Assembly (NCBI GenBank): GCA_950097015.1
Contig: CATNEN010000005.1
Coordinates: forward strand, 4,774,001 to 4,838,000
DNA: 64,000 nucleotides
Origin: Macrostomum hystrix
Lineage: Eukaryota; Animalia; Platyhelminthes
Reading direction: 5' to 3'
Shown: piece by piece, positions 1 through 64,000 of the stretch
How the letters are laid out: every line of letters begins with the position of its first letter
Numbering within the stretch: the stretch's first letter is position 1
Program-made: the position numbers and the translations under genes
The notes under the pieces: generated by a model
What the model was told of the DNA's origin: nothing
What the model saw: only the letters and a program-made list of their open reading frames with translations
Databases searched by the model: none

Positions 1-315
1 CAGAATTTGACATTATATGAAACACCATTTCTTTTCGTATCTTTTCCTAGCAAATTAGAATCAGACACGTTAGAAATGAATTTGGCCCCTTTTAAAAAGC
101 TGGTCTAACCCCAAGCTCAAACTTAGTGGCCGAAAACTTTTCCTCCTCGTCTCAACCAATTAGAATGTGGCACGAGGAACGATTCTACTTTTTCATTCCT
201 ATCAGCCAATCAGATTCTCGAAGGAGGAGCGAAAAATAAATATTTTCATTCCTTCACTCAGCCAATAAAACTATTACAGGGTGCCTGGAATTTTTACTTT
301 TTATTGATATCTCAC

Positions 316-3300
316 CCGAATCAAATCCATGACATCAGGCTGGTCAGCCATTATCGGAAATTGTACCAGGCACGGCCCATAGACTGGTGCGCAGTCTCGT
401 TCGACTATTATTTTGTCCTGTCCGAGTTCGCTAGCTAATAATTGCCTATAGATACTGTGCAATTGTAGATGCGCTAAGCTGCCAATCATGGTGCCTGGAC
501 AGGTGCTAAAATATTAAATAACGATCATCATAAACACTCTTCAAATTTCTACGAAATCTTTAGCGAGACTAGGAGTAATATACTTACTCCATGAACTCTT
601 TAACTTCACGACTTGGTAAAGTGAATTTTAGCTGCACTCTTGGCTGCTTGCTGCTTTGTCCACGGAATAGACCGCTTGATTGGCTGCCTAGGTAAATCAA
701 TAATTAAAGAATACTTACTTTTCATTTCCAGTTGAATAATGTCAATCAGCGAATCGATCATTCAGTCGGTCATAAAACATTTGGTCATTCAGTCGGTGAG
801 TCATAAACCAAACAAATCACGAGGAACGTGATTGGTCATTCAGCTAGGGATCATTTGGTCATTTTAATGCTGGATCAAGTCTGTGGGTTAAAACCTCTGG
901 TCATTTAGTTGGTGGGTCATAAACCTTGGTCAATTAGTTGGTGGGTCATAAACCTTGGTCATTTAGTTGATGGGTCATAAACCTTGGTCATTTAGTTGGT
1001 GGGTCATAAACCTTGGTCATTTAGTTGGTGGGTCATAAGCCTTGGTCATTTAGTTGGTGGGTCATAAACCTTGGTCATTTAGTTGGTGGGTCATAAACCT
1101 CTGGTCATTTAGTTGGTGGGTCATAAGCCTTGGTCATTTAGTTGGTGGGTCATAAACCTTGGTCATTTAGTTGGTGGGTCATAAACCTTGGTCATTTAGT
1201 TGGTGGGTCATAAACCTTGGTCATTTAGTTGGTGGGTCATAAACCTTGGTCATTTAGTTGGTGGGTCATAAACCTTGGTCATTTAGTTGGTGGGTCATAA
1301 ACCTTGGTCATTTAGTTGGTGGGTCATAAACCTTGGCCATTTAGTTGGTGGGTCATAAACCTTGGTCAATTAGTTGGTGGGTCATAAACCTCTGGTCATT
1401 TAGTTGGTGGGTCATAAACCTTGGTCATTTAGTTGGTGGGTCATAAACCTTGGTCATTTAGTTGGTGGGTCATAAGCCTGGGTCATTTAGTTGGTGGGTC
1501 ATAAACCTTGGTCATTTAGTTGGTGGGTCATAAACCTTGGTCATTTAGTTGGTGGGTCATAAACCTTGGTCATTTAGTTGGTGGGTCATAAACCTTGGCC
1601 ATTTAGTTGGTGGGTCATAAACCTTGGTCAATTAGTTGGTGGGTCATAAACCTCTGGTCATTTAGTTGGTGGGTCATAAACCTTGGTCATTTAGTTGGTG
1701 GGTCATAAACCTTGGTCATTTAGTTGGTGGGTCATAAGCCTTGGTCATTTAGTTGGTGGGTCATAAACCTTGGTCATTTAGTTGGTGGGTCATAAACCTC
1801 TGGTCATTTAGTTGGTGGGTCATAAGCCTTGGTCATTTAGTTGGTGGGTCATAAACCTTGGTCATTTAGTTGGTGGGTCATAAACCTTGGTCATTTAGTT
1901 GGTGGGTCATAAACCTTGGTCATTTAGTTGGTGGGTCATAAACCTTGGTCATTTAGTTGGTGGGTCATAAACCTTGGTCATTTAGTTGGTGGGTCATAAA
2001 CCTTGGTCATTTAGTTGGTGGGTCATAAACCTTGGCCATTTAGTTGGTGGGTCATAAACCTTGGTCAATTAGTTGGTGGGTCATAAACCTCTGGTCATTT
2101 AGTTGGTGGGTCATAAACCTTGGTCATTTAGTTGGTGGGTCATAAACCTTGGTCATTTAGTTGGTGGGTCATAAACCTTGGTTATTTAGTTGGTGGGTCA
2201 TAAACCTTGGTCATTTAGTTGATGGGTCATAAACCTTGGTCATTTAGTTGGTGGGTCATAAACCTTGGTCATTTAGTTGGTGGGTCATAAACCTTGGTCA
2301 TTTAGTTGGTGGGTCATAAACCTTGGTCATTTAGTTGGTGGGTCATAAACCTTGGTCATTTAGTTGGTGGGTCATAAACCTTGGCCATTTAGTTGGTGGG
2401 TCATAAACCTTGGTCAATTAGTTGGTGGGTCATAAACCTCTGGTCATTTAGTTGGTGGGTCATAAACCTTGGTCATTTAGTTGGTGGGTCATAAACCTTG
2501 GTCATTTAGTTGGTGGGTCATAAGCCTGGGTCATTTAGTTGGTGGGTCATAAACCTTGGTCATTTAGTTGGTGGGTCATAAACCTCTGGTCATTTAGTTG
2601 GTGGGTCATAAACCTTGGTCATTTAGTTGGTGGGTCATAAACCTTGGTCATTTAGTTGGTGGGTCATAAACCTTGGTCATTTAGTTGGTGGGTCATAAAC
2701 CTTGGTCATTTAGTTGGTGGGTCATAAACCTTGGTCATTTAGTTGATGGGTCATAAACCTTGGTCATTTAGTTGGTGGGTCATAAACCTTGGTCATTTAG
2801 TTGATGGGTCATAAACCTTGGTCATTTAGTTGGTGGGTCATAAACCTTGGTCATTTAGTTGGTGGGTCATAAACCTTGGTCATTTAGTTGGTGGGTCATA
2901 AGCCTTGGTCATTTAGTTGGTGGGTCATAAACCTTGGTCATTTAGTTGATGGGTCATAAACCTTGGTCATTTAGTTGGTGGGTCATAAACCTTGGTCATT
3001 TAGTTGGTGGGTCATAAACCTTGGTCATTTAGTTGGTGGGTCATAAACCTTGGTCATTTAGTTGGTGGGTCATAAACCTTGGTCATTTAGTTGGTGGGTC
3101 ATAAGCCTTGGTCATTTAGTTAGTGGGTCATAAACCTTGGTCATTTTTAAACTTTCTTGACTAATTAACATTTCGAAAAACCCCTACTTATTTTTTCACA
3201 TTTTTAGTTTATTTTTAATAAAAATATCTTTAGTTCAAACACACTTGGTGCCTTGCAAACCAAACTTGTACGTGTGTGCCTGTGTTTCGTGTTAGTTATG

Positions 3301-6300
3301 AAAATAGAATCAAAAGAAAAAAATGATTTAGGGACAAATATAAAAGTTATATCGGTACTATATACGATTCTAAATTACCACTTTGTAGACTCGTTTGACT
3401 GGCAGACTTATGGAGTTTAAATTAAACGAAGACAAGAAAAGGAAAATTAATTTCGAAACTTGCATACGTTATGTTTTATACAACAACATTATCAGTAAAG
3501 TTCCTAATAAGTTACGAAAACGTTTCTTTAACTTCTCTAGTTAATAAAACCCGCTTCAGTAAATACGTAATACATAATTTTGTATAACGTGTAAATAATA
3601 TGCTTAAATTCCATGTCTACATGTATAGCTTGTGAGAAGCTTGCTACGATTCCTGTGTTCCTTCTACGATTCCTGTGTTCCTGCTACGATTCCAATGTTT
3701 AAGCTACGATTCCAATGCTTAAGCTACGATTCCAATGTCCCTGCTTCGATTTTAACGTTCCTGATACGATTTCTATGTTTCTGCTACGATTTTAACGTTC
3801 CTGCTTCGATTCCAACGTTTAAGCTACGATTCCAATGTTCCTACTTCGATTCCAACGTTCCTGCTACGATTCATACGTTCCTGATACGATTATTATATTC
3901 CTGCTACGATTCATACGTTTTAGCTACAAATCCAGTGTTTCTACTCCGATTCTAACGTTCCTGCTACGATTCCTATGTTTCTGCTACGATTCCTATGTTC
4001 CTGCTACGATTCCTATGTTTCTGCTACGATTCCAATGTTCCTGCTACGATTCCAATGTTCCTGCTACGATTCCAGGGTTCTTGCTACTTTTTGTCTGCTA
4101 AAGTTGTCTCCTAAATTGTCACGCATTGATTTTATTTTGTTAGCTTAAAAAGTGATATGAAGAAAACAAAAATATTCACAATAAACTTCATAAAGGTAAA
4201 AAGTAAAGTTCCTTCAATAAAATAAAAGGGCTTGAATGACACCTTACCAGCCTTACTCAGACTCGGATCAACTTCAATCTGCTGCTCAAAGGGTGTTCCG
4301 CCTTCGAGCTGCAGGTCCAACGACCTGAATGGATAAACGATTTGGTACATTCGTTATCTTTCTTATCTCTAGTTATTCAATTGATTTTCTACGAGTCACG
4401 AAGCACCAAGTTTTGTGATTGGCGAATCGGCCTTCCTTGATTGGCTAGAGAGGGATTTGGTTGTTGCTATTTTTAGATGAACCGCCTTCTCTTCAGTATC
4501 ATCGCGTGACCAGCGTCAGCCAATCAAATTTTAGCAAGCTCCACCACATTTAAGTCCTACGTCAGTCTTGTTCAAATTTAGCATTCCAAGAAACTAACCC
4601 AATTAAGACTTTTAAAAATGTTAACCGTAGAATCCATGTAAGCACAAAGCATAGAAGCGAAACACAGAGCAAAGCATTGCTTGAAAAAATTTAACGCTCT
4701 CACGAAAAAGATTATTTTTTACACGTTTTTTTCTGCACTTTAATGTGCACTGTGCATCGAATTGATTTCCATTTTTAAACTTTGGACTGTAGCTTGCGTA
4801 GTTATCGTTGCAAATAATTGCGACATTTCCACTCTAATTAGATTAGAAGCTACATATAATTTTCAAAGAGGCAAGGCAAATATAGTAGCAGGGTACCTGT
4901 TTCTCACAGGCGAAGAGCAAATATTTCTGCAATGTTTCATTACAGCTGTGTATTTCAATATGCAATCAATCTGCAATACCAGCCCATCAAAACCTGCATC
5001 ACCAGCCCTTCTAACCCTGCATCACCAGCCCTACAAACCCTGCATCACCAGCCCTACAAACCCTGCATCACCAGCCCTAAAAACCCTGCATCACTAGCCC
5101 TACAAATCCTGCATCACTAGCCCTACAAACCCTACAAACCCCGCATCACTATAAATAAACTTAAATAAAAAATCGGATACTTACTTCGCCGGCGTTGGGC
5201 CACCGTGTTCGTCGAATAGGGGAACAGTCACGTGACCAATACTTAGCTCGAAGACTCCAGTCGGCTGCAATTAATAAGTGTTTTCTATTAAGTTTGAGCC
5301 AATTCTTCATTATTCATGTTAAAATAACTCTTACTCAAATCTCAAATACTCAAATGTGATTCCCTTAATCTTCATCATCCCCGCTTCCAACTTTCCTATC
5401 TTCCTATCATCCGCTCTTCCCCTCTTCCGTATTCCCATCTTCCCCATTTGTCAATTTTTCCCTCTTCTTATCCTCCCATCTTCCCATCTTCCTCTCTTCC
5501 AATCCTTCTTGTCTTCTAATCTTCAGATCTTCTCCTCTCTCCCATCTTCCCCTCTTCCCCTATTAAGCCATGTTCCCATCTTCCGATTCTCTCGTGATCC
5601 CCCTCTTCCCATTTTCCCATGTTTCCGCCTTCCCATTAAACAAACTTTGCCTCTGCCATGAAGCACCCGGCGCAGTGGCAAACCTCATTTCCCTCGGCAG
5701 TCGCATCCTCAGGGCAGACAATGGTAGCCTCTAGCAGCAGTCGGACATGATTCGGAGCATAGTTATATCGAACATAGACCTCGCCGAATTCCAGACAGGG
5801 CGTCGATTCGCCAAGCCTATTGGTGAAAGTCCAGACTCGTTCATCGTTTCGATTAGCCAAGACGGCTCTGACTGTGAGCACGTTTGACACCGGACCACGA
5901 CCGTCGAAGAGGCACAGCCGAACGAATCGATCCAACACCTTCACCGCTGCGGTGGTGATTTTGGGGGAAAAAGAGTTCTCTACCTGCCATATCTACCCGA
6001 GTATCCAAATCTCAAATTCGAGTTATTTCTTCATGGCAACAGAAAAAATAGTAACTCACGCAGATCTGCCGGCATCAGAGTGCACTTTTGCAGCTGAAGA
6101 ACCTTATCAACTCGCGACGAAAACGGCTTCATCTGAGAATAATTTGTAATTCGCTAATTTAGTAAGCTTTTCTGACGTGTGGTACTGTAATATACGATCG
6201 TATTTAATGCACTACTTGTAAGTAAAGTAACAGTACTCGTAAAAAACAACTTTAAATATTGTTAACCGAAAGTTAAAAATTAGAAAATCGTAAAAATCTT

Positions 6301-9300
6301 CAGGAACGGAATTATTTATGAGGAAAAATCAGACTTGTCAGTTAATTAATAGTTATTATATTATTTGTCATAGATATTAAAAACTTATAGTGAGTACATA
6401 CTTTTACGGTTTGTTAATTGACATTAACATTTCCGTTTAAAATGCATTGTTATATTCAAATTGTTATAGTCACACTAACATCAGTCCTTAATTATAATAC
6501 AAGTTGTAAAATGTAAAATATATTAAATTTTACAATGCAACCTCAAGCTGTTACTTTGTAAGTTGTAATTATAAAAAAACATTAAAAAAAACTAAAATGA
6601 GAAGCAAATCGAAAGTTTATTAAAGTTTATTTTCGCTTCTTAAAAAATAGTTTTTCTAATATATCCGATTGTTGTTATTCGCAGGAACAAAGCATTTTGA
6701 AAATGCAATGCACTACTAAAAAAAGTAGTAGCGTTTGTTTTAGCGGGTTTGGCTCTGTTATCTATAATTTACAAGAATCCGTCATTTAAAACAATAGATC
6801 TATTTCATTGGATGTTATTATAGAGGTTAATTTGTTTTTTAGTAAGAATGTTCTATTTTTATGTGCCTTTATTAATAGGACAGATGTTGCAGAACAAAAA
6901 TAAAATTACAATAAAATAATGATACAAGGAAGCGAAACCAGTTGAAACAAAATTAGAAAATAATCCTAACTACTAGATCAATAGAAAAATGACCACAACA
7001 GGAGCTATGCGCAGAAAAAGCTAAGATTTTGTTCTCGACTTTACTGAAAGAAGCAAGAAATTCCAGAACTTCGGACCCCTCAAACGGTGATCGCGTTTCT
7101 ATAATATTTATTCTGGCGTTAGAATACCTGCGATGCTCTGCCAGGCAAGCTATCAAGGATTGCAGCGCAGGAAGGTGACAACTTTGGCTGCAGAAACGCA
7201 TGCAAGCTGAACTGACTGCCCGGATACTGTCCAGTGCCTGTTATTTAGCGTTATTCGGATATAAAAAATCCGTATATATCAGAATGAGAATTTTCTATAG
7301 CGTAGATTAACAAAACCTAAAATGGATTGTAACAAATTATATTTGAATTAAATTATAAATATATATGAATATATATATATATATATATATTACATATATG
7401 AATTTAAATTATGTAACAAATTCTATTATAAAATATATTCAAAAGTACTGAATTAGGACAACCGCAGTTTCTAATTGGCTAATTTTTAACGGGTTGATTT
7501 GTTGCTATTTTTAGAAATATATTTTCCTAAGCTCTTAAAATCACGTGACTCGCACTAACCAATGAAAATCGAACTGTTCATTTTAAGTAGTAGACAGTTT
7601 CTGAGCAATGTTAAAATTAGGCTTTATTACGGTTTTGCAAAGCACAAGAAACAATAGGTTCATTCTAATTTAAACAAACAACACAAGAGCACGCACACTA
7701 AAAAATAGCGACTGCAAATCTCCGCAGCGATTTACAAAGCAGAACACTCCATTAACAGCAAGCTTAGGATACTTAAGCACACTGAAAAGCATAAAAATGT
7801 TAACGCTTCATATAGGCTATTCTGAAAGCAGCCTGAAAGCATAGCTTATATAGGCTATTCTGAAAGCAATCGTTCTACAATTCTATTTTTTTATTTCGAA
7901 CGCGAACATGCAAATGTGCTATTAGTCTACTTAAAGTAAGTAGTCTTAACAAAATAGGCACAAAATTAATTATATTATATTACACCGTTGATTTATTCCT
8001 TGAATTGCACTGTCTCTTGGTTTTTTATTGTTACGCTTTTCATATTGTGAATAATAGGTTGTACGTGAATCAACCATGTAAAATTTTATTTGACTTCGTG
8101 CAATTACATTTATTTTTGCTACATTGATTTGTGCAGTGATTTGTGAATTGGGTTTCAAGTATTAGGATTTTCGTTTTTTGTTAACAAAAAACTCAAAGGG
8201 AACTCAGATCGATAATACCTGCTGGTTAATCGGGTCTAGCAACAGATCCCGGTAACCGAGGCAACTGCGAGACAATTTCGGCGTGAGTTGGGCCGAAAGA
8301 TTGTGGTAACCTAGGCAACGAGGACGCAGATTGTTTTTTTTCAGTTAAGAGAGATAAAAGCTTGTCATTCGTTTCTAATTTTAGCAATAAAACCAATAGA
8401 AAGTACAATTTTACCTTCGTAAAACCATTTGGCCAAAGTGCTGTTCCTGAAGCCGGCTGGCAATCCAGGTGTTAGCTGACTCGTGGAGCTGATCAGCTTC
8501 TGGAATTTGTTTCAATCGCCTGATAATTAAATGTATTATAATGGCATTTTTCTGTTTAAATGCTAAATCGTGCAAATAGTTTTCTGTTCTACAAATCATG
8601 TCATAAAAATCATACCAATTTGTCAGTTTTTTGACTGAAGACAACGAGTAGAGGGTGATTGACTAAGTAGAGATGATGGAGAGATGATGGAGAAATGATG
8701 GAGAGATGATGGAGAAATGATGAAGAAATGATGGAGAAATGATGGAGAGATGATGGAGAAATGATGGAGAGATGATGGAGAAATGATGGAGAAATGATGG
8801 AGAAATGATGAAGAAATGATGGAGAAATGATGGAGACATGATGGAGAGATGATGGAGAAATGATGGAGAGATGATAGAGAGATGATGGAGAAATGATGGA
8901 GAAATGATGAAGAAATGATGGAGAAATGATGGAGACATGATGGAGACATGATGGAGAGATGATGGAGAGATGATGGAGAGATGATGGAGAAATGATGGAG
9001 AGATGATGGAGAGATGATGGAGAGATGATGGAGAAATGATGGAGAGATGATGGAGAAATGATGGAGAGATGATGGAGAAATGATGGAGAGATGATGGAGA
9101 AATGATGGAGAGATGATGGAGAAATGATGGAGAGATGATAGAGAAATGATGGAGAGATGATGGGGAGATGATGGAGAGATGATGGAGTGATGATGGGGAG
9201 ATGATGGAGAGATGATGGAGTGATGATGGAGGGATGATGGAGAAATGATGGGGGAGATGATAGAGAAATGAGGGAGATTAGGTAGAAATGATTTAGAGGA

Positions 9301-10046
9301 TTCTGGAGATGAGGTAACAGGATGGAGATCTCTCTCCTCAAAGTGAATAATTAGATTTTCATTCCCAAGCGCGATTGCATTTCTTATAAAATAATTCGAT
9401 GCAAAAACGTTTCAGGTGATAAAAGTCAAGCAATGCTGTCCAATTAAAAAACTAAATAACAAAAGTTCTGAAAACTGATCGTCAATCTTAAATTAAGCAT
9501 AGCTAGTGATTTGTCGCAAAGCAAACATGCACTTTGGCTAATAAAAACCTATTTATATACCTCGTGACTCATAAAAAGGCTATTTTGATCGCCGGTACTG
9601 ATGCCTATGTCATTAGTGTCTGATAATAAACTGCTGTCGTCATCTGAGTCTGTGTCATCCATCCAGGATTCACGCTATAAGTACGGATTTATTTATTTCG
9701 TTTTATTAATTTGCTGATAGTTTGGCAAACAAACTGACAGACAGAAAGACAGGCGGACAGACAGACAGATAGACAGAGAGACAGACAGAGAGACAGACAG
9801 ACAGGCGGACAGACAGACAGGCAATACAGACAGGCAGACAGACAGACAGACAGGCAATACAGACAGACAGACAAACAGACAGACAGGCGGACAGACAGAC
9901 AAACAGACAGACAACCAGACAGGCAATACAGACAGACAGACAGACAGGCAATACAGACAGACAGACAGACAGGCAATACAGACAGACAGACAGACAGGCA
10001 ATACAGACAGACAGACAGACAGGCAATACAGACAGACAGACAGGCG

Positions 10047-10088
<42 letters not shown>

Positions 10089-13075
10089 GAGTCAGACAGA
10101 CAGACAGGCAATACAGACAGGCAGACAGACAGACAGACAGGCAGACAGACAGACAGACAGACAGGCGGACAGACAGACAGTCAGACAGACAGACAGACTA
10201 AGCAACTAACCTCATCCTGCTGAATGACTGACTGCGGAGCAGTAGGCAGTTCATCATGCAGCTCGTCTTCTTCCTCTTCGTCATCCTCTCCATATTCGTA
10301 CTCATCTTGGTCGTCGAAGTCGTCGTCTCCTGACTCGGACTCTTCCACAGCCTTCAGCAGGGTGCTGGGCACCAAGGCCTCCTGACCCCGGCTATTCCTG
10401 GCCAGCCACCAGCCGTCCGCCCTATCAGATGAAAATTTCGAGCAAAACGAAACAAGTCAAAATTAATCAATAAAGAAGGAATCAGAGGAGGAATATTAGT
10501 TAGAATCGTAGCTAGGTTTAAAACTAAAAGCGCAAAAGAAACCACAGAATCCTAGCGAGAGCCTTGCTAAAATTGCAGGAGGAATCGTAGCTAGGATCGC
10601 AGGAATCGTAGCTAGAATCACAGGAATCGCAGCTAGAATCACAGGAATCGCAGCTAGAATCACAGGAATCGTAGCTAGGATCACAGGAGGAATCGTAGCT
10701 AGGAACGCAGGAGGAATCGTAGCTAGGAACGCAGGAGGAATCGTAGCTAGGATCGCAGGAGGAATCGTAGCTAGGATCGCAGGAGGAATCGTAGCTAGGA
10801 TCGCAGGAGGAATCGTAGCTAGGAATTGCAGGAGGAATCGTAGCTAGAATCACAGGAATCGTAGCTAGGATCACAGGAGGAATCGTAGCTAGGAACGCAG
10901 GAGGAATCGTAGCTAGGATCGCAGGAGGAATCGTAGATAGGAATTGCAGGAGTAATCGTAGCTAGGATCACAGGAGGAATCGTAGCTAGGAATTGCAGGA
11001 GGAATCGTAGCTAGGATGGCAAGAGGAATCGTAGCTAGGATCGCAAGAGGAATCGTAGCTAGAATCACAGGAATCGTAGCTAGGATCACAGGAGGAATCT
11101 TAGCTAGGATCGCAGGAGGAATCGTAGCTAGGATGGCAAGAGGAATCGTAGCTAGAATCACAGGAATCGTAGCTAGGATCACAGGAGGAATCTTAGCTCG
11201 GATCGCAGGAGGAATCGTAGCTAGGATGGCAAGAGGAATCGTAGCGAGGATCGCAGGAGGAATCACAGCTAGAATCGCAGGAGGAATCGTAGCGAGGATC
11301 GCAGGAGGAATCGCAGCTAGAATCGCAAAAGGAATCGTAGCTAGGATCGCAGGAGGAATCGTAGCGAGGATCGCAGGAGGAATCGCAGCTAGAATCGCAG
11401 GAGGAATCGAAGCTAGGATCGCAGGAGAAATCGTAGGAAGAATCGCAGGAGGAATCGTAGCTAGGATCGCAGGAGGAATCGTAGCTAGAATCACAAGAGG
11501 AATCGTAGCTAGAATCACAGCAGGAGTCGAATAAAATTTGCAGGACAATGAAGTGAGAAGTTTATATTTGGTCTTTTCGGATCAAAAAGCAAAAACGATT
11601 ATCGCACCCGATTCGCAGAACAACCAGATGCTCGCCAGGAGCTACCCTGAGAATGTCGGGCTCCTGTCCATCGTAGGCTTGCAGCACCACGTACAGATTC
11701 GGCTCGTCCGAGGCCAAGGATCGCATATCGTCTTCCTCTTCGGCGCTGTCTTCTGCTTCTATTTTCTTGGCTTCGAGCTTGTCCGCCGTTGGCTGCCTCG
11801 GTGCTGGGGTCGGGCTGTTCGTTTGATGAGCCGCGGCAGCTGCTGCAACCGGTGCCTGTTCCTCTTCTTCTTCTTCTTCCTCATATTCTTCTTCATCATC
11901 TTCTTCCTCCTCCTCTTCGTCGAATTCTTCCGAGTCTTGATCAAGCTGAGTCTTTATCTCGACCTTAGCTTCTGGTTTGGCAGCTGGCGCTGCTTCTGCT
12001 GGTGCTGGTGTTGGTGCTGGCGCTTGGGCAGCTGCTTCTGCTGGTGCTGGTGCTGCTGGTGCTGCTGGCGCTGGTGCTACTGGTGCAGTAGTTGCTGATG
12101 GCGCTGCTTCCGTAGTTTCCTTTACCGCTTCGGCAGTCGTTTCAGTGGCTGTTTCTCCGACTGTTCCGCCGGCTGATTCTGTTGCGGGTGTTTCTGTCTT
12201 CGCCTCCTCAGCTTCGGGTTCGGGTGGCACGGGGATATTGTGCTTCTCCATCAATTTGCTGGACTTAGTCTGTAATTCGTTTTTTTAACTAGTCACTTTT
12301 TTCGAAAAAAAGAGCTAAACCTTTTTTAAAACAAGGAAAGCAATTGTAATTTGTAACTTACAAGCTCTTCTTGAAGTGATTTTACAAGGCCAGACTTTTT
12401 CTTGTCTAGGAAGAAAACTTTCTTTGCTGGCTGAAATCCAAATTAAAAATTTTTATATTCTAAAGGTAATTAAGCAAAGGATATTTTTTATTTTTATAAA
12501 GGTCTTAAAAGTTAAATTTTCACCTGAAATTCCATCACTTCCTTGATGAATACTTTCTGCTGAGCTCTAAGTTCAGTATATCTAGACGAAGAAGACAACG
12601 TGATAAGGTAACTGTTAGGTAAGCAAAAGCAAAAAATATAAGAAGAATCTAATCTTACTTATTTTGGTTGCTTGCGACCTCCGTACTTGTTCCAGGAATC
12701 GCAGACGAGAATGCTTTCACCTTTTTGGTTAGAAAAAGAAATATTTATAACTTCTAAAAAACTATTCATGAAAGTATGAAGCGAATACAAAACATGTATT
12801 AATCCACAAACAACAAGAAGCAAAGAAACGATTACTCAAAGTGACGTTTCCTTCTTTGCTTCTCTGAAAAAATGATCTTCTGACAGCACATTTTTTACTT
12901 GGCAGAGAGAGTTAAGGTACAACTAGAGAAAAAGGACATGTTTGGTGTAAACCTGTAACATATATATTCGTAATTTGCTGTATTTGCTTGGTTTGACACT
13001 TCAGAGTCCAACAAAAATCATTACCTCTTTTAGAAAATTGTCAATCTTTTTCTTTAATTCGTCGTAGTCAGCCAT
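316..13075 (-). CDS. NPHP1: Nephrocystin-1 (ciliary transition-zone protein), multi-exon, 3' end incomplete at the window start
   Basis: Exons with GT-AG ends and continuous frame: 13025-13075, 12659-12720, 12524-12581, 12362-12430, 11608-12269, 10211-10421, 9561-9674, 8415-8475, [8219-8310 or 7128-7237], 6060-6132, 5684-5946, 5185-5264, 4248-4324, 588-687, 316-505. The product has an N-terminal coiled coil, an acidic tract, an SH3 domain ([34 protein letters not shown]), then [49 protein letters not shown] and [15 protein letters not shown]. These match recalled human NPHP1 motifs ([46 protein letters not shown]). Confidence 0.93.
897..3146. repeat. 29-bp minisatellite (ggtcatttagttggtgggtcataaacctt)n in an NPHP1 intron
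   Basis: About 2.2 kb of near-identical tandem units with recurring variants and no unique spacers. Confidence 0.97.
3636..4090. repeat. ~20-bp degenerate minisatellite (ctgctacgattcctatgttc), NPHP1 intron
   Basis: Tandem ctacgattcc-core units. They generate the spurious ORFs 3632..3955 and 3835..4101. Confidence 0.9.
4975..5150. repeat. 22-23-bp minisatellite (cctgcatcaccagccctacaaac), NPHP1 intron
   Basis: Short tandem array seen directly. Confidence 0.85.
8670..9325. repeat. 11-bp minisatellite (gatggagaaat/gatggagagat)n, NPHP1 intron
   Basis: Tandem units; source of the spurious His/Ser/Ile ORFs. Confidence 0.95.
9720..10200. repeat. (AGAC)n compound microsatellite, NPHP1 intron
   Basis: Tandem agac with interspersed aggcaatac variants. 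Confidence 0.95.
10500..11530. repeat. 21/24-bp minisatellite (ggaatcgtagctaggatcgcagga) in the intron that splits the NPHP1 SH3 domain
   Basis: Tandem units between exons 11608-12269 and 10211-10421. Confidence 0.93.
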
Positions 13076-13167
13076 TTTAGAGTTTCGAGTTTCGAGGGTC
13101 AAAAAATTAATATTACACCTAAGTCCGACGACGTACAAATATTACGACGTACAAAGGACTGTTGTAC

Positions 13168-13182
13168 GTCGCCATCGGAGAC
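13168..13182. promoter_or_regulatory. Candidate RFX X-box (GTCGCC atc GGAGAC) in the NPHP1/Tectonic intergenic region
   Basis: Fits the RYYRYY-N1-3-RRNRAC X-box consensus and lies between two divergent ciliary genes. Function is inferred. Confidence 0.55.
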
Positions 13183-13459
13183 AAAAAATGTAACAATAGT
13201 TTAAGTTAAAAGCTGAGAATACTTAAAATTATATAAATATATTGCAATCGTATTTACTATCTGTGCAATTCTCGCTTGTATTTAAAACAAGAAAACATAA
13301 TATATTACTAGCATTGTAGCTTTAATGTTTTGTAAGAAAGCTTTGTTTTAATAAGTATCTAAGCAAACGTTTGTATTCAAATTGTAACATTTTTTCATAT
13401 TTTTGATTTTTTACAAGCTGATTCCCTGCAAATGTCCAGACATCAAGCGTCACGATAGC

Positions 13460-16400
13460 ATGTACGTTAACGTATGCACATCCCATGCCGCCATTTTGGC
13501 TGTAGTGGCAACTATTATAACATTTTCTGGCACAGCAGCACAAAGTAAGTGTACTACACAGAACATTCCGATTGAATCCGTACATACAATTACAAATGTT
13601 ATACATCTTACATTGCCGCACATTAAAAGAATATTTTCCTATTATTTCCATAGGAAAATGCTTTTATTTTTTATAAAATTGCATATTTTTATTGTTTACA
13701 ATTTAAGAAACATTCGACAAAACAATAAATAGGCCTAGGTCTGTCGATTTTCTATTTTTTTATGTATGTTAAAATTATCACGTCATTTATATATCTGAAA
13801 AATTATAGGAACTGGTAAATTATTTAGCTTAGATTTTTTAACCATCTAGATACTTCTTATCAGGTAAATGTATATTAGGAGGAGAGAGAATTCAAATTCA
13901 GTGGTACTTAATTATAACGTATGAAAGTGTACAGACAATTTTTGCAAACGAAATTGTCATTTAATTCACCATTTAGCTCAAAATAACTTTTAAATAAAAC
14001 TTTAACTTTGATTAACAGACAATCCAGGTCCGTGTACTTGCGATTTGACACAATCAGTCTGCGATATTTCCTGCTGCTGTGATTCCGACTGTACTAGCGA
14101 GGATATTCTTGCATTTGACACCTGTCTAAATGCTTATAGCTTGTAAGATTTTTAAGTATATTAAAATATGCCCTATATATTTTTTTTGTGCATGTAAAAC
14201 ACATAATTTGAGCAAAGAAAAATGGAAAATTTAAACAAATAATTTTTTCAGTGCAAGTGTCCAGTCGTGTTTTCCAACAGCGATTATGTTTCGCAATTAC
14301 ACACCCTACACAATCAACACCAGTAGTGGCAATGGACTGTCCTGCATCTACTATGACAGTTGTGGGTATAAGTACAGATTTTTAAGTACACACTAAACTA
14401 TTTAAATTTGATAATGATACAAAAACTTTACTTTTAATTGCAGTCGCGTCAAGGAACTACTTCACCAATCCACAAGTTGAGAATGGAAACATTACAAAGT
14501 TGTCACTGAAGGCACAGGCGTTTGCTAGCTACAATTTTTCTGCTATAAACCCTGCCATAGACTATTCGTCATACGGCAGTATTTATAAGGTTAATAATTA
14601 TAATTATTAATTATTACAATTATTACAACCAAGGGAGGTTGTAGCCTATAGTGTTTAGGGCGTCGGACTCACGACTTGAAGGTCGGGGGTTCGATTCCCG
14701 TCTCCACTGGAACAATTTGTGTCCTTTAGCAAGACACTTAACTCTGCATTGCTTCAGTTCACCCAGCTGTTAAATGGGTACCAGCATCAGCTGGGGTAAT
14801 TGAAGGCGGGTGTGGCGTCCCCCCAGTCAATGGACTGAACAGCCGTACGCAGCCTTCAGATGCGCCGCGCATTAGCTGCGGCTGTGCTGTCGGCTGCACA
14901 TCTGACCCTATTGGGGCAGGTGTAATCAATTATTATTATTTTTATTAATTAATTATAATATTTACTGGAGGGCTGTGGAGGGCTGGCACATTAAACCCGA
15001 AGCCAACGAGGAGGCAATCCTGCGTACTGCGCACTTTCTCATCGTTAGGCATCTCTCACTAGGTATCTCTCACCTGTGCTTTGGACCGCTCCGCCACTCA
15101 CCCCCTGTATTTTTAAGAATATTTAAGTTACTATGAACTATACTCGTACATTTGATCGGATAATGTCCCACAGGCCGGCAATCCGATCATCACAATCTAC
15201 AACAGCAGTGGAAATCCGAGCTACCTAAGGCAACCTTCAGCAGTTGGCGGCAGTCAGTTCTGCGGCTACGCTTCGCCAGCCCTGTTCCTAGTCGGCGGTG
15301 CGACAGCTTGCGTTCGCACAGTCAGCTCCAGTAGCTGCACAAATGATTCTGTTCTGGACCTATTGATGCACACAACCGATTTCAGAGTATTACCCCAGCC
15401 CAGCCTACTCACTAGCAATGTTACCGTCGGGGTGAATTACACTGCTCTGACACCTGTGACTCAGGGTTCTGTCACCTGCCTGCAGTTGGATGGCACAGCT
15501 ATTAATTGCTCCGAATTTTCGCCGTCCTTAACTGGCAGCGAGTGCAACAATGTACTGCGATCGGTGAGGTTAAAGCCTCTAATCTTAGTGGATCTTAGGT
15601 GGATCTGAGAGTGGGCCTCCACAGTCCACAGACTGAACAGGTGTGCGCAGCACTTTAAAAACGCCACGCAATCCATAGCAACAGATCTCTATCAATGGAT
15701 CCCTAGCTACAGATGCATAGCAAAAAGATCCCTAGCAACAGATCTCTAGCAAAAGATCCCTAGCAACAGATCCCTAGCAACAGATCTCTATCAATGGATC
15801 CCTAGCAATAGATCTCTATCAATGGATCCCTAGCAACAGATCTCTAGCAAAAGATCCCTAGAAACAGATCCCTAGCAACAGATCTCTATCAATGGATCCC
15901 TAGCAACTGATCTCAAGAAAAAAACCCTAGCAACAGATCCCTAGCAATAGATCTCTAGCAACAAATCCCTAGCAACAGATCCCTAGCAAAATAATCAAAG
16001 CAACAGATCCGTAGATGTAGATCCCTAGCAACAGATCCCTAGGAACATATCCCTAGCAACAGATCCCTGGAAACATATCCGGATGTACCTCCAGGTTTCG
16101 TAATTTGTTTTTTTGAATCTGTTAAAAAAATCGCACAAAACATTTTTTTACTAGGACTTTATTTAAACCAATCAATTTAGCTAACTTACAACATCAAGTA
16201 CTTGCCTACGAGTGGAATCTACGAGGTGACTTACAATGCCGTCTTAGCTGCCTACAATGTTAGCAGTGCCTACTCGTTGAAACAGACTTTCACTCTGAAT
16301 TTCAACTTGGTATGTTCAATTGAGTTTTCGTTGCATTATATTGATTCCTAACCCGATCCCTAGAAATAGATACCTATTAAAATATCCCTAGCAACAGATC

Positions 16401-18803
16401 CCTAGCAACAGATCCCTAGCCTCAGCCCCCCTAGCAACGGATCCCCAGCAACAGATCCCTAGTAACAGATCCCCAGCAACAGATCTCTAGTAACAGATTC
16501 CAAGCAACAGATCCTTAACAACAGATCCTTAGCAACAGATCCCTTGCAACAGATCCCTAGCAACAGATCCCTAAATAAAATTGTCCTCCCAATTCAGTCG
16601 ACATCATCGGCCACGCCAAGCTCTCGCAGTGGCAATCCGGGCTACTTGATTGGAAAACCAGTTCTAGCTGGCCAAAGAAACTCTGCCACGGGAGTCATCA
16701 CCGTGAACCCGGATCCCAATCAGTGGCTGACCGTGCCCGGAGCTCTAGCTGCCAGCGGCGGAGCCTGTAATGACGCGTCGGCAGCTTCGCGTTCCGTTGC
16801 ATTTGGTGAAGATTTGCTGTCCAGTTGTTCGCGACAGTTGACTTTGACTGGCGGTGTTTTACCTGTCAATGCTTGCCAGGACGCCAGTTCGACCGTTCGA
16901 AATTCTCTGACAGGTTTGGGCGTCCTTAGCGACAGGGTGATTGGTCGCAACGGCAACTCTGTGGCCTCAGTCACCACTGGTTGGGTACAGGTTAGTAGAT
17001 TGGATTTTGGATTTAGAAATCTCCAACTTTTCTTGGAGATTGCTCAAAATAATGCAATCGAGAGAGATGAGACATGAGAGAGATGAGACATGAGAGAGAT
17101 GAGACATGAGAGAGATGAGACATGAGAGAGATGAGACATGAGAGAGATGAGACATGAGAGAGATGAGACATGAGAGAGATGAGACATGAGAGAGATGAGA
17201 CATGAGAGAGATGAGACATGAGAGAGATGAGACATGAGAGAGATGAGACATGAGAGAGATGAGACATGAGAGAGATGAGACATGAGAGAGATGAGACACG
17301 GGGAGAGGTGAGGCACGGGAGAGATGAGACACGGGAGAGATGAGACACAGGAGAGGTGAGAAAGGGAGAGATAAGACACGTAAGAGATGAGAGAGGGAGA
17401 GATGAGAAACAGGAGAGAGGAGAAAGGGAGAGATAAGACACGGGAGAGATATAAGACACGTAAGAGATGAGAGAGGGAGAGATGAGAAACAGGAGAGAGG
17501 AGAAAGGGAGAGATAAGACACGGGAGAGATATAAGACACGTAAGAGATGAGAGAGGGAGAGATGAGAAACAGGAGAGAGGAGAAAGGGAGAGATAAGACA
17601 CGGGAGAGATATAAGACACGTAAGAGATGAGAGAGGGAGAGATAAGAAACAAGAGAGGTGAGAAAGGGAGAGAGATAAGATAAAAGGAGAGATGAGAATC
17701 GGGAGTTTAGTGTTGTTCTTCTTGGTGATTCTGCAGGGTGCAAGTTTATTTTAAATGTCAGATTCTCGTGGACAACACCAGTTGTGCCATTGGCGCGGTG
17801 CAGCAGACAGCCACTGGCTGTGTAAACACTTTGCTGGGAGGTCGACTGGACTTGCTGGTGGCGAAAGCAGGATCAGTTACTAATCCACAGAATACTCTGA
17901 TTGGCGGACGACTTCGCTGCATACGAGGAAACGTCACTTTTCAGGTGTGATTCTCAGTTTTTATTAAACAGTTATTGTGTCCGCTTACACACAATTCACT
18001 GTTCGCATGTTAGACATGTTTAGCTGTCTGGTACACATTCTCATCTGTTCGATTCGTCCGACCTGTTAGATAAGGTTACTGATCTGTTAGATAAGGTTTA
18101 CTGATCTGTTAGATAAGGTTACTGATCTGTTAGATAAGGTTTACTGATCTGTTTGATAAGGTTTACTGATCTGTTAGATGAGGTTACTGATCTGTTAGAT
18201 AAGGTTTACTGATCTGTTTGATAAGGTTTACTGATCTGTTAGATAAGGTTACTGATCTGTTAGATAAGGTTTACTGATCTGTTTGATAAGGTTACTGATC
18301 TGTTAGATGAGGTTACTGATCTGTTAGATAAGGTTACTGATCTGTTAGATAAGGTTACTGATCTGTTAGATAAGGTTACTGATCTGTTAGATAAGGTTAC
18401 TGATCTGTTTGATAAGGTTTACTGATCTGTTAGATGAGGTTACTGATCTGTTAGATAAGGTTACTGATCTGTTAGATAAGATTGTTGATTAATAAAATAC
18501 AGTCAAATCTCTAAAAAAACCACTTGCTATCAGTGCTCAGCGGGCTCGTGTCTGTCTGGCAACGCCAATCAACTCTACCTGACCAGCTTTGCGGTTAACT
18601 TCTTTGACACCTCGTCGACACCTACTAGCAGTTTAACTGCGCCGAAATCAATCTTCGAGATGCGCCTAATCAAGAATTTCTTTTATCTATTTTATGTTGA
18701 AAGTTCCGCTCAGTCAATCAATGCCGCCCCAGTCAGTTTGCTGCTCTGCCTGGCCTGCGCTTCCTATTGGCTGGCACAATTCGTGATTGCTGCTGCGCTG
18801 TGA
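13460..18803 (+). CDS. TCTN: Tectonic family protein (transition zone, MKS module), complete, 9 exons
   Basis: Exons 13460-13544, 14019-14142, 14252-14361, 14444-14589, 15174-15563, 16181-16309, 16598-16990, 17762-17944, 18534-18803, all GT-AG with consistent phase. Signal peptide, CTCDLTQSVCDISCCCDSDC, RSGNPGYLIGKPVLAG and a hydrophobic C-terminal tail are Tectonic hallmarks. The TCTN1/2/3 subtype cannot be assigned. Confidence 0.93.
14634..14940 (+). mobile_element. tRNA-derived SINE, family A, full length, in Tectonic intron 4
   Basis: tRNA-like head with B-box GGTTCGATTCC, a central gtgtcctttagcaagacacttaac..cacccagctgttaaatgggtacc segment resembling CORE/Meta-type SINE domains, and an (ATT)n tail. 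Further copies occur in the window. Confidence 0.88.
14945..15107 (-). mobile_element. Degenerate, internally deleted SINE family B copy, tail-to-tail with SINE A
   Basis: gagggctg.., actttctcatcgttaggca and accgctccgccactcacccc match the family B copies at 37405 and 47340. Confidence 0.6.
15680..16572. repeat. 14-bp minisatellite (ctagcaacagatcc) in Tectonic introns 5 and 6 (15680-16080, 16365-16572)
   Basis: The same unit flanks exon 16181-16309 on both sides. Confidence 0.88.
17062..17700. repeat. GA-rich minisatellite (gagagagatgagacat)n, Tectonic intron 7
   Basis: 16-bp perfect units grading into gagatgagacac variants. Confidence 0.93.
18060..18482. repeat. 21/22-bp minisatellite (gttactgatctgttagataag)n, Tectonic intron 8
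   Basis: Tandem units seen directly. Confidence 0.93.
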
Positions 18804-19353
18804 TTGGTCTGTAGCCTACATGGCGTACCGCAAATATGTCTTCTATTTACTGGACTAAATAGGTTGGTTAGCTGTAGAAGTGGAAAAAATATAACAATAA
18901 ACTATAACGTGCAGAGTTTCATATTATACTACTAATAGTACTCATGAGAGAACTCAATGCTTATTAGGATTATAATTAAACAGAATGCAATGCTGGCGTT
19001 GCAAATTATTATTTTTTATTGCATTACCCATAAATAGTAAAATTTTACGCCTAAAAACGACTTTTACGCCTAAAGTAGCGATAAGTATGTTGTTTCCTTT
19101 GTTTATTTTTTCTCCAATAAACAGATTGCTAAGTTGCTCGTATTTTGTTCAAAGAAATTTTGTTGTTTAACTTATGAGACTACTTTAAGTATAAAAGCTA
19201 TAAACAAAATGTTTCTAAGCATTTTTTTAAATATTTTTTACTAGGCCACATTCCGTTCATATACTAATGGAGTTTTAAATTATCTTCCTTTAAAATTTTA
19301 AGGAACTGGAGCTTATGAATACTAGCTTTTCTAATTAGTTATAAAAAACTAGT

Positions 19354-19425
19354 TTCCCTGACCGGGAGTCGAACCCGGGCCACCTGGGTGAAAACCAGGG
19401 ATCCTAACCGCTAGACCATCAGGGA
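19354..19425 (-). tRNA. tRNA-Glu (anticodon TTC)
   Basis: Reverse complement TCCCTGATGGTCTAGCGGTTAGGATCCCTGGTTTTCACCCAGGTGGCCCGGGTTCGACTCCCGGTCAGGGAA folds as a cloverleaf with anticodon loop TTTTCAC, and an oligo-T Pol III terminator follows. Confidence 0.96.
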
Positions 19426-21267
19426 CCTCAACCACCGCAAAGCTGGCTGGAATAGATAACGCCTATTTGCAAGGCCACAAGATTAGGTTGGCTTTTTATT
19501 TCTAAAATTAGAATTGGTCTGTGTCCAAGACTGGGCTACATTCTACAACCCATACATGGGTTAGACAAATTATAAATGTACGCTGTACGAGTAGAGTAAC
19601 TTTAGTGTGCGCAACTTTGTGTAGGAGACAGAGGGTAAAAGCTATAAAGTACAGAAAAAACTTATTGCAATAATGAAAATTCCGAAATTAAAAAGTTCTA
19701 GCCTCCCCGCTGTGATTTTGTGACGAGAAAGTTACGCATGCGGCATATATCAATCGTTCGAACGCATGTCTTGGACTTGGCTTTCCAAATCATGACAGTT
19801 AACATCCAGACAGCACTGACAGACATGAGTCACATTAAGACACAGCGCGACAGACATCAGTCATATCCATTCAGAAGCAGTACTGGCAGAGATCAAGACA
19901 CTGCCGTAAACGCAATCAAAACACTAAGTGAACGGCTGCCGTAAGTACACGCTAGCTCTCCAAATATTTAAATTAATTCTACAGTGTGCACATCGTTGGT
20001 TCGACGATTGTTGCGACGCAACAGAATAAAGCAGAAAAGAAAACATTTTCGGCACAACATTTGTCAGTTAAATGCCCGAATTTTTCTAGTTAAAAAATAA
20101 ATTAGTCACTGCGTGGCTACCTGCGAATTTTCAAAAGGAAAAAGAGATAAATCAAAGTATCATTTTTAACTAATTAGGAAAAAGCAATCAAGCAATGTAA
20201 TCCTTAAGGATGACTTAAGAAGACTACATATTATATATGCAAATTATGTCGTCCTTGTTAAGCCTGTTCCGAGTATAGAAGAGGCACACAGTTTAAAGTA
20301 GTACTTGGCATTTAATTAAAGAATGCAAAATAGGTAAATATAGTAAAATTATGATAAGAACCAAATATAAAAAATATATATCACCATAAAAAATAGATTG
20401 CAGTAATGACTATTCGTTTTACTTCTTGCAGTATTTTCGTGCGATCGTTAGTTTTAGTTCATTCAAAATCCTGTAAAGTACTGTTTTCCTAGAACTTACA
20501 CTGATGTTTCAGCATGGCCGCATGGCCATGGCTGCATGGCGACTTTTTGTTTCGGCCATCGGCATGCAAGAAATAGCATGGCTGCTGTCTATATGTAGTC
20601 AAAAAGCCAGCATCCTTTTCGAAAATGGTTTTTTGGTTCTAGGTTCTAGTTAAATAACAGGTATATAATTTTTTACTTTGTTAAACCACTTACTCACTAA
20701 TAACCACCCTAAAAGGTCAAACCCAAACCACAATGTTCATTTTTCAGCATAGATAAAATCCACATGGAAATAATAACCATTAGTAATAACTTATAATCAC
20801 TTATTTGTATCAACCAATAAACACTTTTTAGAAGCCAAGTTAAAAAATCCATGCCTATTTTTGTAAAACTTACAACTGTTTTTGGTTTGATAAACCTTTT
20901 GTATGTAGACCCCACTAGCTTTGAGTGACAAGATAAATTAAGGGTTTGTGATAGGTTGATTATGAATTAGGAAAACATGAATTTTTTTCTTTAATAAAGG
21001 TTGGGATCTAATACATTTTAATAGTATATATTCTATTTCTATGATATATAAGTATGCTTGATCCTTGTTTAAGTGGCTTTATATAGGATGACAACACTAA
21101 GTGAGTGTCTTGAGGAATGATTAGTATCTAATCAATATAACAGTATTCAACTAGAACACATGTGTAAGGATAATAGTGTACATATAGCCTTATATTGATA
21201 TAAAGTTATAGCTAGTTCTATCTGGTCTTGTCTGTTTAGCTCTAGCTAAAAATGAGTGTATTTTTTA

Positions 21268-21681
21268 GGATCCTAGACACTTCGTCATCTTACAACTTTG
21301 TCATCCACTTGGAAGGTAGGACACTTTGTCATCCAGCCAATTGGCATGCTTTAAAGTTTGGTCAGTTTATCATCTACTAATAACAAGCAATCAAGTTCGT
21401 CATCAATAAAGTGAGGGTGGGGTGGTGGGGCAGAGGTGTGAACACACTTCACACTCTAAATTGTCAAAAAGATATGTCAAAACTGATTTCATTATAAGAG
21501 TTCAAAGATAGGTGCCAACACAATGTGAGGAGGGGTGGCTCTGTTCTAACTCTGAAAACTTTTGTTTTATATATGACAAAGTGTCCACAAGTCTCAGTCT
21601 CTTCGTCATCCACCCTCTGAGATATTGGAAAGATTGTCATCTGGATGACACAGTTGTAAGATGACAAAGTGTCCAGGTACC
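21268..21681. mobile_element. Non-autonomous DNA transposon (MITE), ~38-bp imperfect TIRs, 8-bp TSD, possibly Merlin-like
   Basis: Left end ggatcctagacacttcgtcatcttacaactttgtcatcc; right end (reverse complement) ggtacctggacactttgtcatcttacaactgtgtcatcc. atttttta flanks both sides (21260-21267, 21682-21689). The superfamily is inferred from GG termini and TSD length. Confidence 0.75.
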
Positions 21682-22257
21682 ATTTTTTACAAAAGTATAT
21701 GCTAACCATATGCTAAGTATGTGGACTGGGCAACTAGGTACTGGGTACTGGGTACTTTCTTTACCATATCTCACCATCCCCAATCCCCATTTATTTTAAA
21801 ATTGTAGCTTTTAACACAATAAAACACACCACCATATTCTACAAATTTTTTGTGAAGTCAAGTCAGCTTAACACTAACAGTTCAGAACTTCACATGTCAG
21901 TTTGTAACTTTGTGACACAAAATGAATGATATATAAAGTTTATATTATACAAATAGATTGCACTAAAATTCAATTTAGTTCAGGACTACTTAACTCTCCC
22001 CTTTCCTAAACTCTACTCTACTTTGCTCTATTCTACTCTACTTTATTATAATTACTTAATTATAAGAGCAAACAAAAGAATATTTGCTAGATATTAGCTG
22101 TTTTGAAAAAAAGAATAAAAAAATTATATGCATTATATATAATAAAAAACTAGATGCTGTCATTAAACTATTTTAGTTTTGAATATTTAGGTGTTTAAGT
22201 TAGTTTTTTTAAGAACACACATTGATTTGATTTGTATTACAGCATTTCTCTGTTGCC

Positions 22258-23902
22258 ATGTCAAAAGTTGCTGCCCCAATCTGTTTTCTGTTGATGTTTC
22301 TAAGCAGCTATTTTGGCTGCTTATTTCTGATGGGTCCATTGCTATGGCTAGTGGCTCTGTCGCCAAGACTTTTTCGCTTTGCCATGGACTTTTTAATCTC
22401 TGCCTGGCTAACATTTGCTTCTGTAAGTTGTGAAAATTATAATTAGACTACTTACAGTAGCAGAACGGATATAGTTTAAATGGTACGATTTTTATTTTAG
22501 GCTCTGATGGAATTGCTAATTGGCATGAAGTTTCAACATTTCGGAGATCCGATTGATAAGCATGACTGTGCCATCATAGTTATGAATCATCCGAGTAGGT
22601 TAGACTGGATGTACATCTGGTACCTGTTGATGCGGTTCGGCTGTCTGTCAACGCTGAAGATTATTATGAAACGCAGCTTAAAGAATGTTCCAGGGCCGGG
22701 TTGGGCTATGCAGGCCGCTCACTACATGTTTCTGGAGAGGGCTTGGAATAAAGATGGGCCTTATATTACAGAATGCGTGGATTATTTCAAACTAGTTGGA
22801 TGCAAGACCCAGGTAAATTTTCATTCGAATTGCATTATTTTGCTTTAGTATATTTGTCAGTTCTGACTTTGTCTATGGTCATTGAGTAGTTGATTGATTC
22901 TTGATTATAATTATTACTTATCTGGATCATCCCCGCGCAGATACTAATCTTCCCGGAGGGAACAAACTTCACAGTAGAGGCCAAAGCTCGATGCGACGAA
23001 TTCGCGGCCAAGGAGGGCCTGCAGCCTCTGCAGCGAGTGCTGCATCCGCGAACCCTTGGCTTTGTGCACCTGCGGCAGCAGCTCGGCTGTGAGTTTTTGA
23101 CTCCTAACTCGACTGATTGACTCGTTAGAGAATCTTTTTTTTAAGTCGTTAGAAACGCGTTTATTTATTCTTAGAGAAGCATTTATTGAGTCTTTTGAGA
23201 AGCGTTGATCGAGTGGTTAAACAAACGCTGCAGTCATCTGATAAACGTTTGTAGTCACTGAGACGTCTGAAAACAAGTTTGCAAACAACTATACATTTTA
23301 ACGTGTCTCGGCACGATTTCAACCTAGAAGTTTTGCTCTTGACTGTAAATTCAAAATAAAAAACATTGAGAAAATGTTAACACCCGAGTGATTGTCAACA
23401 TTTTCGTTTAGCTTGTCTGGACGCTGTCTACGACCTGACCCAAGAGTTCATTGGGCTAAGATCGACTGAGGCGCGTCCGCCAAACGAACTAGAATTCCTA
23501 CGCGGCCAAACGCCTGCAGGCATTGCTTGGCGAGTTCGCCGACATTCGGCCAGCTCGGTGCCGATGGAGGCCGAGGCAGCGGCCGCCTGGTTGCGCAATG
23601 TTTGGCGCGATAAGGACGCTATTCTGTGCTGCCACGAGTCTAGCGGTGATCGAATCGCTGCTCCAACCAATGCCTGCTCAGCCTCGGCCTCTAATAAAAT
23701 TCGGCTAATTTTATCCGTCCTTGCTTGGCTGACTTTCATTGTTGGTTGCATCTACTGGCTAGCCACCTCTTGGTTGGCTTTGTTCGCTTTCTTCGGCCTG
23801 AATGCTACGTTCGCATGTCTGGCTATGGCGTGCTTTGGCGGTGGTCTAGACGCTGTGACGCGTAGAGCTGCTAGGCGAATTCAACGGATCAAAGCAGATT
23901 AA
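22258..23902 (+). CDS. LCLAT1: Lysocardiolipin acyltransferase 1-like (AGPAT8 family), 4 coding exons
   Basis: Exons 22258-22422, 22501-22812, 22941-23088, 23412-23902 are in phase. Motifs NHPSRLDW (HX4D intact), PGPGWAMQAA, ILIFPEGT, VLHPRTLGF and LDAVYDLT are present, with C-terminal TM helices. Confidence 0.92.
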
Positions 23903-25440
23903 TGATCTCAGATGAAATTTTATTGATCAATTAGTCATATCAACATTCGACACGTGCGATTTAAGTTTTAGAGTGACGTCATGTCAGATTTTCTAAAAAT
24001 ATAAACAAATTTAAGCGATGCGTACTTAAATTCGTGCTCGATGCGTAATCAATGCGTACGTGAAATTTGCATTCCATGAAGTATATATATTATCGTTATT
24101 TATAAGTTCTTTTATTCAACACTTTACGTTTGCAAAATTTTGTTTTGTGGCATGGTGCAAAAAGATCATGTGTTTATGTAAATGTACTTAAATTTCCTTT
24201 CTAAAATAAAAAAATATCTTAGTTATTATTGTTTTAAGCGCGCTTAGACGTTTTAATTACGTTTTTACGTAAAAACTTGTGGACCCAAAATACTTTAATT
24301 TTGTTTAAAAGTGTAAAAATTTAAAACGTCATGGGACATTTTATATGACCTTTTAAAGTCTTAAAAGTTTTTCTCAAAGTCTTTAAAGTCTTTAAATATA
24401 CTACTCGTTTATATTATTCTTTAACTATTTTTTAACAAAAGGTTCCTTGACATTATTGCTTAAAAATAAGTTACTTGTTAAGTTGCTTAAATTTACTTCT
24501 CCTTAAATATTTTATGATTGACACTATAGTAAGTATTTTTTCTTAAGAAACACTGCGCTTTTATTTATATCTTAATTATTTTACTGTAAGAGCAAATATA
24601 GTTTAAATTTTGTACACATTCGGTTTGCTTTTTGGCTATTATTTTCCTACTACTCGTAAAAAGTATCAATTTTATTTATTTTACGGTTTCGTGTCTGCTT
24701 ACTTTAAATAGCTAGCACACCTTAACGTACATCAGAAGGAGAAGAAACTGAAAAGTTTTATAGATTTTTAAATAAATCTAATGGTATTTATATGTGATTT
24801 AATCGAGTAAATAAAAGCACAACTCGTTGTGATTTGGTAAACCTGTTCTTTCTGCTTACAATTTGTTTTAATGAAACAATACTTTGAAAGTTATTTAGAA
24901 CACATGAGAGACTTTAAATGGCATAAAAAAGGAAAAAATACCAAAAACACTTATATACATAAAAATATGATTACACATATTACAGTATTGTTGAAAATAT
25001 ACAATACATTAATTATGTTTAAAAAAGTTTTCTCTATACTTCACTACAATCTACGTGTATGTAGACAAATATATATATATATTTATCATATTTGTTTGCA
25101 TAATTACAGTGTACTAATTTTTCTGCTTACAATCCTGTAAAAAAGTTATACGCGGATAAAACAAAAATATGTAACATTTATTATAATTCAGAATTTGTTT
25201 ACACTTTATTGAGGCATGAAAATTAATTACTGAATACGCGCAATATTAAAAAATGACACCTGAAATAAAACGAAAAGTTAACATTTAGCTCAAAATAATA
25301 AAACATCGAATTTCAAAAGAGGTTTTCTATAAAGCGTCATTTTAAAGCATAATAAAACTGTAATAAAGTAAATCGAATGTTTCTATTTTAAATAGGCACC
25401 ATGAATCGGGGAAGCACTACTCAGAAGCTTCCGAATTCGC

Positions 25441-28400
25441 TTAAGGCTCAGCAATGTCAGCCACAATGCTCAAAGCTCGAATCTGTTTTAGCCGGTCCCG
25501 AGTCATCTCGGCATAGGAGTCGGCTGTCAGGCAGATGAAGTCCTCTTCGGCTGCGAAGCAGTCGCTGACACGGGCGCAGAGTCTGGCCACCTGGTCGAAG
25601 TGCTGCGCCTCAGCTTGGGCCAAGGCGCGGACGCACGGCTTTGCATAGTCTGGACGGGCAGCCTGTAGTGTAGTTCAGGATCATTAAAAACTGTAGTTGT
25701 AGTTGAGGATCATTATAGACTGTGGTTGAGGATCTGGGATCATTACAAACTGTAGTTGTAGTTGAGGATCTGGGATCATTATAGACTGTAGTTGAGGATC
25801 TGGGATCATTATAGACTGTAGTTGAGGATCTGGGATCATTATAGACTGTAGTTGAGGATCTGGGATCATAATAAACTGTAGTTGAGGATCTGGGATCATT
25901 ACAAACTGTAGTTGAGGATCTGGGATCATTATAAACTGTAGTTGAGGATCTGGGATCATTATAAACTGTAGTTGAGGATCTGGGATCATTATAAACTGTA
26001 GTTGAGGATCTGGGATCATTACAAACTGTAGTTGAGGATCTGGGATCATTATAAACTGTAGTTGAGGATCTGGGATCATAATTAACTGTAGTTGTAGTTG
26101 AGGATCTGGGATCATTATAAACTGTAGTTGAGGATCTGGGATCATTATAGACTGTAGTTGAGGATCTGGGATCATTATAGACTTTAGTTGAGGATCTGGG
26201 ATCATAATAAACTGTAGTTGAGGATCTGGGATCATTACAAACTGTAGTTGAGGATCTGGGATCATTATAAACTGTAGTTGAGGATCTGGGATTATTATAG
26301 ACTGTAGTTGAGGATCTGGGATCATAATAAACTGTAGTTGTAGTTGAGGATCTGGGATCATTATAAACTGTAGTTGAGGATCTGGGATCATTATAAACTG
26401 TAGTTCAGGATCTGGGATCATAATTAACTGTAGTTGTAGTTGAGGATCTGGGATCAGTATAAACTGTAGTTGAGGATCTGGGATCATTACAAACTGTAAT
26501 GGAGGATTTGGGATCAGTACAAACTGTAGTTGAGGATCTGGGATCATTACAATCTGTAGTTGGAGATATTGGGAATTCACAAAAAATTTATTTTAATATT
26601 TTAATATATTTAGATAATCAACATCGCGCACCTGAAGTGCCTGCAGATCGCTTAGCAGCGAGTCATTGATCTGGGCCAGTTGAGTCCTGGTCGATTCTAA
26701 ATCTCGTCGCAAATAAGCCAGCGCAGCCAACCGTTTGCCAGTCCTGCTGCCCAATGTGCCGCTCTTGGCCTCCTCTTTGGCCAAATTGCTCTCTAGGCTG
26801 GCCTCTTCGCTCTGCTTGCGTTCGCGACGCTTCACCTGCGGTTATTTTTGGTATGGGATTAAAGAAAAATTGGGAGAATATCACTAGACATAGTAGATTA
26901 AGGTGGGATAAAAGCGGAGAAATTCCATCCTTAAATATAAAGTTCAAGTTAAGAAAAACCATCTTTAACATGCGGAATAAAGTCCTCGAAATGAGTAGGA
27001 TAACATCCTAGAAATCCCATGTCTAGAATGTGGGATAAATCCAGGAAATCCTATCGCTAGAATGTAGGATACAATCCTAAAAATCCCTTCTCTAGAATGT
27101 AGGAAAAATACTTGAAATCCTATCGTTATAATGTAAGAAAAATCCTGGAAATCCTATCGTTATAATGTAGGATAAAATCATAGAAATCCTATCCCTAAAA
27201 TGTAGGATAAATCCTGGAAATCCTATCTCTAGAATGTAGGATAAAATCATAGAAATCCCATCTCTAGAAAGTAGGATAAACTCATAGAAATCCCATCTCT
27301 AGAATGTAGGATTAAATCCTAGAAATCCCATATCTAGAATGTAGGATACAATCCTGGAAATCCTATCTCTAGAATGTAGGATAAATCCTGGAAATCCTAT
27401 CTCTAGAATTAGGATAAATCCTGGAAATCCCATCTCTAAAATGTAGGATAAATCCTGGAAATCCCATCTCTAGAATGTAGGATAAAATCATAGAAATCCT
27501 ATCTCTAGAATGTAGGATAAATCCTGGAAATCCTATCTCTAGAATTAGGATAAATCCTGGAAATCCCATCTCTAAAATGTAGGATAAATCCTGGAAATCC
27601 CATCTCTAAAATGTAGGATAAATCCTGGAAATCCCATCTCTAAAATTTAGAATAAATCCTGGAAATCCTATCTCTAGAATGTAGGATAAATCCTTTAAAT
27701 TCCATCTTTCGAATGTAGGATCATATCTAGAAAGTAGGATAAACTCATAGAAATCCCATCTCTAGAATGTAGGATAAAATCCTAGAAATCCCATCTCTAG
27801 AATGTAGGATACAATCCTGGAAATCCCATCTCTAGAATGTAGGATAAAATCCTAGAAATCCTATCGTTATATTGTAGGATAAATCCTGGAAATCCTATCT
27901 CTAGAATGTAGGATAAAATCATAGAAATCCCATCTCTAGAATGTAGGATAAAATCATAGAAATCCCATCTCTAGAATGTAGGATAAATCCTGAAAATCCT
28001 ATCTCTAGAATGTAGGATAAAATCATAGAAATCCCATCTCTAGAATGTAGGATAAATCCTGGAAATCCTATCTCTAGAATGTAGGATAAATCCTGGAAAT
28101 CCCATCTCTATAATGTAGGATAAATCCTGGAAATCCTATCTCTAGAATGTAGGATAAATCCTGGAAATCATATCTCTAGAATGTAGGATAAAATCATAGA
28201 AATCCCATCTCTAGAATGTAGGATAAATCCTGGAAATCCTATCTCTAGAATGTAGGATAAATCCTGGAAATCCCATCTCTATAATGTAGGATAAATCCTG
28301 GAAATCCTATCTCTAGAATGTAAGATAAATCCTGGAAATCATATCTCTAGAATGTAGGATAAAAATCATAAAATCCTTTAAATTCCATCTTTCGAATGTA

Positions 28401-28972
28401 GGATCATCTCTAGAAAGTAGTATAAAATACTAGAAATCCCATATTTAAAAGCCTTGAAATCCCATCTCTAGAATGTAGAATGAAATTCCACAAATCTCAC
28501 CTCGAAAAAGTAGACCAAAAGCAGATAAATCCCAACTTAAAAAGACATTTGACAAAAGCCAAGAAGTTCCATATTCATATACAATAAATGTGGTCTAAAA
28601 CTTGCTCATAGATTCACTAACCTGGCGCATTACACACGGCTGAATTCTTTGCAGCTGGGCCATTGGCTTGGCAACAAATCTGTTGATATGCCCGGCCAAC
28701 TGGTCAAAGGCCAGCTCTTTAGACCGCACCAGGCCCTGCCAGTTGTCGAGGCTGGCCTGCATCTCCGGGAACTGGTCCGAGTGCTGCATCAGGTTCATGA
28801 CTAAATCCCATTCAGCTGGGGCGCATTTTTTCAACGACTGACTAGCCGCTTTACTGTTTAAGCATATCTCTTTGCTGCATGTGTCAAGGTGTTGCAAAGC
28901 AGCTAGTTGGCGATCTAGTTCAAGCTGATCAGCGTGTACAATGGACTGGCGTTTGCTTGCTTTGCTGCTCAT
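25441..28972 (-). CDS. BIN3: Bridging integrator 3-like BAR-domain protein, 3 coding exons
   Basis: Exons 28622-28972, 26632-26835, 25441-25662 (all phase 0). Helical BAR-like sequence; VKRRE and the C-terminal IRALSIVAD match recalled BIN3 (AVKRRE, LRALSIVADD). Confidence 0.85.
25684..26575. repeat. 30-bp minisatellite (gttgaggatctgggatcattataaactgta)n, BIN3 intron 2
   Basis: Tandem units between in-phase exons. They give the MIPDPQLQFI pseudo-ORF. Confidence 0.95.
27005..28500. repeat. ~34-bp minisatellite (tagaatgtaggataaatcctggaaatcctatctc)n, BIN3 intron 1
   Basis: Tandem units, degenerate at the edges. Confidence 0.93.
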
Positions 28973-30256
28973 TGTTGATCCACTGTAAAAGTAGTTATAG
29001 TGCAATATTATGTAGCGTAAATTTGCCAAGCAGATAATAATTTAGTTGAGTTAGATTGTGATTTAGCTCGGATTTTGTTTAGTTTGTCAGCTACTAAAGG
29101 TAGCAATGAAAAAACAAGTACAGATATTACTGGAGGAATGTAGCAATGAGCATTGCTGGAATAAACTTTTAACCACCAAAATTTTTCTGCCATGTAACTG
29201 ACAGTCTGACACTAAACACAGTGTTGTACACTGTGATAGTTACGACAGTAAAGGACATAGTTTGCAAAATAGCAAAGTTTCTAAGTAAATTTGGTTGGAT
29301 TATAAAACTTAGTACTGCAGAACTAATAGTTGCCATGCTTGTAAAATTTAATATTATCAAGATCAAGCAAGCACTTTATTCTTTGCTAGAAATATATTTT
29401 TTCTGCCACTTGTTTCAACTTGTAATATACTTAAAACATTTTCAGATTTTCAGGCATATACATTCAATTTTCATTTGAGATGTAGCCACTCACACTAAAT
29501 GCATTCTAGCTTAATCTCTCTAGCACACCACTTCCTATGTGCTGATTTGCTAAACACAGACTAGGCCTACCAATAACAGCCTAACACCACGCTATATATA
29601 AAACATACGAAAGTGCAAAGCAGTCAACCATTACTGTTTCCCACTACCTTAACTTCTTCCAACTCCTAGCCTTGCTAGCAAACCAATCTAACGTTCTAGC
29701 AGTCAACCAGACTACAGACTCAATTATTAGACAATAGGCCTTAGCCTTGAACTGCTGAATATTCAAATAATCTGATAAGTAGCCTACCACATTCCTGACT
29801 GCCTCTTACTTACTTAGTTACTTACTGATTGCTTACCACCTTTGTGATTGCCTGAATCCTTTGCATCAGTAATACAATTGGAAATATAACACCTAAGAGA
29901 AGGTTTAACACCACTGGAAACTCGAGTTGAACTTACCACTCATTGACCTAAATTAGGATATACTTCATTAGAAACTAGAACTAGGCCTAATAACTACAAA
30001 CCATACAAGTTTACACCATAAGGTAGGCCTATAGGGCCTATCATATTCTTATTTGCCAAATCCCATAGACATATTTTCCTTGGATACCACCATGTCATGA
30101 CATGGTGTACAATTTTTTGCAAATTTGAGTTTAGCAAAACAGTTCTAAAAGATCACCAAAATTTTAATTTCGTTAGGGCTTACTTTTCAATTCAAACTTA
30201 ATTGGCTATTTTGGCAAGGGTTTAACTCCAGTTTACACATGTAGCTATGTGATAAT

Positions 30257-30563
30257 TCAGAACAGATTCGCAATGTTATTGGCCTTTCTAGCCTTTGAGC
30301 ACTGAATAACAATCCTTTGCAAGAACTGCCCACTGAGCTCTACAGCGAAGCAGTGGAGCATATCTAAAGTATTCTGTGTCTTTGGATCCACTGCCAAGAC
30401 ATTTTGGCTGTCAATAGGATCATCCAAAAGTGATGAGTTTCGTGTCCCAGATGCAAACGATTCATTGGATTCAGAAGCTCCCTGCACAGAATGAGCTGCT
30501 GGTGACTCATAGCTGTCGGAGTCCAAGAGTCCAAAAAATCTCAACAGATTGGTTATCCTCCAT
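30257..30563 (-). pseudogene. Putative ~100-aa ORF broken by a 1-nt frameshift in a T6 run, or a real gene with a sequencing error
   Basis: ATG at 30563 (MEDNQSVEIF) joins the open frame 30257..30544 if one T is removed from the run at 30533-30538. No family recognised. Confidence 0.35.
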
Positions 30564-31962
30564 AGTCAGGAAGGTGTCCGTACGCCGGAATTTTCCGGCG
30601 TACATCAGCCCCCCCCCAAAAATGGCGTACAGTTTCGCGTACACGCGGTCCGAAAAATGGCGTACATTTTTTAAAACAAGTTTTTTAGCTTTCAGCAGTT
30701 TTAGAATTGTTTTCTGAGAAAACCGTACTTTAAATTTGTGTAAAAACGCGTTTATTTTCGCGAATTAATATATATTTACCGCAAATGTGATTTCTCTGCC
30801 TTCTCTAACAAATAATTAACTTGATTTATTCCACAGAATTCGTTAGTAACCAGCCGAATTCAAAGCGAGGCAAAATGGCGAAGAACACTCAGGAGGCGCA
30901 CAGCTAAAAGCGACCTCAATAGCTATGTACTTTATAATGTTAGCCAGTTACAATTTATATTTATTTTTCTATTATATATATATTTTTTAACGCTAACCAG
31001 TTACAATTTCTATTTTTATTATTATTTTTATTTATAACGATAATAACGTTAACGTTAACGTTAATATGAGAAAATTACTCTAAGCGGATATCAGCGCGCG
31101 AATGAGTTGACACCTTAAAAGAGCTCACCTTAAAAGGCTAGCAGGCGGGGTGGGGGCGGCCACCCACTCCATACAGGTGCAAACAATTAAAGGCAGGGGT
31201 TGGCTGATCACTAAAGCCGGTTTGCACAGGCGCAAGCACCCATGCAAACCAAAGCAATGTCATTTCATAATATTTTTGGCTGCTCTTTTGTATCACTTTC
31301 TTTACTGTACAGAAACGGATTGGTTATGTTATTATATTTTTTCACAATTGACTAATGATGTTTAAGTAACATAAATGTTATAAATATAAATATCTGCTAA
31401 AAAAGTTCTAAATTCTAAAATATCTTTATAAAGTACGCTAGGATAATTCGTCTCCTTGACTTCATGGATTTCGTGTAATTGTCAGTGAATCGTTCTTGCG
31501 CGAATGATTAAATTGTCGCTGATGGATATCGCTTGAACTATGAACTTTCCCGAATGGTCATTTTGATTTGCGAAATTAAATATTTTTTTATGTCGTTAAC
31601 GATAAGCGATTATTGTTATATAGCTACACAGCCTTTTAAATGGTGCATGTAGTAAATGAAGTATACGAATATAGCACAGTTATTTATAGTTATTATGCAA
31701 TTGTAACACGTTAGTTTACGATGACGTAAATTTAGGTATAGGTAAAGAATTGCATGTGTATGCATAAAATTAGTGGTGTTAATAATCGGTTCAATTGTAA
31801 GCATTTGATCATCTACGAGTTTATCGTAATTTGTTCCAGTTTGTTCATAAATAAAGAGAAGTTATTTAAAGTTATGTTGCTGTAGGCTGACTCAATATTA
31901 AAACCATAAATTATTGATCATAAATTATTGATCACACTGACTAGGCAGATCAACCTTCGCTT

Positions 31963-33825
31963 TTAACTGGTTTCGATACGACGTCGATGAATTTCTTTGC
32001 GAAATGTCGGACTCAGGACTAGAGTGATAACGGGCACTGTGCCGAATCGAATAACAACGTCGGCAAGAAATAATAAAGGTACATAAAGTGTACATGGACA
32101 TGAAGTACATGGAAGTGTACTTCAGGGTGGTGTGGAAGTGTACTTCAGGGTGGTGTGGAAGTGTACTTTAGGGTGGTGTGGAAGTGTACTTCAGGGTGGT
32201 GTGGGAGTGTACTTCAGGGTGGTGTGGGAGTGTACTTCAGGGTGGTGTGGGAGTGTACTTCAGGGCGGTGTGGAAGTGTACTTCAGGATGGTGTGGAAGT
32301 GTACTTCAGGGTGGTGTGGAAGTGTACTTCAGGGTGGTGTGGGAGTGTACTTCAGGGTGGTGTGGGAGTGTACTTCAGGGTGGTGTGGGAGTGTACTTCA
32401 GGGTGGTGTGGGAGTGTACTTCAGGGTGGTGTGGGAGTGTACTTCAGGGTGGTGTGGGAGTGTACTTCAGGGTGGTGTGGGAGTGTACTTCAGGGTGGTG
32501 TGGGAGTGTACTTCAGGGTGGTGTGGGAGTGTACTTCAGGGTGGTGTGGGAGTGTACTTCAGGGTGGTGTGGAAGTGTACTTCAGGGTGGTGTGGGAGTG
32601 TACTTCAGGGTGGTGTGGGAGTGTACTTCAGGGTGGTGTGGGAGTGTACTTCAGGGTGGTGTGGAAGTGTACTTCAGGGTGGTGTGGGAGTGTACTTCAG
32701 GGTGGTGTGGGAGTGTACTTCAGGGTGGTGTGGGAGTGTACTTCAGGGTGGTGTGGGAGTGTACTTCAGGGTGGTGTGGGAGTGTTCTTGAGAGTGACTA
32801 CCTGACGATGAGAAAGTCAGTGGCGTATTTGTTTACAAATCATACTGTTTAGGCTGGAACAATTAGAGAATGAACTCGATAAAGTACTAAAACGTTTCAT
32901 GAAACTCTTCAAAGTGTTGATGTTTAACCTGATAAATAAAGTTATGAGTTTTGCACTTCTATTTATTTTTGGCTCAAATGCTCACATAGGTTTTGCATAG
33001 TCTACGGATGTAAAGACTATAAGTTAGTTAACGTTTTATGCTAAGTCGAGCATTTGTTTTTCGAATCCTAACGCAGGATTTTCAGTTCTCAACTCGCTCC
33101 CCACCTTTCAGGTAGGCTAGCAGGCACAGACGGAAGCAGCTCTCATTCTGTAGATTGCAGCGACAGTCTGGTGGCAAGTTTCTACTCTGAGCAGCTGTCT
33201 GTCGCACCCACCGTTCCATGTCGGCGTACATGGACTTTCCAGCAGGGCAGAGGCTATCGTCGCGAATGCACGGCCGAATCTGCTGCCAAAGAGCCTCGGC
33301 TTCGCGAAGCGTCTGTGTCGGGGAAAAGTGTTTTTAATTTTTCATTCGTCAAAAATGCATCAATTTGGCTTGAAAGAAGTCACTAAAGGGCTCACACTCT
33401 CGTGGTTTTTAAGGATCTTGATATTCAAAATCATGAGCTGGTAATAGTAGGCCTCAAAGCACTGACGGACGCAACGTTGACTGTCGAATTCACAACGACA
33501 CTCGCTTGGCGGAGTTTTCGAAGCGTGCCAGAACTTTATGTACGCCCGGTACTCCTCAAAGAATGGCCGACCGTTGACTTGCTGGCAGTCAATGTTGCGA
33601 CGAAGACATGGTCCATAGGCATCTTCAACTGCGGCCGACCTTGCCTGTTCAGCTGACTCCTAGAATGTAAAAATATATATAAGCCAAAAACGAAGTTCTG
33701 TCTTTGAAATGTCGCACATTGAATGTCAATATTGTCAAAATTAAAAAAAGGAAAAAATCTGGTCTTACCGCGGAACAAACTGTGCGCACGACTAGTGCAA
33801 GAAGAAGAAATGACTTCAGCGCCAT
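31963..33825 (-). CDS. Unrecognised secreted protein (~200 aa) with two tandem 6-cysteine domains
   Basis: Exons 33769-33825 (signal peptide MALKSFLLLALVVRTVCSA), 33396-33659, 33105-33312, 31963-32036 have GT-AG ends and consistent phases. The last exon is least certain. The gene is absent from the ORF track. Confidence 0.8.
32110..32785. repeat. 23-bp minisatellite (ggtggtgtgggagtgtacttcag)n in the last intron of the secreted-protein gene
   Basis: Near-perfect tandem units. Three overlapping repetitive ORFs result from the non-triplet period. Confidence 0.96.
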
Positions 33826-34254
33826 TATAAGTAGCTCGTATATTCTTCTTCAGTTCAGAAACGTTTTAGTTCTGCTGCAGTTGTTACATTCTTTAAATAG
33901 TAGCGAACTGGTAGGATAATTATATATAATTTGTGTTTTATAATGCATTTATATCATCGAGCTTAAAACCAATAATAGCGATTAAACTACAGCCAATTAA
34001 ACCATTACTGCTCTAGACACTGCAGCATCAGTTACCAGCAATTTAAAACAGACTGACAATGGATTTCGAATGAAATATAGTGCAAAACTGCATTTAAATG
34101 TCTGGGTTCGACTAGTGTAACTTTCTGGCGGACAATTATTTTAACAACTTCCCGAGACTGAGTTTCCCGATGTTCTTGAAATAGCGGCGACTTTGCGGTT
34201 TGAAAGTTTTGACCTTATTTGTCATTGACAAGATAATTATAAGGCAAACAGTAA

Positions 34255-34572
34255 TAATAATAATAATAATAATAATAATTGATTACACCTGCCCCAATTA
34301 GGCCAGATGTGCAGCCAACAGCACAGCCGCAGCTATTGCGCGGCGCATCTGAAGGCTGCGTACGGCAGTTCAGTCCATGGACTGGGGGGACGCCACACCC
34401 ACCTTCAATTATCCTAGCTGATGCTGGTATCCATTTAACAGCTGGGTGAATTGAAGCAATGCCGAGTTAAGTGTCTTGCTAAAGGACACAAATTGTTCTA
34501 GTGGAGTCGGGAATCGAACCCCCGACCTTCAAGTCGTGAGTCCGACGCTCTAACCACTAGGCTACAACCTCT
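34255..34572 (-). mobile_element. SINE family A, full length
   Basis: Reverse-complement match to 14634-14940, with a long (TAA)n tail at 34255-34280. Confidence 0.88.
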
Positions 34573-34659
34573 TTGTGGCAAACAGTAATATAGTTAGAAA
34601 GTATGCCCCAATATTATCACCCAAGTTGCAATTCTCAAACCATTTTTCAAACTTTCTAT

Positions 34660-34792
34660 GTGCCTTGGAGGTTGGCCCTCAAGGGCGCAAATGGTACGAC
34701 AAGCCCCAACGCCTTCTCTCCCCCCAAATGAATGTGGCCTCGCCGCGAATCGAGCTTAGGGACCTTGGTTAACGCGTTAACCGCTCTGCCAC
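34660..34792 (-). mobile_element. SINE family B, 5' part
   Basis: gtgccttggaggttggccctc..aatgtggcctcgcc..aaccgctctgccac matches the other B copies. Confidence 0.8.
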
Positions 34793-35564
34793 TGATTTGT
34801 ACGTGTGCCAAGTGTCTGGCTAAGACCACTAGCGCGGTAGAAGGACGGGCGACTATGTTTCTTAGAAAATAGTTTAGTAGGTTGGGCACGGAGACAGGGA
34901 ATTTAGTTTTCACCATTTTCTGCCACAAATTTAGCGAACGCGTTTCATAAAGAGGTGTATAATTAGTTATTAGCAGTCGATGGTTTCTGTCTCGTTGGAT
35001 ATGAAATATAAAATCCAGTGTCCCGTAAATTCGTAAAAGACATAAATTCGGTATGTCTTGTAGACAGACAACATAGCATTTAAACAACTTGGCTTTTTAA
35101 AGGAAGGATGTCTATCATTTTATTATATCTTGGAAAACTCGTTCACACCAGGTTGTGCCCACATCCTACCTTGAAGCAATGTGACAAACTCAATGCATTT
35201 GAGGGACACAATGGACAACCTTGTGCCGAGAAAAAGAGTACAGCCACTCAAAATAGACTGTGCAAACAGGCAGAGAACTTTGCTAGCACAATCTCTCCAA
35301 GCCAATGGCAAAGGTGCTGTGAGACGTAAGGGAAGTATCGGGCTGAGATATGAGCGCGCGAATCTTTTTTAACAACCCATAATGCTAGCTAAACATATTT
35401 AAGAAATTACTGTTGGCGAGACACTTTATTGTTGACAATCGAAACTAAATTAAACAGCTGCCTTAGCTGGCCTGGATTTTCTACAAGCCTGAAAAAGAAG
35501 TTCCACTTAGACTCTGGTCTGACAGAACCCAGAAAAGTTTTCTATTATCATCAGAAACTGATTA

Positions 35565-37258
35565 ATGACGATTAATCAATTTAGGAAAACAATCGAATTC
35601 TGCAATGCGCTGCTGCTGTTGCTACTTATCAAACACATCCAGACTGTTGTAGAGGCCAAGCCCTGTTCAACACGTGCCGGCTCCCAGTTCTGCCTGCTGA
35701 GCAGACGAGGAGACCTCAGCATCAGCTGTGCTCTGGGCGCGGTCGCTCTGCTGTTGAAGTTCCAGGACGACGCCACCTCCTGGCCCTCTGAGTCCGGCCG
35801 AGGTCTCAGAGACTGCGGCTCGATTCTACAGCTAAAAATCACCGGCTGGGGAGGTCCCGAGCTCCAGTCGGGCCACACGGCCCAGCTGCCCGGACTGAGA
35901 AAGCTGGAGATTCAGGATGGCGCAGTTCAACGACTCGGCGACAACGTTTGCCGCCGAGGCCTGCTAGAGCTCGTCTTGGTCAGGAATCGAATCTCGGACC
36001 TCAATCCGGAAGCCCTGTCAGAGTGCGACAGTCTCGAGCTGCTGGACCTCAGCGACAACCGAATTGGGGCGCTGCCGGACCGATTTCTGGCCGCCTGCAC
36101 CAAGCTGCGAGTCCTGAAGCTCAGCGGAAACAGACTGGAACAGCTGGGACCTCTGGCGCTTCAGGTGAGACCTCAGGTGGATGAAGCTGAGGATGCCCTA
36201 TTTAAGGCTCGCCACCCTCCCTGCTCCCCTGCATCCTCTATGGCACAATTCTTCGTCCTTTCCGCCCCATCATCCCCATCCTCCGCCATTCCGCCCCTTC
36301 CTCCCCCATTCCGCCCTTCCTCCTCCATTCCGCCCCTTTTCGGTCCCTTCCTCCCCCTTTCCGAGAAAATTCCGGCACCCAGTTAAACAAATTCGTCCCC
36401 TCACAAAAACCCGTCGCCTGCCGCAAGGGCGCCCCGAGCCTGTTTGAGCTGCACGCGCCGCGCAACCGGTTCCGCGCGCTGAGCAGTCTGGAGCGAGCCT
36501 TCGAATCCAACAGACAGTTGAGCATCATCGACCTGCGACACAATGTCCTGTTTGCCTACCTGCCCAGCTCAGCTGACGGCCTGTGCGGACCAGACAATGT
36601 CACCGTCCTGCTGCACTTCGCCGGCTGCGCTCCGTCGCCTGCCGACTCCAGCATCTGTCGAGAAGCTCGCCGACACCGTTGCCTGGGCAGCTCCGCTCAT
36701 CTGGTCGTGACCTTCAACAGTTGCGTTATGTCTCTGGACTCCATCAGTTTGACCTGTTCGACTCAACCAATCACCCGTGCCTCTACAGTTACCTGCCCTA
36801 CAATGAAAGCGGAAGATTCACATGGTTTGTCCTCAGCAAGCGGTACCAACAAGACGATGGTTCTTCGCAGCCTGGGCCTATATCCAGACGGTGTGTGGCT
36901 GCTGTACGCTCTCGCCTTTTCGGTGGCGTTCTCTCTGATTGTCATCATTGTCTCTCTGATTGTCTGCCACCAGTTGAAGCTTCGTCTGGCTCGTCTGGAG
37001 GCTCGCTATACGACGCCGTTGAGCATGGACTTTGGTGGCGACCTGACGTTGTGTAACTACCAGATTCTGCGCAGTCGTCAGTCGCTCCAACCGGTCAAGG
37101 TGCTGACAGCAACGCCAGCGCCCAGCAGGCGTCGATCCAGTGTTGACGGCGCATCGCAGTGCGACGTTGAGATTCCTGACGATCTCGCGCTGCAGCTGCT
37201 AGTTGAAGATACGTCACAAAAGTCAGAGCAGCTGGTTGACAATGATTGTTTGCAATAG
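35565..37258 (+). CDS. LRR single-pass transmembrane protein, paralogue 1 (2 exons)
   Basis: Exons 35565-36164 and 36383-37258 (phase-0 intron). Signal peptide, Cys-rich N-cap, LRRs (LELLDLSDNRIGAL, LRVLKLSGNRL, LSIIDLRHNVL), Cys-rich C-cap, TM helix (VWLLYALAFSVAFSLIVIIVSLIVC) and a short tail with no recognisable TIR or kinase domain. Confidence 0.88.
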
Positions 37259-37404
37259 TTGCACTTCAACTCTTATCTATAAGGCGATGCATTTGCTTAG
37301 CTAGGAAACTCATTTGTATAGTATCAATTAGTTTCTTTTAATAATAGTTTCCGAAGACCTTGGTCGCCTACTCGATTAGAGTTTTCAACTTCTTAACAGC
37401 GGAG

Positions 37405-37760
37405 TATAATAATAATAATATTAATAGCATGAGGGCTGCGGGCAATGGCACATCATTTGGTGACAATAGACCCGCAGCCAGCGCATTTCGCTGACTCCTG
37501 AGCACACACGCACACAGATACCGTACACAGGCACACGCTCACACAGGTGTGTACATCTGCCCTGACTTTCTCATCATCAGGCAGTGTACACTCTCACTTT
37601 GCCTTGGAGGTTGGCCCTTAATGACGTAAATTGCATGACAAGCCCCCCAAGCCTTCTCTCCGCGGCTGCGCCCCAAATGAATGTGGCCTCGCCGTGGAAT
37701 CGAACTCAGGGACCTAGGTGCGAGAGGCAAACGCGATAACCGCTCTGCCACCGACCCCCC
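37405..37760 (-). mobile_element. tRNA-derived SINE, family B, full length
   Basis: On the minus strand: A-box TGGCAGAGCGG, B-box GTTCGATTCC, a conserved body, a 3' GCTGCGGG..CCCGCAGC stem-loop and an (ATT)n tail. Confidence 0.88.
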
Positions 37761-38039
37761 TGCAGCTGCATCAGTGTTAAGTTAGAAAATTGATTGAGTG
37801 TTGCGGCCCATTCAGTCCATGGACTGGACAGCCTTACGCAGCCTTTGGAAACTGCCTATTTGCATCAGGCCGAGATGGGTTTGACGACAATTTCTTCTCC
37901 AATTCCGATTTAGCTACGTCCAAAATGTCCGCATACACGGATGCTTCAATTCTCAAGTTATTTTCAATGCAGTTTAGTAAACATATTTGTTCGTATTTTT
38001 TGCTTTCACAATTTTGTACAAGTACAATTGATAGCTGGT

Positions 38040-39190
38040 TATCTCTACCGCCCATTCTACCCCTTCCTCTCTCATTCTACCCCTTCCTCTCTCATTCCGC
38101 CCCCTCCTCTCTCATTCCGCCCCTTCCTCTCTCATTCCGCCCTACTCCACCCATCCGCCCCTTCTCCCGAATTCCGCCCCTTCCATCCCCATTCCGCCCC
38201 TTTATCTCTTATTCTGCCATACTCGCCCCCATCCCGTCCCTTCTCTCAAATTCCGCCCATTTCTCTCTCTTATTTTTCTATTAGTACAAAACAGTACACT
38301 GCTCACATGTACACAGGAGAGACAAGACACGGAAGAGATGAGACAGGGAGAGATGAGACACGGAAGAGATGAGACAGGGAGAGATGAGACACGGCTAGAT
38401 GAGACACGGGAGAGATAAGACACAGAAGAGATGAGACACGGGTAGATGAGACACGGGTAGATGAGACACGGGTAGATGAGACACGGGAGAGATGAGACAC
38501 TGAAGAGATAAGACAGGGAGAGATGAGACACAGGATCGGAGAGATGAGAAGGGGGAAATGAGATACGGGTGGATGAGACACGGGTAGATGAGACACGGGA
38601 GAGATGAGACACGGGTAGATGAGACACGGGTAGATGAAACACGGGTAGATGAGACACGGGAGAGATGAGACGCTGAAGAGATAAGACAGGAAGAGATGAG
38701 ACACAGGAGAGACAAAACACGGAAGAGATGAGACACGGAAGAGATGAGAAACTGAAGAGATGAGAAGAGGGAAATGAGATACGGGAGAGATGAGAAACTG
38801 AAGAGATGAGACACTGAAGAGATGAGACACTGAAGAGATGAGACACTGAAGAGATGAGACACTGAAGAGATGAGACAGGGAGAGATGAGACACTGAAGAG
38901 ATGAGACACTGAAGAGATGAGACACTGAAGAGATGAGACACTGAAGAGATGAGACACTGAAGAGATGAGACACTGAAGAGATGAGACACTGAAGAGATGA
39001 GACACTGAAGAGATGAGAAACTAAAGAGATGAGACACTGAAGAGATGAGACACTGAAGAGATGAGACACTGAAGAGATGAGACACTGAAGAGATGAGACA
39101 CTGAAGAGATGAGACACTGAAGAGATGAGACAGGGAGAGATGAGACACGGAAGAGATGGGACACGATGAGAGATGGGACACGGGTAGACT
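38040..39190. repeat. C-rich (ttccgcccc) tract followed by a GA-rich minisatellite (gagacactgaagagat / gagatgagacacgg)
   Basis: 38040-38270 is C-rich; 38310-39190 consists of GA-rich units. Intergenic. Confidence 0.9.
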
Positions 39191-39619
39191 ATGGTATTTT
39201 AGGCCTATTTGCTTAAGTCTTAAGTCTGTCTGCTCCGTACCAATATATCGTTGATTCCTTAAAATCTACTTCTCACGCTTGTCATTTGATTATTAGAATG
39301 ATTTTGTGAACAAAGTTTGCTTAAAGCAGGATCCTGTAGATAAGATAAAATACAATCTTGGCTGCTTTCAGTGTGCTTTTATATTTTTCCTGAGCGCTCA
39401 TCCGAGCTACTTCCAGACCCTTGCTCTGTTTGCATTTTTACGAGAAAGAAAACAGGGCTGGTTGAAATTGGTGGACAAATCTGATAAAACAGGTTTGTTT
39501 GCTAACTTCTTGATTAATTAAGGAGCATATTTAGGGACTAAGAAGTAAGTGCCTAGGACAAATTACTGAATTTAGATTCTCAAAAGACAATTCTACACCA
39601 CACCAGACCTTCGGTTTTC

Positions 39620-40050
39620 AGTTCCGATTTCCAGTTCCGAAACCCTCAGAATTCCAGTTCCGAAACCCTCAGATTTCCAGTTCCGAAACCCTCAGTTTCC
39701 AGTTCCGAAACCATCAGATTTCCAGTTCCGAAACCCTCAGTTTTCTAGTTCCGAAACCCTCAGAATTCCAGTTCAGAAACCCTCAATTTTCCAGTTCCAA
39801 AACCCTCAGTTTCCAGTTCCGAAACCCTCAGATTTCCAGTTCCGAAACCCTCAGTTTCCAGTTCCGAAACCCTCAGTTTCCAGTTCCGAAACCCTCAGAA
39901 TTCCAGTTCCGAAACCCTCAGTTTCCAGTTCCGAAACCCTCAGTTTCCAGTTCCGAAACCCTCAGAATTCCAGTTCCGAAACCCTCAGTTTCCAGTTCCG
40001 AAACCCTCAGAATTCCAGCTCCGAAACCCTCAGAATTCCAGTTCCGAAAT
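39620..40050. repeat. 22/23-bp minisatellite (gttccgaaaccctcagtttcca)n
   Basis: Tandem units seen directly. Confidence 0.93.
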
Positions 40051-40871
40051 CGTCAGTTCATGCTCTGCTATTCGCCAAATAAAAGTTCATATTGTTCAAG
40101 AAGCATGACGGCCACATGACCCTTTGGTATCCGATTGCACAGTGAAGTGTCTTCTAATTAATTTAGTATTCACTTATGTAAATATTTACCTGCAGATCAA
40201 GCACCTGTATCAAATTGGTTTTCTGTTTCCAGACAAGCTCTTGTCTGTGTGGTCGGTAGGTACAAAAAGACACACTTCATATTATCAATGCTATTGATTT
40301 CTACTTGTAATTTCTTTGGAATAAAAAAGTTAGCTTGCAGATCATACTACTTAGTTACTATCGGTAAAAATATTCTGTTCCACATTTGGCAGTCGTGCAT
40401 AACAAACAAGCTTTTAGTCAGCAGTTTTGGAAATAGATAGGGCTGTATAGATAAGAACATCGAAATGTACCTGTACCTTCCAGCTTTTAAACACTGTTAC
40501 GAATTTCGGGCTAGATACTATTAGCAAAATTGTATTTTGTTTATTCGATTACAAAAACTTGGATTTTCGACAATCGGCTTATATTGAAACACTTTTAAGG
40601 AGGCGGTTTTTGTTAAACTTCTTGTGTGGTCAGGGCCGCGGGTTTGTCGGCAAGCTCAGTTTACCTCAGACACGTGGCGCCATCGAGTTTTGAAATCTGC
40701 TGGCTTACCGGCTCTTCCTGCATGTTTTAGATGCGAATATAATGCTTAATTTTAGCCTGTTGCGTGTAGCACTGATTTAGAATGATGGAAGATTTTAATA
40801 CTAGTCAGCTGTGTGACAGGCTTCTATAAATTGCATGGCATTAAATTAAAAAACAAGTATTACAATTGTAA

Positions 40872-41960
40872 CACTGACATTCTGACATTCTGACATTTGA
40901 CATTCTGACATTCTGACATTCTGACATTCTGACATTCTGACATTCTGACATTCTGACATTCTGACATTCTGACATTCTGACATTCTGACATTCTGACATT
41001 CTGACATTCTGACATTCTGACATTCTGACTTTCTGACATTCTAAACTTCAGACATTCTGAGGTTCTGACATTCTAAACTTCAGACATTCTGAGGTTCTGA
41101 CATTCTAAACTTCAGACATTCTGAGGTTCTGACATTCTAAACTTCAGACATTCTGAGGTTCTGACATTCTAAACTTCTGACATTCTGAAGTTCTGAAATT
41201 CTAGCATTCTGACTTTCTGACATTCTGACATTCTGACATTCTGACATTCTGACATTCTGACTTTCTGACATTCTGGAATTCTGACATTCTGAAATTCTGG
41301 CACTCTGACTTTCTGACATTCTAAACTTCAGACATTCTGAGGTTCTGACATTCTAAACTTCTGACATTCTAGCATTCTGACATTCTGACATTCTGACATT
41401 CTGACATTCTGACATTCTGACATTCTGACATTCTGACATTCTTAGATTCTGACATTCTGACATTCTGACATTCTGACATTCTGACATTCTGACATTCTGA
41501 CATTCTTAGATTCTGACATTCTGACATTCTGACATTCTGACATTCTGGAATTCTGACATTCTGACATTCTGACATTCTGACATTCTGACATTCTGACATT
41601 CTGACATTCTGACATTCTTAGATTCTGACATTCTGACATTCTGACATTCTGGAATTCTGACATTCTGACTTTCTCACATTCTGACATTCTTAGATTCTGA
41701 CATTCTGACATTCTGACATTCTGACATTCTGACTTTCTGGCATTCTGACTTTCTGGCATTCTGACTTTCTGGCATTCTGACTTTCTGGCATTCTGACTTT
41801 CTGACATTCTAAACTTCTGACGTTCTAAGCTTCTGACATTCTAGCGTTCTGACATTCTAAACTTCAGACATTCTGAGGTTCTGACATTCTAAACTTCTGA
41901 CATTCTAAACTTCTGACATTCTAGCATTCTGACATTATAAACTTCTGACATTCTGACATC
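40872..41960. repeat. 8-bp satellite (ctgacatt)n
   Basis: Tandem units with derived variants; source of the MSECQNVR ORFs. Confidence 0.95.
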
Positions 41961-42442
41961 TTTAAGTTATCGTGCCTAATGCTTTTCCGACAAGCCAAAG
42001 GGATTGTATGAAATACAACGTGGACAGTATATTTGTTATAAACAAAGTAGTTTTGATTCGCATATATATAAAGAAATCAGAATTCTTTAGCACGATTTTC
42101 GCATGTAAATTAATGCTCGCTTTTTTTAGCATTTTATCAATTCATACCACAATTGACTGCATAAAAATTGATCAGATGACAAAAAACTAAGAGCTTAAAG
42201 CTACACAATCACTTTTTTTTCTGTAAAAAATTGTTTTACAAATCTTGTTCCTGTTACAAAACAATTTACAGCACTTTTAAGAAAATTGCAATAGTTAGTC
42301 ATGCTTAAAAAGTTCGAGCCTTTGAAGAGAATATGGCAAAGTATAAATATTAGGTTTATTTTAATTACGATCTGATGTACAGTAGAAATTAATGTGGCAT
42401 AACATATAATTATCATACCATACTAATACGTATATCTAATAG

Positions 42443-43055
42443 ATTGCAGACAGCACTGTAACAGCTACCTCTGTCTGTCTAACAGATTTTTAGGCAGCAC
42501 TGTAACAGCTACCACTGTCTGTCTAACAGATTTTTAGACAGCACTGTAACAGCTACCACTGTCTGTCTAACAGATTTTTTAGACAGCACTGTAACAGCTA
42601 CCTCTGTCTGTCTAACAGATTTTTAGACAGCACTGTAACAGCTACCACTGTCTGTCTAACAGATGTTTTAGACAGCACTGTAACAGCTACCACTGTCTGT
42701 CTAACAGATTTTTTAGACAGCACTGTAACAGCTACCTCTGTCTAACAGATTTTTAGACAGCACTGTAACAGCTACCTCTGTCTGTCTAACAGATTTTTAG
42801 ACAGCACTGTAACAGCTACCACTGTCTGTCTAACAGATTTTTTAGACAGCACTGTAACAGCTACCTCTGACTGTCTAACAGATTTTTAGACAGCACTGTA
42901 ACAGCTACCTCTGTCTGTCTAACAGATTTTTAGACAGCACTGTAACAGCTACCACTGTCTGTCTAACAGATTTTTTAGACAGCACTGTAACAGCTACCTC
43001 TGACTGTCTAACAGATTGAAGACAGCACTGTAACAGCTACCACTGTCTGTCTAAG
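42443..43055. repeat. 44-bp minisatellite (agacagcactgtaacagctacctctgtctgtctaacagattttt)n
   Basis: About 14 tandem units. Confidence 0.93.
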
Positions 43056-43185
43056 GGGTGTAAGAATGACGTGTAAAGCATCATATTAGAGTAACAGTGA
43101 CAAGATCAAAAGCAAATTCAATTGCAAAACATATTTGTATCAAACACAGGTTAACTGTTTGAAAATGGGGCTGAGAGCATTGACC

Positions 43186-45998
43186 TTATTCCAAATTGTT
43201 TTCATTGCACCCGGCTATGACATTGCTTACTGAATCTATGGGCTCTAGCTGCTGCTGCTGCTGCTGCTGATGATTTAACAACGGCTGCTGCTGCTGTTGC
43301 TGCTGCTTCAGCGGCATTGGCAGGCTGAAATCCCCGCAGTCCGAGAAGCCGCCGCACTGGGACGACGGACCCCGGCCGCTGGGCGTCCTCCGCCCGCAGC
43401 TGAGACCTGACAGCCGGCTGCACATTATCGACGGCCGATGATGATTGTGGCAGAATGACTGATGACTTGAGCACTCTCTGCTCAACTGTTCGTATCGCTC
43501 CTGCAGTCTAGCCAGGCGAATCTTCAATCGATGACAGACGGCCAAGGAGACGAGCAGCAGAAGCAAGGCAAACAGAACAGTGCAGCCAAGAGCTATCAGC
43601 AGCCACACGGCCGGGTCTGATGTACTTCCAGATGCTGCTGCGGCACTCAGGCGTGTGAATAGGCGACAGTCGGCTTGCAATGGTGCTGTACCTTGGCTTG
43701 GACACGTGGCTGCTGTGGCTTCTGGTTGTGCCTTCGCTGCTGTCGTTGTTACTGCTGCTGCTGCTCCTGGTGCTGTCGTCTTTGTTGTTGCTCTTTGAGC
43801 AGACGGCACATCTTCGGCCCTAGCAACGGCTATATTCGTAGCTTCCAATGGCTTAGCAGCGCATTGTGTTGCTAATGTCACCTGGAAAATTAAACTTAAT
43901 TTTCTATGAATAATAGAAAGGCTTCTAAACTCATGAGACACTGTACATGGTTTTGACGGGTTGCCTTTCAGGGGCTGCAGTTAGTCATCAATTGATCATC
44001 AGAAGGTTGAAATGTCTTTAGTGGTTGGAATGGATCATCCGTCATTGGTCATTAACTAATATAGACTTGGTCATCAGTGGTAAAATTGGTGATCATTAGG
44101 TTTGAGACATTCATGGGCTGAAAGGGTCATTAGAGGTTAGAATCGGTCATCAGTGGATTGGATTGGTCATCAGTTGGATAGGATTGGTCATCAGTTGGAT
44201 AGGATTGGTCATCAGTGGATAGGATTGGTCATCAGTGGATAGGATTGGTCATCAGTTGGATAGGATTGGTCGTCAGTTGGATAGGATTGATCATCAGTGG
44301 ATAGTATTGATCATCAGTGGATAGGATTGATCATCAGTGGATAGGATTGATCATCAGTGAATAGGATTGATCATCAGTGGATAGTATTGGTCATCAGTGG
44401 ATAGGATTGATCATCAGTGGATAGGATTGATCATCAGTGGATAGTATTGATCATCAGTGGATAGTATTGATCATCAGTGGATAGGATTGATCATCAGTGG
44501 ATAGAATTGATCATCAGTGGATAGGATTGATCATCAGTGGATAGGATTGATCATCAGTGGATAGGATTGATCATCAGTGGATAGGATTGATCATCAGTAG
44601 ACAGAATGGGTCATCAGAGGTTTGAATTGGTCAATTTGCAATGCCAACCTGACAACTGTTGAAGGTCACGACCAGATGAGCGGAGCTGCCCAGGCAACGG
44701 TGTCGGTGAGCTTCTCGACAGACGCTGGAGTCGGCAGTCGACGGAGCGCAGCCGGCGAAGTGTAGCAGGACGGTGACATTTTCTGGTCCGCACAGGCCGT
44801 CAGCTGAGCTGGGCAGGTAGGCAAACAGGACATTGTGTCGCAGGTCGATGATGCTCAACTGTCTGTTGGATTCGAAGGCTCGCTCCAGACTGCTCAGCGT
44901 GCGGAACCGGTTGCGCGGCGCGTGCAGCTCAAACAGGCTCGAGGCGCCCTTGCGGCAGGCGACGGGTTTTTGTGAGGGGACGAATTTGTTTAACTGGGTG
45001 CCGAAATTTTCTCGGAAAGGGGAGGAAGGGGCGGAATTGGGGAGCAAGGGCGGAATGGGGGAGTTAGGGGCGGAATGGGGGAGGATGGGGCGGAATGGGG
45101 GAGGAAGGGGCGGAATGGTGGAGGAAGGGGCGGAACGGGGGAGGAAGGGGCGGAACGGGGGAGGAAGGGGCGGAATGGGGGAGGAAGGGGCGGAATGGGG
45201 GAGGAAGGGCGGAATGGGGGAGGAACGGTGAAGGAAGGGAGAATTACACGGAAAATGAGAGAAAGTGGCGGAAAAGTAATACGTTGGGGATAGGGCGGTA
45301 TAAAAGGAGGAAGGCGCGGAATGGACGAAGAATTGTGCCATAGAGGATGCAGGGGAGCAGGGAGGGTGGCGAGCCTTGAATAGGGCATCCTCAGCCTCAT
45401 CCACATGAGGTCTCACCTGAAGCGCCAGAGGTCCCAGCTGTCCCAGTATGTTTCCGCTGAGCTTCAGGACACGCAGCTTGGTGCAGGCGGCCAGAAATCG
45501 GTCCGGCAGCGCCCCAATTTGGTTGTCGCTGAGGTCCAGCAGCTCGAGACTGTCGCACTCTGACAGGGCTTCCGGATTGAGGTCCGAGATTCGATTCCTG
45601 ACCAAGACGAGCTCTCGCAGGCCTCGGCGGCAAACGTTGTCGCCGAGTCGTTGAACTGCGCCATCCTGAATCTCCAGCTTTCTCAGTCCGGGCAGCTGGG
45701 CCGTGTGGCCCGACTCGAGCTCGGGACCTCCCCAGCCGGTTATTTTTAGCTGTAGAATCGAGCCGCAGTCTCTGAGACCTCGGCCGGACTCAGAGGGCCA
45801 GGAGGTGGCGTTGTCCTGGAACTTCAACAGCAGAGCGACCGCGCCCGGAGCACAGCTGATGCTGAGGTCTCCTCGACTGCTCAGCAGGCAGAACTGGGAG
45901 CCGGTACGAGTTGAGCACGGCGTTTGAGACTGACTCAAAACTAGCGAAAATTTAAGCAGTAAAACTAGCAGCCCTAGGTCTAGCCAGTTTGACTTCAT
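43186..45998 (-). CDS. LRR single-pass transmembrane protein, paralogue 2 (3 exons)
   Basis: Exons 45417-45998, 44649-44993, 43186-43881 (phase 0). Signal peptide, LRR region nearly identical to paralogue 1, Thr/Ala-rich stalk, TM helix (VWLLIALGCTVLFALLLLLVSLAVC) and a poly-Q tail. Confidence 0.88.
44150..44600. repeat. 20-bp minisatellite (ggataggattgatcatcagt)n in the paralogue-2-specific intron
   Basis: Tandem units inside intron 43882-44648. Confidence 0.92.
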
Positions 45999-46671
45999 TA
46001 TTATTGTGTTTTATTCGATTCTAGTATTCAGTGGCTCACTGTCGTGGTAGATTTCACGTGCTTGCAGTTTAAAAAGCGAGTTTATCAGTATCCTTTATCC
46101 TCTCATTGGCTGGAACGCTGGTTGGCTGTCTGGCAGTTTGTTGAAACCGACACCCACCCCGGCCTCCTCCAACGGCCCCTGTCGTCTCGTTCAGTCGAAC
46201 CTGTCATTTATCAGCCAGGTTTTTTTTAAAGCTTGGTTTCTTGCGTGGGTGTTGTTTTAATGGTCCTCAAAGTTGTTAAATCTTCAGTTCTTTTTCCTGT
46301 CGTTATCAGTTGACAGTTGCTTATCTAGGCAAAAACTTTCAAATGGAAACTCTTTTATCCGTTTTTTGTTCTACTTTTATTTTTTATGGACTGCTTAGGT
46401 GGGCATTATCAATTTTACAGTTGGTTATGGCTCTTTTTATTTATTTAAAAATCAATCAGAACAACATTTCATTAAACTAAATTTTCCGGAAATCATTATT
46501 TTGAAAGTTCTAAACGGATTTTTTACCGGAGAATTTCGCTATTTATTTCTCAGTCCAAGGACAAACTTGTGCAAAGAATAATAAAAAGTAAAAATGAAAT
46601 CCTATATTTCAAGAAAAAAATTCAGGACATACTCGTAGAAGCTAATTCAGAAATTGAAATGTCAAGAGAGG

Positions 46672-47255
46672 GATGTTCAGGAGTGGAATGTTCAGGAGAG
46701 GAATTTTCAGGAGAGGAATGTTCAGGAGAGGAATGTTCAGGAGAGGAATGTTCAGGAGAGGAATGTTCAGGAGAGGAATGTTCAGGAGAGGAATGTTCAG
46801 GAGTGGAATGTTCAGGAGAGGAATGTTCAAGATAGTTCAGGAGAGGGATGTTCAGGAGAGGAATGTTCAGAAGTGGAATGTTCAGGAGTGGAATGTTCAG
46901 GAGTGGAATGTTCAGGAGAGGAATGTTCAGGAGAGGAATGTTCAGGAGTGGAATGTTCAGGAGTGGAATGTTCAGGAGTGGAATGTTCAGGAGAGGAATG
47001 TTCAAGATAGGGATGTTCAGGAGAGGGATGTTCAGGAGAGGGATGTTCAGGAGAGGGATGTTCAGGAGAGGGATGTTCAGGAGAGGGATGTTCAGGAGTG
47101 GAATGTTCAGGAGTGGAATGTTCAGGAGTGGAATGTTCAGGAGAGGAATGTCCAGGAGAGGAATGTTCAAGATAGGGATGTTCCGGAGAGGAATGTTCAG
47201 GGGAGTAATGTTCAGGAGTGGAATGTTCAGTAGAGGAATGTTCAAGGAAGGGATG
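46672..47255. repeat. 15-bp minisatellite (gaatgttcaggagag)n
   Basis: Tandem units. Repetitive ORFs in several frames and both strands are artefacts. Confidence 0.94.
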
Positions 47256-47339
47256 TTGGTCTACATTGCCGAGCCTTCTCTCGGTGGTTGCGCTCTAAAA
47301 GAATGTGGCCTCGATCCGGATTTGAGCTCGATACGAGTA

Positions 47340-47695
47340 TAATAATAATTATAATTGCAGGAGGGCTGCGGGCACATCATTTAGTGACACTAGACCCGCA
47401 GCCAGCGAGGATGCAATTCTGCCCATTCCACTGACTCCTGAGAACAACTCACGCAAATATATACAGTACGCGGGCACACACTCACACAGGTGTGTACATC
47501 TGCACTGACTCTCTTATCGTCAGGCAGTGTACACTCTCACTGTGCCTTGGAGGTTGGCCCTCAAGGGCGTAAATTGCACGACAAGCCCCCAAAGCCTTCT
47601 CTCCGCGGCTGCACTCCAAATAAATGTGGCCTCGTCGCGGAATCGAGCTTAGTGACCTTGGTGTGAGAGGCGAACCGCTCTGCCACTCACCCCGT
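47340..47695 (-). mobile_element. SINE family B, near full length
   Basis: Matches 37405-37760, with an (ATT)n tail at 47340. Confidence 0.87.
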
Positions 47696-47744
47696 CAGCT
47701 TTTAAATTCAAAGTTGGTCGTTTCACAACAAAGGTACTAATAAT

Positions 47745-48020
47745 AACTATTATTAATAATAATTGATTGCACCTGCCCCAATCGGGTCAGACGTGCAGCC
47801 GACAGCACAGCCGCAGCTATTGCGCGGCGCATCTGAAGGCTGCGTACAGCTGTTCAGTCCATGGACACCACACCCACCTTCACTTATCCCACAGCTGATA
47901 TTGGAACCCATTTAACAGCTGGGTGAACTGAAGCAATCCAGAGTTAAGTGTCTTGCTAAAGGACACAAATCATTCCAGTGGAGTCGGGAATCGAACCCCC
48001 GACCTTCAAGCCGTGAGTCC
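47745..48020 (-). mobile_element. SINE family A with small internal deletions
   Basis: Matches 34255-34572. Confidence 0.85.
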
Positions 48021-48758
48021 GACGCCTAGGCTACAACCTACAAGGCACTAATACATTGTCACAAAACCTTCTTACTCGATCCACAAGGTCCTGATACTCT
48101 GCAATATTCTAATGAGCATTACATGTTACATTCGCATTTCTTGTTATAATTAATCCATCTATCAACTTGTTCCTTATCAAGTTTGACCGCATAAATAATT
48201 ACTGCCAAATCCATCAGGGCCAACAGCTTGTTGATGACGCAACCACTCACTCCCCATGGGGATCAAGTTTTTTTTGTAGACGCGCTACGAGTATATAGGA
48301 AAATGCAGCAATGACTGATGCATGATTGAGGATTTCTTGGATTCTTTCGCGTTCGCGGGTCAAGAGGGATTTTTGGGAGAAATCAAGCCTAGACTAGACT
48401 TAGGGATTTTTTAGAATTACAACACGCTGTCAACAGGAGAATAATGATCGATTTCGACAGCTTCTGTCAAGCTTATAAAGGCTGAAAAACAATTTGAATG
48501 GCATTTAACGAAGACCAACAGATGTAAACAAAGACTTGATTAGCTCTGCTAGATAGTTTAAAATATATCTGGTTTGTAAAGATAAGAATGTTGAGACGAA
48601 TTTCAGTTTAAAAAAAAATTTTTACAATGTCATCGGTAGTTAGGATATAAATTACGCATCATTAACTCCTTCGAAAAATCGATTTGAACAACCTTTTAAC
48701 CTTCAGCTTGAATTCACGGTGGTTCCGTTGCGGGCTGCCTTACAATGAGAAAGTCAGG

Positions 48759-48823
48759 TTAGGCTTAGAGTTAGGGTTAGGTTTAAAGTTAGGGTTAGGG
48801 TTAGGGTTAGGGTTAGGGTTAGG
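48759..48823 (+). repeat. Interstitial telomeric repeat (TTAGGG)n
   Basis: Five perfect TTAGGG units at 48789-48818 plus degenerate flanking units. Confidence 0.85.
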
Positions 48824-49700
48824 CTTTCCTGAATCGCCTCCTCGATAGAGCCATAAACATAAGAATATCGCTTTCACTACATGATGCTGGATTTTCTATT
48901 TTGTAGCGGCCATTGTTGAAACTATAATGAAATAAAAAACGTTTATTCATGTGGGCTTTCAATCAATTCTCGTTCAGAAACACCTATGTGGAAACAAATT
49001 ATTTACAATTTTCCGATTTCACAAAAGAAATAAACTGAACATTCTTAATTCAACCAGTCAATCAGTTCAAGAGCTATCAGTCACGATAGAAATAAGCATG
49101 CAAGATTCACAACAGTGAACCACTTTCGCTCATTTTAGTTTTACCTAAACAGACTTGTAGAGCATTGTGTGAGGCTTTGCTTTGCTTAGTTTAAAAGGTC
49201 CTTGAGATTCCTTTTACCTTAACGATCAATGAGAATTCGCATGCAATGGCACTTGATTTCTGGGAAAAAGCAGCAGAACTCACTGACCATTTCCTTTGGT
49301 TTAGTCGCCAATTCCGAATGGTTACGCAACATTTTAAATAGACAAAACCACCGTAGCGAATTGCGCAACGCCTTAATTAAGAAGGAAGTTGCAGTGACCA
49401 CAAACTGATTCAAAGCTTAGAGCTTAGCTGGCAGATTAAATTGGAGGTCAGTATTCTGTATATTTAAAGTATTGGAGGGTGAATGACTTAAGAATGACGA
49501 AATACAGCGGAGGGATTTCATTTTGACTATCGAATTTGGAATCTTGCTTTATCAACTGATTCCTCAGGGACATTGGGTCGGATTAAAAATGCTAGCGCTT
49601 TATTTTTATATATAAATTTTGCTCTGTCTCGGGAGAATTGCAAATCAAATATCGGAGTTAGACAATGCTCTCTAGGCTTGATTGATTTTAACATCTATAT

Positions 49701-49962
49701 GGGGGGTCGGTGGCAGAGCGGTTAACGCGTTTGCCTCTCGCACCACGGTCCCAAAGTTCGATTCCACGGCGAGGCCACATTTATTTGGTGCGCAGCCGCA
49801 GAGAGAAGGCTTTGGGGGCTTGTCGTGCAATTTACGGCCTTGACGCACAGTGAAATGTACACTGCTTGACGATGAGAAAGACAGGGCAGATGTACACAGA
49901 TGTACACAGTACACAGTACAAGTACAGGGCTGATGTACTTGTGTGAGCGTGTGTTTCCTGTG
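49701..49962 (+). mobile_element. SINE family B, 5' and central part
   Basis: ggggtcggtggcagagcggtt..gttcgattccacggcgaggccac..gatgagaaag. Confidence 0.85.
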
Positions 49963-50700
49963 TTTCGCTATTTTTGTTTTCAGTAAAAAAAGTGCTAGTT
50001 TCTGAGATTTTTTAAACTTAAATAAAAAATCAGATGCTAAAAAATTTGGAACAAAATTATTTTAGTCGATCTCAGGGTCATGACCTTTGAATCCCACTAT
50101 TTAGTCATTCAATTCTTCCCGACATTTTTTCTTGGAATTTCATATTTCAAAAAGAAACTTATTTTGTCGTTAATTTTCGTGACTTTCTAATTTGCTTCGC
50201 TTCAGTAAATTTTGAATATTAAACAATACAGGAAACTCGGTTTGATATTGTAGATATAAGAAGCAAATAGTGATCAGCAGTCAATCATCAAGTTAAAAAA
50301 CCCGAGTTTCATCCTAATTTCGCTCTTGAGTCGTTCCCATGCTTATTAACTTCTTTCTTTGGAGATCAAGTGACACAACTGTTGCGCAACATTCGATTCG
50401 CCAGAAACAACGCGAATTGGCTGAGAATTTAATTTCTGGAATTCTATGAAATTTTAGCCCCATTGTGCCAAGAACAGATGGCACGGGATTGTATAGTGGA
50501 GTCATTGATCATCTGGAAAATGAACAATTTTTTTCTTAAACTGACCTACACCTTCTCCAGCAAGCCAGTCTTAATTAAAAGCGTTCATTATTTTGTAGAA
50601 TTTTATACGGCATTATAGCTCGTACACTTCTCAGATGCTCCGTGTGCTACTTACAATAGTCATGATAAAGCGGTTTTTTAGAATTAAATAGGTTATTATT

Positions 50701-50928
50701 GTCGGGGGTTCGATTCCCGACTCCACTGGAACAATTTGAGTCCTTTAGCAAGACACTTAACTCGGCATTGCTTCAGTTCACCCAGCTGTTTAATTGGCAC
50801 CAGCATCAGATAGGCTAATTGAAGGTGGGTGTGGCGTCCCCCCAGTCCATGGACTGAACAGCTGCACGCAGCCTTCAGATGCGCCGCGCATTAGCTGCGG
50901 CTGTGCTGTCGGCTGCACACCTGGCCCA
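50701..50928 (+). mobile_element. SINE family A, truncated at both ends
   Basis: gtcggggttcgattcccgactccactggaac..ggctgcacacctggccc. Confidence 0.85.
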
Positions 50929-51414
50929 ACTACGGTAGAGTTAAGTTCCATTCCCATCGTATCTACCTATCTTTAATACGATTACTCAATACTAAATGCT
51001 CTACTTCGAGTAGTCTATATTGTAACTTCGAGAACCAAAGCCATTGCTGCTCTAATTTCACATAAAATGTGTCTGAGGCCAGTCAGATGTGAACTTTTAT
51101 TGACACCCGGCTTTCTGTCCGATATAGAAAATTGCTTAGTGACAACTGGCTAGTTTATTTAACAAATCCAAACGAAAATTATGAAACGTGACTTTTAGGT
51201 GAAAGAATGGTATTTCGCCGTTCACATTATTTTATCTGAGTGACCTTTTCTTCCTAATGTTCGTTGTTTTTTTCGTTGGCTTTCACATTCTCCCCTCGCT
51301 TGGGGAAATTTTCGTGCCATTGCTTCGCTCTAAGATGCACTTTAGCGCCAAATATGGCTTTCAGAAAAATCCGGATTATTTGTAAGACCTCTTTAGGTCA
51401 GCATTCACAATCAA

Positions 51415-51529
51415 ATATCAATCTATCAATCTATCTATCTCTCTATCTATCAATCTATCTATCTTTCTATCTATCTATCTATCAATCTATCAATCTATCT
51501 ATCTCTCTATCTATCAATCTATCTATCTT

Positions 51530-51616
<87 letters not shown>

Positions 51617-51633
51617 CTCTATCTATCTATCTC

Positions 51634-51716
<83 letters not shown>

Positions 51717-51741
51717 CTCTATCTATCTCTCTATCTATCTC

Positions 51742-51772
<31 letters not shown>

Positions 51773-51777
51773 ATCTC

Positions 51778-51810
<33 letters not shown>

Positions 51811-51817
51811 ATATCTC

Positions 51818-51856
<39 letters not shown>

Positions 51857-51858
51857 AT

Positions 51859-51890
<32 letters not shown>

Positions 51891-51933
51891 CTATCTCTCT
51901 ATCTATCTCTCTATCTATCTATCTATCTATCTC

Positions 51934-51976
<43 letters not shown>

Positions 51977-51981
51977 ATCTC

Positions 51982-52020
<39 letters not shown>

Positions 52021-52021
52021 C

Positions 52022-52068
<47 letters not shown>

Positions 52069-52073
52069 ATCTC

Positions 52074-52132
<59 letters not shown>

Positions 52133-52133
52133 C

Positions 52134-52228
<95 letters not shown>

Positions 52229-52241
52229 CTCTATCTATCTC

Positions 52242-52284
<43 letters not shown>

Positions 52285-52289
52285 ATCTC

Positions 52290-52328
<39 letters not shown>

Positions 52329-52329
52329 C

Positions 52330-52420
<91 letters not shown>

Positions 52421-52441
52421 CTCTATCTCTCTATCTATCTC

Positions 52442-52480
<39 letters not shown>

Positions 52481-52485
52481 ATCTC

Positions 52486-52568
<83 letters not shown>

Positions 52569-52720
52569 ATCTCTCTATCTATCTATCTATCAATCTATCT
52601 ATCTATCTATATATCTATCTATCTATCTATCTATTTCTCTATCTATCTATCTATCTCTCTATCTATCTATCTCTCTATCTATCTATCTCTCTATCTATCT
52701 ATCTCTCTATCTATCTATCT
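51415..52720. repeat. (ATCT)n / GATA microsatellite, ~1.3 kb
   Basis: Long tetranucleotide tract. The 492-aa ORF 51264..52742 is an artefact. Confidence 0.98.
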
Positions 52721-53331
52721 ATTCAGGTTTCACAGAAAATAGTTCAGGGGTTAGTTGAATTGCGCCAAAAGCAGATTATGGCCAGTTTAAAAAACTGACT
52801 ACTGTACTAGAGCTTTCGTTTTTGCAAATCCCGCTTATCTCGATTATAATTCTTAATACGGGAATGGCTTAGGATCCTCGATATAAACTCCTGTTACACA
52901 GACAATCACGTATCATAAACTACACTGAAGTTATTCCGAAATGCCCGGCAGACACAGAACACTAACTAAACCAACATAAGAATTTGGCAGTAATGAATGA
53001 CAACAGCTGGCGCTATACTGATATTGCCTGCAATACTCTAGCACACCTTGGCCATTGGAATTACAACGCAGTATATAAAAAAGTGTGCTTTACTGTAACA
53101 AAATCCCGATTACTAGATGTAGCACTTGAAAAAAACGATAGCCATTTGAAAATGCTTTAGATTTTTTTCAGTTATATCCAACCAGTAGCCCAAAAACGTA
53201 AAGCATCAATAAAGAATGCGGCTAGTTTGGCATTTAAAAAACTTTACTAACATCTGGTTTAACAAGGTCAACGTCAAATGCTCAACAAGACTTCACCCGG
53301 GTAATCCCTACCTTCAAGATGAATTACAACT

Positions 53332-53592
53332 CACCTGACTTCCTCATCGTCAGGCAGTGTACACTCTCACTGTGCCATGGGGGTTGGCCCTAATGGGTGG
53401 GAACTGCATGACAAGCCCCCAAGCTTTCTCTCACTGTGCCATGGGGGTTGGCCCTAATGGGTGAGAACTGCATGACAAGCCCCCAAGCCTTCTCTCACTG
53501 TGCCATGGGGGTTGGCCCTAATGGGTGAGAACTGCATGATAAGCCCCCTTATCTCCGCGGCTGCGCCCCCAAATGAAAATGGCCTCGCCGTT
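53332..53592 (-). mobile_element. SINE family B fragment with a triplicated ~58-bp internal segment
   Basis: ctctcactgtgccatgggggttggccctaatgggtgagaactgcatgacaagcccccaag occurs three times in tandem. Confidence 0.8.
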
Positions 53593-53856
53593 GCGCGAAA
53601 GTACGCCGCTCAACCCCTCGGCTTTGGAAGTTGTTGGAAAGCCAGCGATAATGCACTAGCCAATCAGAGACAGACATATTCAAGGTCAGAATTTTCTTGG
53701 CCAAAGTCAAGAGGTGAAGATATAAGAATGATTTGACTAGGCTAAAAGTCTTCCCAATTGAACCGTTCGAAATCGACAATTGCAAATTGATAGATGTTGA
53801 CTGCACAATCTCCTAAAATAAATTAGATTTTAATCTGAGTAGTATAAATATTTAAA

Positions 53857-55309
53857 ATGCTCTACGCAGTTGCGGCGAGACCATTGTCATCGACATCCTC
53901 TCACTCACTCGGATATCAGCATCATCAGCCTCCGCAGAGTCACCATCAACATCACCAACAGCAGCAGCAGCAGTCATACCAGGAGCCAGAGCCAGTGCAG
54001 GTGTCGTTGCAGAGGTCAAGCAGTCAAATGTGGGGCTTTCGTCTTCAGGGCGGTTCCGACTACAGAACCCAACTCACCGTTATGAAGGTTGGTGATCTAT
54101 ATCATAATTAATAACCATCATTTATGTACCTTTTATTGGCCACATTTATTTGGGCGCAGCCGCGGAGAGAAGGCTTGGGGGCCTGTGCAATTTACGTCCT
54201 GAGGGCCAACCTCCAAGGCACAATGTGAGTGTACACTGCCTGACGATAAGGAAGTCATGGCAGATGTACACGCCTGTGTGAGTGTGTACCTGCGTACAGT
54301 ATCTGTGTGCGTGTGTGCTCAGGAGTCTGCTTATTTAAATGATGTGCCATTTACCGCAGCCCTTCTGCAATTATTATGAATTATATTTTAATCCAGGTGC
54401 AGCCAGATTCACCAGCTTTCGGCAAGCTCCACTCGGGCGACGCCATCCAGTCAGTCAACGGACAGAAGACTCGGCAGCTCAGCCACTCGCAGGCGTCTAG
54501 CCTCATCAAGGAGTGCGGCAACTCACTCACTCTGATTGTTGTGAAGTGAGTTAAATAGTATTATTGTTATGGACTGGGGGGACGCCACACCCACCCTCAA
54601 TTACCTCCCAGCCTACGCGGAGCTAAAGGTCACAACTTTTTTCGGTGAAGTTGAGATTCGAACCCCCGACCTTCAAGTAATGAGCCCGATGCTCTAACCA
54701 CTAGGCTTCAACCAAATGAGGCTATTTTGCCCATTTCGCTGACTCCTGAGCACGCACGCACACAGATACTGTACGTAGGCACACACTCAGGCACAGTGTA
54801 CACTTCCCGTGCCAAGCGTGTTGACCCTATTTATTAAGATAACATTTTTTAATGTCTTTATTACAAGAAATCTTTGCCATGCAAGTCTCAACGCACCCCT
54901 TAGACTTACTAGATAGCAGTTCAGAGTTTCATAAGCTAGGGCTGGGTTGTCCTTTTAGATAGAACAAGAATGTTGGACTGCAGTCAACTGACAGCTGCTG
55001 TCACGGGCAGGATGGACCTAAAGAAATTCTTGCGCGAAAGAGAGAGAAAGAGAATAAGCAGAAAAAAGGGGAAAGGATGAAAGAAATATCTGGCACACAA
55101 GGAGAATCATAGGTAAGCTAGAAAAGTTGGACATCCGCAAAAATCTTTCTCCCAACAGCCCTAAAACTGTGCGAGTTAGTGTTCAGTCCATCACTCGGTT
55201 GCAAGCCTCACAATGCGCACTGGTGATTTGCAGACAGCCTGGCGGACTGGACGCCTTGGACCATATTCGGCCACAGGGCAAGCCAAAGTTTCAAGCGCCG
55301 AAGAAGTAG
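53857..55309 (+). CDS. Short PDZ-domain protein of the ALP/Enigma (PDLIM/Zasp) type, no LIM domain found
   Basis: Exons 53857-54087, 54397-54545, 55234-55309 are in phase. MWGFRLQGGSDYRTQLTVMK|VQPDSPAFGKLHSGDAIQSVNG matches the WGFRLQGG..GD.I..I.G PDZ type. The start codon is uncertain because an acceptor-like tctacgcag lies just downstream. Confidence 0.8.
54138..54378 (+). mobile_element. SINE family B, 5'-truncated, filling PDZ-gene intron 1
   Basis: Body and 3' end match family B. The tail ends about 15 nt before the splice acceptor. Confidence 0.82.
54569..54800 (-). mobile_element. Adjacent SINE A (54569-54712) and SINE B (54727-54800) fragments in PDZ-gene intron 2
   Basis: atggactggggggacgccacacc..ttcgaacccccgaccttcaag (A); gctgactcctgagcacgcacgcacacagatac (B). 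Confidence 0.72.
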
Positions 55310-55767
55310 AAGAAGTTGGAACTTCGCGTTGCTGCCGGAAGTTTAAGAAACAGAATTTCAATAACTAATGCAATCGATTTTATTGTGAAATAATTCATGT
55401 GTAAATTGTATTTCTTATTTTGTTTGATCAATTTACCGAATTCAGAAATTGGATTAGAATACACTTGAAAACTCCTCGCTGTAGTTACAAATGATCCTGT
55501 ATGAAGCGTTTTCGAATGATTATGCATGCACTACTAGCTTGAGTAGTAGCATGGGTTCTTTTTAGTTAGCTTGATTTCGCTTCGAGGCCAAATTAATTTT
55601 TAATGAGCTTCTCTTTCATTCACGACTATGTCGAATACCGAAACCCTTGAGGCACAGTGAGAGTGTACTCTGCCCAACGGTCAGAAAGTCAGGGTAGATG
55701 TACACACCTGCTTAAGTGTGGGTCTGTGTACGTATTTGTTTGCTGAGTACCAGGTCTTTGTAAAATT

Positions 55768-57590
55768 GGTCTGTCTAACAGGTGATTGGTCAGTCTAACA
55801 GGTGATTGGTCTGTCTAACAGGTGATTGGTCAGTCTAACAGGTGATTGGTCAGTCTAACAGGTGATTGGTCAGTCTAACAGGTGATTGGTCAGTCTAACA
55901 GGTGATTGGTCTGTCTAACAGGTGATTGCTCTGTCTAACAGGTGATTGGTCAGTCTAAAAGGTGATTGGTCAGTCTAACAGGTGATTGGTCAGTCTAAAA
56001 GGTGATTGGTCAGTCTAACACAGGGGTAGGCAAACTTATTTGCCGGCGGGCCAAAGAGAGAACCTAAAAGACGACAGCGGGCCGCATTGACTGTATAAAT
56101 ATGAGATAGGGGAGAGATGAGACACGGGAGAGATTAGACACGGGAGAGATTAGACACGGGAGAGATAAGACACGGGAGATATAAGACACGAGAGATATAA
56201 GACAGGGGAGAGATGAGACACAGGAGAGATGAGACACGAGAGCGATGAGACACAGGAGAGATTAGACACGGGAGAGATGAGACACAGGAGAGATTAGACA
56301 CGAGAGAGATGAAACAGGACACTGTAGATGTCAGAAGGGGCAACGGGCCGGATTTGGGAGCTTCGAGGGCCGCATCTGGCCCGCGGGCCGGAGTTTGCCG
56401 ACCCCTGGTCTAACAGGTGATTGGTCTGTCTAACAGGTGATTGGTCAGTCTAACAGGTGATTCGTCAGTCTAACAGGTGATTGGTCAGTCTAACAGGTGA
56501 TTGGTCAGTCTAACAGGTGATTGGTCTGTCTAACAGGTGATTGCTCTGTCTAACAGGTGATTGGTCAGTCTAACAGTTGATTGGTCAGTCTAACAGGTGA
56601 TTGGTCTGTCTAAAAGGTGATTGGTCTGTCTAAAAGGTGATTGGTCAGTCTAACAGGTGATTCGTCAGTCTAACAGGTGATTGGTCTGTCTAACAGGTGA
56701 TTGGTCAGTCTAACAGGTGATTGGTCTGTCTAACAGGTGATTGGTCTGTCTAACAGGTGATTGCTCAGTCTAACAGGTGATTGGTCAGTCTAACAGGTGA
56801 TTGGTCTGTCTAAAAGGTGATTGGTCAGTCTAACAGGTGATTCGTCAGTCTAACAGGTGATTGGTCTGTCTAACAGGTGATTGGTCAGTCTAACAGGTGA
56901 TTGGTCTGTCTAACAGGTGATTGGTCAGTCTAACAGGTGATTGGTCTGTCTAAAAGGTGATTGGTCAGTCTAACAGGTGATTCGTCAGTCTAACAGGTGA
57001 TTGGTCTGTCTAACAGGTGATTGGTCAGTCTAACAGGTGATTGGTCTGTCTAACAGGTGATTGGTCAGTCTAACAGGTGATTGGTCTGTCTAAAAGGTGA
57101 TTGGTCAGTCTAACAGGTGATTCGTCAGTCTAACAGGTGATTGGTCTGTCTAACAGGTGATTGGTCAGTCTAACAGGTGATTGGTCAGTCTAACAGGTGA
57201 TTCGTCAGTCTAACAGGTGATTGGTCTGTCTAACAGGTAGTATTCCTGTCTAACAGGTAGTATTCCTGTCTAACAGGTAGTATTCCTGTCTGACAGGTAG
57301 TATCCCTGTCTAACAGGTAGTATCCATGTCTAACAAGTACTATTCCTGTCTAACAGGTAGTACTCGTATTCCTGTCTAACAGGTAGTACTCGTATTCCTG
57401 TCTAACAGGTAGTATTCCTGTCTAACAGGTAGTATCCATGTCTAACAAGTACTATTCCTGTCTAATAGGTAGTATTCCTGTCCAACTGTAGTATTCCTGT
57501 CTAACAGGTGATATCCCAATCGGACAGGTGATATCCCAATCTGACCGGTAATATCCCAATCTAACAGGTGGTATTACAATCTAATAGGTG
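55768..57590. repeat. 20-bp minisatellite (gtgattggtcagtctaacag)n grading into (gtagtattcctgtctaacag)n
   Basis: Tandem units between the PDZ and M13 gene 3' ends, interrupted by a MITE. Confidence 0.95.
56021..56407. mobile_element. hAT (Charlie-like) MITE with 15-bp TIRs and an 8-bp TSD
   Basis: CAGGGGTAGGCAAAC ... GTTTGCCGACCCCTG (one mismatch); gtctaaca at 56013-56020 and 56408-56415; internal gggcc subterminal motifs typical of hAT elements. Confidence 0.92.
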
Positions 57591-58005
57591 ATGGTTCATT
57601 AGTCATTATAAAGTGTTTTGAAAGTCGGCGGGTCTATTTTTAGAGAAATTAATGACAACAAATGAAACGGAACCGCACTGCACATAGGATATTTAAGGAA
57701 TCAGAAGATTAAGATTAGCTAGTATGTTTACAGCTAATGCTTGTACTCGAATGATCAATAAACAACAATTTATAATTTCCGGTTACAATATTCAAATAGT
57801 TCTACTGTAAGTAGAGTCGATTATTATAACAAGCAAAATAGGATTGCTTCAGGCGAATTGATGATATTAAATAGCTGGGAATGAAGTGTTGCATTGGCAG
57901 CAGCAAATTTTTTGCATTGCAATTTTATAACAAATGGACAAAATATTTTCATAAAAGCGAATACAAAAACTTATTTAACAGTATTTTTTTCAACTCGAAA
58001 CGAAC

Positions 58006-60176
58006 TCAAGGGTGACAGACGGCTGCTCGCCTCTGAGTCAATCCGCACCCGAATGCCTCGCCAAAGTCTGACAGACCTTGAACTGCCAGTTCGACTCTGA
58101 GAATTGGTGGATGGAGAGTTGATGGATGGGTTCTGTCAGTTGATGAATGGGTTCTGTCAGTTGATGGATTGGTTCTGTCAGTTGATGGATGGGTTCTGTC
58201 AGTTGATGGATGGGTTCTGCCAGTTGATGAATGGTTCTGTCAGTTGATGGATGGGTTCTGTCAGTTGATGGATGGGTTCTGTCAGTTGATGGACGGTTCT
58301 GTCAGTTGATGGATGGGTTCTGTCAGTTGATGGACGGTTCTGTCAGTTGATGGATGGGTTCTGTCAGTTGATGGACGGTTCTGTCAGTTGATGGATGGGT
58401 TCTGTCAGTTGATGGATGGGTTCTGCCAGTTGATGAATGGTTCTGTCAGTTGATGGATGGGTTCTGTCAGTTGATGGACGGTTCTGTCAGTTGATGGATG
58501 GGTTCTGTCAGTTGATGGATGCGTTCTGCCAGTTGATGAATGGTTCTGTCAGTTGATGGATGGGTTCTGTCAGTTGATGGACGGTTCTGTCAGTTGATGG
58601 ATGGGTTCTGTCAGTTGATGGATGGGTTCTGTCAGTTGATGGATGGGTTCTGTCAGTTGATGGATGGGTTCTGCCAGTTGATGGACGGTTCTGTCAGTTG
58701 AAGGATGGGTTCTGTCAGTTGATGGATGGGTTCTGTCAGTTGATGGATGGGTTCTGCCAGTTGATGGATGGGTTCTGTCAGTTGATGGATGGGTTCTGTC
58801 AGTTGATGAATGGTTCTGTCAGTTGATGGATGGTTCTGTCAGTTGATGGATGGGTTCTGTCAGTTGATGAATGGTTCTGTCAGTTGATGGATGGTTCTGT
58901 CAGTTGATGTAAGGGTTCTGTCAGTTGATGGATGGTTCTGTCAGTTGATGGACGGTTCTGTCAGTTGAAGGATGGGTTCTGTCAGTTGATGGATGGGTTC
59001 TGTCAGTTGATGGATGGGTTCTGTCAGTTGATGGATTGGTTCTGTCAGTTGATGGATGGGTTCTGTCAGTTGATGGATGGGTTCTGCCAGTTGATGAATG
59101 GTTCTGTCAGTTGATGGATGGGTTCTGTCAGTTGATGGATGGGTTCTGTCAGTTGATGGATGGGTTCTGTCAGTTGATGGACGGGTTCTGTCAGTTGATG
59201 GATGGTTCTGTCAGTTGATGGACGGGTTCTGTCAGTTGATGGATGGTTCTGTCAGTTGATGGATGGTTCTGTCAGTTGATGGATGGTTCTGTCAGTTGAT
59301 GGATGGGTTCTGTCAGTTGATGGATGGTTCTGTCAGTTGATGGATGGTTCTGTCAGTTGATGAATGGTTCTGTCAGTTGATGGATGGGTTCTGACAGTTG
59401 ATGGATGGGTTCTGTCAGTTGATGGATGGTTCTGTCAGTTGATGGATGGTTCTGTCAGTTGATGGATGGTTCTGACAGTTGATGGATGGGTTCTGTCAGT
59501 TGATGGATGGTTCTGTCAGTTGATGGATGGGTTCTGACAGTTGATGGATGGGTTCTGTCAGTTGATGGATGGTTCTGACAGTTGATTGATGGTTCTGTCA
59601 GTTGATGTATGGTTCTGTCAGTTGATGGATGGGTTCTGACAGTTGATGGATGGGTTCTGTCAGTTGATGGATGGTTCTGTCAGTTGATGGATGGTTCTGT
59701 CAGTTGATGGATGGTTCTGACAGTTGATGGATGGGTTCTGTCAGTTGATGGATGGTTCTGTCAGTTGATGGATGGGTTCTGTCAGTTGATGGATGGTTCT
59801 GACAGTTGATTGATGGTTCTGTCAGTTGATTGATGGGTTCTGTCAGTTATTCGATGATTATTCCTACCTGGATTTAAGCGGAACATAGGATCTTTGAAGT
59901 CTGGCCCTCAGTTCTGGTCTCTCAGTACCACAGTGACTCTGTAAAATGATGCATGAAATTTTAAGAAAATCCTGATTTTAGGAAAAACAAGTTTATAAAT
60001 GGTGCCTTTACCTGAGCGAATGCCATGAAGACCAGCTGATGAGGCGCATAGCTGACTGTTGGAAGGCCGAGTGGCATATCGGAGCGTCTAGTGAGGTGCG
60101 TCCGGTGTGCCAGGTTTGCCACCCTCAGACCCCACGCAAAGGCGAAGGCTTCACGAATAGCCGACCTTGATGTGGA
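58006..60176 (-). CDS. M13 family (neprilysin/ECE-like) protein, last three exons only
   Basis: Exons 60012-60176, 59868-59938, 58006-58096 give ..LGLPTVSYAPHQLVFMAFAQSHCGTERPE..SYVPLKSRVELAVQGLSDFGEAFGC.., matching recalled neprilysin LPGL..[42 protein letters not shown]. Upstream exons were not found; they probably lie beyond the window. Confidence 0.8.
58118..59847. repeat. 20/21-bp minisatellite (gggttctgtcagttgatggat)n, last intron of the M13 gene
   Basis: Fills almost the whole intron 58097-59867. Confidence 0.96.
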
Positions 60177-60214
60177 CTAAATGGTTTTTTGGGAGTTCTC
60201 GGATGCTGAACTCC

Positions 60215-63200
60215 TGCTGCGATTCTAGCTTTGCCTCTCTTGCTGCGATTCTAGCTTTGCCTCTCTTGCTGAGATTCTAGCTTTGCCTCTCTTGCTGAGA
60301 TTCTAGCTTTGCCTCTCTTGCTGCGATTCTAGCTTTGCCTCTCTTGCTGCGATTCTAGCTTTGCCTCTCTTGCTGCGATTCTAGCTTTGCCTCTCTTGCT
60401 GAGATTCTAGCTTTGCCTCTCTTGCTGCGATTCTTGCTTTGCCTCTCTTGCTGAGATTCTAGCTTTGTCTCTCTTGCTGCGATTCTAGCTTTGCCTCTCT
60501 TGCTGCGATTCTAGCTTTGCCTCTCTTGCTGCGATTCTAGCTTTGCCTCTCTTGCTGAGATTCTAGCTTTGCCTCTCTTGCTGAGATTCTAGCTTTGTCT
60601 CTCTTGCTGCGATTCTAGCTTTGCCTCTCTTGCTGCGATTCTAGCTTTGCCTCTCTTGCTGCGATTCTAGCTTTGTCCCTCTTGCTGCGATTCTAGCTTT
60701 GTCTCTCTTGCTGCGATTCTAGCTTTGTCTCTCTTGCTGCGATTCTAGCTTTGTCTCTCTTGCTGCGATTCTAGCTTTGCCTCTCTTGCTGCGATTCTAG
60801 CTTTGCCTCTCTTGCTGCGATTCTAGCTTTTTCCCTCTTACTGCGATTCTAGCTTTGTCTCTCTTGCTGCGATTCTAGTTTTGTCCCTCTTGATGTGATT
60901 CTAGCTTTCTCTCTCTTGCTGCGATTCTAGCTTTGTCCCTCTTGCTGCGATTCTAGCTTTGTCTCTCTTGCTGCGATTCTAGCTTTGTCTCTCTTGCTGC
61001 GATTCTAGCTTGTCTCTCTTGCTGCGATTCTAGCTTTGCCTCTCTTGCTGCGATTCTAGCTTTTTCCCTCTTACTGCGATTCTAGCTTTGTCTCTCTTGC
61101 TGCGATTCTAGCTTTGCCTCTCTTGCTGCGATTCTAGCTTTGCCTCTCTTGCTGCGATTCTAGCTTTTTCCCTCTTACTGCGATTCTAGCTTTGTCTCTC
61201 TTGCTGCGATTCTAGTTTTGTCCCTCTTGATGTGATTCTAGCTTTCTCTCTCTTGCTGCGATTCTAGCTTTGTCCCTCTTGCTGCGATTCTAGCTTTGTC
61301 TCTCTTGCTGCGATTCTAGCTTTGTCTCTCTTGCTGCGATTCTAGCTTGTCTCTCTTGCTGCGATTCTAGCTTTGCCTCTCTTGCTGCGATTCTAGCTTT
61401 TTCCCTCTTACTGCGATTCTAGCTTTGTCTCTCTTGCTGCGATTCTAGTTTTGTCCCTCTTGATGTGATTCTAGCTTTCTCTCTCTTGCTGCGATTCTAG
61501 CTTTGCCTCTCTTGCTGCGATTCTAGCTTTGTCTCTCTTGCTGCGATTCTAGCTTTGCCTCTCTTGCTGCGATTCTAGCTTTGTCCCTCTTGCTGCGATT
61601 CTAGCTTTGCTTCTCTTGCTGCGATTCTAGCTTTGCCTCTCTTGCTGAGATTCTAGCTTTGTCTCTCTTGCTGCGATTCTAGCTTTGTCTCTCTTGCTGC
61701 GATACTAGCTATGTCTCTCTTGCTGCGATTCTAGCTTTGTCTCTTGCTGCGATTCTAGCTTTGCTTCTCTTGCTGCGATTCTAGCTTTGCCTCTCTTGCT
61801 GCGATTCTAGCTTTGCCTCTCTTGCTGCGATTCTAGCTTTGCCTCTCTTGCTGCGATTCAAGCTTTGTCTCTCTTGCTGCGATTCTAGCTTTGTCTCTCT
61901 TGCTGCGATTCTAGCTTTGTCTCTCTTGCTGCGATTCTAGCTTTGCCTCTTATGCTGCGATTCTAGCTTTGTCTCTCTTGCTGCGATTCTAGCTTTGCCT
62001 CTCTTGCTGCGATTCTAGCTTTGCCTCTCTTGCTGCGATTCTAGCTTTGCCTCTCTTGCTGCGATTCTAGCTTTGTCTCTCTTGCTGCGATTCTAGCTTT
62101 GTCTCTCTTGCTGCGATTCTAGCTTTGTCTCTCTTGCTGCGATTCTAGCTTTGCCTCTCTTGCTGCGATTCTAGCTTTGTCTCTCTTGCTGCGATTCTAG
62201 CTTTGCCTCTCTTGCTTGGATTCTATCTTTGTCTCTTTTGCTGCGATTCTAGCTTTGCCTCTCTTGCTGAGATTCTAGCTTTGCCTCTCTTGCTGAGATT
62301 CTAGCTTTGTCTCTCTTGCTGCGATTCTAGCTTTGCCTCTCTTGCTGCGATTCTAGCTTTGTCTCTCTTGCTGCGATTCTAGCTCTGCCTCTTATGCTGC
62401 GATTCTAGCTTTGTCTCTCTTGCTGCGATTCTAGCTTTGCCTCTCTTGCTGCGATTCTAGCTTTGCCTCTCTTGCTGAGATTCTAGCTTTGTCTCTCTTG
62501 CTGCGATTCTAGCTTTGTCTCTCTTGCTGCGATTCTAGCTTTGCCTCTTTTGCTGCGATTCTAGCTTTGTCTCTCTTGCTGCGATTCTAGCTTTGCCTCT
62601 CTTGCTGCGATTCTAGCTTTGCCTCTCTTGCTGAGATTCTAGCTTTGCCTCTCTTGCTAAGATTCTAGCTTTGCCTCTCTTGCTGCAATTCTAGCTTTGC
62701 TTCTCTTGCTGCGATTCTAGCTTTGCCTCTCTTGCTGCGATTCTAGCTTTGCCTCTCTTGCTGCGATTCTAGCTTTGCCTCTTATGCTGCGATTCTAGCT
62801 TTGTCTCTCTTGCTGCGATTCTAGCTTTGCCTCTCTTGCTAAGTTTCTAGCTTTGCCTCTCTTGCTGAGATTCTAGCTTTGTCTCTCTTGCTGCGATTCT
62901 AGCTTTGTCTCTCTTGCTGCGATTCTAGCTTTGTCTCTCTTGCTGCGATTCTAGCTTTGTCTCTCTTGCTGCGATTCTAGCTTTGCCTCTTTTGCTGCGA
63001 TTCTAGCTTTGTCTCTCTTGCTGCGATTCTAGCTTTGCCTCTCTTGCTGCGATTCTAGCTTTGCCTCTCTTGCTGAGATTCTAGCTTTGCCTCTCTTGCT
63101 AAGATTCCTAGCTTTGCCTCTCTTGCTGCAATTCTAGCTTTGCTTCTCTTGCTGCGATTCTAGCTTTGCCTCTCTTGCTGCGATTCTAGCTTTGCCTCTC

Positions 63201-64000
63201 TTGCTGCGATTCTAGCTTTGCCTCTTATGCTGCGATTCTAGCTTTGTCTCTCTTGCTGCGATTCTAGCTTTGCCTCTCTTGCTAAGTTTCTAGCTTTGCC
63301 TCTCTTGCTGAGATTCTAGCTTTGTCTCTCTTGCTGCGATTCTAGCTTTGTCTCTCTTGCTGCGATTCTAGCTTTGTCTCTCTTGCTGCGATTCTAGCTT
63401 TGCCTCTTTTGCTGCGATTCTAGCTTTGTCTCTCTTGCTGCGATTCTAGCTTTGCCTCTCTTGCTGCGATTCTAGCTTTGCCTCTCTTGCTGAGATTCTA
63501 GCTTTGCCTCTCTTGCTAAGATTCCAGCTTTGCCTCTCTTGCTGCGATTCTAGCTTTGCCTCTCTTGCTGCGATTCTAGCTTTGTCTCTCTTACTGCGAT
63601 TCTAGCTTTGCCTCTCTTGCTGCGATTCTAGCTTTGTCCCTCTTGCTGCGATTCTAGCTTTGCTTCTCTTGCTGCGATTCTAGCTTTGCCTCTCTTGCTG
63701 AGATTCTAGCTTTGTCTCTCTTGCTGCGATTCTAGCTTTGTCTCTCTTGCTGCGATACTAGCTATGTCTCTCTTGCTGCGATTCTAGCTTTGTCTCTTGC
63801 TGCGATTCTAGCTTTGCTTCTCTTGCTGCGATTCTAGCTTTGCCTCTCTTGCTGCGATTCTAGCTTTGCCTCTCTTGCTGCGATTCTAGCTTTGCCTCTC
63901 TTGCTGCGATTCAAGCTTTGTCTCTCTTGCTGCGATTCTAGCTTTGTCTCTCTTGCTGCGATTCTAGCTTTGTCTCTCTTGCTGCGATTCTAGCTTTGCC
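60215..64000. repeat. 26-bp minisatellite (ctagctttgcctctcttgctgcgatt)n, >3.7 kb, runs off the window end
   Basis: Tandem 26-mers with recurring variant blocks, probably inside an M13 gene intron. Confidence 0.97.

What the first reader, a model, noticed from the sequence alone, without database searches (positions are those of the whole stretch)
7128..8310. Two homologous, frame-incompatible exons in NPHP1: candidate mutually exclusive splicing
Seen: between exon 8415-8475 (ends phase 1) and exon 6060-6132 (starts phase 0) lie two separate GT-AG exons that each start in phase 1 and end in phase 0. Exon A (8219-8310) reads [30 protein letters not shown]. Exon B (7128-7237) reads [36 protein letters not shown]. 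Either alone keeps the frame; both together shift it. Known: both resemble the same single stretch of human NPHP1 ([22 protein letters not shown]), A better in its second half (LGYRDLL) and B in its first half ([12 protein letters not shown]). Inference: an old exon duplication retained as an either/or cassette, giving two NPHP1 isoforms at the start of the conserved C-terminal region. I know of no such cassette in NPHP1, but cannot check the literature.
Basis: partly seen in the sequence, partly recalled or inferred. Interest (0 to 1): 0.72.

Follow-up and report, generated by a model that had tools for sequence, protein, structure and literature searches.

The report
Duplicated alternative exons in flatworm NPHP1
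A Macrostomum-like flatworm's copy of the cilia gene NPHP1 holds two old versions of one small exon. RNA shows each spliced in alone, giving two protein versions, but also both together, which breaks the reading frame.

Summary
One correction: the upstream exon starts at 8499, not 8475.

A and B are homologous to each other (1 of 5000 shuffles reaches the score). Both match the same NPHP1 segment: a profile built from 15 other animals hits only A (E 6e-7) and B (E 5.6e-7) in this stretch.

Spliced RNA contigs from four runs of one study show these junctions:
- up>A, A>C and A>B in all four runs
- B>C in all four (drawn 4 nt off in X1)
- up>B in two runs

So A-only and B-only mRNAs exist. Double inclusion is also common and puts a TGA at codon 2 of the next exon.

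B is an old coding exon. A B-type exon sits in Macrostomum lignano NPHP1, with 49% amino-acid identity, conserved only in the coding frame. No A-type exon was found there. A snail and a chiton have a single A-like exon of 95 and 92 nt.

Verdict: a real, old duplicated alternative exon pair whose exclusivity rests on the reading frame, not on splicing. It is a new member of a known kind. The scan had noted other such pairs in this genome, but not this one.

The parts
8415..8499 (-). Upstream constitutive exon ('up', 85 nt). It reads [28 protein letters not shown] plus one carried base and ends in phase 1.
   Evidence: Contigs cover 8413-8501 and join both A and B. The loose end matches the exon ending ...CAGGATGAG near 10213. 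It is 54% identical to M. lignano L001:9930-10013.
8219..8310 (-). Exon A (92 nt, phase 1 to 0), the canonical version: (G)[30 protein letters not shown].
   Evidence: Joints up>A and A>C are in all four runs. It is the best match for the annelid, snail, chiton and planarian segments, with E from 3e-6 to 2e-3. The profile gives E 6e-7. Its length and phases match the chiton exon, 92 nt.
7238..8218 (-). Intron between A and B (981 nt, GT..AG). It is removed in the double-inclusion form.
   Evidence: Joint 7236/8218 (cut +1) is in all four runs. Contig records 10 and 16 run A(31 nt)-B-C(26 nt).
7128..7237 (-). Exon B (110 nt, phase 1 to 0), the divergent version: (G)[36 protein letters not shown]. 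Its acceptor is pyrimidine-poor (0.45, against 0.70 for A).
   Evidence: Joint up>B is in runs X1 and X4. Joint B>C is in X2-X4, and in X1 it is drawn at 7132. The profile gives E 5.6e-7. It is 49-54% identical to M. lignano L001:10553-10659. BLOSUM score is 84 in the coding frame against 18-20 in the other two frames, with pN 0.35 and pS 0.77.
6060..6132 (-). Downstream constitutive exon C (73 nt, starts in phase 0): [24 protein letters not shown].
   Evidence: It is joined from A and from B, and on to exon D, in all four runs.
6129..6131 (-). TGA that becomes in-frame when A and B are both included. It is the second codon read in exon C.
   Evidence: Local translation of up+A+B+C read from window.fa gives ...[39 protein letters not shown].
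5684..5946 (-). Exon D (263 nt), the start of the conserved beta-sandwich of the NPHP1 C-terminal domain ([13 protein letters not shown]...).
   Evidence: Joint 6060>5946 is in all four runs, and 5684 joins to 5264. Its best match is P0001 of M. lignano (E 1.3e-22), followed by NPHP1 orthologues.

Best explanation
This is an old tandem duplication of one small NPHP1 exon, kept as a pair of alternative exons.

The exon encodes an ordered 30-36 residue segment, (F/Y)LxPKLSxSxxx(Y/F)(R/K)DL, that lies just before the first strand of the C2-like beta-sandwich of the C-terminal domain.
- Splicing up>A>C gives the canonical protein.
- Splicing up>B>C gives a second in-frame protein. It has six more residues and a rewritten second half: the YRDL motif is replaced by ILDS.

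Nothing at the splicing level forces a choice, so A and B are often both included. Both lengths are 2 mod 3, so double inclusion shifts the frame and puts a TGA at the second codon of exon C. That RNA can yield only a truncated protein lacking the C-terminal domain, and is probably a target of nonsense-mediated decay.

Exclusivity is therefore enforced at the level of the reading frame, as in FGFR2 IIIb/IIIc. I found no sign of competing RNA structures, steric hindrance or U2/U12 incompatibility.

Shown: the exons, their homology, all five junctions, the frame consequences, and conservation of B in its coding frame.
Inferred: that the B-only mRNA is translated and functional, that the A+B RNA is degraded, and that the choice is regulated between samples.
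For: - Splice sites, phases and peptides are as read.
- A is homologous to B (1 of 5000 shuffles). Each matches the same NPHP1 segment. A profile built without either exon hits only A and B in 3 kb.
- RNA contigs from four runs give up>A, A>C and A>B in all four and up>B in X1 and X4. B>C is in X2-X4, and in X1 it is drawn 4 nt off. All contigs are 99% or more identical to the window.
- B-type is conserved in M. lignano only in the frame used by the B-only form: score 84 against 18-20, pN 0.35 against pS 0.77. That is the same level as the constitutive exons (up 54%, C 43%, D 57% identity). The flanking introns do not align.
- The same discrete exon with phases 1 to 0 exists once each in the snail Bulinus (95 nt) and the chiton Liolophura (92 nt).
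- In an AlphaFold2 model of the Owenia orthologue the segment is ordered, with pLDDT 85-94, directly before strand 66-76.
- All donors are U2-type GT and the A-B intron is 981 nt. No convincing inverted repeats were found.
Against: - The up>B joint is seen in only 2 of 4 runs. The junction contigs have 26-30 letters on the short side, under the tool's 31-letter rule. That is what k=31 contigs give at a branch, but it is still local evidence.
- All runs are from one study, as contigs and not reads. Their kind is not on record and is inferred to be RNA from the splicing.
- Double inclusion is at least as prominent as B-only. In X2 and X3, B is seen only together with A.
- There is no protein-level evidence for the B isoform.
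- In the M. lignano locus no A-type exon was found. As assembled, up+B-like+C-like is out of frame there by one base. That locus therefore does not itself prove a working B-only protein.
Confidence: 0.65

Rival explanations
1. B works mainly as a 'poison' cassette exon. Its inclusion next to A makes an unproductive, stop-containing RNA and so tunes the NPHP1 level. The B-only RNA is a minor by-product of occasional A skipping.
For: - The A>B joint is in all four runs. In X2 and X3 a single contig runs A-B-C and no up>B joint is seen.
- A+B gives a TGA at codon 2 of exon C, far upstream of later junctions.
- B has a weak acceptor, typical of regulated cassettes.
Against: - In A+B transcripts B is read in frame 0. 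Yet B is conserved with M. lignano only in frame 2, the frame of the B-only form (84 against 18-20).
- B still matches the NPHP1 family profile as well as A does.
- Poison exons are usually conserved at the nucleotide level together with their flanks, and here the flanks do not align.
- M. lignano keeps the B-type exon without any A.
Confidence: 0.2
2. The double-inclusion RNA is itself the functional product. It would give a truncated NPHP1 (coiled coil, SH3, acidic regions, A, then a 37-residue novel tail) that lacks the C-terminal domain.
For: A+B contigs are present in every run. B is open in frame 0, with 36 codons and no stop.
Against: - The frame-0 peptide of B is not conserved with M. 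lignano (score 20).
- An open 36-codon frame is expected by chance about one time in five.
- No evidence of translation exists.
Confidence: 0.07
3. B is a decaying duplicate, and its use in RNA is splicing noise with no function.
For: - The second half of B has lost the YRDL motif that is conserved from molluscs to mammals.
- The RNA libraries also hold unspliced intron contigs, so they contain immature RNA.
Against: - B-type has been kept open and similar across a divergence at which synonymous sites are saturated.
- It is the only version in the M. lignano locus.
- Its first half is closer to vertebrate NPHP1 than A's is.
Confidence: 0.05

Closest known systems
FGFR2 exons IIIb/IIIc: mutually exclusive exons whose double inclusion shifts the frame and is cleared by nonsense-mediated decay (Jones et al. 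2001, listed in the references of PMC6071210; details from my own knowledge)
   Same: Two adjacent homologous exons encode alternative versions of one structural segment. Neither length is a multiple of three and both leave the same remainder, so only single inclusion keeps the frame. Double inclusion gives a premature stop.
   Different: In FGFR2 the choice is also tightly controlled by tissue-specific splicing factors, and double inclusion is rare. Here double inclusion is seen in every run. Decay of the A+B RNA has not been tested. The lengths differ by 18 nt.
Mutually exclusive exons that arose by tandem exon duplication (Kondrashov and Koonin 2001; Pillmann et al. 2011; Hatje et al. 2017; as cited in PMC6071210)
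   Same: The exons are neighbours in one gene with the same phases, similar length and detectable peptide homology, and each substitutes for the other in frame.
   Different: I found no docking or selector RNA structures. The pair is not retained as a pair in the one relative examined.
Poison (stop-introducing) cassette exons of unproductive splicing (review PMC11062102)
   Same: Including B in an A-containing transcript introduces a premature stop.
   Different: B is a homologous coding exon conserved in a protein frame, not a nucleotide-conserved non-coding cassette. It can also replace A in frame.
Other duplicated alternative exon pairs that this scan noted in the same genome (unc-13, KCNQ, SERCA, PKD2, PKD, FOXRED1, nAChR; unchecked AI notes)
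   Same: Same genome and same kind of event. Several are reported there as shared with other flatworms or spiralians.
   Different: They are in different genes. The NPHP1 pair is absent from the snail and chiton loci I read.

Membership tests
Mutually exclusive exon pair of tandem-duplication origin | The two exons are adjacent in the same gene, on the same strand, between shared constitutive exons | tested here: met
   A is 8310..8219 and B is 7237..7128, lying between up (8499..8415) and C (6132..6060)..
Mutually exclusive exon pair of tandem-duplication origin | Same splice phases and similar length | tested here: met
   Both run from phase 1 to phase 0. Lengths are 92 and 110 nt, a difference of 18 nt or six codons..
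Mutually exclusive exon pair of tandem-duplication origin | Sequence homology between the two exons | tested here: met
   Peptide score 43, reached by 1 of 5000 shuffles. Both are hit by a profile of the orthologous segment at E about 6e-7. No DNA-level similarity remains.
Mutually exclusive exon pair of tandem-duplication origin | Mature transcripts carry exactly one of the two | tested here: inconclusive
   Single-inclusion junctions exist for both exons: up>A and A>C in four runs, up>B in two, B>C in four. A>B double inclusion is also in all four runs, and the libraries hold unspliced RNA too. No long reads or cytoplasmic fraction were available.
Frame-enforced (decay-coupled) exclusivity, FGFR2 type | Double inclusion and double skipping both break the frame | tested here: met
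   The combined 202 nt is 1 mod 3 and gives a TGA at 6131..6129. Skipping both gives stops within 12 codons. No up>C joint was seen.
Frame-enforced (decay-coupled) exclusivity, FGFR2 type | The out-of-frame form is degraded by nonsense-mediated decay | not testable with these tools
   This needs UPF1/SMG knock-down or a translation block in the animal.
NPHP1 / nephrocystin-1 | Conserved C-terminal nephrocystin homology domain | tested here: met
   Exon D hits P0001 (M. lignano) at E 1.3e-22, and then named nephrocystin-1 of chiton, snail, annelid, planarian and vertebrates. P0001 hits vertebrate nephrocystin-1 at E 1e-45. Pfam has no model for this domain.
NPHP1 / nephrocystin-1 | N-terminal coiled coil, with an SH3 domain flanked by acidic stretches | tested here: inconclusive
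   Exon 12254..11562 holds acidic runs and the first half of an SH3 domain. The SH3_9 match has E 0.13, below the cut-off, because the domain is split between exons. I sent no joined model to any search.
Poison cassette exon | High nucleotide conservation of the exon and its flanks, with no conserved protein frame | tested here: not met
   Only the protein frame is conserved (84 against 18-20). The flanks do not align beyond chance, apart from one weak 29-nt block with 33 of 500 shuffles.

The most novel reading that the evidence does not exclude
The two exons give NPHP1 two different 'straps' on its C2-like domain. The animal would switch between them by cell type or stage to build different kinds of ciliary transition zone, with the A+B form acting as an off state. 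M. lignano, which keeps only the B-type exon at the locus read, would then show that the YRDL motif, conserved from molluscs to mammals, is dispensable for some NPHP1 function.
Probability: 0.25. Interest if true: 0.6.

Novelty: new member of a known kind. Interest (0 to 1): 0.42.

Why it matters
NPHP1 is the gene most often lost in juvenile nephronophthisis. It encodes a core part of the ciliary transition zone, and the role of its C-terminal domain is poorly understood.

A natural pair of interchangeable versions of the ordered segment that leads into that domain gives a ready-made structure-function contrast in an animal that can be manipulated. One version is canonical (YRDL kept). The other is rewritten but conserved.

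The case is also clean in that exclusivity rests on the reading frame alone and double inclusion is frequent. I found no report of such a pair in NPHP1, though the library searched is limited to open-access papers. For splicing biology the kind itself is well known.

Tried and rejected
- **Alternative GC donor at 7132 (run X1).** Rejected as a drawing artefact. The contig has the same length (138) as the X4 contig that ends at 7128, and A and B share their last four bases (gcag), which is exactly where a k=31 contig must break. I could not read the contig itself.
- **Competing RNA structures.** Inverted repeats in 6000-8520 are short, AT-rich and not placed as docking and selector pairs.
- **U2/U12 incompatibility or steric hindrance.** All donors are GT of U2 type and the A-B intron is 981 nt.
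- **A third copy.** None in 1-14000 of the window.
- **An A-type exon in M. lignano L001.** tblastn, a motif scan and a profile search between the up and C-like exons found only the B-type exon.
- **Other Macrostomum NPHP1 proteins.**
  - The word search with P0001 found none in its length range.
  - A profile search headed by a nematode protein returned only nematodes, so that search was wasted.
- **Is the window M. lignano itself?** No. Its 455-residue ORF has no exact record, and its best M. lignano matches are 52-58% identical.
- **Pfam on single exons.** No family for the C-terminal domain.
- **Loose ends at 6640 and 8540.** They match nothing in the window, so they are probably repeats transcribed elsewhere.
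- **Owenia isoforms.** They do not differ in this segment.

Full report
**What is in the sequence.** The gene runs on the minus strand.
- Exon A is 8310..8219 (92 nt) and exon B is 7237..7128 (110 nt).
- Each is preceded by AG and followed by GTAT.
- Both lengths are 2 mod 3. Either exon alone leads in frame into exon C (6132..6060, [17 protein letters not shown]...) and exon D (5946..5684, [13 protein letters not shown]...).
- Both together read B in another frame and meet a TGA at the second codon of exon C (6131..6129). Neither exon gives stops within 12 codons.
- The one correction concerns the upstream exon. RNA shows it is 8499..8415 and not 8475..8415, with the same frame and end phase.

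**How the joined readings were handled.** I computed the joined readings only locally, from window.fa, to check frames. Searches were made exon by exon, by reference.

**Is the resemblance more than chance?**
- A against B scores 43 by Smith-Waterman. Shuffles average 17.7 (sd 3.9), and 1 of 5000 reaches 43. No DNA similarity is left.
- I took the homologous segment from 15 NPHP1 proteins returned by the searches, from chiton, snail, annelid, hemichordate, planarian, octopus and non-human vertebrates. A scores a mean of 46.6 and B 40.7, against about 17 (sd 1.8) for shuffles.
- A is the better match in the second half ([10 protein letters not shown] against (S/A)(Y/F)(R/K)DLxxD). B is the better match in the first half ([11 protein letters not shown] against [11 protein letters not shown]).
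- A profile built from those 15 segments, without A or B, was run over all open pieces of 5600-8620. It hits only B (E 5.6e-7) and A (E 6e-7), and the next piece has E above 3.
- There is no third copy.

**The gene.**
- Exon D finds a Macrostomum lignano protein (P0001, BOX15_Mlig013883g4) at E 1.3e-22. It then finds proteins named nephrocystin-1 in the chiton Liolophura, the snail Bulinus, Octopus and a rhinoceros, and NPHP1 in the planarian Schmidtea. An unnamed protein of the annelid Owenia is also found.
- P0001 hits vertebrate nephrocystin-1 at E 1e-45.
- Pfam has no model of the C-terminal domain.
- Earlier notes of this scan call the genome a Macrostomum flatworm. My own test agrees on kinship but not on species: a 455-residue ORF of the window has M. 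lignano as its best relative at only 52-58% identity.
- The window therefore comes from a distant Macrostomum-like relative, and the M. lignano locus (L001) is an orthologue or co-orthologue.
- Human NPHP1 protein entries came back. They were swept into a batch 5-mer count and otherwise left out.

**RNA.** The only runs found are four runs of one study and one organism. They hold the locus as contigs 99% or more identical to the window, spliced at GT-AG borders, so they are RNA even though their kind is not on record. The joints seen are:
- up>A (8415>8310) in all four runs
- A>C (8219>6132, B skipped) in all four
- A>B (8219>7237, both included) in all four
- up>B (8415>7237, A skipped) in X1 and X4 only
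- B>C (7128>6132) in X2, X3 and X4, and in X1 drawn at 7132
- C>D in all four

I read the X1 case as the same 138-nt contig as in X4, because A and B share their last four bases.

The shape of the contigs carries its own information.
- In X2 and X3 one 166-nt contig runs from the last 31 nt of A through all of B into 26 nt of C. There is no branch at the start of B in those runs.
- In X1 and X4 the B contig starts at the exon border, and separate up>B and A>B junction contigs exist.

No up>C joint was reported. Several junction contigs have only 26-30 letters on the short side, below the tool's 31-letter rule. That is what contigs built with 31-letter words give at a branch, and the matches fall exactly on the splice sites in independent runs. 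They are still local evidence. Only the A-B-C order is seen within one contig.

The depths of the junction contigs are of the same order: up>A 13-22, A>C 5-10, A>B 3-11, up>B 5-7. The tool warns against ranking by depth, so I conclude only that double inclusion is not rare. Contigs of unspliced intron are also present, so the libraries hold immature RNA.

**Age and selection.** In M. lignano (L001):
- The up exon is at ..10014, 54% identical to the window's.
- A B-type exon is at 10553-10659: 107 nt, GT-AG, phase 1 to 0, reading TRRYPGKQFSLQSLLHPKLTASCMSVQDGWGCTPQ.
- A C-like exon starts at 12267 and a D-like exon at 12419.

B and the M. lignano exon are 49% identical over 35 codons. pN is 0.35 and pS is 0.77, which is saturated. 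This is the same level as the constitutive exons.

The similarity exists only in the proposed coding frame, with a score of 84 against 20 and 18 in the other two frames. The flanking introns do not align beyond chance. The frame under selection is the one used only when B follows the up exon directly. That is my main argument that the B-only mRNA is translated.

A cannot be a recent copy of B, because it keeps ancestral residues (YRDLxxDP) that both B-type exons lack. The duplication is therefore older than the split of the two flatworms.

In the snail Bulinus (L002:10594-10688, 95 nt) and the chiton Liolophura (L003:12754-12845, 92 nt) the same segment is a discrete exon with phases 1 to 0, present once. 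No second copy lies in the flanking introns. The ancestral exon is thus old, and the duplication is not shared with those molluscs.

**What does not fit.**
- No A-type exon was found in L001 between the up and C-like exons by tblastn, motif scan or profile.
- The C-like exon of L001 starts in phase 1, whereas the window's starts in phase 0. As assembled, up+B-like+C-like is out of frame by one base.
- That explains why the annotated protein P0001 starts at MVLRR in a wrong frame of the up exon and reads the B-like exon in a wrong frame.
- I cannot tell whether this is an assembly error, a defective copy (the name g4 suggests several loci) or something else. It weakens L001 as proof of a working B-only protein. 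It does not weaken it as evidence of long-term coding constraint.

**Where the segment sits.** I made an AlphaFold2 model of the C-terminal part of the Owenia orthologue (P0023:305-710, 28 sequences, mean pLDDT 87).
- The homologous segment falls at model residues about 29-58. It forms a short helix and extended stretches with pLDDT 85-94.
- It lies directly before the first strand (66-76) of a beta-sandwich, which is followed by a helical array.
- Foldseek matches the sandwich to the C2 domains of DOCK180 and PI3-kinase at E 5e-6 and above.
- The alternative exons therefore swap an ordered lead-in segment of the domain, not a loose linker. I did not see its contacts, and the window's own isoforms were not folded because that would need a joined model.

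**Mechanism.**
- Donors are U2-type GT, the A-B intron is 981 nt, and inverted repeats are short and AT-rich. I see no basis for exclusivity at the splicing step.
- The acceptor of B is pyrimidine-poor (0.45, against 0.70 for A), which fits regulated, partial use.
- The frame rule does the sorting. Only single inclusion gives full-length protein.
- This is the arrangement known from FGFR2 IIIb/IIIc, where nonsense-mediated decay removes the double form. That paper is listed in the references of PMC6071210, and the details are from my own knowledge. Decay has not been tested here.

**Rivals.**
- B could be chiefly a poison cassette (0.2). This fits the frequent A+B form, but not conservation that is confined to the B-only frame.
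- The truncated A+B product could be the point (0.07).
- B could be noise (0.05).

**Novelty.** Full-text searches found no alternative exon pair of this kind in NPHP1. They found only a cassette exon regulated by ESRP2 in human cells and general lists. No paper mentions NPHP1 together with Macrostomum. The scan has noted similar exon pairs in other genes of this genome, but not this one. I file it as a new member of a known kind.

Noticed in passing
window 9561-9674 (minus strand): A further alternative exon of NPHP1. It is 114 nt, in frame and GT-AG, and reads [39 protein letters not shown] contig of run X2 joins it to the up exon. A contig of run X3 joins the preceding acidic exon (ending near 10213) directly to the up exon. 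It is therefore a cassette exon, both included and skipped.
   Followed up: partly
L001 9900-12440 (M. lignano NIVC01000042.1): The annotated protein BOX15_Mlig013883g4 covers only the C-terminal part of NPHP1. It starts in a wrong frame of the up exon and reads the B-like exon in a wrong frame. As assembled, up+B-like+C-like is off by one base, because the C-like exon starts in phase 1. The N-terminal exons (start codon at 4939, a long K/D/E-rich exon at 5890-7368) carry no gene call.
   Followed up: partly
window 8669-9277, 9736-10198, 10575-11529: Three long tandem arrays inside NPHP1 introns: an 11-nt unit x55, (GACA)n x114 and a 24-nt unit x40. They create long spurious ORFs on both strands.
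   Followed up: no
model of P0023:305-710 (Owenia NPHP1): The conserved C-terminal domain of NPHP1 folds with high confidence as a C2-like beta-sandwich followed by a helical array. The best solved matches are the C2 domains of DOCK180 and PI3-kinase. Pfam has no family for it.
   Followed up: partly
window 7315-7343 and L001 10461-10490: A 29-nt block (AATATAATTTGTTACAATCCATTTTAGG-like) lies 60-105 nt upstream of the B acceptor in both species, in introns that otherwise do not align. The support is weak (33 of 500 shuffles reach the score). It could be a branch-site region or a regulatory element.
   Followed up: no
window 6106-6272, 6919-7138, 8036-8247: The RNA runs hold contigs that run from exons into introns unspliced. 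They therefore contain pre-mRNA or intron-retaining RNA, which inflates immature and unproductive forms.
   Followed up: no
window 6635-6843: Contigs in the B-C intron continue into sequence that is absent from the window (loose end at 6640). This is probably a repeat transcribed from elsewhere.
   Followed up: partly
window 13073-13075 and L001 4638-4939: The NPHP1 start ([18 protein letters not shown] in the window; MVDFSDLKKRVETFVKEV in M. lignano) lies head to head with a Tectonic gene in both species, about 300 bp apart in M. lignano. The divergent pairing is therefore conserved.
   Followed up: partly
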